Shown here: piece after piece, positions 1 to 64,000 of the stretch
Layout: each line of letters starts with the position of its first letter
Numbering within the stretch: the first letter of the stretch is position 1
NCBI GenBank assembly: GCA_965223845.1
Contig: CBDCXR010000004.1
Location: 5,536,001 to 5,600,000 of the forward strand
Reading direction: 5' to 3'
Origin: Planctomycetota bacterium
Lineage (GTDB): Bacteria; Planctomycetota; UBA8108; SXIK01
DNA: 64,000 nucleotides
The notes under the pieces: generated by a model
The model's input: only the letters and a program-made list of their open reading frames with translations
Databases searched by the model: none
Told to the model about the DNA's origin: nothing
Translations under genes and position numbers: made by a program

Positions 1-393
1 GACGTGGAGATGACCGTAGTCCGGATTCCCGCGAATTTCGAACTCCACTCCCGAGCTCCTCCGGTTCGATCCGCGTGCAGCGAGAGGACGACGGCCGCGA
101 GTCTACGGCGGGCCGTCGCGGAGATCAACGCGCGGACCAGCCGGTCACCGCGCGCTAGCGAAATCGCTGCGGCGAGTTGCGATCCGGAGAGGGACCATCT
201 CGTCTTCGTTCCAAGCGCCACACCCCGAACTTCATCTCCCCCGGACGAGCGCCGAACCGAGACGAGGACCGGGCGTAGACTAGCCGCGGCGGCCCGCTCG
301 CAGCACCGGCTCCGATTCACTACAATCCCGAAGCCGTTCGCGCGACGCTTGCGAACGGATCGCGCCCGGAGAATCCGCAGCGAGAGAGCGGTC

Positions 394-2583
394 ATGTCGG
401 TCGAACAGGAGAATCTCCCACTTCGGGATGCGGATGCGGACGCGGTCTCGGCGAGCGCCGCGGAACCGCGGAGCGCGGCGGTGCGGGAGGCGTTCGCTCG
501 GGCGCGCCACGTCGCGATCGTGCGGCTCGGGAGCATCGGCGATGTCGTCGCGACCGTCCCGCTCGCCTGGTACCTCCGCGACGTGCTCGCGTCGGGGACG
601 AGGCTCTCGTGGATCGTTCACTCCGCCTCAGCCTCGCTTCTTCACGGCCTCGGCGCACTCGACGACGTGATCGAGCTTCCCAAGGGCTCGGTCCTGCGCT
701 CGATCCCGCGCTGGCGTCGCGCGCTCGCAGACCGCGGCATCGATTGCACCCTGGACGTTCACGGCAACCTGAAGAGCGGGATCGTCAGCCGCCTCACCGG
801 CGCCTCGCGGCGCATCGGGTTCCATCGCCGCGACTGCCGCGAACATTGGAACCCGCTGTTTACGACCGACAAGCTGCCCCCGCTGCCGTCGCCAAACAAG
901 ACCAGGCGAGCGAACGCGATCGCCGGTCTCCTCGGCATCGCGGCCCCAAGCCCGCGATTCGATCTTCACTTTTCGGCTGAAGAGCGCGAGCGAGCGGCGC
1001 GAATCGTGCGCGAACTCGCTCCGAACGAAGAGTCGATCGCCGCGCTTCAACTCGGCCGCGCCGAAGACGTTCGCAGCTGGCCGATCGAGAACTACGCGGC
1101 GCTCGCGGAACGGCTCCTCGCGTCGAGACGGCGCGTCCTCGTTCTCGGCGGCCCTCCCGAGGTAGAGACCGGACGCCGCGTGCGCGAGCGTCTCGGCGAC
1201 CGTCCGGGGCTCTCCTACGAGATCAACTCGCTCAGTCTCCGCGAAGTCGGCGCCGTGTTCGAGACGATCGCGGAGCGAACGCAAGATCGAGGAGCTTACG
1301 TGGGCGGCGATTCCGGATGCCTCCACATCGCCGCCGCGTGCGGTCTACAGACGACGGGCCTCTTCGGGCCGCAAGATCCCGATCGGACGGCTCCCATCGG
1401 CGAGCACGTCACGTCGATCATCCATCGAGACGCGGCGCCGTGCATCCCGTGTGCGCGCCGGGAGTGCGCGCACTCCACCTGGCGGTACTGCATGGAGGAG
1501 ATCTCGCCGGAGGAGGTCGAGCGCGCGGTGAACGGTACTCTTCGCACGCCGAAGGACGACGGGACGAAGACGCGCGGAGCTCGCGCCGCGGCCCGCACAC
1601 CGTCCGCTCGGCGGACGCCGATCGTCACCCTAAGCGTACTCGCCGTCGCGATCGCCGTCGCCGTCGTCCGCTGGATCGTCGGCGTCTTCGTCGCGGGACC
1701 CGCAACGAGTGCTCCGTCTTCGTTCCCCGGGCTCCTGAGTCTCGTGCCCGCGGAGAAGCTTCCGGGCGGAATCGAGGCCTTCGTCACGGCGATCGCGGCG
1801 GGCGTCGCTCTCCTTCCCGCCGCGGCGATCGCGCAGCGACTCGGTACGCCCGCGACCGGGATCCTCACGGCGATCGCGCTCGGTGCCTCGGCTCTCGTGC
1901 TCGATCCGGCCGCGCTCGGCCTCTCCTCCTTCGTCCTCACTGCCCTCGTCCACACCACGCTCTTCCTCTACGTCGCGTCCGATCTCAAAGGCGCAACGAG
2001 CAGACGAACGCGCTTCGCATCGGTGGCGACGGCACTCGGCGCTTTCGCCGTCGGTGGCGCCCCGGGTCTACTCGTACCCGCGCTCGGCGTCATCGCGTTT
2101 CGGTGCGCCGAGAAAGACGTCCGGAGGCTCTTTCGTCCGCGGGCACTCGCGGTCGCCGCGGGAACGATCGCCGCGGCGGCGGGAATCACTGCTGGTCTGT
2201 ACGCTCTCGCGCGCGCACGCGGAATGGACGCGAGCTGGCTCGACGCGCTCACGCCGATCACCTGGCGCCGCGACGATGTCCAGTCGCCGCCGTGGCAGTA
2301 CGCCGTGTGGATCGCGCGCTTCGGGCTTCCGTTCGTCGTCTTCGCACCGTTCGCGCTCGTCGCCCACCTGCGCAACCGCCGATATCGCGAAGACCTCGGC
2401 TTCGCCGACCGACAATGGCGTTTCCCGAAAGCGGTGTTTCTCGCCGGCTTTGTACTTCTCAGTTTGTTGCCGGTGAAATCCATGGCGATCGTTGCGGCGC
2501 TCGCGCCGTCGCTCGCCATTCTCGTCGCGGCCTGGATCGAGTTTGTGTGGCGGCGCAGGTTTCCGAACTACATTCCGAAATAG
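394..2583 (+). CDS. Glycosyltransferase family 9 (heptosyltransferase-like) fused to a C-terminal ArnT/PMT-like membrane domain
   Basis: GT9 motifs VRLGSIGDVV, DVHGNLKS, GGDSGCLHIAAA, GLFGP; many TM segments follow, with PPWQY and SLLPVK...APSLAIL. ATG at 394 preferred over the ORF-track start at 4. Confidence 0.8.
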   Translation: MSVEQENLPLRDADADAVSASAAEPRSAAVREAFARARHVAIVRLGSIGDVVATVPLAWYLRDVLASGTRLSWIVHSASASLLHGLGALDDVIELPKGSVLRSIPRWRRALADRGIDCTLDVHGNLKSGIVSRLTGASRRIGFHRRDCREHWNPLFTTDKLPPLPSPNKTRRANAIAGLLGIAAPSPRFDLHFSAEERERAARIVRELAPNEESIAALQLGRAEDVRSWPIENYAALAERLLASRRRVLVLGGPPEVETGRRVRERLGDRPGLSYEINSLSLREVGAVFETIAERTQDRGAYVGGDSGCLHIAAACGLQTTGLFGPQDPDRTAPIGEHVTSIIHRDAAPCIPCARRECAHSTWRYCMEEISPEEVERAVNGTLRTPKDDGTKTRGARAAARTPSARRTPIVTLSVLAVAIAVAVVRWIVGVFVAGPATSAPSSFPGLLSLVPAEKLPGGIEAFVTAIAAGVALLPAAAIAQRLGTPATGILTAIALGASALVLDPAALGLSSFVLTALVHTTLFLYVASDLKGATSRRTRFASVATALGAFAVGGAPGLLVPALGVIAFRCAEKDVRRLFRPRALAVAAGTIAAAAGITAGLYALARARGMDASWLDALTPITWRRDDVQSPPWQYAVWIARFGLPFVVFAPFALVAHLRNRRYREDLGFADRQWRFPKAVFLAGFVLLSLLPVKSMAIVAALAPSLAILVAAWIEFVWRRRFPNYIPK

Positions 2584-2601
2584 CGGCCTCGGAAACGAAT
2601 G

Positions 2602-2631
2602 TGAAGATCTTCTCAGATCCTCACCGATACT
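2602..2631 (+). promoter_or_regulatory. Putative promoter TGAAGATC...ACCGATACT (sigma28-like -10), copy 1
   Basis: Same two boxes recur at 2751/2773 with an identical 22-nt offset, while the spacer differs. Confidence 0.5.
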
Positions 2632-2633
2632 TA

Positions 2634-2689
2634 GGTTCCCCCCACACTGCTCGGGACTCTCACCGCCGGTGAGAGTCCCGTCTTTTTTT
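2634..2689 (+). ncRNA. Candidate small RNA copy 1 (C-rich 5' segment + intrinsic terminator)
   Basis: TTCCCCCCACACTGCT, perfect 13-bp hairpin 2652-2680, T-tract; homologous to 2783-2843. Confidence 0.55.
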
Positions 2690-2750
2690 GCCTCACCTCC
2701 TCCGGTGAGAACGCGACCGCCACTCCGATTCGGAACTCGCGCCGCGAAGT

Positions 2751-2780
2751 TGAAGATCCGTATGCGCGAACACCGATACT
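2751..2780 (+). promoter_or_regulatory. Putative promoter TGAAGATC...ACCGATACT, copy 2
   Basis: Duplicate of the boxes at 2602-2631 with the same spacing. Confidence 0.5.
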
Positions 2781-2782
2781 AA

Positions 2783-2843
2783 GAATCCCCCCCACAACTG
2801 CTCGGGACTCCCGCCGCTCGGTGAGAGTCCCGTTTTTTTTTTT
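2783..2843 (+). ncRNA. Candidate small RNA copy 2
   Basis: ATCCCCCCCACAACTGCT, hairpin 2803-2832, T11 tract. Confidence 0.55.
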
Positions 2844-3009
2844 GCGCTCTCGCGGATCTTGTTCCGATTCTCCTCGATCGCGACCCTCCACGGTGGCATT
2901 CGCCGACCGTCGTCGATATCGGCTTCCCCAAGACCGTTCGAGTCTCTCGCCGGCGGGCGTCCGATTCGATGGGAAAGCGAGGAGCCTTGCCGAAGCGGAT
3001 TCGCGGCCC

Positions 3010-4293
3010 TCAGTCGCCCGCGGCGGCTTCCTTCTTCCCGCCCACGGAGATGAGATGCGAGACGGTCCGAAGATAGAGACGTCCCGAGGCGACGGCGGGT
3101 GTCGCACGGCTCAGCTCACCGACATCGTTCTGCGCGACGATCTTGAACTCGTCCGCCGTCGCCGACACGACGAAGAGCTCGCCTTCGTGACTCATGGCGT
3201 AGAGATTCCCTTGGATCCAAATCGGTGAACCGGTGAACGCGCCGGTGACTCGGCCCCGCCACTTCTCGTCACCCGTGGCCGCGTCGATGCAGGCGACGAC
3301 CCCCTTGTCGCTCCAGAGAAAGAGACGGCCGTCCTTGTAGAGAGACGTAGGAACGTAGGGGATGGACTGGCGGCGGATGTAGGCAACGTGCGATTCGGTG
3401 ACGTCGCCCTTCCCGCCCGCGCGAACGGCGACGAGGTAGTTGCCGCCGCCGCCGGATCCGCAGGTGCCGAAAACGAGACCCGCGCCGAATGTCGGCGATG
3501 AGACCGAACGCTTGTCGAATACGTTCGCGCCCCAGTTGACCGTTCCGGTCTTCGGGTCGAGGCTGCACACGCCGTTCGCTCCGCTCGTCACGAGCAGCTC
3601 CGGTCCGGACTCTCCGTCGTAGACGCACGGAGTGCCGTACGCGGTTCGCCGGCTGGGCCGAGGCGTTTTCCACCGGACGTCACCCGAGATTCGATCGAGC
3701 GCGATCACGTGGCTCTCGCGCTCGAGCTGCTCGTAGCCGATAACGACGAGATCCTTGTAGAGCATCGGCGACGAGCCAAAGCCGTGCTGACTCTCGAAGC
3801 GGCCGAGATCGGTATTCCACTTTCGCGTACCGGAGTGGTCGAAGGCAGCGAGATACGCCGTCTTCTCTTTGCAGAACGACACGTAGACGAAGTCCGCATC
3901 GACCGCGGGCGTGCTCGAGGCGTAGCTGCTCCAGCGATGGTTCCGGTACTCCCCGCCTTCGAGCTCTTTCGTCCAGACGATGTCTCCGCGCTTCGTCTCG
4001 AGACAGAGAACGAGCCGATTCGCGCCATCTTTCGGCGCGGTCGTCAGGAAGATCTTCTCTCCCCAAACCACCGGCGAGGAGTGCCCTTCGCCCGGAAGCT
4101 CGACGCGCCAGTTGTAGTCGCTCGCGGTGAACTCGACCGGAATGCCTTCGGCGGGACTGATCCCGGTACCGTTCGGCCCCCGAAATCGAGTCCACTCCTG
4201 CGCGCGTGCAGCGGAGGAAGCGAAGAGCAACGCAACGAGAGCGGCCACGGACGGGATAGCGGCGATGGCCTCGCCGCGCTTCGGAAGATTCAT
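3010..4293 (-). CDS. Secreted PQQ-binding-like beta-propeller (BamB-like) protein
   Basis: Signal peptide, WTRFRGPNGTG, GHSSPVVWG, repeated DxxTGxxxW blades; ATG at 4293. Confidence 0.9.
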   Translation of the reverse strand: MNLPKRGEAIAAIPSVAALVALLFASSAARAQEWTRFRGPNGTGISPAEGIPVEFTASDYNWRVELPGEGHSSPVVWGEKIFLTTAPKDGANRLVLCLETKRGDIVWTKELEGGEYRNHRWSSYASSTPAVDADFVYVSFCKEKTAYLAAFDHSGTRKWNTDLGRFESQHGFGSSPMLYKDLVVIGYEQLERESHVIALDRISGDVRWKTPRPSRRTAYGTPCVYDGESGPELLVTSGANGVCSLDPKTGTVNWGANVFDKRSVSSPTFGAGLVFGTCGSGGGGNYLVAVRAGGKGDVTESHVAYIRRQSIPYVPTSLYKDGRLFLWSDKGVVACIDAATGDEKWRGRVTGAFTGSPIWIQGNLYAMSHEGELFVVSATADEFKIVAQNDVGELSRATPAVASGRLYLRTVSHLISVGGKKEAAAGD

Positions 4294-4438
4294 GCTGTGA
4301 GCCTCGGGGAAGATTCGCAGGGGATCGACGCGCCGCGAGCCACGACGCGGCGACACTCATTCTCCGCGAGCCTGACGCGGGCGGTCAACGACTGTCCACG
4401 CCGCAACGAGCTCGTCGCGAGCCGCCCGGAGGCGGGGC

Positions 4439-6268
4439 TCAACGCTCGCGGAGTCGCTTCGCGACGGAAGCGTAGATTCGCTGAATCACCCCGGCCTCAG
4501 CGACGCTGGCGAGCTCGGTTTGGTCGAGGATCGCTCGGCGCACGCGCTCGATGCGGCCGAGCTGATCGCGTCCTGCGACCGCGACGATGTGACGGTCGCG
4601 CACCCAGGACCAGGCGTCGGTATAGATGGTGCGCTTCTCGGCCCAGTTGTCGAGCACGGCGAGAAGATCCTCCGCCGTGAGCGTCCGGTCATCCTCCGCG
4701 AGGAAATCGAGCCGCTGCGCAAACGGTCGCATTCGATCGGCGGCCTCGGCCGAGTCCGAGCGAATGAGCTCCTCGAGCTCCGCCGCGCTCAGATCCAGCT
4801 CGCGTCCGTAGCGGCGGAGATAGCTCTGGATCATCCTTCCCGTCCACTCTTCGCGAGCGGAGTCTTTGAGCTGAATCACGCGCGCGAGCGCGGTCGGGGT
4901 GCAGACCTCGAGCAGCGGCCCGACAACCGCTCGGCGAATCTTCTCGTTCTCGTCGCGGAGAACGGGAGCGAGCGAGGACTCGGCCTCCTCGCCGACGAGG
5001 AGAACTAGCGTCCGCGACGCCGCTGCGACCACACGAACTTCGCCGGTTGTCTCGAGGATGCGTTCGGCCGCGCGACGACCGCGGGCATCGCGGATGAAGC
5101 TGAGGATTTCGAGCACGAGGAGATCGTCTCCCCGTCCCGCGAGCGCGCCGGCGTACCGAAGCACGTGCGGGAGTGCCGGCTCGAAGTCGAGGTACGCGAG
5201 CGCGTAGACGAGTCCGCGGACGAGCGGCGACGTCATATCGCCGTTCCCATCCGCGCGTTCCGCATCCGCCGGCCAGCGCCGCTCGAGCGCGGCGAGGAGA
5301 AGCGGTCCCAGTTCGTCGCTCGCGCGGAGGCCGACGACCCAGCGGAGGAGAAGACTCCACCGGACCGGCTCGTCGACTCCCTCGAGGCGAATCAAGCGAC
5401 CCGGAGGAATCCGCAGGAGCCCGAGAATGGCCGAGCTCGCATCCGCCGCTGCTTCGTGTTCGGACGGAACGGCGCGCAGCACCTCGCGGAGAAGAATGAA
5501 CGCGGAGCCGAGCTCCTCGGGCGCGAACTCGACGAGCTGAAAGAACGTCGCGAGAATCGGGACGGACGAGACGCGATGCTCTTCCCAGAGCGCGCGCGCT
5601 TCGGCGAGCGTCGCGGGGACCGAGACGGTGGGCGGCGGCGCTTCCGGCGGGGCTTCCTCCGGCGGCGGCGCGACGACGGGAGCCGGATCTCCCGACGGAC
5701 GCGACGGGCTCGCGTGATCCTCCGGCTCGTTATCGCGAGGCTGCGGGGCGGGAGGAGGCGCCGCGCCGTCAGCTTCGACCGGCGAGAGAGGTTCGTTTCT
5801 TCGCTGCGAGCCCGTCAGATCCGCCGTGCGATCGATCGAACGGGAGTCGACCGGAGGCGGTCCACCTCCCGCGCAAGAGAGGAGCGCGACGGAAGAGAGG
5901 ACGATCCCCGCCCAGAGCGAGAATCCGCACCTGAGAACGACCGGCGCTCGACGCGATCGAGACCCGCCCCGGGCAGAGGACGACGAGCCGTCCGAGGGGC
6001 GGCCAGCGCCGCACGGGCGAATCGGAGTCGGCTGCGAGACTCGCTCCGTCGGGCCGAGGCCGGGGGCGTCAGAACCACGCGCAGAGCGAGGACGGGGCGA
6101 TCTCGGGGAGCCGACCGACGGGATCGAGTCGACGAGATGACGATCCAACGAATCCCGCCGAAGCCAGAACGGGGGGTTGAAACAGCCTCGAACAGTCACG
6201 GAAGCGATGCCCCTCAGGTGGCGACCGAATACGATCGAACCGGGCCGATGGCGCGGTCGTACGTCCAT
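4439..6268 (-). CDS. Probable lipoprotein with Pro-rich linker and HEAT-like repeats (start uncertain)
   Basis: Hydrophobic stretch ending LLSC, Pro-rich linker, HEAT-like LRDENEKIRRAVVGPL. The 5' part of the 894-aa ORF is a shadow of the + strand esterase. Confidence 0.6.
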   Translation of the reverse strand: MDVRPRHRPGSIVFGRHLRGIASVTVRGCFNPPFWLRRDSLDRHLVDSIPSVGSPRSPRPRSARGSDAPGLGPTERVSQPTPIRPCGAGRPSDGSSSSARGGSRSRRAPVVLRCGFSLWAGIVLSSVALLSCAGGGPPPVDSRSIDRTADLTGSQRRNEPLSPVEADGAAPPPAPQPRDNEPEDHASPSRPSGDPAPVVAPPPEEAPPEAPPPTVSVPATLAEARALWEEHRVSSVPILATFFQLVEFAPEELGSAFILLREVLRAVPSEHEAAADASSAILGLLRIPPGRLIRLEGVDEPVRWSLLLRWVVGLRASDELGPLLLAALERRWPADAERADGNGDMTSPLVRGLVYALAYLDFEPALPHVLRYAGALAGRGDDLLVLEILSFIRDARGRRAAERILETTGEVRVVAAASRTLVLLVGEEAESSLAPVLRDENEKIRRAVVGPLLEVCTPTALARVIQLKDSAREEWTGRMIQSYLRRYGRELDLSAAELEELIRSDSAEAADRMRPFAQRLDFLAEDDRTLTAEDLLAVLDNWAEKRTIYTDAWSWVRDRHIVAVAGRDQLGRIERVRRAILDQTELASVAEAGVIQRIYASVAKRLRER

Positions 6269-6475
6269 AATAACCCCTTCGGCGCGGCGACGGATGCTTC
6301 GTGCGCTGGATACGACGTTCGGGGAACATCGCGTGCTTCGGCCGCTCGGTTCGGCACTGCGCGCTCGTGCGGAGATTATCACTCGTTCTCCTCGTGGAGA
6401 CGGTCGACCCGTGTCGATGGAAGAGTGGCGCGTCGCCATTCGCCACTCACCTGACGCATTCACTCGGATCCCAGC

Positions 6476-7741
6476 TTGAACGCTTCGTTTTCTGTCTTCA
6501 CCCAAGGTCGACGACGCGCCGGATTCGCTGCGCTCGGCAGCGTCGGTCTCATCGTGCTCTTTCTCTCCGGGGAGATCGCCGCGAGAGGCGCTCCGCCGCC
6601 GCTCGCCGGGCCGGAAGAGACAACGGACGAAGTCCGGGTGATGTTCCGGGTCGCCGTTCCCGATGGGACGGACCCGCCGCTCTACCTCGCGGGCAATCTG
6701 CGGGCGCTGGGTCGGTGGCGGCCGAACGGAGTTGCGCTCGAGCGGACGAGCGACGACGGCATCTGGACGGCCACCGTGGCTCTCCCTCGCGGCGAGGCAC
6801 TCGAGTACAAGGTGACGCGCGGGAGCTGGGAATCGGTCGAAGTGAACGCTCACGGCGAGAACATCGCCAATCGCCGGCTCGAGCTCAGCGACGACACCGA
6901 GGTGACGATCGAGGTCGCCGATTGGGCTGAGCCGGAACCCCCGCCGCCGCCCGTCGAGCTTCGCGGCCGCATCGAGACGCACGCGAAAGTTGAAAGCCGT
7001 TTCGTCGAGACGGCTCGACCGATCCATGTGTATCTCCCGCCCAAGTACAACGAGAACTCGACGCGACGCTACCGCGTGCTCTATCTCCAGGACGGGCAGA
7101 ACGTGTTCGCCGCCCTCGGGCACCGGCGAGCGTCGTGGCGCGCCGATGTGATCGTCGAGTCACTGATCGCGAAGGGCCGGATCGATCCGATCATCATCGT
7201 GGCCGTCGGAAATACGAACCGGCGCATGGCCGAGTACACGCCGTCGCGTAGCGAGAAGCTGAACGCGGGCGGCGACGGCGAGCGTTACGCTCGCTTCCTC
7301 GCGGAGGAACTGAAGCCGTTCATCGATCGGACCTACCGCACTCGTCCGGAGAGCGAGTACAATGCGATTGCCGGGTCGTCGCTCGGCGGGTTGGTGTCGC
7401 TCTACACGGTGTGGAAACACCCGACCGCGTTCTCGCAGTGTGCTGCGCTCTCGCCGTCTCTTTGGTGGAACGACGCCCACCTTCTCGCCGCGTTCGAGAA
7501 CGACCACGCGTGGATGCGCCGCGTTCGCTTTTGGGTCGACATGGGCACCGCGGAGGGGCCGTCGACCGAGGCGGTCAATCCGAACGTGAAGCAACTTCGT
7601 CGCCTCGCCTCGATCTTCGACGCGGCGGCACTCGTCCCGGGACGAGACTACTACTACTTCGAAATCCAGGACGGGAAGCACCACGAGACCGCCTGGTCGC
7701 AGAGATTTGACAAAGTCGTCCTCTTTCTCTTCGGCAAGTGA
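6476..7741 (+). CDS. CBM20 domain + alpha/beta-hydrolase esterase
   Basis: CBM20-like LYLAGNLRALGRW...EYKVTRGSW; YLQDGQN; GSSLGG nucleophile elbow; HHETAW. Confidence 0.85.
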   Translation: MNASFSVFTQGRRRAGFAALGSVGLIVLFLSGEIAARGAPPPLAGPEETTDEVRVMFRVAVPDGTDPPLYLAGNLRALGRWRPNGVALERTSDDGIWTATVALPRGEALEYKVTRGSWESVEVNAHGENIANRRLELSDDTEVTIEVADWAEPEPPPPPVELRGRIETHAKVESRFVETARPIHVYLPPKYNENSTRRYRVLYLQDGQNVFAALGHRRASWRADVIVESLIAKGRIDPIIIVAVGNTNRRMAEYTPSRSEKLNAGGDGERYARFLAEELKPFIDRTYRTRPESEYNAIAGSSLGGLVSLYTVWKHPTAFSQCAALSPSLWWNDAHLLAAFENDHAWMRRVRFWVDMGTAEGPSTEAVNPNVKQLRRLASIFDAAALVPGRDYYYFEIQDGKHHETAWSQRFDKVVLFLFGK

Positions 7742-9116
7742 CTCTTCGGCGCTCCGGCTCTCGTTCGAGGGGGGTACGCTGCTCCTTGCGGGGCGGGAAG
7801 AGTCCATCGCAGCGCTCGATCTGCCCGGCTGCATCTTCGACTCCCGCGTCGATACCTGGCGCGCGCCGGCGCGCTACTATCGCGAGATCGTTTCGGAGTT
7901 GACGACGGCCGGCGTCGACTACGAAGACGAAGCGCGCGCGTACGAGCAGCTCGAGTTCGAGCTTCAGATCGACCGCGAGCCGTTTCCCCACCAAAGCGAA
8001 TCCGTCGCCGAGTGGTGGAACGCCGGCGGCCGCGGCGTCGTCGTTCTCCCTACCGGGGCCGGAAAGACCTTCGTCGCGCAGCTCGCGATGCTCCAAGCGC
8101 GCCGGAGCACTCTCGTCGTCACGCCGACGATCGACCTCATGCAGCAATGGTACGGAGTCCTCGGGAGCGGCTTCGGGATGGACGTCGGTCTCGTCGGCGG
8201 CGGCTATTACGAGATCCTCCCCGTAACCGTGACTACGTACGACTCCGCGTACCTCCACATGGAGCGCTTCGGGAACCGGTTCGGATTCATCGTCTTCGAC
8301 GAATGCCACCACCTCCCGGGTCCGTCCTACCTCCTCGCCGCCGAATCGAGCGTCGCGCCGTTCCGACTCGGGCTTACGGCCACGCTCGAGCGGGAAGACG
8401 GCGAGGAGTGGCGGCTCCGGGATGCGATCGGCGAGACGGTGTACCGCCAGGAGATTCGCGAACTCGCCGGGGAGTATCTCTCCGAATACGAAACCGTGCA
8501 CGTCAACGTCCCGCTCTCGGGCGAAGAGCGCGAGCGCTACCAGCGGAGTCGCGAAATCTACCGCGGGTTCGTGCGCGCAAACGGGATCCGCATCGGCGGC
8601 CCCGGCGGCTGGGCGCAGTTCCTGATGCTGAGCTCGCAGAGCGAGCGCGGGCGAGAGGCGTTTCTCGCCTATCGCGAGCAAAAGACGATCGCCCAGGCGT
8701 CCGAGGCGAAGCTACGGGCGCTCGAGAAGCTACTCGCGCAGCACCGAACCGATCGCGTTCTGCTCTTTACGAACGACAACGAGACGGTGTACCGGATCTC
8801 ACGAAAGTTCCTGATTCCGGCGATCACTCACCAAACGAAAGTGAAGGAGCGCCACGAGATCCTGCAGAAGTTCAACCGCGGCGAGTACCCGTTCGTCGTG
8901 ACGTCGAAGGTGCTCAACGAAGGGGTCGATGTTCCCGCGGCGAACGTCGGCGTCGTTCTGTCGGGATCGGGGAGCGTCCGCGAGCACGTCCAGCGGCTCG
9001 GCCGCATTCTTCGACGGGCTGAAGGGAAGCGCGCAATTCTCTACGAGCTGGTCGCCGAGGACACCGCCGAAGAGTTCGTGAGCACGCGCCGGAGACAGCA
9101 CAGTGCTTACCGCTGA
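7707..9116 (+). CDS. XPB/Rad25-like SF2 helicase
   Basis: LPTGAGKT, DECHH, GLTAT, LNEGVD, QRLGRILR; overlaps the downstream DUF790 gene. Confidence 0.9.
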   Translation: MTKSSSFSSASDSSALRLSFEGGTLLLAGREESIAALDLPGCIFDSRVDTWRAPARYYREIVSELTTAGVDYEDEARAYEQLEFELQIDREPFPHQSESVAEWWNAGGRGVVVLPTGAGKTFVAQLAMLQARRSTLVVTPTIDLMQQWYGVLGSGFGMDVGLVGGGYYEILPVTVTTYDSAYLHMERFGNRFGFIVFDECHHLPGPSYLLAAESSVAPFRLGLTATLEREDGEEWRLRDAIGETVYRQEIRELAGEYLSEYETVHVNVPLSGEERERYQRSREIYRGFVRANGIRIGGPGGWAQFLMLSSQSERGREAFLAYREQKTIAQASEAKLRALEKLLAQHRTDRVLLFTNDNETVYRISRKFLIPAITHQTKVKERHEILQKFNRGEYPFVVTSKVLNEGVDVPAANVGVVLSGSGSVREHVQRLGRILRRAEGKRAILYELVAEDTAEEFVSTRRRQHSAYR

Positions 9117-10299
9117 TCTCGTCCGAACGCGCGTCCGTCGCGGCCAGCTTCAACCGCAGTGGATCGACGCGCGCGCTGAAGAAAATCTGTCGCTCGCGGC
9201 TACGATCATCGAAATCGTTGCCCGCCACCGCGGGCGACCCCGCCGCGAGCTCGAAGCGGAGCTGCGCGAGTTTCTGGGTACGGGGACGTCGTTTCTCTTT
9301 CATCGCGGCCTCGCGAAGCTCCTCCAGGATCGCTGTACCTTCGAGACGCACGCGCCGATCGATCCACCTCTCGTCCGAGAAGCGGTCTTTCGCCGCGCCG
9401 CCGAGGCGTATCAGGATCTCTCGACCCTTCAGCCGCGCACCGAGGACATCCTCGCGGCTGCCGCCGACGAGCTCGGGATCGAAGCGCCCGGCGACTCTCT
9501 CTACGCTGATCTGAAGACCGAGCAGATCCTCGAGGAGTTCAAGGACTGCACGCCGGAATGGCTGCTCGATCGCTACAACGTCGCGCTCGTCCAGGCGCTT
9601 CTCCTGCGTGCGTCCGGACTCGACATCGAGATCGAAGGCGAGACCCCCGCGCGCTACCGGGAGATCTTTCGACGGATCAAGTTTTTTCGCCTCCTCCACG
9701 AGATCGAGCCCGCCGCGGGAAACAAGTTTCGCATCCGACTCGACGGTCCCCTCTCTCTCTTCAAGTCTTCCCAGCGCTACGGACTTCAGATGGCACAGTT
9801 CTTTCCCGTTCTTCTCCACTGCGAGTCGTGGCGACTCACGGCGCGTCTCGTGTGGACGAAGGGACGCGGCGAGACGGAGTTCGCGCTCGACTCCTCGCGA
9901 AAACTCCATCCGATCTCGCCGATTCAGGGTCAGTGGCGACCGGAAGAGATCGATTGGTTCGAGACCCAGTTCGCCAAACTGAAAACCGAATGGCAGCTTT
10001 CGCTCGACACCGAACTCATCACTCTCGGCGGACGCGGCGTGCTCAGTCCGGATTTCGTGTTCACTCATCCGAGCGGAACTCGAATCGTCATGGAGGTAAT
10101 GGGATTCTGGCGGCGCGGCAGCCTCGAATCGCGACTGCGCCTCCTCCGCGACCACGGTCCGAAGAATTTCATCCTCGCCGTCTCCCGCGATCTCCACGTC
10201 GACGAGGAGGAAGCCGAGCTTCCCGGGGAACTCTACGTCTTTCGAACGACTCCGGTCGCCCGCGACGTCTTGAAGTTGCTCGAGCGCATGCGCGTGTGA
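9103..10299 (+). CDS. DUF790 / Bax1-like nuclease
   Basis: MLTADL N-terminus, LYADL, YNVALVQALL, DGPLSLF...RYG, PDF...EVMGFW. Confidence 0.85.
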   Translation: MLTADLVRTRVRRGQLQPQWIDARAEENLSLAATIIEIVARHRGRPRRELEAELREFLGTGTSFLFHRGLAKLLQDRCTFETHAPIDPPLVREAVFRRAAEAYQDLSTLQPRTEDILAAAADELGIEAPGDSLYADLKTEQILEEFKDCTPEWLLDRYNVALVQALLLRASGLDIEIEGETPARYREIFRRIKFFRLLHEIEPAAGNKFRIRLDGPLSLFKSSQRYGLQMAQFFPVLLHCESWRLTARLVWTKGRGETEFALDSSRKLHPISPIQGQWRPEEIDWFETQFAKLKTEWQLSLDTELITLGGRGVLSPDFVFTHPSGTRIVMEVMGFWRRGSLESRLRLLRDHGPKNFILAVSRDLHVDEEEAELPGELYVFRTTPVARDVLKLLERMRV

Positions 10300-10582
10300 C
10301 CGGCAACACCGCGCCTGATTCGCCTGGACCGTCGAAGTCCACGACTCACGATGTCGACCGACACGTCTCGAGCCCCGAGAGGGCCGGGAACGATCACGCC
10401 GAACGGCTCTTCACCGCGCTTTAACTCTCATAGAGGATAGCGGATCAGCTCGGCGCGCTTCGCGGAGACCGATAAGCGCGCGGCTCTGGTTGCCCCTAGA
10501 CCGATGTCGTAGGCTTTGCGTGGGGTAGACCCATCGTGGGGCTCACTCACTCGGGCAAGGCCGTAGGGACACCCGCCATCAA

Positions 10583-12493
<1,911 letters not shown>

Positions 12494-12685
12494 GGCCCTG
12501 CGCAGAAACCCGCTCGAGGTCGGACACCGAAGCATCTCGGTCGGCGTCGCGAACTCGTTGCCGGAGCGGGAACACCGCTCGCGACTCGTTCTCCACTGGA
12601 ACACAAAGACCGAAAAAGCTTTCAGTCCCCCGGCGCTTCGAGTCGATGCATCCACGTTGCAGCTTCACCGGAGTGGTCAACCACG

Positions 12686-13720
12686 ATGCGTGTTACCGGG
12701 CCTTCCATCATCGTCTCCGTCGCCGCATTCGCGGCTGCGGTCGGAGCACGCGATTCGGACGCGGACCCTAGACCTAACGGGGGGCTCGGATCCGCCCAGC
12801 GCACCGACCCTCGTTCGGGACGAGAGAGGGGTCGGGCGGAGTCGCCGCACGCGCCTACGGGAGGTCTTCTTCGCAAGGGAGAGCCACCGATCGAGCTGGC
12901 TCCGGACCCGGGCGATGCTCCCGATTGGGTGTTCGACGATCTCGACGACGCCCCCGATCGTCCGTACGGGCGCGACGCGGACGCCGAGCTCGGGCCGATC
13001 CAGTGGAGTGGCGAGGCGATCGCAGGCGGATTTCGCACCATCGTCTCCGACTACCGCGAGTTCTACGGCGGCGAAAACCTCTTCACGCTCGCCGTCGCTC
13101 TCGGCGGCGCGGCCGCTCTCGCCAACACCGACGCGGACGCCGAGATCCAGCGCTGGTACCACCGCGAGCTGTGGTCCGAAGACTCCGTTCGCGTCGCCGA
13201 AGACATCGAGATCGTGGGCGACTACACACTGACGCTCCCGGCCGTCGCCGCAGCGGCCGTCCTCGGGTCGTTCTTTCCCGAGGATTCGAGCGGATCCGTC
13301 GTCGGCGATTGGGGAAAGCGCTCGCTCAGGGCCGCCGCGGTGGGAGTCCCCCCGCTCCTTCTCCTCCAGGCCGGCCTCGGCGCCTCACGCCCCAACGAAC
13401 ATCGCGGCTCACGCTGGCGGCCGTTTGACGACAACAACGCGGCGAGCGGTCACGCGTTCATCGGCGCGCTGCCGTTTCTCTCCGCCGCCAGCCTCACTGA
13501 GCGCTGGTACGTCCGCTATCCGCTCATCGCGCTCTCGTTCGCACCCGCGTGGGCGCGCTTCAACAACGACGATCACTACTTCTCGCAGGTCGCGCTCGGC
13601 TGGTGGCTCGCCTATCGATCGGTCGCGAGCGTCGCTCGAAGCGACGCGCGCCGCGCCTTCGGCGTCGCGCCGGTCGTCACGCCGAACGTTTGGGGACTGA
13701 CGGTGTCGCTCGAGTTCTAG
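12686..13720 (+). CDS. PAP2 family phosphatase-like protein
   Basis: GASRP, SGHAF, ARFNNDDHYFSQV motifs; N-terminal signal. Confidence 0.8.
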   Translation: MRVTGPSIIVSVAAFAAAVGARDSDADPRPNGGLGSAQRTDPRSGRERGRAESPHAPTGGLLRKGEPPIELAPDPGDAPDWVFDDLDDAPDRPYGRDADAELGPIQWSGEAIAGGFRTIVSDYREFYGGENLFTLAVALGGAAALANTDADAEIQRWYHRELWSEDSVRVAEDIEIVGDYTLTLPAVAAAAVLGSFFPEDSSGSVVGDWGKRSLRAAAVGVPPLLLLQAGLGASRPNEHRGSRWRPFDDNNAASGHAFIGALPFLSAASLTERWYVRYPLIALSFAPAWARFNNDDHYFSQVALGWWLAYRSVASVARSDARRAFGVAPVVTPNVWGLTVSLEF

Positions 13721-13751
13721 ACTCGACGCCCCCACTCGGACGCGACCGGGA

Positions 13752-14303
13752 TCAAGTCTCGGCGAGGAGACGCAAGAACTCGCGCATGAACGGTGCGTTG
13801 TCGTGCCAAGTGCGAGCGGTCACGAGATTCCCCGCGATCACAACGGGCTCATCGACGTATTCCGCACCGCCCTGCGCCGCGTCGAGGCGGCACTTCGCGA
13901 CCGTCGTGACCGTCCGGCCTTCGATGCAGCCCGCCGCCGTCAAGATTTCGATCCCGTGACACACGGCGGCAACGGGTTTCTCCGCCGCGAAGAAATGGCG
14001 CGTGATGCGGAGAAGATCTTCGTCGTAGCGGAGGTACTCGGGAGCGCGACCGCCGGAGATGAAGAGCCCCGCGCACTCCGCCGGATCGACGTCACGGAAC
14101 GCTACGTCCGCCTTCAGGTGATATCCCGGCGACTCGCGGGTGATGTCCCAGCCGGGCGGAACTTCGTGAAGAACGAGCGGGTAGACGCGCGCTTCGGGTC
14201 CGCAGACGACGACCTCGTAGCCCTCTTCCGCGAGACGGAAATAAGGGTAGAACGTGTCGAGAACCTCGGAGGCGTCGCCGATCGGAATCAGGATCTTCGG
14301 CAT
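13752..14303 (-). CDS. DJ-1/PfpI family protein
   Basis: GGRAPEYLR, AVCHG, GNLVTARTW. Confidence 0.92.
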   Translation of the reverse strand: MPKILIPIGDASEVLDTFYPYFRLAEEGYEVVVCGPEARVYPLVLHEVPPGWDITRESPGYHLKADVAFRDVDPAECAGLFISGGRAPEYLRYDEDLLRITRHFFAAEKPVAAVCHGIEILTAAGCIEGRTVTTVAKCRLDAAQGGAEYVDEPVVIAGNLVTARTWHDNAPFMREFLRLLAET

Positions 14304-14494
14304 CGGACGAGAAGCGCTAGAATCGGTGGAGAGCAACAAATTCGTGTCGTGCGGGACATGTTACCCCACCGGCCGGCCGAGATACGGAGCGAAAACCGCG
14401 AAGCTCAGGCGGCGACGGATCTCTCGGTCAAGAACCGCCACGAGTACAATGCGGCACTGAGCATTCTTGGCCGAATCCGCCTCCCGCGACAAGC

Positions 14495-17137
14495 ATGAGA
14501 TCTCAAGTGCCCCGTTCGACGCCGAACTACTGGATGTCCGCGCTCTCACTCGTCCTCGCCGCGCTCTCGTCCCTCGGAGCCGAGACCCGACCCAATCTGA
14601 TCTTCTTTCTCTCCGACGATCAGCGCGCCGATTTCATGGGTTGCGCGGGCCACCCGATCCTCAAGACACCGACGATGGATCGACTCGCCGCGTCCGGGGT
14701 TCGCTTCGAGAACATGTTCGTGACCACGTCGATTTGCGCTGCGAGCCGCGCGTCGATCTTTACTGGTCTCCACGAGCGCACGCACGGTTACACGTTTCGC
14801 ACGCCGCCGATCGGCGCGGCGCACACGCGCCTCAGCTATCCGGCGCTTCTCCGGGCCGCCGGATACCGAACGGGCTTCGTCGGCAAGTTCGGCGTCGCCG
14901 TCGAAGCCGGAGAACGCGAGTCGATGTTCGATGTGTTCGTCCCGCTCGGCCGAAGCCCGTATCTGAAACCCCAGCCGGACGGCTCGCGCCGTCACGTGAG
15001 CGAGATCGCCGGCGACCGCGCGATCGAATTCCTGCGGTCGACTCCGGACGATCGTCCGTTCTGTCTCTCGGTGAGTTTCAACGCTCCGCACGCCGAGGAC
15101 GGCGACAAGAAGAACCATTATCCCTGGCCGAAGGCCGTCGACGGTTGGTACGACGACGTGCCGATTCCGAGACCACGCCTGGAGGACACCTACCCGGCGC
15201 ATCCCGAGTTCCTCAAGAAATCGCTCAATCGCGTCCGGTGGTTCTGGCGCTGGGACACGCCGGAGAAGTACGAACGAAACGTTCGGTCCTACTACCGGAT
15301 GATCAGCGGAATCGACCACGTCATGGGGCGTGTCCTCGCCGAGGTCGAAGCGAGCGGGCGCGCGGAGGACACCGTCGTCGTCTTCTCGGGCGACAACGGC
15401 TACTACCGGGGCGATCGCGGCTTCGCCGGCAAGTGGTCTCACTACGAAGAATCCCTCCGCGTTCCCCTCATTGTCTTCGACCCTCGGCTCCCGCCCGCGC
15501 AGCGAGGGCGCGTCGTCTCTGCCACGACGCTCAATCTCGACATCCCGGCGACTCTTCTCGCCTACGCCGGTATCGAGGTCCCCACCTCATATCGCGGTGC
15601 GAGTCTCCGCCCCTGGATCGATGGCGAGCGGCCGCCACAGTGGCGCCGAGACTTCTTCTGTGAGCATCTCATGGAGCACGCGCAGATCCCGAAGTACGAG
15701 GGCGTGCGCGGTGAACGCTACGTCTACGCGCGATATTTCGAACAACAACCAACCTACGAGTACCTCCACGACCTCAGGATCGATCCCGATCAGCGGAGAA
15801 ACTTCGCTGGCGACCCCGAGTATTCCTCGATCCTCGCCCGCTTCCGCGCGCGCTGCGACGAGCTCCGCGATGAGTACGGCGGCGTCTACGATCCGAATCG
15901 AGTGCGCGAGTTCATCGAACGGAGGGAAGCCCAGAGGAAACGCGCGGCGGAGGAAGCGACGAAGAAGAAGCGAGACGCAGCGAAGAAGGGGCAAGCGAAG
16001 GTGGAGAACGCTCCGCGAAGCGCAGTCCTCGAATCGAGCGTCCGACTCCGAGGAAACTTCGCTCGCTCCGCGCGGCGATTTCGGGCAACGAATCGGGGCC
16101 ACGTAGCGTTCATGGGCGGATCGATCACCGAGATGAACGGGTACCGTCCGCTCGTGGCGGCCCTCATCGAGGAGCGTTTTCCGGAGACGACGTTTACGTT
16201 TACGAACGCAGGCATCGCGTCGACGTGCTCGACGACGGGTGCGTTTCGTCTCGGTGAGGACGTTCTCGCGAAGGGACCCGTCGATCTCTTTCTCGTCGAG
16301 TTCGCCGTCAACGACGATCAAGACGCCGAGCACGCGGCACGCGCGTGCCTTCGCGGCATGGAAGGCATTGTGCGTCAGGTGCGGCGACACAATCCCGAGA
16401 GCGACATCGCGATCGTCCACTTCGTCAATCCCGAGATGCTCGCGGCGATCGCCCGCGGCGAGGTTCCGGTTTCGAGTCGCAGCCACGAACGGGTCGCAGC
16501 ACACTACGGCCTTGCGAGCATCGACGTCGGAAGGGAGCTCGCGCAGCGGATCGAAGCAGGCTCATTCACCTGGAAGGACTACGGCGGAACGCACCCCGGT
16601 CGAAAGGGAAACGAGTTCGCCGCGTCGCTCGTCCGCGGCCTCCTCGACGAAGCGTGGGGCACGGACGACGTCCCGGCGACTCGCGCACCGCGCCTCGATC
16701 CCCTCGATCGCGGGAGCTACGATCGGGGTCGGTTCATCTCGCTCGAATCCGCGCGCCCGTCGTCCGGCTGGTCGATCCTCCAACCGCGCTGGGAGGAGAT
16801 CCCCGGACGGTGTCGCGAGCGCTTCCGCGATCAAAACCTCCTCGTCGCGACCGATCCCGGCTCCGAGCTCGAACTCGAGTTCGAAGGTCGAGCGGTCGGC
16901 GCTTACGTTCTCGCGGGTCCCGACGCCGGCACCGTTGCGGCGACGGTCGACGGACGAGACACTCGCATCGTCGACCTCTACCACCGATTCAGTCGCGGCC
17001 TTCACTACCCGCGGACCGTGCTCTTCGCCGACGATCTGACACCGGGAAAGCACGTGCTCGGGCTGCGGGTCACGCCGACGAAGAACGCAAAGAGCTCCGG
17101 ACACGCGATCCGCATCCTGCGGTTCACCGCCAACTGA
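14495..17137 (+). CDS. Formylglycine-type sulfatase fused to SGNH/GDSL hydrolase
   Basis: [26 protein letters not shown]; then [16 protein letters not shown]. Confidence 0.9.
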
Positions 17138-17165
17138 ATAGGCTTGCTGCCGCAATCACTTTCTT

Positions 17166-18491
17166 ATGACATTCCCGCGTCGCAAGGTTTCCTTTTCGAC
17201 TCTCGGCCGAATCGCCGTCCTCTTGTCGGCTGGACTCGCCGTTCTGCCCGCCGCGGCGCAGAACCGGCGAAACGAGAAAGAGGAGAAGCCCGAGGACGAA
17301 CAACTCGGGGACGAGTGGACGGAGAAGATCGCGGCCGACCCGCGGGAGATCCCGGGCGTTCTCCTCGAGTACACCGCGGTCGAGCTCCGGCGCCGGTTCG
17401 ACCGGGCGAAGCGCTACCGTCTCCACGAACGACTGCGCGGAGCGCTCAAGAAGGTCGATCATCCGATCATGCGCCATCACGCCGCCGGTGTCTTCAAGCT
17501 CGCGCCGTCGTCGACGCTTCCGGCGCAAGTGCTCATGATGAAGACGATCATCCGTTCGGGGTTTCCGGCACCGCGAAAGGATCGAGTCGCGTGGCTCGTT
17601 CGAAAGCTCAAGGGAAGCCACCGCCGCCTCTCGATCTGGGCCCTCCGCTTGCTCGGTCAATCGCGCTGGCCGCAGAGCATCGACGCTCTCATCGACACGC
17701 TCGAAGACGAAGAGAAGAGAAAGCGGCGGGATGGACTGCTCTGGCACCTCATCAGCGCAGAGCTCTACCAACTACTCGGCTCCGAAGCCGCTGACGCACC
17801 GGCCGAGAGCGTTCGCAAGCTGTGGAAGAAATTGGGGCGGAAACTGCCGAAGACGCCGTCGTATTCGCCGTCCGGAGCGAAGCGCGGATCGACGATTCTT
17901 TTTTTCGGCGACAAGATCTCGCCGCTTTCCGTCTTCGGCATCGACACGTCGTCGAGCATGGAGCGGGCGACTCGGCTGAGAGGAGCGCGCACCTCCGGCG
18001 AAAGCGGAAGTCCAGATCTGCCAAAGGTCGACATCGTGAAGACCGAGCTCGACCGCGCCCTCGCTTCTCTCAAGCCCGTCTATCGCTTCAATATCGTGAG
18101 CTACAACGCGGAGCCGAAGCCTTGGAAAGGTCGACGCAAGCCGACGCTCCAGCGAGCGAACGCCAAGAACATCGAAAATGCGCGCAGCTTCGCTCGCGAG
18201 CTCGCGACGCTCGGCGGAACGAACATCTTCGGCGCCCTCGACGTCGCGCTCCGAGCTCCCGATCTCGATACGATTTACCTCCTCTCCGACGGCAGTCCGT
18301 CGCGCGGAGGTGGAGTGCCTCAGATCGAGGAGCTCATCCGGACGACGAATTATCTCCTCGGGGTCCGGATCGTGACCTTCGGTTTCGCGGCAGAAAACCC
18401 GGAAGCCTTCGACGAGAATTTCATGAAGAAGCTCGCGAAGCAAAACTGGGGACGCTACCGCCGACTCAACGAGCCGTCACCGAAAACCTAA
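17166..18491 (+). CDS. Secreted HEAT-like + vWA domain protein
   Basis: Signal peptide; MIDAS DTSSSM, GTNIFGAL, IYLLSDGSP. Confidence 0.85.
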   Translation: MTFPRRKVSFSTLGRIAVLLSAGLAVLPAAAQNRRNEKEEKPEDEQLGDEWTEKIAADPREIPGVLLEYTAVELRRRFDRAKRYRLHERLRGALKKVDHPIMRHHAAGVFKLAPSSTLPAQVLMMKTIIRSGFPAPRKDRVAWLVRKLKGSHRRLSIWALRLLGQSRWPQSIDALIDTLEDEEKRKRRDGLLWHLISAELYQLLGSEAADAPAESVRKLWKKLGRKLPKTPSYSPSGAKRGSTILFFGDKISPLSVFGIDTSSSMERATRLRGARTSGESGSPDLPKVDIVKTELDRALASLKPVYRFNIVSYNAEPKPWKGRRKPTLQRANAKNIENARSFARELATLGGTNIFGALDVALRAPDLDTIYLLSDGSPSRGGGVPQIEELIRTTNYLLGVRIVTFGFAAENPEAFDENFMKKLAKQNWGRYRRLNEPSPKT

Positions 18492-19266
18492 CCGGGATCT
18501 GCGCCCAGTAGCGCGTGCCCCTCCGGCGCGACGACTTCCAGCCCTCGAGCGTAACGAGCGCTCGACTCGTCCCACCGCGCAGCCCCTCCGCCGTGAGAGT
18601 CTCAGCCTCGAGCGACCAGGACGCGATCGGCGGCGACTCGCCAACCGGTGTCACCGCGAGAAACCGTCCCGTCCTCACTCCGATGAGCGCTCGCAGCCTC
18701 GCCGGATCGAATCGGTGAACCTCGCCTTCGAATCCACTCCCCTCGTACCCGAAGGCCTCGCCGACGACGGAAACGACGAGTGACGTTTTCCGCTCTTCGG
18801 CGCCGATGTGATAGACGAGAGGAAACACCGATCGTCCGGCTGCTTCGCCCGCGATCGCGAGCTCGTTCCGCGCGCGCAGATGGACGCGCGCGAACTTCGT
18901 CGTCGTCTTCTTGACGCCGATCTCGCGAATGGATCGCGGCAGGGGATAGACCACCTCGGCTCCAGCGGCGACGACGATCGTCGGAAGATCTCCGAGCGAA
19001 ACTCGTACGATCCACTCACGCTTCACCAGGCGCGGCTCGAGATCGATCCACTGCCGCTCGATTCTTCGCTCGCCCTCCTTCCGGGCGAGACGATACTCCT
19101 GCTCGAAGTACTTGAGCTCGACCGTGAGGCGATACAATCGACCCGCTGCCGACGAGTCGGCGAGGACGGCGATCGCGCTCTTCGTCCGACGGATCTCGAT
19201 CGCGCCGTCGCTCAGCGTCTCGACGGCTCCGCGCGTCGTGCGCTCGAATTCTGGTGGTTTCTTCAC
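18466..19266 (-). CDS. Hypothetical protein with Ig-like (pilus-assembly N-terminal-like) modules; probable 3' part of a split gene
   Basis: Beta-rich module TIVVAAGAEVVYPL...ELAIAGEAAG; frame stays open upstream to about 19354. Confidence 0.55.
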   Translation of the reverse strand: MKKPPEFERTTRGAVETLSDGAIEIRRTKSAIAVLADSSAAGRLYRLTVELKYFEQEYRLARKEGERRIERQWIDLEPRLVKREWIVRVSLGDLPTIVVAAGAEVVYPLPRSIREIGVKKTTTKFARVHLRARNELAIAGEAAGRSVFPLVYHIGAEERKTSLVVSVVGEAFGYEGSGFEGEVHRFDPARLRALIGVRTGRFLAVTPVGESPPIASWSLEAETLTAEGLRGGTSRALVTLEGWKSSRRRGTRYWAQIPVRFSVTAR

Positions 19267-19694
19267 GGGGGCGTCGGGACCCGCACCTCGGTTCTGCGTC
19301 GTGGGCCGAGTCGAGGTGGTGGTGCCGGATGCCGAGCGGGCGTTGGCGCCGGCTCAGGTTCGCTCTTGAGTTGCGTCACCGCGACACTCGCGATTTCGCG
19401 CGTCGAATAACGGGTTCCGAGAATCGGCCGTCGCGGTCGACCCCGGAGCCCCTCGCCGGTGCCGAATCGGAGGAGACGCCGACTGCCGGGATCGACGACG
19501 AGATCCTCCGGCGCCGCGACCGTCGTTTCCGCACCCTCGCTCTTCCCCTTCGCCGCGTCCTTCGGCGCCGACGGCTTCTTCGGCGGCGGCGACTGCGCGG
19601 GGACGTCGGCGGCGACGCCAAAGAAAAGCGCAAACATCCACCCCGAGGCGACGGCTTTCCACGGAACGGCTGTCTGTGGACGGATTCTCGTCAT
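19263..19694 (-). CDS. Secreted hypothetical protein; probable 5' part of a split gene
   Basis: Signal-like WMFALFFGVAADVPAQ, then EDLVVDPGSRRLLRF module. Confidence 0.5.
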   Translation of the reverse strand: MTRIRPQTAVPWKAVASGWMFALFFGVAADVPAQSPPPKKPSAPKDAAKGKSEGAETTVAAPEDLVVDPGSRRLLRFGTGEGLRGRPRRPILGTRYSTREIASVAVTQLKSEPEPAPTPARHPAPPPRLGPRRRTEVRVPTPP

Positions 19695-20047
19695 CTCGGG
19701 AGCACTCCCCGTGCGGAAGAGAAGAACGGCGTTCTCTCGAATTCTACCCTTCGGAACTTCCGCGTGCGCGGAGATCTCGCGCCGCGCCGAGCCCCGCGCC
19801 CTTGTGCCTAGAGTAACGGTCGACCATACTCTCGGATTCTCGCTCGAGCTCGGCCGTAACCATCGAAGACGATCGGGCGAGCGGCGACGGCAAGGCCGCA
19901 AGAAGCCCCAGACGTCGGGCGCCTCCGCGAACGATCGGAATCGACCGGGAATCGGTTCTCCGAAGGCCTGCTCGCCGCGAGCCCTCGACTGGTCCGCCTC
20001 GTTTTCTGACTCTGAACGAACTCTTCCTCGACTCCTGGGAACGCCCG

Positions 20048-20314
20048 ATGCAGCGCCCGATCAAGCTCGACCAATTCCTCAAGCTTCAGGGCGCGGCGGA
20101 GACCGGCGGCGAAGCGAAACGCTTGATTCAATCGGGCCGAGTCCGAGTCAACGGCGAGCTCGAGACTCACCGCTCGCGCCGACTCGCGCAAGGAGACATC
20201 GTCGAAATCGAGGACCAGCGGTATCTCGTTGAGGAGACGAACGACGATCCTTACGACGCTCCCGCTTCGCCCTCTTCGCGCGGCGATGCCGCTGACACCG
20301 GAACCGATTCATGA
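20048..20314 (+). CDS. S4-domain RNA-binding protein (YaaA/YbcJ-like)
   Basis: IKLDQFLKLQGAAETGGEAK...VNGELE...GDIVEI. Confidence 0.92.
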   Translation: MQRPIKLDQFLKLQGAAETGGEAKRLIQSGRVRVNGELETHRSRRLAQGDIVEIEDQRYLVEETNDDPYDAPASPSSRGDAADTGTDS

Positions 20315-21423
20315 GCAAGAACAAATCCATCGGCGTCGGCATCGTCGGCGCCGGCCAGGTGAGCGACTATCACCACGTTCCGGGCATTCGCCTCGATCCG
20401 CGCGCGGAGCTCGTCGCGGTTTGCGACGCGGATCCGAAGCTCATCGAGAAGCGCAAGCGAGACTGGAGCGTCGACCACGGCACGACCGAGCTCGACGAGC
20501 TTCTCGCGCTCCCCGAGGTGGATGCCGTCGTCATCGCGACGCCGAACTTTCTTCACCGCGAGCAAGCGATCGCTTGTGCGCGGGCGGGAAAGCACGTCAT
20601 GTGCGAAAAGCCGCTCGGACTCGATCCCACGGAAGTCGCGGAGATGTACACCGCGGCGCGCGACGCGGGTGTCGTACACATGACTGCGTTCACCTATCGA
20701 TTCGCTCCGTCGATGCGCTACCTCCGTCATCTCCTGTCGAGCGGCGCACTCGGTGAACCGCGTCACTTCCGCAGTCAACGCTTCCTCGACTGGCCCGAGA
20801 CGAGCTGGGGCTGGCGCCAGTACCGCGAGCGCGCGGGCGCAGGCGATCTCTTCGACATGACGATTCACCGGCTCGACTTCGCCGTCGATCTTCTCGGTCC
20901 CCTCGCGCGGGTCTCCGGAGCGGTCGCTCGATTTGCGCCGCGGGACCGCACCGCGTCCGGCGAGCCGTGCGCGCCGTCCGATGTCGACGATTGGTCGGCG
21001 CTCATCGGCGAGTTCGAAAGCGGCGCCGTCGGCGTGTGGGAAGGGACGACGCTCGCGAAGGGATACCACCGAGAAGGATTCGGCCACGAGTGGGCGGAAG
21101 TGAACGCGGCGAAAGGATCAGCGGTCTACCGGCTTCACGAGCCGAACGTTATCCTCCTCGGAAAGACAGGGAGCGATCTCGCTCCGGTCGACGTTCCCAC
21201 CGAATTCTTGAAGCCGACGGGGAGTCCGCGCGACCCGGCTGAGGGCGAGCCCGCGACCGTCTTTCGTTACGATCTCATCTGGGAGTTCGTCTCGGCGATC
21301 GCCGACGGCCGGGACGCAGTTCCGTCCTTCTACGACGGCCTCGTCGCGCAAACGATCGCCGAGGCCGTGCTCGTCTCGCACCGCGATCGACGGTGGGTCG
21401 ACGTCGCGATGCCGCCGCGTTGA
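20311..21423 (+). CDS. Gfo/Idh/MocA oxidoreductase
   Basis: GIVGAG, ATPNFLH, GKHVMCEKP, DMTIH. Confidence 0.92.
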   Translation: MSKNKSIGVGIVGAGQVSDYHHVPGIRLDPRAELVAVCDADPKLIEKRKRDWSVDHGTTELDELLALPEVDAVVIATPNFLHREQAIACARAGKHVMCEKPLGLDPTEVAEMYTAARDAGVVHMTAFTYRFAPSMRYLRHLLSSGALGEPRHFRSQRFLDWPETSWGWRQYRERAGAGDLFDMTIHRLDFAVDLLGPLARVSGAVARFAPRDRTASGEPCAPSDVDDWSALIGEFESGAVGVWEGTTLAKGYHREGFGHEWAEVNAAKGSAVYRLHEPNVILLGKTGSDLAPVDVPTEFLKPTGSPRDPAEGEPATVFRYDLIWEFVSAIADGRDAVPSFYDGLVAQTIAEAVLVSHRDRRWVDVAMPPR

Positions 21424-21477
21424 TCGCGCTGCGCGATCGTTTGTTACAAACTTGAACCTCGGCCCGGCAGGTACATC

Positions 21478-22215
21478 ATGAGATCCCCGGTCAGCGAGAA
21501 GCGAGTCCTCATCGTCGGCGGCGGAACGGGAGTCGGACGCGCCACCGCGCTCGCGTTCGCAGAGGCGGGCGCCACCGTTGCCATCGCCGGACGGCGTGAA
21601 GAGAAGCTGCGCGAAGTCGCGAAGACATTCACAGGGAATCCGGCAATCCAGCTCCGTCGATGCGACACTTCGGATCGGGACGACGCCCGCGCGCTCGTCG
21701 AATGGGCGACGGCGGAAATGGGCGGAGTCGACATTCTGGTTCAGAGCGCCGGGATCAACATCCGCCGCCGCATGATGTCGGACATCGACCCCGACGATTG
21801 GGACCGCGTTCTCCGCGTCAATGCGACCGGAGCGTTCAACACGATCCATGCCGTCCTCCCGCAGATGCGTGAGCGCGGCCGCGGCGACATCATCAACATC
21901 TCCTCGGTCGCGGGGAAGCGGGCTGTGCTCCTCGGCGGCGTCGCGTACAACGCCTCGAAGTTCGCGATGTCGGCCCTCGGAACGAGCGTCGGGCTCGAAG
22001 CCGGCAAGGACGGCGTGCGCGTGACGAACATTTATCCCGGTGAAATCAACACCCCGATTCTCGACGAGCGACCGAACCCGGTGAGCGACGAGCACCGCGC
22101 GCGCATCCTTCAGCCGGAAGACGTCGCGGCCGCCGTTCTCCTCGCCGCGTCGCTTCCGCCCGAGGCCCACATACCCGAGCTCGTGATCAAGCCGACGATT
22201 CAGGAGTTCGCGTAG
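21478..22215 (+). CDS. SDR family oxidoreductase
   Basis: GGGTGVG, NISS, YNASK. Confidence 0.93.
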   Translation: MRSPVSEKRVLIVGGGTGVGRATALAFAEAGATVAIAGRREEKLREVAKTFTGNPAIQLRRCDTSDRDDARALVEWATAEMGGVDILVQSAGINIRRRMMSDIDPDDWDRVLRVNATGAFNTIHAVLPQMRERGRGDIINISSVAGKRAVLLGGVAYNASKFAMSALGTSVGLEAGKDGVRVTNIYPGEINTPILDERPNPVSDEHRARILQPEDVAAAVLLAASLPPEAHIPELVIKPTIQEFA

Positions 22216-22336
22216 AGCTGCGGTAGAGATTCGCGCGAAGCGTGCGGCGCGGACGGGAGAAGACGAAGAAGACGAGATCCGCCGGTGGCTTGGTCGCCGC
22301 AGGGAGATTCTCGCTCGACGAAACTCGTCGCTTCGG

Positions 22337-24244
22337 TCACGGCGATCTCAGCGGGGCGGAGCTCGGCTCGACCCGAAGACGCACGACGACCGGATCGTGA
22401 TCGCTCGCGGCATTCGGGAAATCGACGTTCACATGCACAATGTCGCAGTCGATCCGGGACGCGAATGCCGGCGAGACGAGAACGTGGTCGAGCTCCGAGC
22501 ACACGCCGCGGTGGTTGTAGGTGTAACGATCGGCGGGAGCGAGTCGGTTCGCGGCGTGAACGAGACGAAACCCGTCCACTGAACGCGCCGATTCCTCCCC
22601 AGTGAGAGGGCGCAGCGCGGGGGAATACGCCTGGGTGTTGAAGTCGCCGAGGACGACGATCCGTACGCCGATCGTTCGCGTGACTTCGCGGAGCACGGTC
22701 GCGAGAAGGTCGATCTGTCGCGCCCGCGGCACCGCGGTCGGATCGAACGGCGGCTGGCGGCGACCGAACTCGGGCTCCGCACCGTAGCGCGAGCGGAGAT
22801 GCACGTTGACGAACAAGATCGACTCGCCGCCCAAGTCGAAGCCCGCGACGAGGGGTTTTCGGCAGCCGGAGTACTCCTCGGTCCCGTCGAAGAGTCGAAA
22901 CGCCGCGGGGCCGTTCGCCGGTCTCGCTGCCGTCGATTCGCGGCCTCGCGCGACACGGAACACCGCTTTGGTCAGCTCGGGCGCGAGCCTCACGCGATCG
23001 CGTCGATAGAGAAATCCGGTACGGATATTGGTCCCGCGACGACCACCGTCGGCGCCGTCGCGCGGAGGATCGATCTGCACGTGGTCGTAGTCAGGCCCGC
23101 CGGCGGCCGCGATCGCCGCGGTGAGGCGACGGAACGTCTCGTCTCCGCCCGTGCGTCCGTCGTTCTCCGCACCGCTCCGGTCGGTGATTTCCTGCACCGC
23201 GACGAGGTCGGGGGCGCGAAGCACGGACGCAATCTGCCGCGCGATCTTCACCATCCGCCGGCGGTCGCCCGGACCGAGGTTGTGAAGATTGAACGACGCG
23301 ATCGTCCAGTGGGTCGCATCGCCCGAAAGCACGGCGCTCTCCGGGGGAATCGTCGCGGGCTCGATCGTCGCCGATCCGCGCTCGAGCAATGCGTACTGAC
23401 CGAAGCGGTAGTCGAGGGTGGCGTCGACGTCGAGCAGTCGAGCTCCGGTCGCGAGCTCCGAGCGATCCTCGGCGCCTTCAGAAAGAAGCAGAAAGCGAAG
23501 CGGGTGGCGTCGGTGCGGCGATGCGATCCACGACCCTCGCGAAGTTCGCGTCGCGCAGGAGCAGTCTTCGGGCGAGACGATCAGGGCGCGTCGGCGGGCC
23601 GCTGGGGCGACCACGATCGCTCGCTCGATGCGTATGCGCATACCTTCGAGACTCTCCAGCCGATCGAGCGCGTCCTCGTTCGGGTCGAAACGAACATCCG
23701 CACGCTCGACGGAGCGCCCGCGCGCGTCGTCTTCCATCGTTTCGCACGGAACTGCGGCTTCCGCGCGATTCCCGGATCGCAGACGGCCGCCGCAATTGAG
23801 AGAGACCCCGTCCGGCACCCGCGCGAGACCGGCGAGCTCGATCTCGGGCCAGGCGATCTGGGTGACGGTGAGATCGGTCGCTCGCCTCGCCGAAGGGACG
23901 TACTCGACGACGCGCCCGCGGACGCGCACGAGCGCACCGCTCGCGACATCGCTCCCCGGCGTGCCAGCCGTGAAGATGTAGACGCCCTCCGAGGTCTCGG
24001 CCGAAGAATCCGGATGCGTTGATTGGAGGTAGAAGCCCCGCGAATCGACGGTCGTCACGACCCCTTCGACGCCGAGCACGTCGACGTTCTCGAGCGGCGA
24101 GCGATGGCGCGCACCCTGAATGTCCGAAATCGTCGCGGGCGGGATCGAGGGCCGGTAGACCCACCGAACGATCAGCCCGCCGATCGCAGCGCACGCGACC
24201 ACGGCGGCGACTCGCCCCAGACGTTTGACTCGCCGACAGCTCAC
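22337..24244 (-). CDS. Extracellular endonuclease/exonuclease/phosphatase (ExeM/NucH-like with OB fold)
   Basis: ISDIQG...SP, GFYLQ, ESLEGM, SFNLHN, VQEI, GDFN, LDH, SDHDP; N-terminal anchor; GTG start inferred. Confidence 0.85.
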   Translation of the reverse strand: MSCRRVKRLGRVAAVVACAAIGGLIVRWVYRPSIPPATISDIQGARHRSPLENVDVLGVEGVVTTVDSRGFYLQSTHPDSSAETSEGVYIFTAGTPGSDVASGALVRVRGRVVEYVPSARRATDLTVTQIAWPEIELAGLARVPDGVSLNCGGRLRSGNRAEAAVPCETMEDDARGRSVERADVRFDPNEDALDRLESLEGMRIRIERAIVVAPAARRRALIVSPEDCSCATRTSRGSWIASPHRRHPLRFLLLSEGAEDRSELATGARLLDVDATLDYRFGQYALLERGSATIEPATIPPESAVLSGDATHWTIASFNLHNLGPGDRRRMVKIARQIASVLRAPDLVAVQEITDRSGAENDGRTGGDETFRRLTAAIAAAGGPDYDHVQIDPPRDGADGGRRGTNIRTGFLYRRDRVRLAPELTKAVFRVARGRESTAARPANGPAAFRLFDGTEEYSGCRKPLVAGFDLGGESILFVNVHLRSRYGAEPEFGRRQPPFDPTAVPRARQIDLLATVLREVTRTIGVRIVVLGDFNTQAYSPALRPLTGEESARSVDGFRLVHAANRLAPADRYTYNHRGVCSELDHVLVSPAFASRIDCDIVHVNVDFPNAASDHDPVVVRLRVEPSSAPLRSP

Positions 24245-24399
24245 CGACCGCTCCCCACAACAGACCTTGCGATTCGAACTCCTCGCGAGAATCGCGCGTC
24301 TTCCGCGCGCGACTCCGTGAGGATAGGACCGATCCCGGTGCTTCGCCATCGCGCCCGCGTGGGCCGACCGCTCCCCTCTTCACCCGGCGAGCCGCCTCG

Positions 24400-25278
24400 C
24401 TACCGAGTCCAGTTGATCTCGCGCGCCGTCAGTCCGCCGACTGCGCAGTCATCGAGGCTCCGCACGGGCGCGTCGACCGATTCGGAGACCGGTCGCCCGA
24501 GCGCCATGATCTCCGCTTTCGGCTGCGGATAGCGCGGCTCGCGATCCGGCTCGACGTACCCGCCCGGATAGACACTCACCCCGTCGTACTTGTCACTCGC
24601 ACCGAGTGGATGGCAAAGCTCGTGGGCGACGATCGCGCAGGTATGGCCGCGACGATCATCGTTCATCGGCGCGAACACGACGCCCATTCGACTCCGGCGC
24701 GTGGCGACCGAGTCGTAACCGCCAAAGAGATCGCGCCGGCTCTGGTCGTAGTCGTCGTAGAAGTAAAGGAAGAGAACGACGTCGCTCGTCGTGAGGAGGA
24801 GATCTTCGCGATCGCGAATCTCGGTGAAATACTCGAGGAAGGCTTGCGTTCCGCGGTAGCGCTCGAAAAAGGACGCCTCGGCCGTGGGAAGCGCCGGCGG
24901 AGGAGCATCGACTCGAACCGGACCGCGAATGGAGACGCTGAGCGGCGCGCTGTCGATCCCCGTGTGACGCGCGTACTCGCGCTGGAACCACTCCTCCACG
25001 TGGAGGAGGTTTCGATCGGGCCGAGCGGCCCGACTGAGAAACCTCTGAATGAATCGCTCGCCGTCGGCGATCGATCGACTCTTGCCGTCGATCAGCGCGA
25101 CGAAGGTCACGCGGACGGGCTCGTCCCACGCGAAGGTGTGGTGGTCGTCGAGATAGTTGTCGAGCCCCCAGATGCCGACGGCGAGGAACGCTACGAGAAG
25201 GATCGAAATGCGAATCCGCCGAAACTTCGCTCGGCGGCGCTCGCGCGCCTCGTACTGTCGCGTTCCCTTGGCGTACAC
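24400..25278 (-). CDS. Membrane-anchored putative zinc metallopeptidase
   Basis: N-terminal TM; HELCHPLGASDKYD zincin motif and AEIMA Met-turn-like segment. Confidence 0.75.
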   Translation of the reverse strand: MYAKGTRQYEARERRRAKFRRIRISILLVAFLAVGIWGLDNYLDDHHTFAWDEPVRVTFVALIDGKSRSIADGERFIQRFLSRAARPDRNLLHVEEWFQREYARHTGIDSAPLSVSIRGPVRVDAPPPALPTAEASFFERYRGTQAFLEYFTEIRDREDLLLTTSDVVLFLYFYDDYDQSRRDLFGGYDSVATRRSRMGVVFAPMNDDRRGHTCAIVAHELCHPLGASDKYDGVSVYPGGYVEPDREPRYPQPKAEIMALGRPVSESVDAPVRSLDDCAVGGLTAREINWTR

Positions 25279-25479
25279 GTCGTCCTGCGCTCGATTCGCG
25301 GGGAGGCTCGATCGGGTGCGGCGAAGAAAACAGTTGGTCGCAGCACCTTCATCCTCTATCGGTAGGATTCGTCGCCCGGGCCGAATCGTCTCGCGATACC
25401 GCGCGATGGCGGGGAATATCGGTCGGCTGCCGCTCCCGGACGGGAGTGGCCGGACACAACTCTCCATGAGCTCAAGCGG

Positions 25480-26463
25480 ATGAAACGAGAACGAAGTCTA
25501 CGTGGTCGGACCGCGCTCTCGCGCCGCCGATTTCTCTCCCGAGCGGCGAGCGGCGCTCTCGCTGCTTGCGCACCGTTTTCGTCGAGAGTCGTCGCCGCAC
25601 CCCGTGTATCAACGACCTCGGACGAGAAGCCATCGGACGCGAAGACGCCGAAGATCATCGACATCCACCAGCACACGAACTACCACGGCCGCTCCGATGC
25701 CGATCTCGTCCGGCACCAACGCGCGATGGGGATCACCCACACCGTGCTCCTTCCCGCCGGGTCGAAATACGGGCTCGCGGCAAAGTGCGGCCGGAACGAC
25801 ACGGTCCTCAAGATCGCGAAGGAGTTCCCCCGCGAGTTCGTCTTCTTCGCGAACGAGCTCCCAGACCTCCCGACCGCGAAAGCCGAGATCGAGAAATACC
25901 TCGAGCTCGGCGCCATCGGCATCGGCGAGCAAAAGTTCCCCGTCGAGTGCGATTCCAAAGCGATCGAAACGATCGCACGCCTCGCCGAGAAGCACGATGT
26001 TCCCGTCCTCCTTCACTTTCAGCACCGCGCCTACAATCTCAAGTTCGAACGGTTCTACAAGGTGCTCGAACGGTTTCCCAAAGTGCGGTTCATCGGCCAC
26101 GCTCAGACCTGGTGGGGAAACATCGATAAGAAGCACGACCAAAGCGTGATGTACCCGAAAGGGAAAGTGACGCCGGGTGGTCTCACGGATCGTTGGCTCG
26201 CCGACTACCCGAATCTCTACGGTGACCTATCGGCCGGCTCGGGCCTGAACGCCCTGCTCCGCGATGAGGAGCACGCGCGGGAGTTTCTCGAGCGGCACCA
26301 CAAGAAGCTCCTTTACGGAAGCGACTGCGCGGACACGGTCGGTCGCGGCGAGAAGTGCCAAGGGGCGCAAACGATCGCAGCGGTTCGCCGCCTTGCGAGC
26401 GAGAAGGCGCAGCGATCGATTTTCTTCGACAATGCAAAGCGAGTGCTGAAGCTGGAGACCTAG
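25480..26463 (+). CDS. Tat-exported amidohydrolase_2 family protein
   Basis: SRRRFL Tat motif; IDIHQH, GIGE, VLLH, IGHA, YGSD. Confidence 0.9.
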   Translation: MKRERSLRGRTALSRRRFLSRAASGALAACAPFSSRVVAAPRVSTTSDEKPSDAKTPKIIDIHQHTNYHGRSDADLVRHQRAMGITHTVLLPAGSKYGLAAKCGRNDTVLKIAKEFPREFVFFANELPDLPTAKAEIEKYLELGAIGIGEQKFPVECDSKAIETIARLAEKHDVPVLLHFQHRAYNLKFERFYKVLERFPKVRFIGHAQTWWGNIDKKHDQSVMYPKGKVTPGGLTDRWLADYPNLYGDLSAGSGLNALLRDEEHAREFLERHHKKLLYGSDCADTVGRGEKCQGAQTIAAVRRLASEKAQRSIFFDNAKRVLKLET

Positions 26464-26467
26464 GGAA

Positions 26468-27430
26468 TTGAGCCGCATCAAGACCGGATCGCGCGCGCGC
26501 TGGAACGCCGCGGCGGCTCTAGCCCTTCTCGCCGCCTGCGCGGACCGGCCCGCGCCCCCGCCGCGCGTCGACGGCGGCGCAGCATCATCGACGGGAGCGG
26601 TGAGAGAGAACGAATCGAGCACGGTCGCGTCTCGGCCGCCGGCGGGCGCGACACTCGATGTCGACGGACTCTACGCGCGTTCGCCGGCGCAGTTCGCGCG
26701 GGCAGCTCTCGTGAAGCCCGATCGAAGCGAGTCGGATCGGGAGGGAGCGGGATTCGATCTCTATCTCGCTCCGCTCTTCGTCGTCGAATGCGACCTCGAG
26801 ATCGATCCCTCCGCGCTCGCGACGAGTGCGCTCGGCAGCGGACCGAAGCGCTCCCACCCGAGCGCGAAGTCCCCGCCGAGTCCCTCCGCTCCGGTGGTCG
26901 AGTACTCGGAGTCGGCGGAGATCGTCCGCGGCCGCGAGCTCCGTCGGCTCGCGTTTTGGTGGACGCCGCCCGAGCCGTCCGCAGGCACCGATGCGAGTCG
27001 TCGTCGCCGGAGCGGAGTCCGCATGACGTTCGACGAGTCGGGAAATCCGATCGTCTGGGAGATTCTCGACGAGACCGCGATCGCGCACGCGGTGTACGTC
27101 GACGAAGAGCTCGAAGCCGCGGCCCGCGCGGAATTCGGGCCGCCGCTCGACGGTCGCAAGTTCTCGATCGAACGCGCGCGCGACGACACGCCGGACGTCG
27201 CGGTCGTGCGAACGATCCCCTCCTCGTCCGTTCCGATGGGGCCCTTCGTCTACGTCGATCGCGACTACTGGACCGCGGACCTCCTTTGTCGCTGCGAATC
27301 GTCTCGCTTCGAAACGCTCGCCGGCGACGCGATCTACACGCTTCGTAAGCAGCCGGCGCCGAATGACCCTGCGAGCGGGCTCGAGGACCGACCGCTCGAA
27401 TCGATTCTTCGCATTCCGACCGCCCGCTGA
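26468..27430 (+). CDS. Hypothetical lipoprotein
   Basis: LALLAAC lipobox; starts 4 bp after the amidohydrolase stop. Confidence 0.7.
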   Translation: MSRIKTGSRARWNAAAALALLAACADRPAPPPRVDGGAASSTGAVRENESSTVASRPPAGATLDVDGLYARSPAQFARAALVKPDRSESDREGAGFDLYLAPLFVVECDLEIDPSALATSALGSGPKRSHPSAKSPPSPSAPVVEYSESAEIVRGRELRRLAFWWTPPEPSAGTDASRRRRSGVRMTFDESGNPIVWEILDETAIAHAVYVDEELEAAARAEFGPPLDGRKFSIERARDDTPDVAVVRTIPSSSVPMGPFVYVDRDYWTADLLCRCESSRFETLAGDAIYTLRKQPAPNDPASGLEDRPLESILRIPTAR

Positions 27431-27624
27431 CCGGGGCGCGCGGCCGCAGGAGGGACGCGGGCCCCGGCGCAGCGCCGTCGACGACGTCAGCACGGAGAAG
27501 TCGCGTCGATCGAAAGCCTCGGAGGCGCGCGGCCGAGCGGCTACAATCTCTCGCCGGTCGATCGGCGGCGCGTCGCCGATTCGTCGTTCTCGGCGTCCTC
27601 GATTCGCTGTTGCCCTCGAACTCT

Positions 27625-29919
27625 ATGGCCCTCGCCGACGTCCTCCAATCCCTGCGCCGCGACCCCGACCTCGACGGCGAGTTCGTCCTCTGGCGCGACG
27701 AGCCCGCGCGAGGTCCCCTCTACGGACGCTTCGCGGACGACACGCCGGCGCCCCTCATCGAGGGGCTCCGCCGCCGCGGAATCGATCAGCTCTACACTCA
27801 CCAGGTCGAAGCTCTCGACGCCGCGGCTGAGGGGAAGAACTTCGTCGTCGTCACACCGACGGCGTCCGGAAAGTCGCTCTGCTACAACCTCCCGGTCCTG
27901 CGGTCGATCATCGCCGACCCGGAGTCTCGAGCGCTCTATCTCTTTCCGACGAAGGCGCTCTCCCAGGACCAAATGGTCGAGCTGAAATCGCTCATCGGAG
28001 AAGTCGGCGCTGACGTCCGCACGTTCACCTACGACGGTGACACGCCCGGCGACGTGCGGCGGCGGATCCGCCAGGCGGGGCACGTCGTGATCACGAATCC
28101 CGACATGCTCCACACGAGCATCCTCCCTCACCACACGAAGTGGCTGAAGCTCTTCGAAAACCTCGAGTACATCGTGATCGACGAGCTCCATCAGTACCGA
28201 GGAGTCTTCGGTAGCCACGTCGCAAACGTGCTGCGGCGCCTCCGACGCATCACGCGCTTCTACGGATCGAATCCGAAGTTCATCCTCTGCTCGGCCACCA
28301 TCGCAAATCCGCGCGAGCTCGCCGAGCACCTCGTCGAAGCGCCGGTTCATCTCATCGACCAGAGCGGAGCGCCGCGCGCGCGGAAGATCTGCGCCGTGTA
28401 CAATCCGCCGGTCGTCCACGAGCAGCTCGGCCTCCGCCAGGGCGTTGTGGAAGCGACTCGTCGCGTCGCGAGCAAGCTGCTTCAGGCGGGCGTCCAGACG
28501 ATCGTCTTCGCGCCGTCGCGCGTTCGGGTCGAGCTCCTGCTCCGCTACCTTCGCGAGGCGGTTCCGAGTCGCCTCGGCGAGCCGCCGAACGTTTACGGCT
28601 ACCGCGGCGGCTACCTTCCACTCGAGCGCCGCGAAATCGAGCGCGGCCTCCGAGCGCGCGAGATCCTCGGCGTCGTCAGCACGAACGCGCTCGAGCTCGG
28701 CATCGATGTGGGGAGCCTCGAAGCGGCAGTCCTCACCGGCTACCCTGGGAGCCTTTCGAGCGCATGGCAGCAGATCGGCCGCGCCGGCCGCCGGGACGGC
28801 GTTTCACTCGCCGTCGTCGTCGCCTCCTCGTCACCGCTCAACCAGTACGTCGCAACGCATCCCGACTACCTCTTCGAACGGTCGCCCGAGGCCGGTCGCA
28901 TCGATCCGGACAACCTGCTCATCCGCATCAGCCACCTGAAGTGCGCGGCTTTCGAGCTCCCATTTCGACCCGACGAAAAGTTCGGCCCCGATCTCCCCGA
29001 GCTCCTCGAGACGCTCGCCGAGGAGCAGATTCTCGTTCGTGCCGGAGATGAGTACTACTGGATGGCGGATGCGTTCCCCGCCGAAGCGGTGAGTCTTCGC
29101 TCCGCGGCGATCGACAACTTCGTCATCGTCGAGAACGATGGCCCGCGAACGCGAGTCATCGGAGAAGTCGATCGGCCAGCCGCTCCGCTCCTCATTCACG
29201 ACGAGGCGATCTACATGCACGGCGCCGTGCAATTTCACGTCGATCGTCTCGACTGGGAGGAGAAGAAGGCGTACGTCCATCGCGTCGACGTCGACTACTA
29301 CACGGACGCCAATCTCGCGGTGAAGCTCGAAGTGATCGAGGACTTCGCCGACGCGGAGATGCTCGGTTGCACCGCCTACCACGGCGAAGTGGCGATCCGC
29401 GACGTCGCGACGATCTTCAAGAAGCTGAAGCTGCGAACGAACGAGAACATCGGCTGGGGAAAGATCCAGCTCCCCGAGGAGAATCACCACACGACCGCGT
29501 ACTGGTTCTCGCTCGAAGACGAATTCATCGCCGCGGAGGAAGACGGCGCGCACTCCCCTCGGCGCGCCGAGCTTCAAAACGGACTCCGCGGCATCGGCCA
29601 TCTCCTTCGCCACCTCGCGCCGATCTTTCTCCTCTGCGATCCGCGCGATCTGCAATCGGTGGTGCAGATCCGCTCGACGTTTACGAAGCGGCCGACTCTG
29701 TTTCTCTACGAAATCCAGCCGGGCGGTGTCGGCATGGCGCCGCGCCTCTTCGATATTCACGAGCGCCTCCTCGGCGCGGCACTCGATCTCGCGCGCGGCT
29801 GCGGGTGCCCCGACGGCTGCCCCGGTTGCGTGGGTCCGTCCTTCGACGGTCATGCGGCGAAGCACGCGTCGATCGAGCTCCTGTCGAAACTCACGGGCGT
29901 CGCCGATCCGGCGCGATGA
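27625..29919 (+). CDS. DEAD/DEAH helicase with C-terminal DUF1998 Zn-binding domain (MrfA/YprA/Hrq1-like)
   Basis: PTASGKS, PTKALSQDQ, DELH, SAT, ELGID, GRAGR, CGCPDGCPGC. Confidence 0.93.
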   Translation: MALADVLQSLRRDPDLDGEFVLWRDEPARGPLYGRFADDTPAPLIEGLRRRGIDQLYTHQVEALDAAAEGKNFVVVTPTASGKSLCYNLPVLRSIIADPESRALYLFPTKALSQDQMVELKSLIGEVGADVRTFTYDGDTPGDVRRRIRQAGHVVITNPDMLHTSILPHHTKWLKLFENLEYIVIDELHQYRGVFGSHVANVLRRLRRITRFYGSNPKFILCSATIANPRELAEHLVEAPVHLIDQSGAPRARKICAVYNPPVVHEQLGLRQGVVEATRRVASKLLQAGVQTIVFAPSRVRVELLLRYLREAVPSRLGEPPNVYGYRGGYLPLERREIERGLRAREILGVVSTNALELGIDVGSLEAAVLTGYPGSLSSAWQQIGRAGRRDGVSLAVVVASSSPLNQYVATHPDYLFERSPEAGRIDPDNLLIRISHLKCAAFELPFRPDEKFGPDLPELLETLAEEQILVRAGDEYYWMADAFPAEAVSLRSAAIDNFVIVENDGPRTRVIGEVDRPAAPLLIHDEAIYMHGAVQFHVDRLDWEEKKAYVHRVDVDYYTDANLAVKLEVIEDFADAEMLGCTAYHGEVAIRDVATIFKKLKLRTNENIGWGKIQLPEENHHTTAYWFSLEDEFIAAEEDGAHSPRRAELQNGLRGIGHLLRHLAPIFLLCDPRDLQSVVQIRSTFTKRPTLFLYEIQPGGVGMAPRLFDIHERLLGAALDLARGCGCPDGCPGCVGPSFDGHAAKHASIELLSKLTGVADPAR

Positions 29920-30028
29920 TCCCGCGGGATGCGTGCTCGCCGTTGCCGCGGTAGAATCTCCGCCGGCCGTCGTGGTCGCGTCTCGGCGATGAGGTTCAGT
30001 TTCCCGGTACTAGTTCGCACCAAAGACG

Positions 30029-31324
30029 ATGCCGAGTGATGCGAATCCGAAACGATCGCTCCGGGACCGCCTGCGCCACGCCGCACGTGTCCACTCCGAA
30101 GCGACCCGTGCACGCGAGTCCGAATCGCCCGCGGGCGGCGCTCCCTCGGGCAACGCGTCGAGTCTCGACGCCGGCCCGCCGCGCGAGGCGCTCGCCAAGA
30201 TCCTCGGCGGCGAATGGCGCGAGACGGACGCGGGGCCGGTCTTCGTTCGCGAAGTGTGGTTTCCGCTGGCGCACCGTCACGGGAGGGCTCGCCTGAGCGA
30301 GGTCACGGAGCTCTCCGACGAGGAGCTCGGCACCGCACTCGGCGAGAGCGCGGTCCCGCCCGTCGAGTCGCTCGGCTTCTTCGACCTCGAGACGACGGGG
30401 CTCTCGGGCGGAACGGGGACCTACTTCTTTCTCGCCGGACTCGGTTCGTTCGCGCAGCGTAGCGGCGAGCTCTCGTTTCGCCTCCGCCAGTACTTCCTCG
30501 CCGATCTCACCCACGAGCGAGCTCTGCTCGCGCTTCTTCGACGTGATCTGAACGCCTGCTCGGCCGTGGTCACCTACAACGGCCGCGGATTCGATCTTCC
30601 GCTCGTCGAGACGCGCATGCTCCTCGCTCGCGAGGAGATCCCGGCCGCGCGCGAGCGCAACTTCGATCTCATCTATCCCGTGCGACGACTCTACCGTCAC
30701 CGTCTTCCGACGTGCCGACTCGCCGATGCCGAACGCGAGTTGCTCGCCGTCGCGCGCGGAGAGGACGTCCCGGGCTGGAAAGCGCCCGCGATCTACTTCG
30801 ACTACCTCCGCGCGGGGCGCATCGCACCGCTTCGCGGCGTGCTCGCGCACAACGCCGACGATGTTCTTTCGACGACGCTGCTCCTCGCGCACCTTGCGAG
30901 TCTCTTCCGTTCGGAGGAATTGGCTCCGCCGGACACCGCTTCGGTAGCGCGCTGGTGGGAGTACCGCTCGGAGCCCGAGCGCGCTCGAACACTCTACGCG
31001 TCCGCCCTCCCGCGCCTCGAAGGAAGCGATGATTGGTTTTGGGCGGCCGAACGTCACGCGTTCCTCTGTAAGCGCGCCGGCGAGCGGGACGAAGCCGCTC
31101 GTCTCTGGCGCCGCCTCTGGTCCCGCGGGAATCGGCGCGCGGGCCTCGAGCTCGCGAAGCACCTCGAGCACCACGCGCGAGATCTCGCCGCCGCAGAAGA
31201 CGTGACGCGGCGACTCTCGGACGGCGCGCCGCGCAACGAGCGAGACGCGCTCGCGCATCGCCTGCGCCGACTCGAGCGAAAGCAGCTCGCTCGGCCCGCC
31301 GATGCGGACGGGTCTCGCGCGTGA
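30029..31324 (+). CDS. DEDD/RNase H-like exonuclease with TPR tail (MrfB/YprB-like)
   Basis: FFDLETTG, YNGRGFD, HNADDV, helical C-terminus LAKHLEH. Confidence 0.88.
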   Translation: MPSDANPKRSLRDRLRHAARVHSEATRARESESPAGGAPSGNASSLDAGPPREALAKILGGEWRETDAGPVFVREVWFPLAHRHGRARLSEVTELSDEELGTALGESAVPPVESLGFFDLETTGLSGGTGTYFFLAGLGSFAQRSGELSFRLRQYFLADLTHERALLALLRRDLNACSAVVTYNGRGFDLPLVETRMLLAREEIPAARERNFDLIYPVRRLYRHRLPTCRLADAERELLAVARGEDVPGWKAPAIYFDYLRAGRIAPLRGVLAHNADDVLSTTLLLAHLASLFRSEELAPPDTASVARWWEYRSEPERARTLYASALPRLEGSDDWFWAAERHAFLCKRAGERDEAARLWRRLWSRGNRRAGLELAKHLEHHARDLAAAEDVTRRLSDGAPRNERDALAHRLRRLERKQLARPADADGSRA

Positions 31325-31496
31325 TCCGGGACGTCGCTCCGAGCCCGCAGCGCGTGCTCGAGCGGCCGTTTTGCCGAGATTCGCCTCGGGCTCGGAGTTA
31401 GACTGGGAACGATCTCTGGGTAGGGAGTATCGTCCGCCGGCGTTCTGTCCGGCCGGCGACGACGTCAGTACGTCTTATTTTCGGGAGGGTGATACG

Positions 31497-33545
31497 GTGC
31501 GAAGCGTCACACGGATCGCAGCACTCGTCGCCGTCGTTTCGGCGTCGGGTGGCGTGTTCGCTCAAGACTTCCCCGAAGGTCAGGAGGGAGAGCTCTACTA
31601 CGCTCCTCGTCTCGATCTCGTCGAAGGGGGAGCGCTCTCGATCGAGCTCGACGGCGAACTATCGGAGGACTACTGGACGAACGCGCATTGGCAGGGGTTC
31701 TCCCACATCCTCGGGACGGCGCCGACCGACAAGAACGACGCCGATTTCATCTGGGCGGCGGCCGCGGACCAGGAGTTCCTCTACGTCGCCTGGAGAGTTC
31801 TCGACGACGTCATGAACGTAGGCCAGCAGCCGGGCTGCGACGTCTGGCGCGACGATTCGATCGAGATCTACATCGACGCGAAGAACAACGGCCCGGACTG
31901 CACCGAGGGAGACTCCAGCTGCTACGAGCCCGACGACGCACAGCTCACGATCGGACTCGATCAATTCGAGGTCGAGGACCCGGAGTTGCTCCTGATCGGC
32001 GGTCTCGCCGGCGGCGGCGCGTGCGACTTCAGCATGCCGGAGCCGGACCTCATTCAAGGCATCGTCGCTCAGGTCACCAATGATGACGAGGAGTACATCG
32101 GCTGGCAGGGTGAGGTCGCGATCGCGCTCGAAACGATCGGGACGAACGGCGGTGACGGGACGCCGGAGTGGGTGATCGACCCGGACCACGGAACCGTCAT
32201 CGGCTTCGGCTTTCAATTGAACGACGACGACGATGGCGAGGACACGCGCGAGCACAAGCTCACTTGGGCTCTCATCGAGGACGTGGAGTCCGCATGGCGG
32301 AACCCTGGCGCATTCGGAAAGCTCATGTTCGTCGATCCGAAGCTCGAGCCGCCGCCCCTTCTCACCGCCGTCAGAGACGTCAGCTGCGACCGGAACGAGG
32401 ACGGCACGGTCGCCGTGAGCTGGACGAACCCCGATTCCGCCGACCCGGAGGTGGAGACGACGATCCTCGTCGATGGCGAGGAGGCCGGCTCGGCTCCCGG
32501 CGACGCCGAGGGCGCCGAGCTCCCTGCCGATGCCGTTCCGGACGACGGCGAGGATCACGTGATCACCGTCGTCAACAACAGCACTCAAGGCGCCGAGTGC
32601 ACGTTTCTTCAGTCGGACTTCGATTCCTGCGGCGGGATCCGCGAGTGGAACATCCTCGGCGGTTACCTGCGCGAAGGCGGTGCTGCGCCGGGCGACGATG
32701 CGATCCGGCTCGACTACATGACCGACGGCGACATATCGGAGACCGATTTCGAGTGGCGCCCGGGCGCCGAGCTCGAACCCGACGTCGGCGGCGCCTCCGC
32801 CGCGACTGCGGTGAACGGCGGCGCCGCAGGTCGAGCCCCGGGGGGCATCCCGACGGTCTTCTCGCGCCGAGCCGCGAGCGGCCGAGTCAACCTCAACGCC
32901 GAATTCGGCGGCCAGATCGAGCAAATCATGGCCTACGCGCAAACGTACGTGATCGTCGAGGAGCCGATGGACGTGCACCTCGGGATCGCGAGCGACGACT
33001 CGATCCAGGTGCTCCTCAACGGCGAAGAGGTCTTCCTCAACAACATCGGCCGGGGAGGAGCGGACTGCGCCAACCAGGACTTCACCTTTGATCCGGTCGA
33101 GCTCGAAGAAGGCGTCAACTCGCTCATGGTCAAGGTGTTCAACGGCGTCGGAGGCTGGGATTTCACGATTCGCTTCCAAGACGGCGGAGACCTCTTCTCC
33201 GAGATCGTGACGGAAGGGATCTCGATCAGCTCGACGCCGCCGGGCGGTCCTCCGGTCGAGCTGATCCGCCGCGGCGACGCAAACGACGACGGCGCGGTCA
33301 ACATCGCCGACATGATCTACATGCTGAACGGTCTCTTCGGCGACGGCTCTCCCCCGCCGTGCCTCGAAGCCGCGGAGATGAACGGAGACAACGCGTACAA
33401 CATCGCCGACGCGATCTACGGGCTGAACCGCCTGTTCGGAACCGGACCGCCTCCGGTCGGCGGACACGGGCCGGACGGAACGGACTGCGGTGCAGATCCC
33501 GAACCGGAGAACTCGATCGGCTGCGAAAGCACGACGAGCTGCTGA
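31497..33545 (+). CDS. Secreted CBM9-like + Ig-like + PA14-like protein with C-terminal dockerin-like domain
   Basis: DSIEIYID, GFGFQLNDDD, SDDSIQVLLNG, RRGDANDDGAVNIAD...CLEAAEMNGDNAYNIAD; GGGAGG upstream of GTG. Confidence 0.85.
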   Translation: MRSVTRIAALVAVVSASGGVFAQDFPEGQEGELYYAPRLDLVEGGALSIELDGELSEDYWTNAHWQGFSHILGTAPTDKNDADFIWAAAADQEFLYVAWRVLDDVMNVGQQPGCDVWRDDSIEIYIDAKNNGPDCTEGDSSCYEPDDAQLTIGLDQFEVEDPELLLIGGLAGGGACDFSMPEPDLIQGIVAQVTNDDEEYIGWQGEVAIALETIGTNGGDGTPEWVIDPDHGTVIGFGFQLNDDDDGEDTREHKLTWALIEDVESAWRNPGAFGKLMFVDPKLEPPPLLTAVRDVSCDRNEDGTVAVSWTNPDSADPEVETTILVDGEEAGSAPGDAEGAELPADAVPDDGEDHVITVVNNSTQGAECTFLQSDFDSCGGIREWNILGGYLREGGAAPGDDAIRLDYMTDGDISETDFEWRPGAELEPDVGGASAATAVNGGAAGRAPGGIPTVFSRRAASGRVNLNAEFGGQIEQIMAYAQTYVIVEEPMDVHLGIASDDSIQVLLNGEEVFLNNIGRGGADCANQDFTFDPVELEEGVNSLMVKVFNGVGGWDFTIRFQDGGDLFSEIVTEGISISSTPPGGPPVELIRRGDANDDGAVNIADMIYMLNGLFGDGSPPPCLEAAEMNGDNAYNIADAIYGLNRLFGTGPPPVGGHGPDGTDCGADPEPENSIGCESTTSC

Positions 33546-33606
33546 GCGGCCTAGAGTCGGGTCCGAACGCCTGCGGGCGTCGGGAATCGGCGAGATCCGC
33601 AGACGC

Positions 33607-33648
33607 AAGAGGCGCGCGTCCCTCTCCGGGGCGCGCGCCTCTTTTCTT
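33607..33648 (+). terminator. Intrinsic terminator
   Basis: AAGAGGCGCGCGTCCC / GGGGCGCGCGCCTCTT hairpin followed by TTCTT. Confidence 0.8.
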
Positions 33649-33693
33649 AGGCGGTACCGGTCGACAAGGTTCCGTCCGAAAGGACGCGTGAGA

Positions 33694-35376
33694 TCACTTC
33701 GCCGGCGCCGCCGATTCCACGAGTGTTCCCTCACCTTCGACCGCCTCGAAGTACCGGTCGAGCCCTCGCACATCGAACCGCTCCGTTTTCCCCCCGACCC
33801 AGCGCACGGTGAGGGAATCGATGCGCGACGCACTTCCGAGTCCGAAGAGCACGCGAAGATCGTTCTGCGAAAGATAGCTCCCGCCGCTCCGCACTTCGCG
33901 CACTTGCTGTCGACCACCCGCCGAGAGAACGATGCGCGCGCCGATCGCCGAGCGATTCGTCGTCTTGCCGACACAGCGGACGCCCAGCCAGTGCCCAGCG
34001 CGCTTCGTCTCGTTTCGGAAGACGTGGCAGCGACCCGCCCAGTTGCTCACGATGATATCTTCGTCGCCGTCGTTATCGAGATCTCCGGCCGCGGCACCGC
34101 GGCTGTTCGCGACGGCGGCGAGTGCGGGCGAATCCGCCGCGGACACGCGGTCGAACTTGCCGCTCCCCGCGTATCGAAAAAGGAGATTCTCCTGCGCCGC
34201 GCGACTCTGCGGTTGAAACGCTTCGACGTTCTCGAACACGTGGCCGTTCGCGACGAAGAGATCGAGGCCTCCGTCGAGATCGAAGTCCGCGAAGATCGCC
34301 GCCCAGCCGAGGTACGGATAGCTGTGGCGGCCGGTTCCGCTTCGATAGGAAACGTCCTCGAAGAGTCCTCCTCCGAGGTTGCGGTAGAGGCTGTTCGTCT
34401 CGCTCTCGAAATTCGTGACGACGAGGTCGAGCCGCCCGTCGCCGTCGAAGTCTCCCCAGTCGGTGCCCATCCCGTTCTCCATCTCGCCGTCCTCGCTGAG
34501 CGCGACGCCGGCGACGAGCCCGACCTCTTCGAACGTTCCGTCTCCGCGGTTGTGAAAGAGGAGATTGTCGGTCGCATCGTTCGCAACGTAGATGTCGATG
34601 GCGCCATCGCCGTCGTAATCGGCCGTCGCGACACCGAGCCCGCGGCCGCGCGGTGAGAGAAGACCGGCCGCGACCGTCACGTCCGTGAACTTGCCGCTTC
34701 CGTCGTTTTGAAAGAGTCGATCGGGGACCGCTCGATAGTCCTGCGGGACGCAGTAGGTCGGAATGCCCCGCTGCTCGCAGGTCTTCTCACGGCGGGAATC
34801 ATAAAGAACGTAGTTCGCGACGTAGAGATCGAGATCACCGTCGCGGTCGTAGTCGAGAAAGGCCGCGCTCGTGCTGAATGCTCCGTCGGCGAGACCCGCC
34901 CGTCCCGCGACTTCCGTGAATCGGCCGCGGTCGTTCAAGTAGAGTCGATTTCGGCCGTAGCAGCTCACGAAGAGATCGTCGTCGCCGTCGCCGTCGACGT
35001 CGCCCGCCGCACCACCGATGGCGTAACCGACGTCGACGAGGCCGGCGCTGATCGACGCGTCGACGAATCGGCCGCCGCCGACTCCGCGGTAGAAGCGCGT
35101 CCAGTCGCGTCCTTCACTCGGACAGCCGCTGAGCGCCGCGCCGCTCAGGAGAACAACGTCGAGCCAGCCGTCGCGGTCGAAGTCCGCGAGAACGACCCCG
35201 CCCCCGATCTGCTCGACGAAGAAGTGAGCGCCGCAACCGCCGTGTCGGTGTTCGAAGGTGATCCCGCTTTCTTCGGTCGCGTCGACGAGCTTTGGACCGT
35301 CGGCAGGGAGCGCGCGCGGCCAGAGCGCGAAGAGGAGAGCTGTGGTGACGGCGAGACCGTGAAACCCCCGTCGCAT
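33694..35376 (-). CDS. CRTAC1 family protein (FG-GAP repeats + ASPIC/UnbV)
   Basis: Repeated DxDxDGxxD motifs, SRGAAAGDLDNDG, AIGARI, GSYLSQ...FGLG; ATG overlaps the upstream stop (TGATG). Confidence 0.92.
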   Translation of the reverse strand: MRRGFHGLAVTTALLFALWPRALPADGPKLVDATEESGITFEHRHGGCGAHFFVEQIGGGVVLADFDRDGWLDVVLLSGAALSGCPSEGRDWTRFYRGVGGGRFVDASISAGLVDVGYAIGGAAGDVDGDGDDDLFVSCYGRNRLYLNDRGRFTEVAGRAGLADGAFSTSAAFLDYDRDGDLDLYVANYVLYDSRREKTCEQRGIPTYCVPQDYRAVPDRLFQNDGSGKFTDVTVAAGLLSPRGRGLGVATADYDGDGAIDIYVANDATDNLLFHNRGDGTFEEVGLVAGVALSEDGEMENGMGTDWGDFDGDGRLDLVVTNFESETNSLYRNLGGGLFEDVSYRSGTGRHSYPYLGWAAIFADFDLDGGLDLFVANGHVFENVEAFQPQSRAAQENLLFRYAGSGKFDRVSAADSPALAAVANSRGAAAGDLDNDGDEDIIVSNWAGRCHVFRNETKRAGHWLGVRCVGKTTNRSAIGARIVLSAGGRQQVREVRSGGSYLSQNDLRVLFGLGSASRIDSLTVRWVGGKTERFDVRGLDRYFEAVEGEGTLVESAAPAK

Positions 35377-36656
35377 CAGCGGCGCTCCTCCGCATTCCGA
35401 GAGTTCGGCGGCGGAACGTCCGAGCTCGTCGTCCCTGCGCCGGTCTCGATCCGCTTCCTCAAGGCCTCGAGATCGTCTCGCTCGGGATCGAGCTCGATCG
35501 CCCGGCGGATCCACTCGCGCGCCTCTCTCGGCTTGCTCGCGAGATGAAAAATCCACGCGACGTTCGCGAGCCGGGACGCGCTCGGCTCGAGGCGAGCCGC
35601 GGCCCGCGCGTGGCGTAGCGCGCTCGCGGCGTCGCCGCGCTTCAGGTAGGCGAGTCCGAGATTCGAGTGCGCGTTCACGAATGCGGGATGGGCGTCGAGC
35701 GCTCGCTCGTACGCGCGAATCGCACGGTCGAGGTCCCCCGCGCGGCGCATCGATTCCGCCCGCTCGTAGTGGAGTCGCGCCTTCGCGCGGCGAAACCGAA
35801 CGAGCGCCTCCCGGCCTTCGGTGTTGAGCTTGAGGCGAAAGCACACCTTCGCAAGCCGGTAGTGGGCCGGCGCAAAGGTGGCGTCGAGGTCGATCGCTTT
35901 CCGGAGCGACGCGCGCGCTGCCTTGAGCTCCCCCCGCGATTCGAGCGCGCCCGCGAGCGCATAGTGGACGAGGGCCACGTCGGCGTCGATCTCGAGGGCT
36001 CGACGAAACGCTTCGAGCGCAGCGTCGTCGCTTCCTGCGCGAGCGAGGACCGTGCCGAGGTTGTGCCACGCCGAAACGCTCTTCGGTGCGACCTCGACCG
36101 CGAGCTCGAGATTGCGCTGGGCCGAATCGAAATCGCCGAGCTCAGCGCGGACCAGGGCGAGCGCGACGAGCGCCGGAGCGTGATCGGCATCGACAGCGAG
36201 AGCCTGACGACAAGCCGCCTCGGCGAGATCGTAATCGCGAACGCGGCGATGGACTCTCCCGAGTGCGGCGTAGAGGGTCACCTCACGCGGGAGCGCCGCG
36301 ACGCCCCGCTCGAGGAGCTCGCGCGCCGAGGCGAAGTCTTGCATGCGCTCGTACGCGTCGGCGCCGAGGCGGTAGCCGCACGGGTCCCGTGGGCTGCGGG
36401 CGACGGCGGTCAGCGCGAGATCGGCAGCCTGCGCGAGATCGGCACGCTCGAGCGCGGCACTGACCTCCGCACAGGGCGAGGAAGGCTTCTCCGGCGCTTG
36501 CCCGGTGACGCGCGCGGCCGGTAGCGCCGCGAGCACGGCGGCGACGCAAGCGATCGAGCAGAGGCGCCGCGAGCGGTCGTCTCGCGACGACGGAGCTCGC
36601 CGACCGAGAACCGTCGCTCGGAGCTCTTTCGCCGGTTCCACGTTCGAAATCCTCAC
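35376..36656 (-). CDS. Secreted TPR protein
   Basis: Multiple TPRs (AWHNLG, AHYRLA, AHSNLG); coupled to the CRTAC1 gene; start approximate. Confidence 0.88.
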   Translation of the reverse strand: MRISNVEPAKELRATVLGRRAPSSRDDRSRRLCSIACVAAVLAALPAARVTGQAPEKPSSPCAEVSAALERADLAQAADLALTAVARSPRDPCGYRLGADAYERMQDFASARELLERGVAALPREVTLYAALGRVHRRVRDYDLAEAACRQALAVDADHAPALVALALVRAELGDFDSAQRNLELAVEVAPKSVSAWHNLGTVLARAGSDDAALEAFRRALEIDADVALVHYALAGALESRGELKAARASLRKAIDLDATFAPAHYRLAKVCFRLKLNTEGREALVRFRRAKARLHYERAESMRRAGDLDRAIRAYERALDAHPAFVNAHSNLGLAYLKRGDAASALRHARAAARLEPSASRLANVAWIFHLASKPREAREWIRRAIELDPERDDLEALRKRIETGAGTTSSDVPPPNSRNAEERR

Positions 36657-37034
36657 GCCGAAGTCCGCCGATCACCGCGTACCCGGTCCGCCACGATACT
36701 TCGCGCCGCGACCGGCCAGGATTGTCGGCGCTCGACGCATTCGGATCCACTGTCAATCGACGACCGAAGGTGCAGCAAGCACGTCATCCGCCGATGGGAT
36801 TCCCCGCCTACGCGCGAGCGAATCGCGTTCGCCCCGGGAGTGCCCCCCGGCAATTCCGGCCGTTCGAGGTGCTATCATCGCTCTTCGACTCCAACCGTGC
36901 TTCTCGCGAGGCGGGAGGCTTCGTAGAATCCTCGATCGCTTCGAGCGCGGGAAAACCTCGCCCGACGGTTCCTCCCTCGATCGAGTCTCGTTCCCTGGTT
37001 TCCCCAGTTCGCTTCGGTCGCCTGTCGCTTCCGC

Positions 37035-38846
37035 ATGTCGCTCCTTCTCCAAGTTCAAGCTCTCCGCAAATCCTACGGCGCGGATGTGATCCTCGACGGC
37101 GTCGATCTCACGTTCTCGCACGGTGATCGCATCGGCATGATCGGCCGAAACGGAGCGGGAAAGACCACTCTGCTTCGGATTCTCACGGGCGAGGAGGAGC
37201 CCGACTCCGGGGAGGTGCGCCGCGCTTCCGCGCTCCGGTGGAGCGCACTCGAGCAGAAGGATCCGTTTCGGCCCGGCGAGCGTGTCGACGAGTTTCTCGA
37301 GCGCAGCTCGGGGAAGGAAGAGTGGCAGTGCGGGAAGATCGCCGGCCGGTTTCAACTGAAGGGGGACGTGTTTCGCTCACCCATCGCGAGTCTTCCGGGA
37401 GGCTTTCAGACCCGAGTGAAGCTCGCGGCGATGCTGCTTCGCGATCCGAATCTTCTTCTTCTCGACGAGCCGACCAACTATCTCGACTTGAAGACGCTAC
37501 TCCTTCTCGAGCGCTTCCTCGGCGAGTTTTCGGGAGCCTACGTGATCGTTTCGCACGACCGCGAGTTCCTCAAGCGAACTTGTCGCCAAACGCTCGAGAT
37601 CGAGTTCGGCGATGCGGCCCTCTTTCCGGGCGACATCGAGGCGTACCTCGCGTACAAGGCCGAGCAGGTCGACCTCATCGAGCGCCAAAATCGAAACGTC
37701 GAAGCGAAGCGAAAGAGCCTCCAGCGGTTTGTCGATCGGTACCGAGTTCGCGCGGCGACCGCCTCGCGAGCGCAGTCGAAGCTAAAAGAGATCGAACGAC
37801 TCGAGACGACGGACGTTCGGCCGACCGCGCCGACCATCCATCTGAAGCTACCCTCCGTCGAGAAGAAGAAGGGTACGGCGCTCCGCTGCGCGGACTTCGC
37901 CATCGGTTACCCGGAGCGAACCGTCGCTGCGGGCATCCACTTCGAGATCGAGCGGGGCGAGCACGTCGCCGTGCTCGGCGACAACGGCGAAGGAAAGACA
38001 ACGTTCCTCCGCAGCATCGCCGGTCAACTCCCACCGAGAGGCGGGTCGTTCGAGTGGGGCTACGGTATCCGCCACGCGTTCTACGCCCAGCACGTCTACT
38101 CGGCGCTCCCGCCGAAAAAGACCGTGCTCGAGTACCTCGAGGGCCAGGCCGCGCGGGACGTTACCCGGCAGCAGGTTCTCGACCTCGCCGGCTGCTTTCT
38201 CTTTCGCGGCACCGAAGTCGACAAACGCATCGACGTCCTCAGCGGAGGCGAGCGAGCGCGTGCCTGTCTCGCCGGCATCCTTCTCAGCAAGGAACCGGTA
38301 CTCCTTCTCGACGAACCGACGAACCACCTCGATTTCGAGACGGTCGAAGCGCTCGCCACGGCGCTCCGCGACTACGCCGGCACCGTTTTCTTCATCAGCC
38401 ACGATCGGACATTCGTCAACTCCGTCGCGACGAACATCCTCGACGTGCGCGCGGGGTCGATTCGACTCTTTCCGGGAGACTACGACTCCTACGTCTACCA
38501 GATCGAGCGCGAGCTCGAACGTGCATCGGACGCCGAGCCCTCTCGCGGTCGCCCGACGCCGAGGCCGAAGCTCACGCACGAAGAGCGCAAGGAACGACGC
38601 GCGCAGATCACCAAGCTGAAGCGGCGAATCGAAAGCGCCGAGCGGCGACTTCGCGAGGCGACACAAGAGCGAGATGCGATCCACGCACACTTTCTCGCGC
38701 ATCCGCTCGAGCCAGCGGTCGACAAGCAGAAGCGACTCGAGGAGCTCACCGAGATCGCCGGCGCGGCGGAGAACGAGTGGCTGGGGCTGAACGAAGAGCT
38801 CGAGCGGATCGAGGGCTCGGACGGCGACAGCGCCGATTCGATGTAG
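37035..38846 (+). CDS. ABC-F family ATPase (Uup/YheS-like)
   Basis: Two ABC domains (GRNGAGKTT, DEPTN; GDNGEGKTT, LSGGE, DEPTNHLD), no TM, C-terminal coiled coil. Confidence 0.95.
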   Translation: MSLLLQVQALRKSYGADVILDGVDLTFSHGDRIGMIGRNGAGKTTLLRILTGEEEPDSGEVRRASALRWSALEQKDPFRPGERVDEFLERSSGKEEWQCGKIAGRFQLKGDVFRSPIASLPGGFQTRVKLAAMLLRDPNLLLLDEPTNYLDLKTLLLLERFLGEFSGAYVIVSHDREFLKRTCRQTLEIEFGDAALFPGDIEAYLAYKAEQVDLIERQNRNVEAKRKSLQRFVDRYRVRAATASRAQSKLKEIERLETTDVRPTAPTIHLKLPSVEKKKGTALRCADFAIGYPERTVAAGIHFEIERGEHVAVLGDNGEGKTTFLRSIAGQLPPRGGSFEWGYGIRHAFYAQHVYSALPPKKTVLEYLEGQAARDVTRQQVLDLAGCFLFRGTEVDKRIDVLSGGERARACLAGILLSKEPVLLLDEPTNHLDFETVEALATALRDYAGTVFFISHDRTFVNSVATNILDVRAGSIRLFPGDYDSYVYQIERELERASDAEPSRGRPTPRPKLTHEERKERRAQITKLKRRIESAERRLREATQERDAIHAHFLAHPLEPAVDKQKRLEELTEIAGAAENEWLGLNEELERIEGSDGDSADSM

Positions 38847-38855
38847 ACCGGATCG

Positions 38856-39011
38856 TCAGCTCGCGCTCGAGAGACCGTCGAAGCCGAGCCAGCCGGAAAT
38901 CTCCGGGCGCACGAGCTCCCACACGAACGCGCCCGAGGCGAAGAGGAGACTCGTGATCACGATCGCGACCAGGACGGCGATGATCGTGAGAGGTTCTCGA
39001 CGGGCGTTCAT
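38856..39011 (-). CDS. Small single-pass membrane protein (51 aa)
   Basis: MNARREPLTIIAVLVAIVITSLLFASGAFVW...; fills the gap convergent with ABC-F. Confidence 0.55.
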   Translation of the reverse strand: MNARREPLTIIAVLVAIVITSLLFASGAFVWELVRPEISGWLGFDGLSSAS

Positions 39012-39202
39012 GAGCGAGTGTTTCTCCGGGCGAAGTGTCCTCGAGCTCGCAGATCGGTGTCGCTCGCTCCCGTTGGACGATTCGAGGACCCGATCCCTTC
39101 GATTCGAGCGGCGCTCGGAGTCTGTGGACGCGGCGAGAGACTGGGCGTCCTCGCCGGATTGACCCGCCGCGCACCCCCGCGGAGAATCGAAGCGAGGCCG
39201 CC

Positions 39203-41269
39203 ATGTCGCACCGCACGATCTCGCTCCCGACGACAGCAAAAGCCCGCCGAGGAATCGGACGCGTTGGCCGGATGTTCTGGATCCGGGCGGCCGTGCTCGG
39301 CGCGGGCCTTGCCTCAGCCGGATGCGACGGTGCTTCCCCGGGCGACCGCTCTCCAAAGGCGACCTCCGATCCAGGAGATCCTCCGAGAGCCACGGGCGCC
39401 GACCGCGACGTGGAGAGACGCGGCCGAGCCCTCGAAGCGCTCGGCGATTGGTCCGCTGCGGCCGCGGTGTACGAGGACGCGGCGATCGACAAGGCCGGAA
39501 TCGATGACGTCTGGGTGAGGAAGGCGATCCTCGCGCACATGATGGCCGACGCGCCCGAAGCCGCCGAGCGCTTTGCTCGCTCCGCGCTCGCGCGGGCGCC
39601 GGGCGCCCATCGCGTTCTCTTCTATCTCGGCGACAGCCAGCGCGTCACCATGCGCTTCGACGAGGCCGCCTCCTCGCTCGACGAGTTCCTCGCCCTCGAG
39701 CCCGACCACCTCGAAGCAAATCTATCGCTCGGGCACGTCCGGCTTCGACTCGGCGACGCCGAACGCGCCCTCGCACGCTTCGATCGGTTTCTGCGCGCGA
39801 GCTCGCCCGATGGGGAGTTCGCGGCGGCGGCGCGGCTCGGACGCGTGCGCGCGCTCCGTCGTCTCGGCCGGCGCGAGGCAGCCGCCGACGCGGCGCTCGA
39901 AGCTCTCGAGATCCGGCCGTTCGACCACGACGCGCTCGTCGAGGCGACGCAGTCGTTCGCGCAGGTTCGAATGCCCGAGCTCGCGAAGGCCGCGCGCGTG
40001 CTCCAGCAGTGGCTCGCCAAGCGCGGACACGGACTGAGCAGCGAAGATCCGGACGTCCTCGTTCGCGCGAAGAAAACCGCCTCGGAAGCGCTCCGCGCTG
40101 CCGACCGGCGCGAGTTCAAGTCGGCGCTCGAGCTCTTCCGTCGAGCCACCCAGGAACGACCGGCGGATCTCGCTCTCGCCGAGGCCGCCGCGGACTTCCT
40201 TCTTCGGTTGAAGCGTTTCGAGGAGTGTCTCGTCGCGGCGGAACGCGCCGTTCGCGCGGCCGGTCGGGAGAGCGCATCGCTCACTCTCGCGCGGGCGACT
40301 GCGCTCTCGGGACTCGGCCGAAAGGACGAGGCGAGGAGGCTCGTTCGCGACGCCGTGGCACGCGTCCCGTCGGTGCGCGGAGACGCAAGTGAGGCGACAG
40401 CGGGAGACGCGGCGACCGCATTTCTCGTCGCGGCCGCCGAGTTCGAGCTCGGGACGGACGGAGACCCGCGCGTCGCCCTCGAGTGGTGCGAGCGAGCGGT
40501 GACTTCGCCCGACCGCGGCGAGGCGCTGATCACGGGGGCGCGAGCGGCGCTCGCGCTGGGCGATGTCGAACGCGCGCGCGGATTCATCGCGCAAGTTGGA
40601 GCGGGAGTTTCCTCCGACCGTCCCGGCCGCGTTCGCGTCGAGTCGGTTCTCAAGGGACTCTCCGGCGACCTCGACGGCGCGGCGCGTGGGCTGATGTCGC
40701 TCGTCAAGGCCTCGCCGAACGAGTTCGAAAACTACCGTGCGTTCAAACGCGTGTTCGGCACGCAGCGCCACGTTTCGCAGGTCGCCGAGCTCATCGCCCT
40801 CGGCGACCGGAAGCGCGAGAGCCGAGCTCGACTGGAGTCGGCCGCGCGCGCGGCAGCAGAGGTCCCGCTCTTCGAGGGCGATGCGAAGACGGACACCCTC
40901 GCGGCGACACGATACCGAGAGCTCGCCGGGGCGGCACGGGAGTGCGGCGAAACGGCACTCGCGCTCGATGCGCACTTCCTTGCGAGCGAGCTCGCTCCCG
41001 CTTCGACGGCCAGCCTCGAGGCCGCACTCGCGATCCTCCACTCACCGGCGGACGTCTTCGCGCGCCTCCACGTCCTTCGCCGACTCCGCGTTCAGCGCCC
41101 GGACGAGCCGGCGTTCGCTCGCAGAGCGATCGAGGAGTATCTTGCGCTCGGGCTTCGATTCGATGCAGCGCTCGAGCTCGCGACGAAGCTCGCCGCGCGC
41201 GAGCCGGGTTCCTCGGCCGACGCGCTGATCGCCCGCGTTCGACGTGCGATCGACGCGCGGCAGAAATGA
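39203..41269 (+). CDS. TPR-repeat lipoprotein
   Basis: LASAGC lipobox, Ala-rich TPR-like helices. Confidence 0.8.
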   Translation: MSHRTISLPTTAKARRGIGRVGRMFWIRAAVLGAGLASAGCDGASPGDRSPKATSDPGDPPRATGADRDVERRGRALEALGDWSAAAAVYEDAAIDKAGIDDVWVRKAILAHMMADAPEAAERFARSALARAPGAHRVLFYLGDSQRVTMRFDEAASSLDEFLALEPDHLEANLSLGHVRLRLGDAERALARFDRFLRASSPDGEFAAAARLGRVRALRRLGRREAAADAALEALEIRPFDHDALVEATQSFAQVRMPELAKAARVLQQWLAKRGHGLSSEDPDVLVRAKKTASEALRAADRREFKSALELFRRATQERPADLALAEAAADFLLRLKRFEECLVAAERAVRAAGRESASLTLARATALSGLGRKDEARRLVRDAVARVPSVRGDASEATAGDAATAFLVAAAEFELGTDGDPRVALEWCERAVTSPDRGEALITGARAALALGDVERARGFIAQVGAGVSSDRPGRVRVESVLKGLSGDLDGAARGLMSLVKASPNEFENYRAFKRVFGTQRHVSQVAELIALGDRKRESRARLESAARAAAEVPLFEGDAKTDTLAATRYRELAGAARECGETALALDAHFLASELAPASTASLEAALAILHSPADVFARLHVLRRLRVQRPDEPAFARRAIEEYLALGLRFDAALELATKLAAREPGSSADALIARVRRAIDARQK

Positions 41270-41309
41270 AAAGAGCGCCCGAAGGACGCGAGTCCTTCGG
41301 GCGCTCTTT
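41270..41309. terminator. Bidirectional terminator hairpin (paralogue-1 copy)
   Basis: 18-bp stem AAAGAGCGCCCGAAGGAC-GCGA-GTCCTTCGGGCGCTCTTT between convergent genes. Confidence 0.85.
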
Positions 41310-41375
41310 CTGCTGCCGACACCGGGATGGCTCAGCGACGATCTCGCGAAACCACACGCGGTGTCGTCCGGGCGA

Positions 41376-42596
41376 TTAGAGGGGGCAACCCTCGTTGTTG
41401 AGCCCGTCGAGGACGTCCTTCGTGCCCTCGATCACGTCCGCGTCGCCGCTGTCGACCGCGTCGTTGAACGCGTCGATCACTTCGTCCGCGGTCAGACCGT
41501 AGCTGACGTCCGGAGAGAGCGCGTTGAGGAGCGCCGCGACCGAGTGACGTCCGAGCGCGTTCACGCCGCCGCCCCGAATTCTGAGAATATCGAGGAGCGT
41601 TTGGTCGCCAAAGACGTCGCTACCGAAGACGTCGACAAAGAGGTCGTCCGGACTCACGAGCGTCCAGTCGCCGACGCGAAGACCACGATTCTTCCAGTAT
41701 CCGGGCGTGCAGCCTTCGCCACCGGTCGGCGGCTCCGGACGGAAGTAGCAGAAGTCCGCCGTCAGATCGCTCGAGTTGTCGTCCGCGAGCGTCGTGCAGT
41801 AAGGAGAAGCGCGGCTGTCGCCGAGCTCGCCACACGCAACGAGGCTGCTCGAGACGGTCGACTCGTCGACCTTCACGCAGTAGTCGCCGGCACAGAGACC
41901 CTCGAAGAGGTAGTTGCCGTCCGCGTCGGTGATCGCCGAAGCGATCTCCGCGCCGCTGCCGTCACAGAGGACGAGACGGACATCCGGAAGACCGTTTTCG
42001 CCTGCATCCTTCACGCCGTCGCCGTTCTCGTCGACCCACACGAGATCGCCGATCGTCCCAAGGCAGGGATCGGGAACATCGCAGTAGACGAAATCGATGC
42101 CGTTGATGTTCGTGCCGCAGCCGGGGATCACCGGCTCCATGTCGACCGTCTGCGACTTCCCGGCGAGGTCACCGCCCGCGCAAACCGACGGATCCGGAAC
42201 ATCGGTCTCCGCGCAGCCCGCACCGTTCTCCGTGTTGAGACAGTTGAGCGTCGTGAGCTCCTTGTTCGCGGGGACCATCGAGTCGTCGATGATCTTCACC
42301 GTGAAGACGATGATCGGGTCGAAGCGGACGAGGTCGGTGAACCGATACTCGCCCATGTCGTCCGTCGTCGTCGTGACGTCGATACCGTTGTCCTGGAGGG
42401 GATTCCCGTCCCCGTCGCAGAGTCCGACCACGACGTTCTCGAGAACCTCGGGGCCCGGCTGCGCGTCCTGGCCGCAATCAGGATCGGCGCCGGCGCACCA
42501 AATCGTCCCTCGGATCGTGCGAGCGGACGCGGTAGAACACGCCAGCACGACACACGCGGTCGCCGCGAAACCGACGATCGTTCTTGTTTTCAACAT
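41376..42596 (-). CDS. Secreted Cys-rich SdrD-B domain protein, paralogue 1
   Basis: Signal peptide; IGDLVWVDENGDG...TDADGNYLF; C-terminal GCTPGYWKN...GCPL domain; AAGGAG RBS. Confidence 0.9.
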   Translation of the reverse strand: MLKTRTIVGFAATACVVLACSTASARTIRGTIWCAGADPDCGQDAQPGPEVLENVVVGLCDGDGNPLQDNGIDVTTTTDDMGEYRFTDLVRFDPIIVFTVKIIDDSMVPANKELTTLNCLNTENGAGCAETDVPDPSVCAGGDLAGKSQTVDMEPVIPGCGTNINGIDFVYCDVPDPCLGTIGDLVWVDENGDGVKDAGENGLPDVRLVLCDGSGAEIASAITDADGNYLFEGLCAGDYCVKVDESTVSSSLVACGELGDSRASPYCTTLADDNSSDLTADFCYFRPEPPTGGEGCTPGYWKNRGLRVGDWTLVSPDDLFVDVFGSDVFGDQTLLDILRIRGGGVNALGRHSVAALLNALSPDVSYGLTADEVIDAFNDAVDSGDADVIEGTKDVLDGLNNEGCPL

Positions 42597-42734
42597 ACCT
42601 CGCTCCTTTGAAAACAGACCTACAGAGAAACCCAACAGACACAAAGAAAACTCCGGCCGCGTTAACGTCGCGAGTGAATCGCGCCAAGTCCCGCTGAAGA
42701 GCACGCCCCCCGACGGAACCATACGCAGTTCGAG

Positions 42735-42793
42735 CGTTCAGACCGTCGCTCGATTGGCGCGAAATCGGACTTCCGATCGCTGAGGACTTCCCC
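42735..42793 (-). promoter_or_regulatory. Conserved upstream boxes shared with paralogue 2
   Basis: + strand CGTTCAGACCG (42735) and TCGCTGAGGACTTCCCC (42777); same 42-nt offset at 44737/44779. Confidence 0.55.
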
Positions 42794-43076
42794 TGCGGAG
42801 AGGCGGATTTCTTCCCCAGTTCCCCGCGGTCGTGAACTACCCGGAGAATCGACCAGAACTGCCCCTGATCGCGAAAACGCGCGAAATTCCTCGTAAGACC
42901 AATATCCTTGGTTTCTCTTGTAGTCGAATTCTCGCGGTCGAGCGAACACAAAATCGGGCGGCGAAGCACGATTTCCCGGCTCCGTGCTTCCCTCCACTCG
43001 CCCCCGCGGCTTCGGCCGCCAGAGGGCGCTCGGAGGAAGGAGCGTCCCCCGGAGGGACGATCCCCGCGCCAACGAA

Positions 43077-43116
43077 AGCGAGCGCCCGAAAGATCGAGAT
43101 CCTTCGGGCGCTCGCT
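43077..43116 (-). terminator. Terminator hairpin (paralogue-2 copy)
   Basis: AGCGAGCGCCCGAAAGAT-CGAG-ATCCTTCGGGCGCTCGCT. Confidence 0.75.
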
Positions 43117-43154
43117 GTGAACCCGGCGGTTCGCTGGAACTCGCGCGGCGGCGA

Positions 43155-44387
43155 TTACCTGCGCGCGCCGAGGGGACAACCCTCGTTGTTGAGCGCATCG
43201 AGGACGTCCTTCGTACCTTCGATGACGTCCTTGTCCCCACTGTCGACCGCGTCGTTGAACGCGTCGATCACTTCGTCTGCGGTCAGACCGTAGCTGACGT
43301 CCGGAGAGAGCGCGTTGAGGAGCGCCGCGACCGAGTGACGTCCGAGCGCGTTCACGCCGCCGCCCCGAATTCTGAGAATATCGAGGAGCGTTTGGTCGCC
43401 AAAGACGTCGCTACCGAAGACGTCGACAAAGAGGTCGTCCGGACTCACGAGCGTCCAGTCCCCGATGCGGAGACCCCGGTTCTTCCAGTATCCGGGCGTG
43501 CAGCCTTCGCCACCGGTCGGCGGCTCCGGACGGAAGTAGCAGAAGTCCGCCGTCAGATCGCTCGAGTTGTCGTCCGCGAGCGCCGTGCAGTACGGCGCGG
43601 CGCGGCTATTGCCGAGCTCGCCACACGCGACGAGGCTGCTCGAGACGGTCGACTCGTCGATCTTGACGCAGTAGTCGCCGGCGCAGAGACCTTCGAAGAG
43701 ATAGTTGCCGTCCGCGTCGGTGATCGCCGAAGCGATCTCCGCGCCGCTGCCGTCACAGAGGACGAGACGGACGTCCGGAAGACCGTTTTCGCCTGCATCC
43801 TTCACGCCGTCGCCGTTCTCGTCGACCCACACGAGATCGCCGATCGTCCCGAGGCAGGGATCGGGAACATCGCAGTAGACGAAGTCGATTCCATTCACGA
43901 TCGTGCCGCAGCCGGGGATCACCGGTTCCATGTCGATGGTTTGCGACTTATCGGCGAGGTCGCCGCCGGCGCAAACCGACGGATCCGGCACATCGGTCTC
44001 GGCGCAGCCCGCACCGTTCTCCGTGTTGAGACAGTTGAGCGTCGTGAGCTCCTTGCTCGCGGGGACCATCGAGTCGTCGATGATCTTCACCGTGAAGACG
44101 ATGATCGGGTCGAAACGGGCGAGGTCGCTGAACCGATACTCGCCATCGGAACCCGTCGTCGTCGTGACGTCGATGCCGTTGTCCTGGAGGGGATTCCCGT
44201 CCCCGTCGCAAAGTCCGACCACCACCTCGCCGAGACGCTCAGCACCGGGTTGCTCGTCCTGACCACATTCAGGATCGGCGCCGGCACACCAGATCGTCCC
44301 CTTGATCGTTCGAGCCGACACCTGAGCGCATGCCAGGGCGACACACGTGGCTGCCGCGAATCCAACCATCGTTCTTACTTTCAACAT
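43155..44387 (-). CDS. Secreted Cys-rich SdrD-B domain protein, paralogue 2
   Basis: Near-identical to paralogue 1 over the C-terminal two-thirds. Confidence 0.9.
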   Translation of the reverse strand: MLKVRTMVGFAAATCVALACAQVSARTIKGTIWCAGADPECGQDEQPGAERLGEVVVGLCDGDGNPLQDNGIDVTTTTGSDGEYRFSDLARFDPIIVFTVKIIDDSMVPASKELTTLNCLNTENGAGCAETDVPDPSVCAGGDLADKSQTIDMEPVIPGCGTIVNGIDFVYCDVPDPCLGTIGDLVWVDENGDGVKDAGENGLPDVRLVLCDGSGAEIASAITDADGNYLFEGLCAGDYCVKIDESTVSSSLVACGELGNSRAAPYCTALADDNSSDLTADFCYFRPEPPTGGEGCTPGYWKNRGLRIGDWTLVSPDDLFVDVFGSDVFGDQTLLDILRIRGGGVNALGRHSVAALLNALSPDVSYGLTADEVIDAFNDAVDSGDKDVIEGTKDVLDALNNEGCPLGARR

Positions 44388-44461
44388 TCGTCGTTCCTTT
44401 CGAAGCGGACAGAGTTCTAGACAGACCGAGAGACTCGGGTCGCAGGTGGACCACGACTGGT

Positions 44462-44705
44462 CCCGAGGGATCACTGCCCCGAGGGATCACTGCCCCGAGG
44501 GGGTCACTGCCCAGAGGGATCACTGCCCAGAGGGGATCACTGCCCAGAGGGGATCACTGCCCGAGGGATCACTGCGCCCGGAGGGGTCACTGCCCGGAGG
44601 GAGTCACTGCGCCCGGAGGGGTCACTGCCCGGAGGGAGTCACTGCCCGGAGGGAGTCACTGCCCGGAGGGAGTCACTGCCCAGAGGGGGTCACTGCCCGA
44701 AGGGA
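44462..44705. repeat. Tandem repeat, 14 units of 15-18 bp, consensus GAGGG(A/G)(G)TCACTGCCC
   Basis: TCACTGC core at 44471, 44487, 44504, 44520, 44537, 44554, 44569, 44587, 44604, 44622, 44639, 44656, 44673, 44690. Confidence 0.95.
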
Positions 44706-44736
44706 AACACCACCCCGAAGAAAAGCACGGCTCGAA

Positions 44737-44795
44737 CGTTCAGACCGGCGCCTAGTCAAACCGATCGAGACCTCTGCGTCGCTCAGGAATTCCCC
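44737..44795 (-). promoter_or_regulatory. Conserved upstream boxes shared with paralogue 1
   Basis: + strand CGTTCAGACCG (44737) and TCGCTCAGGAATTCCCC (44779). Confidence 0.55.
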
Positions 44796-44949
44796 GACTC
44801 GCGAATGCCTCGACGCGACTACGTCTCCGCGTTCCATCGCTCCGCAGAGAATCAAATCAGATCGCAAACTCGCACGATCTTCCGCGGCGGCACCACCACC
44901 TTTGGCAAACAACGACCGAAAGAGCCCGGTCGCTCTGCCCAAAACGAAA

Positions 44950-44988
44950 GAAAGCGCCCGAAGGATCACTGCTCCTTCGGGCGCTTTC
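44950..44988 (-). terminator. Terminator hairpin (paralogue-3 copy), loop TCACTGC
   Basis: Perfect 16-bp stem GAAAGCGCCCGAAGGA-TCACTGC-TCCTTCGGGCGCTTTC with an A-rich flank (U-tract on -). Confidence 0.85.
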
Positions 44989-45024
44989 AACGAGTCCGAC
45001 GACTCGAAACAACTCGCGGGACGA

Positions 45025-46254
45025 TTAGCGTCGCGCGCCGAGGGGGCAACCCTCGTTGTTGAGCTCGTCGAACACGTCCTTCGTGGCTTCGATCAAGTCG
45101 GCGTCGCCGCTGGCCACCGCGTCGTTGAACGCGTCGATGACTTCGGCGGCCGTGAGACCGTAGTCGACATTCGGCGAGAGGGCGTTGAGAAGCGCCGCGA
45201 CCGCATGGCGTCCGAGCGCATTCACGCCGCCGCCGCGAAGGCGGAGAACGTCGAGGAGCGTCTGACCGGAAAACACGTCGTTCCCGAAGACCGACTCGAA
45301 CGTGGCGTCCGGGTCGAGCTCCCAGTCGCCGATCCGACGACCGCGATTCTTCCAGTAACCCGGCGTACAGCCCTCGCCACCGGTGGGCGGCTCGGGACGG
45401 AAGTAGCAGAAGTCCGCCGTTAGGTCGCTCGAATCGTCGGCCGCGAGGGTCGTACAGTACGGATCCGCTCGGCTGTCGCCGAGAGCACCGCAGGGAAGAA
45501 GGCCTTCCGGGATCGTCGAGTCGTCAACCTTGACGCAGTAGTCGCCAGCGCAGAGGCCCTCGAAGAGGTAGTTGCCGTCCGCGTCGGTGATCGCCGAAGC
45601 GATCTCCGCGCCGCCGCCGTCGCAAAGGACGAGGCGAACGTCCCCGAGACCGTTCTCTTCGGCATCCTTCACGCCGTCGCCGTTCTGGTCGATCCAGACG
45701 AGGTCGCCGATCGTGCCTTCGCACACGACGGGGATGTCGCAGTAGACGAAGTCGATCCCGTTGACGTTCGTGCCACAACCCGGGATGACCGGTGCCATGT
45801 CGATGGTCTGCGATTTTTCCGCGAGGTCACCGCCGGCACAGACGGACGGATCGGGAACGTCCGTCTCGGCGCAGCCCGCGCCGTTCTCGGTGTTGAGACA
45901 GTTGAGCGTGGTGAGCTCTTTCCCGGCGGGAACCATCGAGTCGTCGAGAATTTTCACGGTGAAGACGACGATCGGATCGAAGCGAACGAGATCCGTGAAC
46001 CGGTAGTTGCCTTCGTCGTCCGTCGTCGTCGTGACGTCGACGCCGTTGTCCTGGAGCGGATTCCCGTCTCCGTCGCAGAGACCGACGACCACGTTCTCGA
46101 GAATTTCCGGGCCCGGCTGCGCGTCCTGACCGCACTCGGGATCGGCGCCGGCGCACCAAATCGTTCCCTTGATCGTACGAGCGGACGCCTGAGCACACGA
46201 CAGGGCGACACAAGCCGCTGCCGCGAACCCGACGATGCTTCGCGTATTCAACAT
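45025..46254 (-). CDS. Secreted Cys-rich SdrD-B domain protein, paralogue 3
   Basis: Same architecture, most diverged copy; AAGGAG RBS. Confidence 0.9.
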   Translation of the reverse strand: MLNTRSIVGFAAAACVALSCAQASARTIKGTIWCAGADPECGQDAQPGPEILENVVVGLCDGDGNPLQDNGVDVTTTTDDEGNYRFTDLVRFDPIVVFTVKILDDSMVPAGKELTTLNCLNTENGAGCAETDVPDPSVCAGGDLAEKSQTIDMAPVIPGCGTNVNGIDFVYCDIPVVCEGTIGDLVWIDQNGDGVKDAEENGLGDVRLVLCDGGGAEIASAITDADGNYLFEGLCAGDYCVKVDDSTIPEGLLPCGALGDSRADPYCTTLAADDSSDLTADFCYFRPEPPTGGEGCTPGYWKNRGRRIGDWELDPDATFESVFGNDVFSGQTLLDVLRLRGGGVNALGRHAVAALLNALSPNVDYGLTAAEVIDAFNDAVASGDADLIEATKDVFDELNNEGCPLGARR

Positions 46255-46468
46255 GCTTTACTCCTTTGAAAGCACACCAACAAGAAACCGACAAACTCCA
46301 GTGGATGATCGGGACGCCGGGCGGAGCTAAACGCATCCGGCGACCACCGGTCGGCGCGAGGGGTGAGCTCGAATCGGACGATTTCGAACGCGGCTGCCTG
46401 CGAGTGCTCTCGAGGTCCGCTCGACCTCGCCGATCGATTCTTCGTTCGATCGCCGACGCGGGGGCTCG

Positions 46469-46485
46469 TGCAAGCACTGAGCCAA
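46469..46485 (-). promoter_or_regulatory. Putative sigma54 -24/-12 promoter
   Basis: Minus strand TTGGCTCAGTGCTTGCA: GG-N10-GC with one mismatch to TGGCAC-N5-TTGCA, about 215 nt upstream of paralogue 3. Confidence 0.55.
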
Positions 46486-46911
46486 GATGTGTCCCGCACT
46501 CGATCCGTCCGAGGGAAAGGCGGGTGTGCTCGCGGAAACCAGCGATTCGCCGGTGATCGCGGTTTCGCTTCTCCGGCGGTTTACGGGCTCAAACCGCGTC
46601 GCAGTTCTTCGATGTGCACCAAAATCGGACGATCGGTAGCGATTCCGCCGACGGGACTCCGGGAGATGGACAGCGAAGCTGCGTACGGGAAAACTCGCAC
46701 CGTCACCGGAGCGAGAATCGCCCAGCATCGGGACGGCGCGGCGAGTGACTCGGGAATCGGGACGCCCATTTTCGCCCGATCCGTCCGCAGCAGCTAGCGC
46801 CGCTCGGTTCCACCGATGTGACCGGAACTGGATCGGATGCTATCACTCTCCAGCGGTCTCCGGCGGGAGGCTCGCCCCCGCACGCACCGATCTCTGAAGG
46901 GATCCACTCCG

Positions 46912-47496
46912 ATGCGTACGCAGAACAGCACAGTGCATCGACGGCGCGAGAGCGGTGTCAGCCTCGTCGAAGTGATGGTGTACGTCGCGTTGATCGTGAT
47001 CCTCGGCGGCCCGATCGCGTTCACCGTACTCACCTCTACTCGAAGTACCGCCGACCACGACGCGTTCAACAAGATCGCCGAGCGCAACCGCGTCGCGCGG
47101 TTCCGTTTCGCGCAGGACGGGAGAAACGCCGAGCTGAGCTCGATCACCGTGACGAACGGCGGCACGAATGTCGTATTCACATTCCCCGACCAGCTCGTCG
47201 GAGGAGCTTTCGTCGCCGGAGACATGATCCGCTACGAGTTCTCCCTCGTGCCCGGTGAGCAGTCGAACGGCATCGACGACAACGGCAACGGACTCGCCGA
47301 TGAAGGCCGTCTGCGCCGCATCAACCTTACGCAAAACGAAGTCGTCGGAGTCTGCGAAGGACTGGACCTGACGAACAGTGGATTCGCACTCAACGGCAAC
47401 CGCCTCAGCATTACCGTAACGACCCAAGGCGTAATGGGATCGGACAAGAACGCGCACGGTGTGACGCGAACGACCGACGTCCGTCCGCGCAACTGA
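46912..47496 (+). CDS. Prepilin-type minor pilin (PilW/PulJ-like)
   Basis: RRRESG|VSLVEVMVYVALIVILG class III signal with E+5; DDNGNGLADEG loop. Confidence 0.85.
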   Translation: MRTQNSTVHRRRESGVSLVEVMVYVALIVILGGPIAFTVLTSTRSTADHDAFNKIAERNRVARFRFAQDGRNAELSSITVTNGGTNVVFTFPDQLVGGAFVAGDMIRYEFSLVPGEQSNGIDDNGNGLADEGRLRRINLTQNEVVGVCEGLDLTNSGFALNGNRLSITVTTQGVMGSDKNAHGVTRTTDVRPRN

Positions 47497-47633
47497 CCGA
47501 ATCCGCGTCAGCGCTTCTCATTCGCTGAGCTCGCACTCACCCACTGGAGGATCCTCGGGAGACCGAACGGACGGGCGGGACGGAGACCGTTTTCGTACTT
47601 TCGTGCTTCAGGCCTTTGGACAGAGTCGCCCCC

Positions 47634-48818
47634 ATGAAACACCCGAATCGCAACCAAGGGAACGCGCTCATCGCCGTGCTCGTTCTCTTCGTCATGCTCG
47701 CCGGTCTCGCGAGCTCTCAACACACGGTGGTTCGTTCGAACCTCCAACAGGCGAACGACTTTTACTCGCGTTCGCAGCTCCTCCAATGCGCGGAGAGCGG
47801 CCTCGCTCTCGGATCCCATGAGATTCACAACAATATCTCGGCGGATCCGGGAAAGATCGGGACCGAGCTCTGGACTGCGACCGGAGACTTCGGTCGCGAT
47901 GGCCTCCCGGGTACGTACGACGCCGGCGAGAACGACGGGATTCCGTCGCCCGGCGAGCCGAACGTCGTGCCGCAGCCGATCGGTCCGTCCGAGCTCGGCG
48001 CGAACCTTCTCGTGTACGCCGACAACACCGCGGTTGCCGGTGTTCTGCGTGTCGTATCCGTCGCTTACAACGCCGACAACATGGTGACGGTGACGAAGTT
48101 CGTCGAAGAGCAGATCGTATCGCTTCCGCAGACGGGTGCGGTGTACGTCGATCCGAGCGTCTCGCTCTCCCTCAACGGAAACTCGTTCACCATGGACGGG
48201 AACGACACCAACCTCGACGGCACCGCGGGTCCGAACGCCGCGCTCCCGGGCCTGGCAACGACAACCGTCGGTGCGGTGGGCGATAGCACCGCGAATCTTC
48301 TCGGCCAGATCCCATCCACTGCGGCGAACAACATCCTCGGACAGGGCGGAACGCCCTCCATCGGCGAAGTATCGAGCTTCGATCTCGACGCCATGTTCGA
48401 AAAGCTCAAAGCGAAGCAGACGCAAACTCTCTCCACGGGCACGTACTCCAACGTGAGTTGGGGCACGCCGGTCGTCGGTGGAATGGAGGTCGTCTACGCC
48501 TCGAGCGACATCGCACTCTCCGGGCAGGGCAGCGGCGCGGGTGTGCTTCTCGTCGACGGCAACCTCGAAATCACCGGCCAGTTCGAATGGGTCGGACTCA
48601 TCATCGTCCGCGGCGATATCAAGATGGCCGGCGGAGGAACCGCCATTCATACGCTCGGTTCTCTCATGGTGACCGACACGCTCTCCGCGGTCGATCCGTC
48701 CAATCTCACCATCTCTGGAAACGCGGATGCCGTGTACAGCAGCGAAGCGATGAGCATGGTGGAGACGTTTCTCAACACGTCCAAAGACTACGACACCCTC
48801 TACGTCGAGGTGCGCTGA
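47634..48818 (+). CDS. PilX-like minor pilin with large C-terminal domain
   Basis: RNQG|NALIAVLVLFVML lacking E+5; CAESGL; Gly-rich beta-solenoid-like GVLLVDGNL...GLIIVRG. Confidence 0.8.
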   Translation: MKHPNRNQGNALIAVLVLFVMLAGLASSQHTVVRSNLQQANDFYSRSQLLQCAESGLALGSHEIHNNISADPGKIGTELWTATGDFGRDGLPGTYDAGENDGIPSPGEPNVVPQPIGPSELGANLLVYADNTAVAGVLRVVSVAYNADNMVTVTKFVEEQIVSLPQTGAVYVDPSVSLSLNGNSFTMDGNDTNLDGTAGPNAALPGLATTTVGAVGDSTANLLGQIPSTAANNILGQGGTPSIGEVSSFDLDAMFEKLKAKQTQTLSTGTYSNVSWGTPVVGGMEVVYASSDIALSGQGSGAGVLLVDGNLEITGQFEWVGLIIVRGDIKMAGGGTAIHTLGSLMVTDTLSAVDPSNLTISGNADAVYSSEAMSMVETFLNTSKDYDTLYVEVR

Positions 48819-49565
48819 ATGAGACCCTCACTCGGAACTCGAGTCGCAGGCGCCGTGCTGGTGGCACTCCTCGCCTCGGACCCGGCCGTCGCGCAGGTGA
48901 CTTCGGGCACGAAAGACGCTGGAGAGGCCAGCGCCAAAGAAAAGAAGAAGAGCAAGAAGCACGCGGAGTTCGTAAAAGCGATGGAGACCATCGCCGCCTC
49001 GACGAACAAGCACCGCCTCGTGGCGGCGATGCAGAAGCTTCGAAAGGGCTACCCCGACTCCCACGATGCGCTCGTCGAAGCGCTCAAAGGACGCTCGTCC
49101 CGCGCCCGCGCGTACGCCGTGCAGATTCTCGGCGAGTTCGGCGACCCGAAGGAGGTCTTTAAGCACGTCTCCTACGGATTGAACGACCCCGTCGCCTCCG
49201 TCCGCCTCGCGGCTGTAACCGCGATGCTTCGGATGGGCGAGGGCGCCCGCGAAGCGCTCGAGCGCTACCTTCCACGCGAGGAAGAGAAGAACGTTCGGAA
49301 GATGGCGATCAAAATGCTCCATCGGCTCGGCGACAAGAAGGCGATCCCGTTTCTCGTCGAGCGACTCGAAGTCGAGAAGGACGCCGGAGCTCGTCGCTTC
49401 ACCGTGAAAGCCCTTCAGGCGCTGTCGGGACAGAAGATCGGCGACGATTTGAACGCGTGGCGGCGCTACACGCTCAAAGAGAGCGAAGAGCGCCAGCGGC
49501 GCGAGCTCGAAAAATACGCCGAGCGACTTCTCGAGAAGAAAAAGAAAGCGGAGGCGAAGCAATGA
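48819..49565 (+). CDS. Secreted HEAT-repeat protein
   Basis: Signal peptide; LNDPVASVRLAAVTAM, KKAIPFLVERL, ALQALSGQKIG..W. Confidence 0.85.
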   Translation: MRPSLGTRVAGAVLVALLASDPAVAQVTSGTKDAGEASAKEKKKSKKHAEFVKAMETIAASTNKHRLVAAMQKLRKGYPDSHDALVEALKGRSSRARAYAVQILGEFGDPKEVFKHVSYGLNDPVASVRLAAVTAMLRMGEGAREALERYLPREEEKNVRKMAIKMLHRLGDKKAIPFLVERLEVEKDAGARRFTVKALQALSGQKIGDDLNAWRRYTLKESEERQRRELEKYAERLLEKKKKAEAKQ

Positions 49566-50047
49566 AACGAACTCCCTCCCGCGAACAGGGCGCGCTGATG
49601 ATCGAGATGGCACTCGCTCTCAGCATCTTCGCCGTCGGCGTCCTCGCCTACATGAACAGCTTCTTCTCGAGCACGTCGGCGTTCGGCTCCGTCGAGGAGA
49701 TCGATGAGATCACCCTCGCGTTCGAAAACATGGCCGAACACCTCCGCGAGGAGACCTTTGACGACGTCTACGCGAAGTACAACGGCGCGAGCCCGATGAC
49801 CCTCTACCAAATGAAGGGTCCGAGCGGAGGCCCGGCGGTCGTCACGACGACGTGCTTCGTGAACGAAACGAACGTCCCCGCGGAGTTCGGCCCCATCTCT
49901 GATCTCGACGGAAACGCGAGTCAGCAGTCGACGGACGTCTCGGGGTCGTACCTTCTTCTTCCCGTGCGGATGCGCGTAACGTTTCAGACCGGTCAGGGAA
50001 CTCAGGTCCGCGACCAGTACATCATTCTCGAAGGTCCGGACGTGTAG
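49562..50047 (+). CDS. Prepilin-type minor pilin (PilV-like)
   Basis: REQG|ALMIEMALALSIFAVGVL with E+5; ATGA overlap with the HEAT gene. Confidence 0.85.
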   Translation: MKRTPSREQGALMIEMALALSIFAVGVLAYMNSFFSSTSAFGSVEEIDEITLAFENMAEHLREETFDDVYAKYNGASPMTLYQMKGPSGGPAVVTTTCFVNETNVPAEFGPISDLDGNASQQSTDVSGSYLLLPVRMRVTFQTGQGTQVRDQYIILEGPDV

Positions 50048-50067
50048 CCGCGCGCCGAAAGGTGCGC

Positions 50068-50166
50068 CCCGTTCCCGTTCCCGTTCCCGACAAACTTCTC
50101 TTCCTTCTTTCACTCCGTTCCGCCAGGAGCGAACCTCGCCCCTTCGGGAACGGGAACGGGAACGGG
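50068..50166. repeat. Palindromic element with 23-bp inverted arms built from CCCGTT hexamers
   Basis: CCCGTTCCCGTTCCCGTTCCCGA (50068-50090) / TCGGGAACGGGAACGGGAACGGG (50144-50166). Confidence 0.85.
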
Positions 50167-50175
50167 AGTAGACTC

Positions 50176-51588
50176 CTACTCACTCAACCGGTAAGCGCGC
50201 TTCGCGAGACCGTACGCGGAGTCGCAGACCATCGCCGCGGCGTCTTCCTCGTCGATCACGCCGCGGACCACGAGACCCGCGAGCCAGTTCGCGTCGACCC
50301 GTCGCCACACATCGTGCCGCGCCGGAATCGAGGGGAACGCTCGCGTATCATCGTTGAATCCGACCGTGTTGTAGAGCCCGGCCGTTTCGTGCACCTGCTC
50401 GCGGTAACGGATCATCCCCTCGATGCTGTCGTGAAACCACCACGGCGGGCCGAGCTTTACCGCGGGATAGTGGCCGGCGAGCGGCGCGAGCTCACGCGAA
50501 TACGTCGTCTCATCGAGAGTGAAGAGGATGAGTGTCAGCTCGCGGATGTTGCCGTAGCGGTCGAGGAGCGGCTTTAGATTCCGCGTGTACTCGGTCGCGG
50601 TCGGTATGTCGCAGCCCTTGTCCGCACCGAACTGGCGGAACACGGCTCGATTGTGGTTTCGGAACGAGCCCGAGTGGAGCTGCATGACGAGGCCGTCCTC
50701 GGTGCTCATGCGCGCCATCTCGGTGAGCATGTGCCCGGTGAATCGCCGGGCGTCGTCCTCGGACGCCTCGGAACGAAGCGCGCGCTGAAAGATCGCGTCG
50801 GCTTCGCCCTCGGAGAGAATCTCCGTGTAGGGCGTCGTCGCGCCGTGATCGGTCGCGGTCGCTCCCATATCACGAAAGAACTGCCGCCGGTTCTCGAGCG
50901 CGGCGACGAGCGCGCGGTAGCTTCCCACCTCGGTTCCCGTTCGCTCGCTGAGCCCGTCGATGCTCTCTCGCCAGCCGGGGGCATCGAGGTTGAGGACGGC
51001 GTCGGGCCGGAACGTCGGGAGAATGCGGCCGTTCCAATCGGAGTCGCAAATCCGCTGATGGTGGTCTAGCGAGTCGATCGCCGAGTCCGTCGTGCAGAGG
51101 ACCTCGATACCGAACTTCTCGAAGAGCGCCCGCGGACGAAACTCCGGCGAGGCGAGCTTCGCCGCGATCGCGTCGTAGATGTCTTGCCCCGTATCGCCGC
51201 TCAGCTTCTCGGTGATGCCGAAAACATCCTCGAGCTCGTGGCGGAGCCAGGCGCCGGTCGGCGTCCCGCGGAAGAGAAAGAAGTTCTCGGCGAAGATCTG
51301 CCAGATCTCGCGGTGATCCGTGGCGACGGGGCTTCCGTCGACGCTCGGAATCCCGAGCTCCTCGAGGGTGACGCCCTGCGAGTAGAGCATGCGAAATACG
51401 TAGTGATCGGGAATGAGGAGGAGATCGGTGGGCGTCCCGAACGAATAGTCGGGATCGCTGAACATCGCCGGATCCACGTGTCCGTGCGGGCAGACGAGAG
51501 GCAGCTCCCGCACCATGTCGTAGAGCTGCCGGGCAACGGCCTTTTGCGATGGTTCGGGACTGAAGTAGCGGTCTTCCGGTAGTTGCAT
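50176..51588 (-). CDS. uxaC: Glucuronate isomerase
   Basis: CPHGHVDP, PDHYVFRML, CTTD, PTFRPD, GPPWWFHD, GFNDDTRAFPSIPARHD. Confidence 0.95.
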   Translation of the reverse strand: MQLPEDRYFSPEPSQKAVARQLYDMVRELPLVCPHGHVDPAMFSDPDYSFGTPTDLLLIPDHYVFRMLYSQGVTLEELGIPSVDGSPVATDHREIWQIFAENFFLFRGTPTGAWLRHELEDVFGITEKLSGDTGQDIYDAIAAKLASPEFRPRALFEKFGIEVLCTTDSAIDSLDHHQRICDSDWNGRILPTFRPDAVLNLDAPGWRESIDGLSERTGTEVGSYRALVAALENRRQFFRDMGATATDHGATTPYTEILSEGEADAIFQRALRSEASEDDARRFTGHMLTEMARMSTEDGLVMQLHSGSFRNHNRAVFRQFGADKGCDIPTATEYTRNLKPLLDRYGNIRELTLILFTLDETTYSRELAPLAGHYPAVKLGPPWWFHDSIEGMIRYREQVHETAGLYNTVGFNDDTRAFPSIPARHDVWRRVDANWLAGLVVRGVIDEEDAAAMVCDSAYGLAKRAYRLSE

Positions 51589-51750
51589 GTCGCGTACGCG
51601 CTGGTTTTCGCGAGGGGAGGCGATCGTTACAATCTGCACAAGGTAGCCGACCCGGAGAGGCGAGGAAAAGTTTTTCGCGGCCACTCCACACGGCGACCGG
51701 TCGTTGTCGCGTAGAGAAAGTGACCGTCAACTGCGAAGGCTTTAGTCGCC

Positions 51751-52575
51751 GTGAATAGCTCGCTCGCCCGCTGCGTCGTCGCCGAGATCATCGGGACGTT
51801 CATTCTGATTTTCTTCGGCTGCGGTGTGCTCCACGTCGCCGTGACGATGGGCGCCGTGAGCGGTGTCCTTCAGGCCGGGCTCGTTTGGGGACTCGGCGTC
51901 GCTCTCGCCGTGTACGCGGTCGGTCACGTGAGCGGCGCGCATATCAATCCCGCCGTGACCGCGGCGATGGCTCTTTGGGGTGGGTTTCCTCGCGACCGCG
52001 TTCTTCCCTACTGGGTCGCGCAATTCGTCGGCGCCGCGCTCGCCGCCGCGGTGATCTATCTGCTCTTCTCACCGACGATCGCCGCGTACGAAGCAGCCGA
52101 AGGGATCGTGCGCGGAAGCGCGGCGAGTGTCGTCACCGCGAGCATGTACGGCGAGTACTTCCCGAATCCGACCGTCGCTCTCCACGGCGTCGACGCCGCG
52201 AACTACCCTCACGTCCCGGTGTACGGGGCGATGCTGATGGAGATCGTCGGGACGGCGATCCTCTGCTTCATGGTGTTCGCGCTCTCCGATTCCGAACGCA
52301 ACAGCGGTGCGCCGGGCGCGAATCTCGCTCCCGTTCTCATCGGCCTCACCGTCGCCGCGCTCATCGTAGTCTTCGGACCGCAGACTCAGGCGTGTCTCAA
52401 TCCCGCGCGCGACTTCGGACCGAGATTCGTGGCTTACTTCGCCGGTTGGGGCGAAATCGCGTTTCCCGGACCTCGAGGTGCGGGCGCGACGCTCCTAGTC
52501 TATCTCGTCTCGCCGCTCCTCGGGGGATGCCTCGGCGGGGCGATCTACACGAAGGTGCTCCGGACGAATCCCTAA
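51751..52575 (+). CDS. MIP family channel (aquaglyceroporin-like)
   Basis: AEIIGT, SGAHINPAVT, CLNPARDFGPR. Confidence 0.93.
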   Translation: MNSSLARCVVAEIIGTFILIFFGCGVLHVAVTMGAVSGVLQAGLVWGLGVALAVYAVGHVSGAHINPAVTAAMALWGGFPRDRVLPYWVAQFVGAALAAAVIYLLFSPTIAAYEAAEGIVRGSAASVVTASMYGEYFPNPTVALHGVDAANYPHVPVYGAMLMEIVGTAILCFMVFALSDSERNSGAPGANLAPVLIGLTVAALIVVFGPQTQACLNPARDFGPRFVAYFAGWGEIAFPGPRGAGATLLVYLVSPLLGGCLGGAIYTKVLRTNP

Positions 52576-52710
52576 CTTGGATTCCTCACCAGGTTCTACT
52601 GCGCCACCGTATGTCGCGAACTGAGCATCGGATGTGTCGCCAACCTGATCCGGTTATGCATGCTGCAGGTTGAACGCTAGGCGGGAGACGTACGGGAACC
52701 GATGGCTTGG

Positions 52711-52856
52711 AGATCCCGTAGACGTTTCCGTTCTCGAACCGGCGGCGAAAACGACGCCGATGGACAGAGATTCCGTCGCCGGTGGGAAGACCGTGGTGGG
52801 GAAGCGAGGAGAAAGCTCGTCGGGAACCGGTACGGAATCGAAATCGTCTACGGAGG
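52711..52856 (+). ncRNA. Candidate structured GGA-rich RNA
   Basis: Closing stem CCGTAGACG/CGTCTACGG, internal stems with G-U pairs favouring the + strand, eight GGA motifs. Confidence 0.35.
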
Positions 52857-52871
52857 CGCTACGAAACGAGC

Positions 52872-53774
52872 TCAGCGGTCGGTATCGGGCGGCGGGAGTT
52901 GATCCTCATCGCCTCCCGCAGCGGGAGGGGTCTTGAGGGTTTCGAGAACGTCGGTGAGCGCGTTTTCTTCCGCGGCCTCGAAGTGACGCGTGCTGCAAAG
53001 GAAGCCATCGATCGCGAATCCATCCCACTCGAAGCGCCGAACGCGACACGGATCGAACGCGATGCACCAGCACGCCGGATCCGTTCCCACGCGAAAGAAC
53101 ACGCGCTCGAACGCATCGAGAAGAAGAGTGAGCTCCACCCCGGTCAGAAGACGCGGTTCCTGCACGACCTCGATCAGACATCCCGGCGGGTCACCCACCC
53201 ACTCGGGGATGCACTCACCGCCGGGCGGCGGCTCTTCGACGACCGCGAGCGTACTGTGTTCGAGCTCGTACCCCTCGTCGGTTTCGCGGATCGTCGCGTG
53301 CAGGATCGACTCGTTCTCGGGGCAGAACCCGAGCCCCGGTCCCTGGCGGTAGGTGAAGACTTCGAACGCGGAGAAGTCGCGGGATTCCGTCGCCGGCTCA
53401 CAGGGGAGAAACGACTCGCAGGAAAGCTCGTCGTTCGAGGTCGGATCGCGTCCGCATTCGTTCGGTCCCGGCGCGGGGATCTCTCCCTGTCCGCCGAAGA
53501 GAACATTCAGCGCGAACGTGGCGTCCGCGATGTTCACGCGCCCGGAGTCATCGGTGTCGGCGGCGTCGAGGCACGAGGGGGTGTCTCCGTCGGCGAAGAG
53601 GAAATTGAGGGTAAAGACCGGATCGGCGATGTTGAATCCGCCGTCGGCGTTCGAGTCCCCACGAGTGAAGATGGGACACTCGAAATCGAAGCCCGCCGTC
53701 GCGGCGGACGAGGCCGCGAGTGAGAGAGCGACGGACGCGAGAGTGACACGAAGAGATCGGTCGAATCGATTCAT
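52872..53774 (-). CDS. Secreted protein with N-terminal dockerin-like domain and Cys-rich domain of unknown function
   Basis: Signal peptide; FTRGDSNADGGFNIADP...CLDAADTDDSGRVNIAD; ATGA overlap with the upstream gene. Confidence 0.85.
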   Translation of the reverse strand: MNRFDRSLRVTLASVALSLAASSAATAGFDFECPIFTRGDSNADGGFNIADPVFTLNFLFADGDTPSCLDAADTDDSGRVNIADATFALNVLFGGQGEIPAPGPNECGRDPTSNDELSCESFLPCEPATESRDFSAFEVFTYRQGPGLGFCPENESILHATIRETDEGYELEHSTLAVVEEPPPGGECIPEWVGDPPGCLIEVVQEPRLLTGVELTLLLDAFERVFFRVGTDPACWCIAFDPCRVRRFEWDGFAIDGFLCSTRHFEAAEENALTDVLETLKTPPAAGGDEDQLPPPDTDR

Positions 53775-55396
53775 GGTGCTTCCTCCGGTGGACAGGACGT
53801 CTGCCGGCACGCCACCCCGCCCGAAGGGGCGGTTCCGCATTCGGCGAATGGCTCGACCGGTGGTGATCCGCTGGCGAAGAGGTAGTTGAGGAGATAGGTC
53901 GGATCAGCGATGTTGCGGCCTCCGTCGCCGTTGACGTCGGCGGTGTCGAGACAGACCGGCGGCGCGCCGTCCTGAAAGAGCCAATTGAGCTCGAAGATCG
54001 CGTCGCTCACGTTCACCGAGCCGTCGTCGTTGACGTCGCCGCGCTGGAACGGAGCCGACTTCTCGGCGAGGACGAGGCCACCCCGAGCGCGCGGCACGAC
54101 CGTCCCGTCGGGAATCACGGCGGTGACGGCGACGACGGGCTCGCCGAGATGGCTACAAAACTCGACCTCGTAGACTTCGCCGAGAACGGCTTCGGGACCT
54201 GGCGAGAAGTGAGCGTTGAGGACCGCGTGGGGATGCGCGCCGGAGGGCTGAGGCCAGCTCTTCACCCCGCCGACGACGACCTCCATCGTGAGTCCTCCGT
54301 CCATCGTGTCGTACGCAACGAAGTCGTCTGCGCCGGTGAGGTTCGCCGTTACGGTATCGTCGAGATCGACTCCGGCCGCGACGAGATGCGCAGGATCCGC
54401 GCACAGTCCGAACGACCAACCGCCGACTGCGAAGTCGTTTTCGAGCAGGACGCGCACGCTCGACGACACGGGCGGGAGCTCGGGTGGACGCTGACCCGGC
54501 CCCGGACTCGGAAGCCGGATCGGCAGGATCGGATCGAGGGAGAGCCGGACGGCATCGGAAATCCCCCCGAGATCGACGAAGCACGCGATCGGAACGCTGC
54601 TCTCGTCTGCGATCCACGCGACGATGTTGTAAACGTGAACCCCCGGACCCGGCTCGTTGTCGATGACCGACATCGCGTCGCCCTCGAGACGCGCGAACTC
54701 GCGCCCGTCCTTCGCGACGACGATCTGTTCGTACTCGACGGGGTTCGTCCAAGTGACGAGCACGCACTCGGGCTCTTTCTCCTGGATGTGGCACTCGACA
54801 TCGAGCGGTGCAGGTACCGGCTCACCGAACTCGACGCGCACGTCGCAGCTTCCGACGAGAAAGCGCTCTTCTCCGCCCGCGACGACCGCGAGCACGGTGT
54901 AGTGGTGCTCACCGCCGGTGCCGGGGGCATCGAGAAAGCTGAAGGTCTCGGCATCGACCGTCGCAATGTCTTCGCGATTCCGGCGGACGACGAATCCGTC
55001 GATCGCGATGTCGATCGGAAGCGGATCCCAGTCGACCGAAACCATGTGGCGCACAACATGACAGCGGACGCCGAACCCAGTCTCGACCGTGACCGCGCAC
55101 GAAGCGACAAGCTCGAACTCCTCCTCCGAAAGGCCGGAGACGAGCTCGTAGAGGTACTCTCCGGGAGGTACGTCCTTCTCGAAGACGTGAAACTCCTCGG
55201 GCGGATACTCGCCTCGAAACTCGCCGTTACGGAAGAGCTTGAGCGGATCGGCGATCGCGATGGGAGGCGGCTGGACCCAGTCGATGTACACGCCGTCGCC
55301 GTCCACTTCGCACGCGAAATCGTCCTGGCCGAAGGTCGGCGCCGTCAACAAGGCGCCGACCGCGGCGAGCATCCACACCCCTGCGCGCTTGACCAT
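53771..55396 (-). CDS. Secreted protein: three Ig/FN3-like modules + cohesin-like domain + dockerin-like domain
   Basis: Repeated C...V.V.W...RNG/KDG...Y...C modules; VRVLLEN..VGGWSFGL..D; FQRGDVNDDGSVNVSD...CLDTADVNGDG. Confidence 0.85.
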   Translation of the reverse strand: MVKRAGVWMLAAVGALLTAPTFGQDDFACEVDGDGVYIDWVQPPPIAIADPLKLFRNGEFRGEYPPEEFHVFEKDVPPGEYLYELVSGLSEEEFELVASCAVTVETGFGVRCHVVRHMVSVDWDPLPIDIAIDGFVVRRNREDIATVDAETFSFLDAPGTGGEHHYTVLAVVAGGEERFLVGSCDVRVEFGEPVPAPLDVECHIQEKEPECVLVTWTNPVEYEQIVVAKDGREFARLEGDAMSVIDNEPGPGVHVYNIVAWIADESSVPIACFVDLGGISDAVRLSLDPILPIRLPSPGPGQRPPELPPVSSSVRVLLENDFAVGGWSFGLCADPAHLVAAGVDLDDTVTANLTGADDFVAYDTMDGGLTMEVVVGGVKSWPQPSGAHPHAVLNAHFSPGPEAVLGEVYEVEFCSHLGEPVVAVTAVIPDGTVVPRARGGLVLAEKSAPFQRGDVNDDGSVNVSDAIFELNWLFQDGAPPVCLDTADVNGDGGRNIADPTYLLNYLFASGSPPVEPFAECGTAPSGGVACRQTSCPPEEAP

Positions 55397-55498
55397 TCGT
55401 CATCCTCGCGTTCGACCTCGATTCACGGTCAAGTCTATCGCTCCCCCTGAGTGCCGCCAAAAAAAAGGCGCGCCGAGGACTAGCTTCTCGCAGCGCCG

Positions 55499-56524
55499 TC
55501 ACCACTCGAGAATGACCTTCCCGGCTCGCCCCTCCCGCATGGCCGCGAATCCCTCCTCGAACGCGGAGACGGGCAGCCGATGCGTGATCACCGAGTCGAT
55601 TTCGAGCCCGCTCTCGAGCATGCTCACCATCTTGTACCAAGTCTCGTACATCTCGCGCCCGTAGACTCCCTTCACGATGAGTCCCTTGAAGATCACGAGG
55701 CTCCAATCGATCGAGACGTGATCGGAGAAGATGCCGAGCGAGGCGATCCGCCCGCCGTGATTCATGTTCGCGAGCATGTCGCCGAATGCCTGCGTGTTTC
55801 CCGACATTTCGAGGCCGACGTCGAAGCCTTCGTTCATTCCGAGATCCGTCATGACGTCGGGAAGCGCCGTCTCCTTGGCATTGATGGCGGTGGCAACTTG
55901 CATCCGGCGGACGATATTCAGTCGATACTCATTCACGTCCGTCACGACGACGTGGCGAGCACCGACGTGACGTGCGATCGCCGCCGCCATGATTCCGATC
56001 GGACCGGCGCCCGTAATCAGGACGTCTTCGCCGACGAGATCGAACGAGAGCGCGGTGTGCGTTGCGTTTCCGAACGGATCGAAGATGGAAGCGAGCTCAG
56101 GATCGATCCCCGGAACTCGGAACACATTCCCCGCGGGGATCGCCAAGTAGTCCGCGAAACATCCCGGACGTTGGATCCCGACGCCGAGCGTGTTCCGGCA
56201 GAGATGTCTTCGGCCGGCGCGGCAGTTTCGGCACGTCCCACAGGTGATGTGCCCTTCTCCGGTCACCGGATCACCGGGCTCGACGCCCTTCACCTCATCG
56301 CCGACCGCTTCGACGAGGCCGAAGAATTCGTGGCCGACGGGCATCGAAAGATCTTCGATCGTCTTCGCCGCCCACGGATCCCACTCATAGATGTGGAGAT
56401 CCGTCCCGCAGATCGCACTTTTTTCGATGCGGACGAGAACGTCGTTCGGGCCGTAGTGCGGACGTTCCGCGTTCTCAACGAGAACGAGACCCGGCGCGGC
56501 GTTCCTCTTGATGAGTGCTCTCAC
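55499..56524 (-). CDS. tdh: L-threonine 3-dehydrogenase
   Basis: [55 protein letters not shown]. Confidence 0.95.
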
Positions 56525-56591
56525 TTCTCTGCGCTCTTCTTTTGCGATTTGTGTTTTGGAGTGGGGCTTCGGGCGTCTTTGAGGAAGGATT

Positions 56592-56761
56592 ACACGAAGG
56601 ACGCGAAGACCCGCGAACGAAGACGAAGGAAGATCGTATTTGGAGGAGAGTCGGAACGAGACGAAAAGGCCGCGGCACCGCGTCGCCTCTTCTGCCCTCC
56701 TCTCTCATCATTCTCGTTTCTTATCTTCCTCTGCCTTCGCGGGTCTTCGCGTCCTTCGTGT
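56592..56761. repeat. Palindromic REP/MITE-like element with 26-bp perfect inverted arms
   Basis: ACACGAAGGACGCGAAGACCCGCGAA (56592-56617) / TTCGCGGGTCTTCGCGTCCTTCGTGT (56736-56761). Confidence 0.85.
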
Positions 56762-56788
56762 GAATCTCCCCATCGGAGCGCTCGAAAA

Positions 56789-59700
56789 CTAAGGACAAAC
56801 GAGTCCATCCCCGGTCGGATCGAGTCCCGGTCCCGGATAGGGCGGCGGCGGCGCGTCGCCGTCCCCAAAAAGGAAGAAGAGCGAGTACAGCGGGTCGGAG
56901 ATATTGAGCACGCCGTCGTCGTTCGAGTCCATCCGATCGCGGCACGCCGGCCCCGATCCCGACGCAAAGAGCCAGTCGAGCGTCCGAATCGCGTCGGCGA
57001 TCGTGAGCGTTCCGTCCTCGTCCGCATCGCCGCGACGGAACGGAGTCGTCGGCGTCTCCTCGAACGAGATCGCGCCCATATCGCTCTGGTCGAGTCCCGT
57101 CGCGATGCACGGTGAGCCGGGCCGGAGGGAGTAATCGCCCGCAAGGACGTCGCGGAAGAGCGGGTCGAGCGAGATGTTCCCGAGTCCCGGCCAGAGGGCG
57201 TCCGAGATGTTCGAGTAGGAAAACTCGACCGTAGAGAGATCATCGAGCTTGACGTCGATCCCGTTGTTCCAAGAGATCGTGCTGTGAAAGATGCCGTGCC
57301 CGCCGTCCGGGGCGCCGTCCTTCGAGAAGAGATTGATCCCCTCTTGATTCCCGACGAGCGTGTTGTGATGACTGTTTTCGACGGTGACGCCATTCTTGAG
57401 CGCCATCGCGGTGCCGCAGTTGTAGATCAGATTCCCGCTCACCGAAGGCGCACCGAGCGGACCGTTCCCTTCGAGAGAGAGCGCCTTGTCCTGGATGTTC
57501 ACGAAGACGTTGTCGCGGATGTCAACGCTCGTCCGGCCGAGGTCGATCCCGTCGTCCGATCCGTCGATGAACGTACAGCCCTCGATCCGCGAGCGCTCGG
57601 TTCCGTTTCCGTCGAAGTCGATCGCGTCCTTGTCGCCGGCCATCTCTTCGAAGCGGCATCCGAGGATGATCACGGTCGAGTCGGTGCCGTGGACACCCTC
57701 CTGGATGTGCTTGAATTCGCTGTCGAGAACTTCGAGCCGAGAATCGACCCCGTCGATCGCGTTCGTCGTGAGGCGCGTGAATCGACAGTCCTCGACGAGG
57801 ATCTTCGCGTTCGTCGGTGCGATGTGGCCGGCGAATCCCGCCGGCTCGTCGCCAAAATCGAACTCGCAGTAGCGGAAGACGTGCGTGAAGCTCGCGGGCG
57901 ATGTTCCCGTTCCCTCGATCCCGATCCCGCCCCACCGGCCGTCGCAGGTTCCCGCACGAAAGACGACCGGCGCGGCGGCCGTGCCCTCGGCGAAGATGCG
58001 ACCGTCGACGAGGATGGAGACGCCCGGATCGCCGAAGATCTCCGTGCCCGACTCGATCGAGAGGGATCCGCCCGCTGGAACCGTCACGTCGGCGGTCAGG
58101 CGATAGGGACCACCGTCCGCGGTCCAGGTCACATCGCCGGCGAGAGTTCCGCTGACGAGCGTAAATCCGCCGGTGATGCGGCGGACGTCGACATCGATCG
58201 ATTCAACGGGATCGCCGCGGGTGTCGATCGAAGTGACCTCGAAGCGGTTGTCGCCGACATCGACTGAGACGAGCGCGCTCCAGCGAGCCGCCATCGCGTC
58301 CCAGTCGACATCGATGCCGTCGATCTGAACTCCGGTTGCCCCACAGGCGTCGGCGGTACCCGTGAGAAGTACAGTCGGCTGAGTGGTGTAGATCTTCTCG
58401 CCGCAGCCCACGCCCTGCGATGACTCCGCACCGAAGCGAAGCATCGGCGAGAGAGAGAAATCCGTCGAGTCGAGGGTTCCATTGAGCCCGACGATCGCGA
58501 GCACGTTCGTGCCTTCTTCGACCACGTTCGCAAACGGAGATAGATCGAAAAACTCGACTCCGTCAGCCTCGTGGCTCCCGTCCGCGGTGTCGCCGTGTGC
58601 GATCGGATCCCCCGGAGCGCCGACGTTGTTCCGGGCCACTTCCACGCCGTTGAGGAATGCGACGAACGCGTCATCGTAATTGATCGCCAGCTCGAGATTG
58701 CCGAAGAGCACGGGGTCCGCGACGTCGAACGCCCGGCGAATGTAGACGGTCGAGTAGCCGCCCCGCATATCGAGGAGCTCGGTCGCGTCGTCGCCGTCGC
58801 CGTACCCGAATCCGCTTCGTCCGGCCTCCCAGCCGGCGTCGTCGAAATCTACGGTCGTCCACGCTAGCGTTCCACCCGACGGCTCCGCATCCCCGCGGAC
58901 GTACATCCACGTCTCGCCCCAATCGATGATCGCGTCTCCCATCGCGGAGCCGGTCCCGCCGCCGAGGCGCTGCGGGATGTTCTCGTCGAAGAACCCGATG
59001 CGCGCCGTGATGAACTGATCGATGCCGTCGATGGTCCCAAAACCGAACAACGGTTCGATCAGACGAAAGCGTTGGCGAGTTTCGAGGCGCGAAAACACGC
59101 CGAACCGCAGATCGAGGAGGTTGCAGTAGTAGAGCCGCGCGAATCGCGGGTGCGTGAGGAACCGCCGTACGGTTTGGAGCTGCGAGCGAAAGAGCGGCTC
59201 GGTGCGGTTCTCGTAGGTTTCCTCGATGTCCCAGGGAATCAGCACCCACCGTCCGGCGTCGGGTCGAGTCGATCCGGGCGGGACGTGGTAGAGCGAGTAG
59301 TCTTCGCCGCTTCGATTTTGGATCGAGCCGTCGGCATTGGAGAGACACGCCTGCAGCGCGAAGAACCGCGCCCATTGATCGACGTCGATGAGCTGCTCCA
59401 GGCGATCGGCGAACTCCTCGTCGGACGTTTCGTCGGGATCGAACGCGCGCGTCAACTCGACGACGTCCGAATAATCGTCTTCCTCGCGGTTGCTCGACTT
59501 TCGGTAGTAGAGACGATAGCTCTCGGGGTCCGGACCGAGATAACGGAGATCCGCCTCGAACGGCGTATCGGGCTCGGAGGGATCGAGCGCGCGGTAGAGG
59601 TTACCGTTCGAACGTGCACCGGGGCCGTAGTACCGGTCGAGGAAATCCTGATCGAGCCGCTCCTTGCGAATGTAGCGCTCGTCGAGATCGCCGCGGACAG

Positions 59701-62464
59701 TCAAGTTCACCGTCCACTCCTGCGGGCTCGGCATTCCGGCGCGGCGGAAGAGATCCGCGGCGAGGATCTCGTGCTCGATCTCCTGCGAGTTGAGATTGAG
59801 GCGCTGAATTCCCTCGAAGCGTCGATCGGCGGGGAACTGCACGCGAAAGGACTTCCGCGTCGCACCGCGCGCCGCCGAGCCGCGATAGCGGATTCCGGCG
59901 AGGTGACGGATCGTCCCGTCGCCTTCATCGTCGATCGCGATGAAGGTTCCGTAGAGGAGGACGTCGCTGTCTTCGTCGCGTGAACTGAGCTCGTCCCAGT
60001 CGTTGTCCTTCAGGATGAGATAGTAGTTCACCGAACCGTTGAGCGGCGGAACACTGTCGATGACCTGATAGAGGTAGTCGGGACCGTCGAAACCCGCGTA
60101 CGGTGCGACCTCGGGCGCGCGTGGGACGAGCGTCGTCTGTCCGTCCGCCGTCTCGACCTCGATCCGGTACGCGACGATCTGGCCGGCGCTTCGGGCGGGA
60201 AGAGTCCCGGCGTACCGGCCATCGCCCGCGACGGCGTCGCCTCCCGTTCCGTCGTCCGCGAGGGGCGCAATGCCCGAGCCTCCACCGCCGTCAACTCGCC
60301 ACAGGCAGCGCACCGCGACGATGGGACTCACGGACGACACACCGCATTCGACGACGACCCCCTCTCCGCTCCGCGGAATCGCCGGCGAATGAGTCGCTTC
60401 GCGCACGACCGCCGATGGCGTAGCGTCGTAGGCGTCGTTCGCCGCGGCCGGCGATCCGCCCTCGGGTCCGTCGGTCCACGCCGCGCCCGCCCGGTTGTCG
60501 AGCCCGGGATGGACGAGCTCGATCGTTCGGCCCGTCCCGTCCGCATCGAGCGGCCACTCGCTTCCGACGAAGGTTCGATCATCGACCTCGTCGGCGGGCT
60601 CCTCGTCGTTGACGGGACCGCCGTCGCCGTACTTCACGCGATCGGCGAGATTGCCGAGCGAATCCCGAAGATTGATCGTGTCCGAAGAATGCGAGAACGC
60701 GCCGCTCCAATCGCCGACCACCTTGGCGGCGTCGACGCCCGGATGGTTTGCGAGAAACCGATCGCGCGACGACGCGACCACGAGATAGTCCTCCGCGGCA
60801 ATTGTCTGCCCCGCCGGGAAAGCGAAGTCGATCCCTTTCGTGATCTCCCAATCGGTCAGGTCGACTGCGTCCGCCGTGCGGTTGTAGAGCTCGATCCACT
60901 GGTCGGGATCGGAGCAATTCCGGGCGCACGTCTCGTCGATCGGAACGGGAAGTGGGTGATAGTGGATCTCATTGATCACGACGGAGGTCGTAGGCGCGAA
61001 CGTGTTCGCCGCTCCCGAGCTGGGCGTGACGAGGACGAAGGCGTCGTTGTCGCCGTCCGGAACCCGCCCGTAGCTGTAGCCGTTCTCCCCCGGATCTCCC
61101 GGACGCGGATCGAGCCCGTCGACGTAGGTGCGACCATCGGGTGCGACGAGTGCGTAGGTTGCGCCACTCAGAAGTACGTCGAAGCCGAGCTGGCCGTCCG
61201 AGATCGATGCAAACCCACCCGAGGGAATCAGTTCTGCGTCGAGCGTCGACGACTGCCCGAGCGAGTCGACGATGCGATAGCCGGATAGGTTGACCGAGTC
61301 GCGCGTCGGGTTGTAGAGCTCGACGAAGCCGGCCGAGCCCGGCTCGGTCGCCTTGACCTCGTTGATGACGACGGACCCGCGGCTCGAACCGCCGCCGGCG
61401 TCGCCTCCGATTCGCGCGCGCAGGACGGGAATGAAGCTGCAGTCCGAACTATCGATATCCGCGTTGTGCACCTGCACCGCGAGAACGTTCGTTCCGGCCC
61501 GGAGGAGCTCCTTCGGCACGGGAAAGAGCTCGGCGTCGTCCGCTTCGTGTGTGCCCTCGGTAGTATCATTGTGCGCGACCGGGCTCCCGGCGTCTCCGAG
61601 CTCGGCGCGCGCGAATTCCGTTCCGTTCAGGTACGCCACGAAGCCGTCGTCGTACTGAATCTCGAGCGTGATCTGGCGGATCTCGCCGAGATCCGCCTCG
61701 CGCACTTCGAACGTCCGGCGTGCTGCGAAGGACACGTAGCCGCCCTGCATGTCGAGGAGCTCCGTACGATCGTCACCGTCGTCGTAGCCGATCCCCGCTT
61801 GCCCGGTCGCCCACGCGCCGTCGTCGAACTCGAGCTCGTTCCACCCTTCGGGGTACGGGTTCGTCCCTTTCTCGTAGCTCCACATCGCGCCGTCGGCGAT
61901 GAGGACCTCCTGATCCGCCGCGGCCACTGCGAGCCGCGGTCGATTCTCCGCCCCGGGAGTGCCGTCGACGAGCCGACTCGGCTGCCAGCTCCGCGAGAGA
62001 TCCGGAGACGCGTGCGGGTGGGTGAGCTCGAGGCTCGGGCCGAGTCCATCGGGTGACGACGGCCACGGCCCGCCGTCGCCGTAGTGCACCTGCGAGATGA
62101 CGGCGCCGAGACGCGTTCGGAGCCGAACGATCTCTCCCGCGTTGCTGAGCTGTCCGGCGAAGTCCCCGACGACCGCGTCGACTCCGTAGCGCGAACGAGT
62201 GTGCTCGGCATTCGGGCTGACGAGAAGGTAGGTCTTCGGCTCGATGACCGTCCCGTTCGGGATGATCAAATCGATGCCATCGTCGAAGATCCATCCGGAA
62301 AGATCGACCGCGGTCCCGCCGCGGTTGTAGAGCTCGACGAATTGATCATCGTTGAGACCACTGAGGGGATTGTAGTGGATCTCGTTGATGACGACGTCGA
62401 AGTCGCTCCCGAACGCGGGAACGCTGACGAGTGCCGCAAGGAGCGGGAACAATCGAGGATGCAT
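56789..62464 (-). CDS. Giant secreted lamin-tail + CotH kinase + beta-helix protein with C-terminal dockerin-like domain
   Basis: Three VVINE..ELYN lamin-tail domains, two GxGYxDGDDxTELLDM beta-sandwiches, CotH motifs (GIRYRG, KSFRV, NAD, IPWDIE), DAIDFD/DDGIDL beta-helix, FRRGDADEDG dockerin. Confidence 0.9.
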   Translation of the reverse strand: MHPRLFPLLAALVSVPAFGSDFDVVINEIHYNPLSGLNDDQFVELYNRGGTAVDLSGWIFDDGIDLIIPNGTVIEPKTYLLVSPNAEHTRSRYGVDAVVGDFAGQLSNAGEIVRLRTRLGAVISQVHYGDGGPWPSSPDGLGPSLELTHPHASPDLSRSWQPSRLVDGTPGAENRPRLAVAAADQEVLIADGAMWSYEKGTNPYPEGWNELEFDDGAWATGQAGIGYDDGDDRTELLDMQGGYVSFAARRTFEVREADLGEIRQITLEIQYDDGFVAYLNGTEFARAELGDAGSPVAHNDTTEGTHEADDAELFPVPKELLRAGTNVLAVQVHNADIDSSDCSFIPVLRARIGGDAGGGSSRGSVVINEVKATEPGSAGFVELYNPTRDSVNLSGYRIVDSLGQSSTLDAELIPSGGFASISDGQLGFDVLLSGATYALVAPDGRTYVDGLDPRPGDPGENGYSYGRVPDGDNDAFVLVTPSSGAANTFAPTTSVVINEIHYHPLPVPIDETCARNCSDPDQWIELYNRTADAVDLTDWEITKGIDFAFPAGQTIAAEDYLVVASSRDRFLANHPGVDAAKVVGDWSGAFSHSSDTINLRDSLGNLADRVKYGDGGPVNDEEPADEVDDRTFVGSEWPLDADGTGRTIELVHPGLDNRAGAAWTDGPEGGSPAAANDAYDATPSAVVREATHSPAIPRSGEGVVVECGVSSVSPIVAVRCLWRVDGGGGSGIAPLADDGTGGDAVAGDGRYAGTLPARSAGQIVAYRIEVETADGQTTLVPRAPEVAPYAGFDGPDYLYQVIDSVPPLNGSVNYYLILKDNDWDELSSRDEDSDVLLYGTFIAIDDEGDGTIRHLAGIRYRGSAARGATRKSFRVQFPADRRFEGIQRLNLNSQEIEHEILAADLFRRAGMPSPQEWTVNLTVRGDLDERYIRKERLDQDFLDRYYGPGARSNGNLYRALDPSEPDTPFEADLRYLGPDPESYRLYYRKSSNREEDDYSDVVELTRAFDPDETSDEEFADRLEQLIDVDQWARFFALQACLSNADGSIQNRSGEDYSLYHVPPGSTRPDAGRWVLIPWDIEETYENRTEPLFRSQLQTVRRFLTHPRFARLYYCNLLDLRFGVFSRLETRQRFRLIEPLFGFGTIDGIDQFITARIGFFDENIPQRLGGGTGSAMGDAIIDWGETWMYVRGDAEPSGGTLAWTTVDFDDAGWEAGRSGFGYGDGDDATELLDMRGGYSTVYIRRAFDVADPVLFGNLELAINYDDAFVAFLNGVEVARNNVGAPGDPIAHGDTADGSHEADGVEFFDLSPFANVVEEGTNVLAIVGLNGTLDSTDFSLSPMLRFGAESSQGVGCGEKIYTTQPTVLLTGTADACGATGVQIDGIDVDWDAMAARWSALVSVDVGDNRFEVTSIDTRGDPVESIDVDVRRITGGFTLVSGTLAGDVTWTADGGPYRLTADVTVPAGGSLSIESGTEIFGDPGVSILVDGRIFAEGTAAAPVVFRAGTCDGRWGGIGIEGTGTSPASFTHVFRYCEFDFGDEPAGFAGHIAPTNAKILVEDCRFTRLTTNAIDGVDSRLEVLDSEFKHIQEGVHGTDSTVIILGCRFEEMAGDKDAIDFDGNGTERSRIEGCTFIDGSDDGIDLGRTSVDIRDNVFVNIQDKALSLEGNGPLGAPSVSGNLIYNCGTAMALKNGVTVENSHHNTLVGNQEGINLFSKDGAPDGGHGIFHSTISWNNGIDVKLDDLSTVEFSYSNISDALWPGLGNISLDPLFRDVLAGDYSLRPGSPCIATGLDQSDMGAISFEETPTTPFRRGDADEDGTLTIADAIRTLDWLFASGSGPACRDRMDSNDDGVLNISDPLYSLFFLFGDGDAPPPPYPGPGLDPTGDGLVCP

Positions 62465-62713
62465 CGGGATCGTGGGTCTCGAGTCCAACCACCCCGAATC
62501 GTTCACCCGGAGACGCGAGCGATCGGTCTCCTACGACGTTCACGATCGAGTCATCACTGCCTGGTGACCGCTCGACCGTTCTCGCGCCCGTGGACGCGAT
62601 TCTACCCCAATGGTCGGAGCGCCACACCACCCCCGCCGTGCCGCGTCCGGCCGTTCGGTGGCCGACCGGCCCGTACGAGCGTTGTTCGCCCAGCCGGGCG
62701 GAGACGGAGCCGC

Positions 62714-63271
62714 TCAGCGGCGAAAGACGGCCCGCGTCGTCTGCGGGAGGTGGCACTGCCGGCAGTTCGCGCGCTCGGGGTGCGAGCAGCGGATTTCGTC
62801 GCGAGCACCCGGGCCCGTGTGACACGCGAAGCAGTTCTCCCGCCCGAGCGCGGCGTGGGGCATGACGGGCGGGGCGAGCGCGTGGTGGCGCGCGCCGGAG
62901 CGGAGATCTTGGGCGAGTCCGGCGAACGTCGACGCTGCGAAGCGTTCGGTCGTCGCGCGCGGTACATGGCACTGCCGACAGTTCGCCCACTTCCCGCCGA
63001 CCAGACCCTCCTCATGCGGCTGCGGCGGGGCGAAGCCGACGCCGGAGATCGCGAGCCCTTCGCCGGCGTGGCACGATACGCAGCTAGCGCCGTAGGGTGG
63101 GTGGGGAATGACGGGAGGCGCCCCATCGTACGCGCGCCGAGACGCTCGCACGTTCGCCGCGGTCTTCTCCGAACCGGCGGGTCCGCCACCCGAAGGCGGT
63201 GCTTCGGATTCGCAGCCGGCGGCGGACACGGCGATGGCGAAGAGAATCGATCGCGCAGAAACGCGTCTCAC
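62714..63271 (-). CDS. napB: NapB-like tetraheme cytochrome c lipoprotein
   Basis: SAAGC lipobox; APPVIPH/APPVMPH; four CxxCH (CVSCH, CRQCH, CFACH, CRQCH); GTGA overlap with napA. Confidence 0.8.
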   Translation of the reverse strand: MRRVSARSILFAIAVSAAGCESEAPPSGGGPAGSEKTAANVRASRRAYDGAPPVIPHPPYGASCVSCHAGEGLAISGVGFAPPQPHEEGLVGGKWANCRQCHVPRATTERFAASTFAGLAQDLRSGARHHALAPPVMPHAALGRENCFACHTGPGARDEIRCSHPERANCRQCHLPQTTRAVFRR

Positions 63272-64000
63272 GATGTCCCCGCGCGCTCGACGCGCACCGC
63301 GCACTTCTTGAAGTCCGGCTCCTTCGAGATGTTGTCCATCGCGTCGAGCGTGAGGAGATTGGCGAGTCGCTTCTCGTCGAAGAAGGGGACGAAGACGCTG
63401 CCGCGCTCCGGGCGGCCGCGACCGTCGATCTCGACGGTTAGCTCGAGCTCACCGCGGCGGCTGACGACACGCACGCGATCTCCCTTCGCGACGCCGAGCT
63501 CGATGGCGTCGGCTCGATTGAGCTCGACGTACGCCTCGGGAACCGATTGGTGCAGCTCGCGCACTCGCCGCGTCATCGAACCCGTGTGCCAGTGCTCGAG
63601 AACGCGCCCCGTGGAAAGCCAAAGCGGAAATTCATCGTCGGGCGCCTCCGCCGGTGGATGGTACGGCCGCAGCCAGACCGCAGCGCGTTCGCCGAAGCCC
63701 TTCGCCTTGTAGAAGTGGACGCCCTTCTCCTTTTTGACGTAGGGATCGTGCCCGGCGGCGTAGCGGTAGCGCGTTTCCTTACCGTCGACGACCGGCCAGC
63801 GCAGGCCGCGCGTCGCTCGCAGCTCGTCGTAGCTCGCGAGATCCTTTCCGCGGCCGAGCGTGAACTTCCGGTACTCTTCGTAGAGCTCGCGGTGCCAACT
63901 CTCGGCCGCCCACGGGAAGAGCTTCCCGTAGCCCATGCGTTTGGCGACCTCTACGATCTGCCACGCGTCTTCCTTCGCCTCGCCGGGCGGATCGATGAGG
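63268..64000 (-). CDS. napA: Periplasmic nitrate reductase catalytic subunit, 3' part (runs off the window)
   Basis: RGLRWPVVDGKETRYRY..G.DPYV, WLSTGRVLEHWHTGSMTRRV, NLLTLDA.D.ISKEPDFKKCAV. Confidence 0.93.
   Translation of the reverse strand, partial: LIDPPGEAKEDAWQIVEVAKRMGYGKLFPWAAESWHRELYEEYRKFTLGRGKDLASYDELRATRGLRWPVVDGKETRYRYAAGHDPYVKKEKGVHFYKAKGFGERAAVWLRPYHPPAEAPDDEFPLWLSTGRVLEHWHTGSMTRRVRELHQSVPEAYVELNRADAIELGVAKGDRVRVVSRRGELELTVEIDGRGRPERGSVFVPFFDEKRLANLLTLDAMDNISKEPDFKKCAVRVERAGTS

Follow-up and report, generated by a model that had tools for sequence, protein, structure and literature searches.

A candidate pair of tandem sibling small-RNA genes with conserved promoter-like boxes in a planctomycetal genome

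The locus described in the present study lies near the beginning of the window, that is, the whole stretch of 64,000 nucleotides that was analysed from a Planctomycetota bacterium. Two copies of one unit follow each other there on the + strand, at positions 2602-2689 and 2751-2843, between two convergent protein-coding genes. In the window sequence, each unit consists of the box TGAAGATC, 14 variable nucleotides, the box CCGATACT, 6 further nucleotides, a C-rich tail, a GC-rich hairpin, and a run of T, and the offset from the first to the second box is exactly 22 nt in both units. The features of the locus are as follows:

394..2583, + strand, upstream gene for a glycosyltransferase family 9 (heptosyltransferase-like) protein; context, with its stop codon 19 nt before the first box of unit 1
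2602..2609, + strand, unit 1 upstream box TGAAGATC, putative -35 element; identical to unit 2 at 8/8 positions, with an AAG core as in the flgM -35 block of the lineage
2610..2623, + strand, unit 1 spacer of 14 nt, diverged; 2/14 positions identical to unit 2
2624..2631, + strand, unit 1 downstream box CCGATACT, putative -10 element; its CCGATA core is the -10 core of the flgM promoters in 19/28 genomes
2622-2631, + strand, unit 1 conserved -10 block CACCGATACT; 10/10 against unit 2
2634..2689, + strand, predicted sRNA 1 of about 50-56 nt; 5' end predicted from its distance to the -10 element, 3' end from the terminator
2636..2651, + strand, unit 1 C-rich 5' tail UUCCCCCCACACUGCU, putative seed; unpaired in the minimum-energy and centroid structures and conserved between the units
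2638-2643, + strand, unit 1 run of six C
2652..2680, + strand, unit 1 terminator hairpin of 13 bp with a 3-nt loop; -25.5 kcal/mol, z -5.36
2681..2689, + strand, unit 1 T-run TCTTTTTTT of 9 nt, as read in the sequence
2751..2758, + strand, unit 2 upstream box TGAAGATC, putative -35 element; 8/8 identical to unit 1
2759..2772, + strand, unit 2 spacer of 14 nt, diverged; 2/14 against unit 1
2773..2780, + strand, unit 2 downstream box CCGATACT, putative -10 element; 8/8 identical to unit 1
2783..2843, + strand, predicted sRNA 2 of about 53-61 nt; 5' end likewise predicted, 3' end from the terminator
2785..2802, + strand, unit 2 C-rich 5' tail AUCCCCCCCACAACUGCU, putative seed; unpaired and conserved between the units
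2787-2793, + strand, unit 2 run of seven C
2803..2832, + strand, unit 2 terminator hairpin of 12 bp with one C.A mismatch and a 4-nt loop; -21.6 kcal/mol, z -4.43
2833..2843, + strand, unit 2 T-run of 11 T, as read in the sequence
3010..4293, - strand, convergent gene for a BamB/PQQ beta-propeller protein; context

Thus, every element of the two-unit layout put forward in an earlier sequence-only reading (boxes, offset, C-run, hairpin, and T-tract) was recovered at its expected position. The two-box pattern has two exact matches in the window, whereas 0.43 matches would be expected by chance even when up to three mismatches are allowed. Contigs from two of four DNA runs, which are possibly the source data, cover the stretch completely and with zero differences; the tandem arrangement is therefore no assembly artefact. 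Among the four DNA runs, no population variation was observed at the locus.

The comparison of the two copies revealed a contrast between the boxes and the sequence that separates them. The -35 boxes are identical at 8/8 positions and the -10 boxes also at 8/8 (10/10 when the preceding CA is included), while the intervening spacers agree at 2/14 positions, which form the CA directly before the -10 box. Further downstream, identity amounts to 3/6 in the six nucleotides after the -10 box, 12/16 in the C-rich tail (plus two gap columns), 11/13 in the 5' arm of the hairpin, 3/4 in its loop, and 13/13 in its 3' arm. The similarity between the units is bounded by the first box upstream and by the position just past the T-run downstream, so that the conserved segment corresponds to exactly one promoter-to-terminator unit. 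Moreover, the spacers differ as much as unrelated sequence, and the duplication is therefore too old for the intact boxes to be explained by recency. The simplest reading would be that purifying selection has preserved the transcribed body as well as both boxes with their constant 22-nt offset, and the contrast between boxes and spacer argues for the signature of a promoter together with an RNA product. The claim that the boxes, their 22-nt offset, the C-rich segment, and the stem are kept while the spacer diverges was therefore borne out, and the accompanying argument, that a mere double terminator would not keep the upstream boxes, is in line with 8/8 boxes beside a 2/14 spacer. The only neutral alternative, a same-length patch replacement of the spacer alone, was considered and judged unlikely.

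RNA folding gave a consistent picture of the downstream part of each unit. For unit 1, none of 200 shuffled sequences folded as well as the hairpin, and for unit 2 only one of 200; both hairpins are directly followed by 7-11 T, and the 16-18 nt that precede them are predicted to be unpaired in both units. The C-rich tail is therefore a conserved segment predicted to be single-stranded, unpaired in both folds, in a comparison of two sequences. The stems differ between the units at two pairs, both through changes in the 5' arm (U-A to C.A, and A-U to G.U), and between the two copies compared no compensatory double change was found in the stem, so that covariation lends no support. The "diverging loop" described earlier turned out to be mostly upper stem, the true loops in the predicted folds being 3 and 4 nt long.

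The surroundings of the units are consistent with RNA genes that stand on their own. The hairpin of unit 1 lies 69 nt past the stop codon of the upstream gene, and the next gene called on the + strand starts at position 7707, about 5 kb downstream of the units. Because the flanking genes are convergent and the next + strand gene starts only at 7707, the units do not serve as leaders for a gene further downstream, and they are best described as predicted orphan promoter-to-terminator units of about 50-60 nt. A coding reading was rejected, as the frames across the units give low-complexity nonsense rich in Arg, Ser, and Pro; the single-base indels that separate the copies were also counted against it. 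No tRNA or tmRNA was found in positions 1-8000 of the window. Each copy thus combines a promoter inferred from the conservation pattern with a Rho-independent terminator, without an ORF. The small-RNA gene anatomy proposed from the sequence alone stands in this respect, with promoter-like boxes, an unpaired conserved tail, an intrinsic terminator, and no same-strand gene for about 5 kb.

The promoter-like boxes do not resemble the housekeeping promoter of this genome. According to gene-oriented hexamers, the common -10 element is TA(C/G)AAT with G-rich positions before it and C after it, i.e. GG-TA(G/C)AAT-C. Upstream of genes, TACAAT occurs 128 times in the forward orientation versus 50 in the reverse, and TAGAAT 182 versus 87, whereas neither GATACT (50 versus 62) nor CCGATACT (4 versus 5) shows any orientation bias. 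A consensus scan found no sigma-70-like site in positions 2400-3200. Accordingly, a sigma-70 reading of the boxes as TGAAGA-18-GATACT was rejected, given the unbiased GATACT and the empty scan, and the non-housekeeping part of the earlier proposal of an alternative sigma factor holds. We know of no recognised fit of the unit boxes to heat-shock, ECF, or sigma-54 consensus sequences.

The resemblance of the downstream box to a sigma-28 -10 element was followed through the genes for this sigma factor and its regulator. A sigma factor of the FliA/WhiG type is present in the genome (261 bits, cut-off 189.6), in a row of genes for FlhB, FlhA, an SRP54-type GTPase (FlhF-like), a MinD/ParA-type ATPase (FlhG-like), and FliA; in total, the FliA model has 27 matches in the genome, 26 of them below the cut-off, which points to many further sigma-factor genes. 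The anti-sigma-28 gene flgM is also present (PF04316, 34.4 bits, cut-off 25), and the cleanest sigma-28-type site of the genome, TAAAGTTC-N13-CCGATAA, lies 62 nt upstream of this very gene. In a survey of the flgM promoters of 28 genomes of the class with an flgM match, the motif (TAAAG, up to one mismatch)-N15-17-CCGATA was observed upstream of flgM in 19/28 on the coding strand and in 0/28 on the opposite strand, and shuffles averaged 0.1 matches and never exceeded 2. The sigma-28 promoter of the lineage would thus read (T/C)(A/C)AAG-N16/17-(G/A)CCGATA(A/G/T). This motif agrees with the textbook sigma-28 promoter, TAAA-N15-GCCGATAA. It also agrees with the "CGATwt" -10 element given for sigma-28 in Campylobacter in the promoter description of PMC4626219. 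In the own genome, (TAAAG, up to one mismatch)-N15-18-CCGATA has 53 sites, of which 34 are intergenic, and the version with exact TAAAG has 9 sites, of which 7 are intergenic, while the intergenic share of the genome is 13% by rough gene calls; scrambled-block controls were also 23-48% intergenic, and the 64% of the loose motif is thus a moderate enrichment only. A second anchor for the motif was sought in genome G005, where the three flagellin genes have no good site within 400 nt and flgM has no sigma-28 motif upstream.

The units share with the flgM sites the AAG core, the CCGATA core, and a spacing of 17 nt, which is found in 5/19 of these sites. CCGATA is exact in both units, and its flanks differ, an A preceding the core and a C following it; the A before CCGATA also occurs in the flgM sites of one genus (g5). 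At the -35 position the units carry TGAAG at 17 nt, and a G at the second position was seen in 0/19 flgM sites. Sites of the TGAAG type are intergenic in 5/9 cases in the own genome, two of these five being the units themselves. A sigma-28 matrix built on the flgM promoters of 10 other genera, a small training set, scored the units at 10.4 and 9.0 bits, i.e. ranks 825 and 1595 of the 2,599 matches above 8 bits and ranks 178 and 320 of the 495 intergenic ones. Matches of at least 18 bits are intergenic in 16/20 cases, and those of 8-12 bits in 18-19%, near background. The low scores of the units result from bases absent from the training sites (the G in TGAAG, and the C after and the A before CCGATA), which are common to both units. 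Therefore, the earlier sigma-28 suggestion is upheld in part: FliA, FlgM, the CCGATA core, and the motif in 19/28 flgM promoters speak for it, and the matrix scores of 10.4 and 9.0 bits, in the background range, against it. In its layout, the promoter appears to be of the sigma-28 type; FliA may read it as a weak or deviant site, or it may belong to another factor. That sigma-28 drives the candidate sRNAs is, taken as an absolute estimate, a tentative assignment to which we give clearly less than even odds.

To date, the unit has been found in this genome only. In the whole 7.93-Mb sequence, the exact two-box pattern occurs only at the two units; with one or two mismatches, four further matches were obtained versus one for a backwards control, and the one of these four that was placed lies inside a gene. 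Neither looser searches with the body of the unit nor a covariance model detected a third copy in the genome, and two copies are too few for a dispersed repeat of the REP type, a reading that had been named as one that would overturn the small-RNA interpretation. Rfam 15 gave no match at gathering thresholds in the whole window, and the best permissive matches were at noise level (RybB, 14.4 bits versus a gathering threshold of 40; MIR5387, 14.6 versus 69), so the designation "undescribed" is supported by the family search. A third, decayed copy after unit 2 (2889-2970) was considered and rejected, its local alignment being reached in 3/300 shuffles and its score with the covariance model R1 (boxes, tail, and hairpin) being 2.1 bits with an E-value of 1.3. 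Weak unit-like fragments are also present in the surrounding intergenic DNA, at 2698-2710, 2729-2745, and about 2914-2960, at a level reached by 3-10 of 300 shuffles.

Searches in other genomes gave the same result. With a query of 261 nt, BLAST against the own genome and 40 relatives had its single match in the former (1/41), and a strict pattern found no homologue in 101 genomes, with a strictness such that only unit 2 was matched in the own genome. Model R1 had matches with an E-value of at most 1 in 20/151 genomes, the own included, and with laxer filters in 6/21 genomes of the order, again including the own; the three other genomes of the family had no match. Eleven of these alignments were inspected: four were 3' ends of tRNAs (T-arm, acceptor, and CCA) followed by a terminator, three were bare terminators, and the remaining four were full-length, without boxes or C-run. 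Among the eleven alignments inspected, the covariance-model scan over the relatives thus yielded no homologue with boxes and seed. The absence of a unit homologue from 150 relatives says little about close relatives, as the genus is represented by one genome only in the set searched. The only clear ortholog of the upstream gene was found in another genome of the same family (G003, 50% identity), where the intergenic region, read by eye, is about 75 nt long, the unit is absent, and the convergent neighbour is different. In metagenome and genome contigs, the flanking protein has only relatives of 29-41% identity and no close locus, the named ones being weak protein matches to an uncultured Planctomycetales assembly and to a Latescibacteria assembly; a pattern scan of viral contigs gave one AT-rich chance match without a hairpin, and BLAST against plasmids gave no match to the units. 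Thus, the proposal of a small-RNA "family" finds support neither among the 150 relatives nor at the nearest syntenic locus, and two paralogues are what has been found so far.

The C-rich tail had been proposed to pair with G-rich ribosome-binding sites. In the genome, runs of six G are enriched about three-fold in the Shine-Dalgarno window, with 28 in positions -20 to -10 versus about 8-17 per 10 nt further upstream, and GTGGGGGG occurs only four times, at scattered positions. Across 4,871 start regions, duplexes with the two tails at or below -20 kcal/mol were predicted at 34 and 42 sites, versus 39 and 47 for the reversed tails. No special pairing was detected with flgM, the fliA operon, or the neighbouring genes, which ranked between 348 and 4531 of 4872. 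The pairing proposal thus gained nothing from these energies, which are no better than those of the reversed-seed control, and target prediction was uninformative. A six-frame search of the genome found no Hfq domain, and any mechanism would be independent of Hfq or would act through another chaperone. If the sRNAs are real, we lean towards the C-rich 5' tail being their base-pairing seed.

Herein, we propose that the units are two independent, tandemly duplicated "sibling" small-RNA genes. The anatomy of the units, the preservation of boxes and body beside a diverged spacer, the orphan position between convergent genes, and the presence of FliA and of a sigma-28 motif of this type in the lineage are observed; transcription of the units, the 5' end of the product, the sigma factor, the mode of pairing, and the targets are inferred, as follows. 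Each unit would be transcribed from its own non-housekeeping promoter, TGAAGATC-N14-CCGATACT, and the FliA/sigma-28 holoenzyme, or one of closely similar function, is the leading guess for the reader of this promoter. The predicted RNA of about 50-60 nt would begin about 5-8 nt past the second box and end with the GC hairpin and the U-run. The first 16-18 nt of this RNA, (U)UCCCCCC(C)ACA(A)CUGCU, would be single-stranded and may provide a pairing surface for G-rich stretches of target mRNAs. We estimate a probability of about 0.6 that the units are free-standing transcribed sRNA genes, as predicted from their anatomy; they are probably a real, new, and lineage-restricted pair of sibling sRNAs that would represent a known kind of regulator.

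Other explanations have to be weighed against this proposal. The sRNAs may be real and be read by another holoenzyme or need an activator, in which case the boxes would represent a distinct promoter class with a CGATA-like core. This variant lies within the main proposal and departs from it in the identity of the promoter alone. This explanation accounts for the low matrix scores and for the two common deviations from all training sites, and it is consistent with the lack of orientation bias of CCGATACT upstream of genes (4 versus 5) and with the many additional sigma-factor genes that the 26 sub-threshold FliA-model matches suggest. Against this, no other known sigma consensus was recognised in the boxes, whether among the heat-shock, ECF, and sigma-54 sequences known to us or in the sigma-70 scan; in addition, no exact third promoter precedes a sigma gene, and no sigma gene lies downstream in the list of two-block motif sites. 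We regard a different reader as rather unlikely. A reading without any promoter, in which the locus is a duplicated terminator region serving as a double terminator of the glycosyltransferase gene and the boxes are passengers, appears unlikely to a greater degree. Unit 1 does begin 19 nt past the stop codon of a same-strand gene, its hairpin at 69 nt past that stop could simply terminate this gene, and intrinsic terminators are common, with T6 showing the strongest orientation bias of all hexamers upstream of genes (191 versus 84). However, passengers should decay like the spacer, which retains 2/14 positions, whereas the boxes are kept at 8/8 with a fixed 22-nt offset, and the unpaired C-rich tail, for which a terminator has no need, is also kept.

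The units might also be a non-functional, decaying tandem repeat, or sites that act at the DNA level, such as operators or structural repeats, without an RNA of their own. The confinement of the element to one genome and the weak unit-like fragments nearby (3-10/300 shuffles) would fit such an origin, but the fragments are marginal, that at 2889-2970 scoring 2.1 bits with the covariance model, and two copies do not make a REP-like family. Moreover, the boxes are neither palindromic nor repeated, unlike the usual half-sites of operators, and a strong hairpin with a U-run on one strand only is the anatomy of an element acting at the RNA level. For these reasons, we consider a decaying repeat or a DNA-level site very improbable, and the sibling sRNA genes are retained as the preferred explanation.

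Several described sRNAs are similar in design to the candidate pair. The nearest analogue is provided by CjNC1 (CJnc10) and CjNC4 (CJnc170) of Campylobacter jejuni, which are described in the relevant sections of PMC4626219 as paralogous sigma-28-dependent ncRNAs of less than 50 nt that are identical at 37/44 positions. According to the same sections, they possess a sigma-28-type -10 element, a conserved 5' part predicted to pair with the 5' UTRs of targets, and a 3' stem-loop terminator, and their repression in a reporter system was independent of Hfq (PMC4626219). As far as that description goes, their architecture is nearly the same as that of the units; they differ in belonging to another phylum, in lying at separate loci, and in a dependence on FliA that is experimental there and predicted from sequence here. 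The likeness noted is one of architecture, and nothing suggests common descent. In E. coli, the sigma-28-dependent sRNAs are described as UTR-derived in the account given by PMC10578931. On that account, control by the flagellar sigma factor would be the common element, and the units differ in being free-standing between convergent genes and in having no Rfam match. OmrA and OmrB are arranged in tandem and carry seeds at their 5' ends. These two are presented as sibling sRNAs in PMC13473878, and the Neisseria sibling sRNAs are another such case (PMC5362039). Like the units, sibling pairs of this kind are duplicated sRNA genes, each with a terminator of its own and with pairing regions (putative in the units) that are nearly identical. 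The differences are unrelated sequence, other promoters, and dependence on Hfq in enterobacteria, while no Hfq was found here. RybB (RF00110) is an sRNA under an alternative sigma factor, with a seed at its extreme 5' end followed by a terminator. It gave the best Rfam alignment with unit 2, yet at noise level (14.4 bits versus 40, E = 4), and unit 2 is not a member of this family. The sRNAs with C-rich motifs, such as RoxS/RsaE, mask G-rich ribosome-binding sites with motifs placed in loops. A C-run as the presumed pairing element is common to these RNAs and the units, with the difference that here it lies in an unpaired 5' tail and not in loops, and target prediction lent it no support. RoxS/RsaE are treated in PMC8216469. 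The candidate pair is like known sibling and sigma-28 sRNAs on paper and is a member of none by the tests that were run.

Very little is known of regulatory RNAs in the Planctomycetes-Verrucomicrobia-Chlamydiae group, for which Table 1 of a 2022 survey lists 8 annotated sRNAs versus 345 for the Proteobacteria (PMC9029176). A compact and clearly delimited pair of sRNAs with a recognisable promoter of a non-housekeeping type would offer experiments an easy entry point, and it would also help to define the promoter classes of the lineage. With respect to the possible role of the pair, the genes for FliG, FlhB, FlhA, FlhF, FlhG, FliA, and FlgM were detected in the genome, and no flagellin, FliS, or signature domain of rod or hook proteins was found in it. 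In the flagellum-less chlamydiae, sigma-28 times a programme of the cell cycle or of differentiation and not the synthesis of a filament. That the pair serves as the RNA arm of a sigma-28 circuit that has been rewired is a long shot. If FliA times the cell cycle or differentiation here, it would act post-transcriptionally through two C-rich sRNAs under its control, and these would be the first regulatory RNAs linked to a developmental sigma factor in the phylum. Whatever the fate of the sRNAs, the sigma-28 motif derived from flgM and the consensus of the housekeeping -10 element are of further use for annotation. The best sigma-28-type sites of the genome precede ftsK, glycogen genes, and the genes for an RRM protein, a carboxypeptidase, and alanine racemase, and another lies before a small ORF that is followed by a gene for a Xer-type recombinase.

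Sigma-28-type sites precede several genes with no motility function in G000, the 7.93-Mb Planctomycetota genome under study. Examples on its contig C4 are as follows.

C4:7054267-7054295, 7676077-7676106, 6879925-6879954 and 7185469-7185498, minus strand: sigma-28-type sites
C4:4655501-4655529 and 231686-231715, plus strand: sigma-28-type sites
C4:1426310-1426338, minus strand: sigma-28-type site
C4:7731298-7731324, plus strand: sigma-28-type site

Most of these examples are among the better-scoring sites of a position matrix derived from flgM upstream sites of 10 other genera, and the genes downstream encode FtsK, a 69-aa ORF followed by a Xer-type recombinase, alanine racemase, an M14 carboxypeptidase, an RRM-domain RNA-binding protein, a glycogen phosphorylase-like protein, GlgB and nucleoside diphosphate kinase. 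Because such sites stand before non-motility genes, there are hints that FliA may govern more than motility in this genome. FliA itself is encoded among flagellar genes located outside the window.

C4:7502713-7514738 and C4:7481503-7481778: flagellar genes

The genes detected were those for FliG, FlhB, FlhA, FlhF-like and FlhG-like proteins, FliA and FlgM. In six-frame searches of G000, no match was obtained to the flagellin N and C domains, to FliS, or to the N- and C-terminal signature domains of rod and hook proteins. A flagellin N match was also absent from the three other genomes of the family; an order-level relative gave three. The flagellar gene set thus looks partial, a reading that is only provisional because the models are short and completeness is 92%.

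A further site on the same contig is followed by a stretch with no called co-directional gene.

C4:2207300-2208596, minus strand: near-consensus site TAAAGTTC-N12-GCCGATAG and about 1 kb after it

No co-directional gene was called by a rough gene caller in the approximately 1 kb past the site; possible readings of this stretch are a gene that the caller missed, a long 5' UTR and a long non-coding RNA. For the common promoters, the whole genome gave a -10 consensus of TA(G/C)AAT with G-rich positions -2/-1 and a C at +1 after the hexamer, and the -35 signal was barely visible.

An RNA-like stretch was also observed directly downstream of a co-directional gene.

C4:1611510-1611610, minus strand: RNA-like stretch of about 85 nt after a GCCGATACC motif

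Here, the GCCGATACC motif is followed by a CCCUCCUCC-bearing stretch, a 15-bp hairpin with the loop CUCCCCUCCCA, and a U-run (-43.4 kcal/mol). This arrangement may be merely the terminator of the preceding gene, or it may represent another C-rich sRNA.

Fragments resembling parts of a unit were found between and after units 1 and 2, the two predicted sibling sRNA genes.

Window 2692-2709, 2729-2745 and about 2914-2960: unit-like fragments
Window 2601-2624: imperfect 24-nt palindrome GTGAAGATC..GATCCTCAC, listed as a minus-strand hairpin

One fragment is a small hairpin (CTCACC-TCCTCC-GGTGAG) in which the upper stem of terminator 1 is reused with a CCUCC loop, another matches the 5' arm of unit 2 at 14 of 16 positions, and the third aligns weakly to unit 1 over 45 columns. 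Such alignment scores were reached by 3-10 of 300 shuffles, and the fragments score 0.3-2.1 bits with the covariance model that covers the boxes, tail and hairpin; they may be older copies in decay. The palindrome overlaps unit 1 only, at its first box and spacer.

Among the small contigs, C1 (15,005 nt) has a G+C content of 48%, compared with 65% for the chromosome, and the same tRNA 3' end and terminator occur at C3:21500-21593 and at a chromosomal site, C4:2287439-2287534. The small contigs may represent an element that is foreign or extrachromosomal, and a copy of a repeat.
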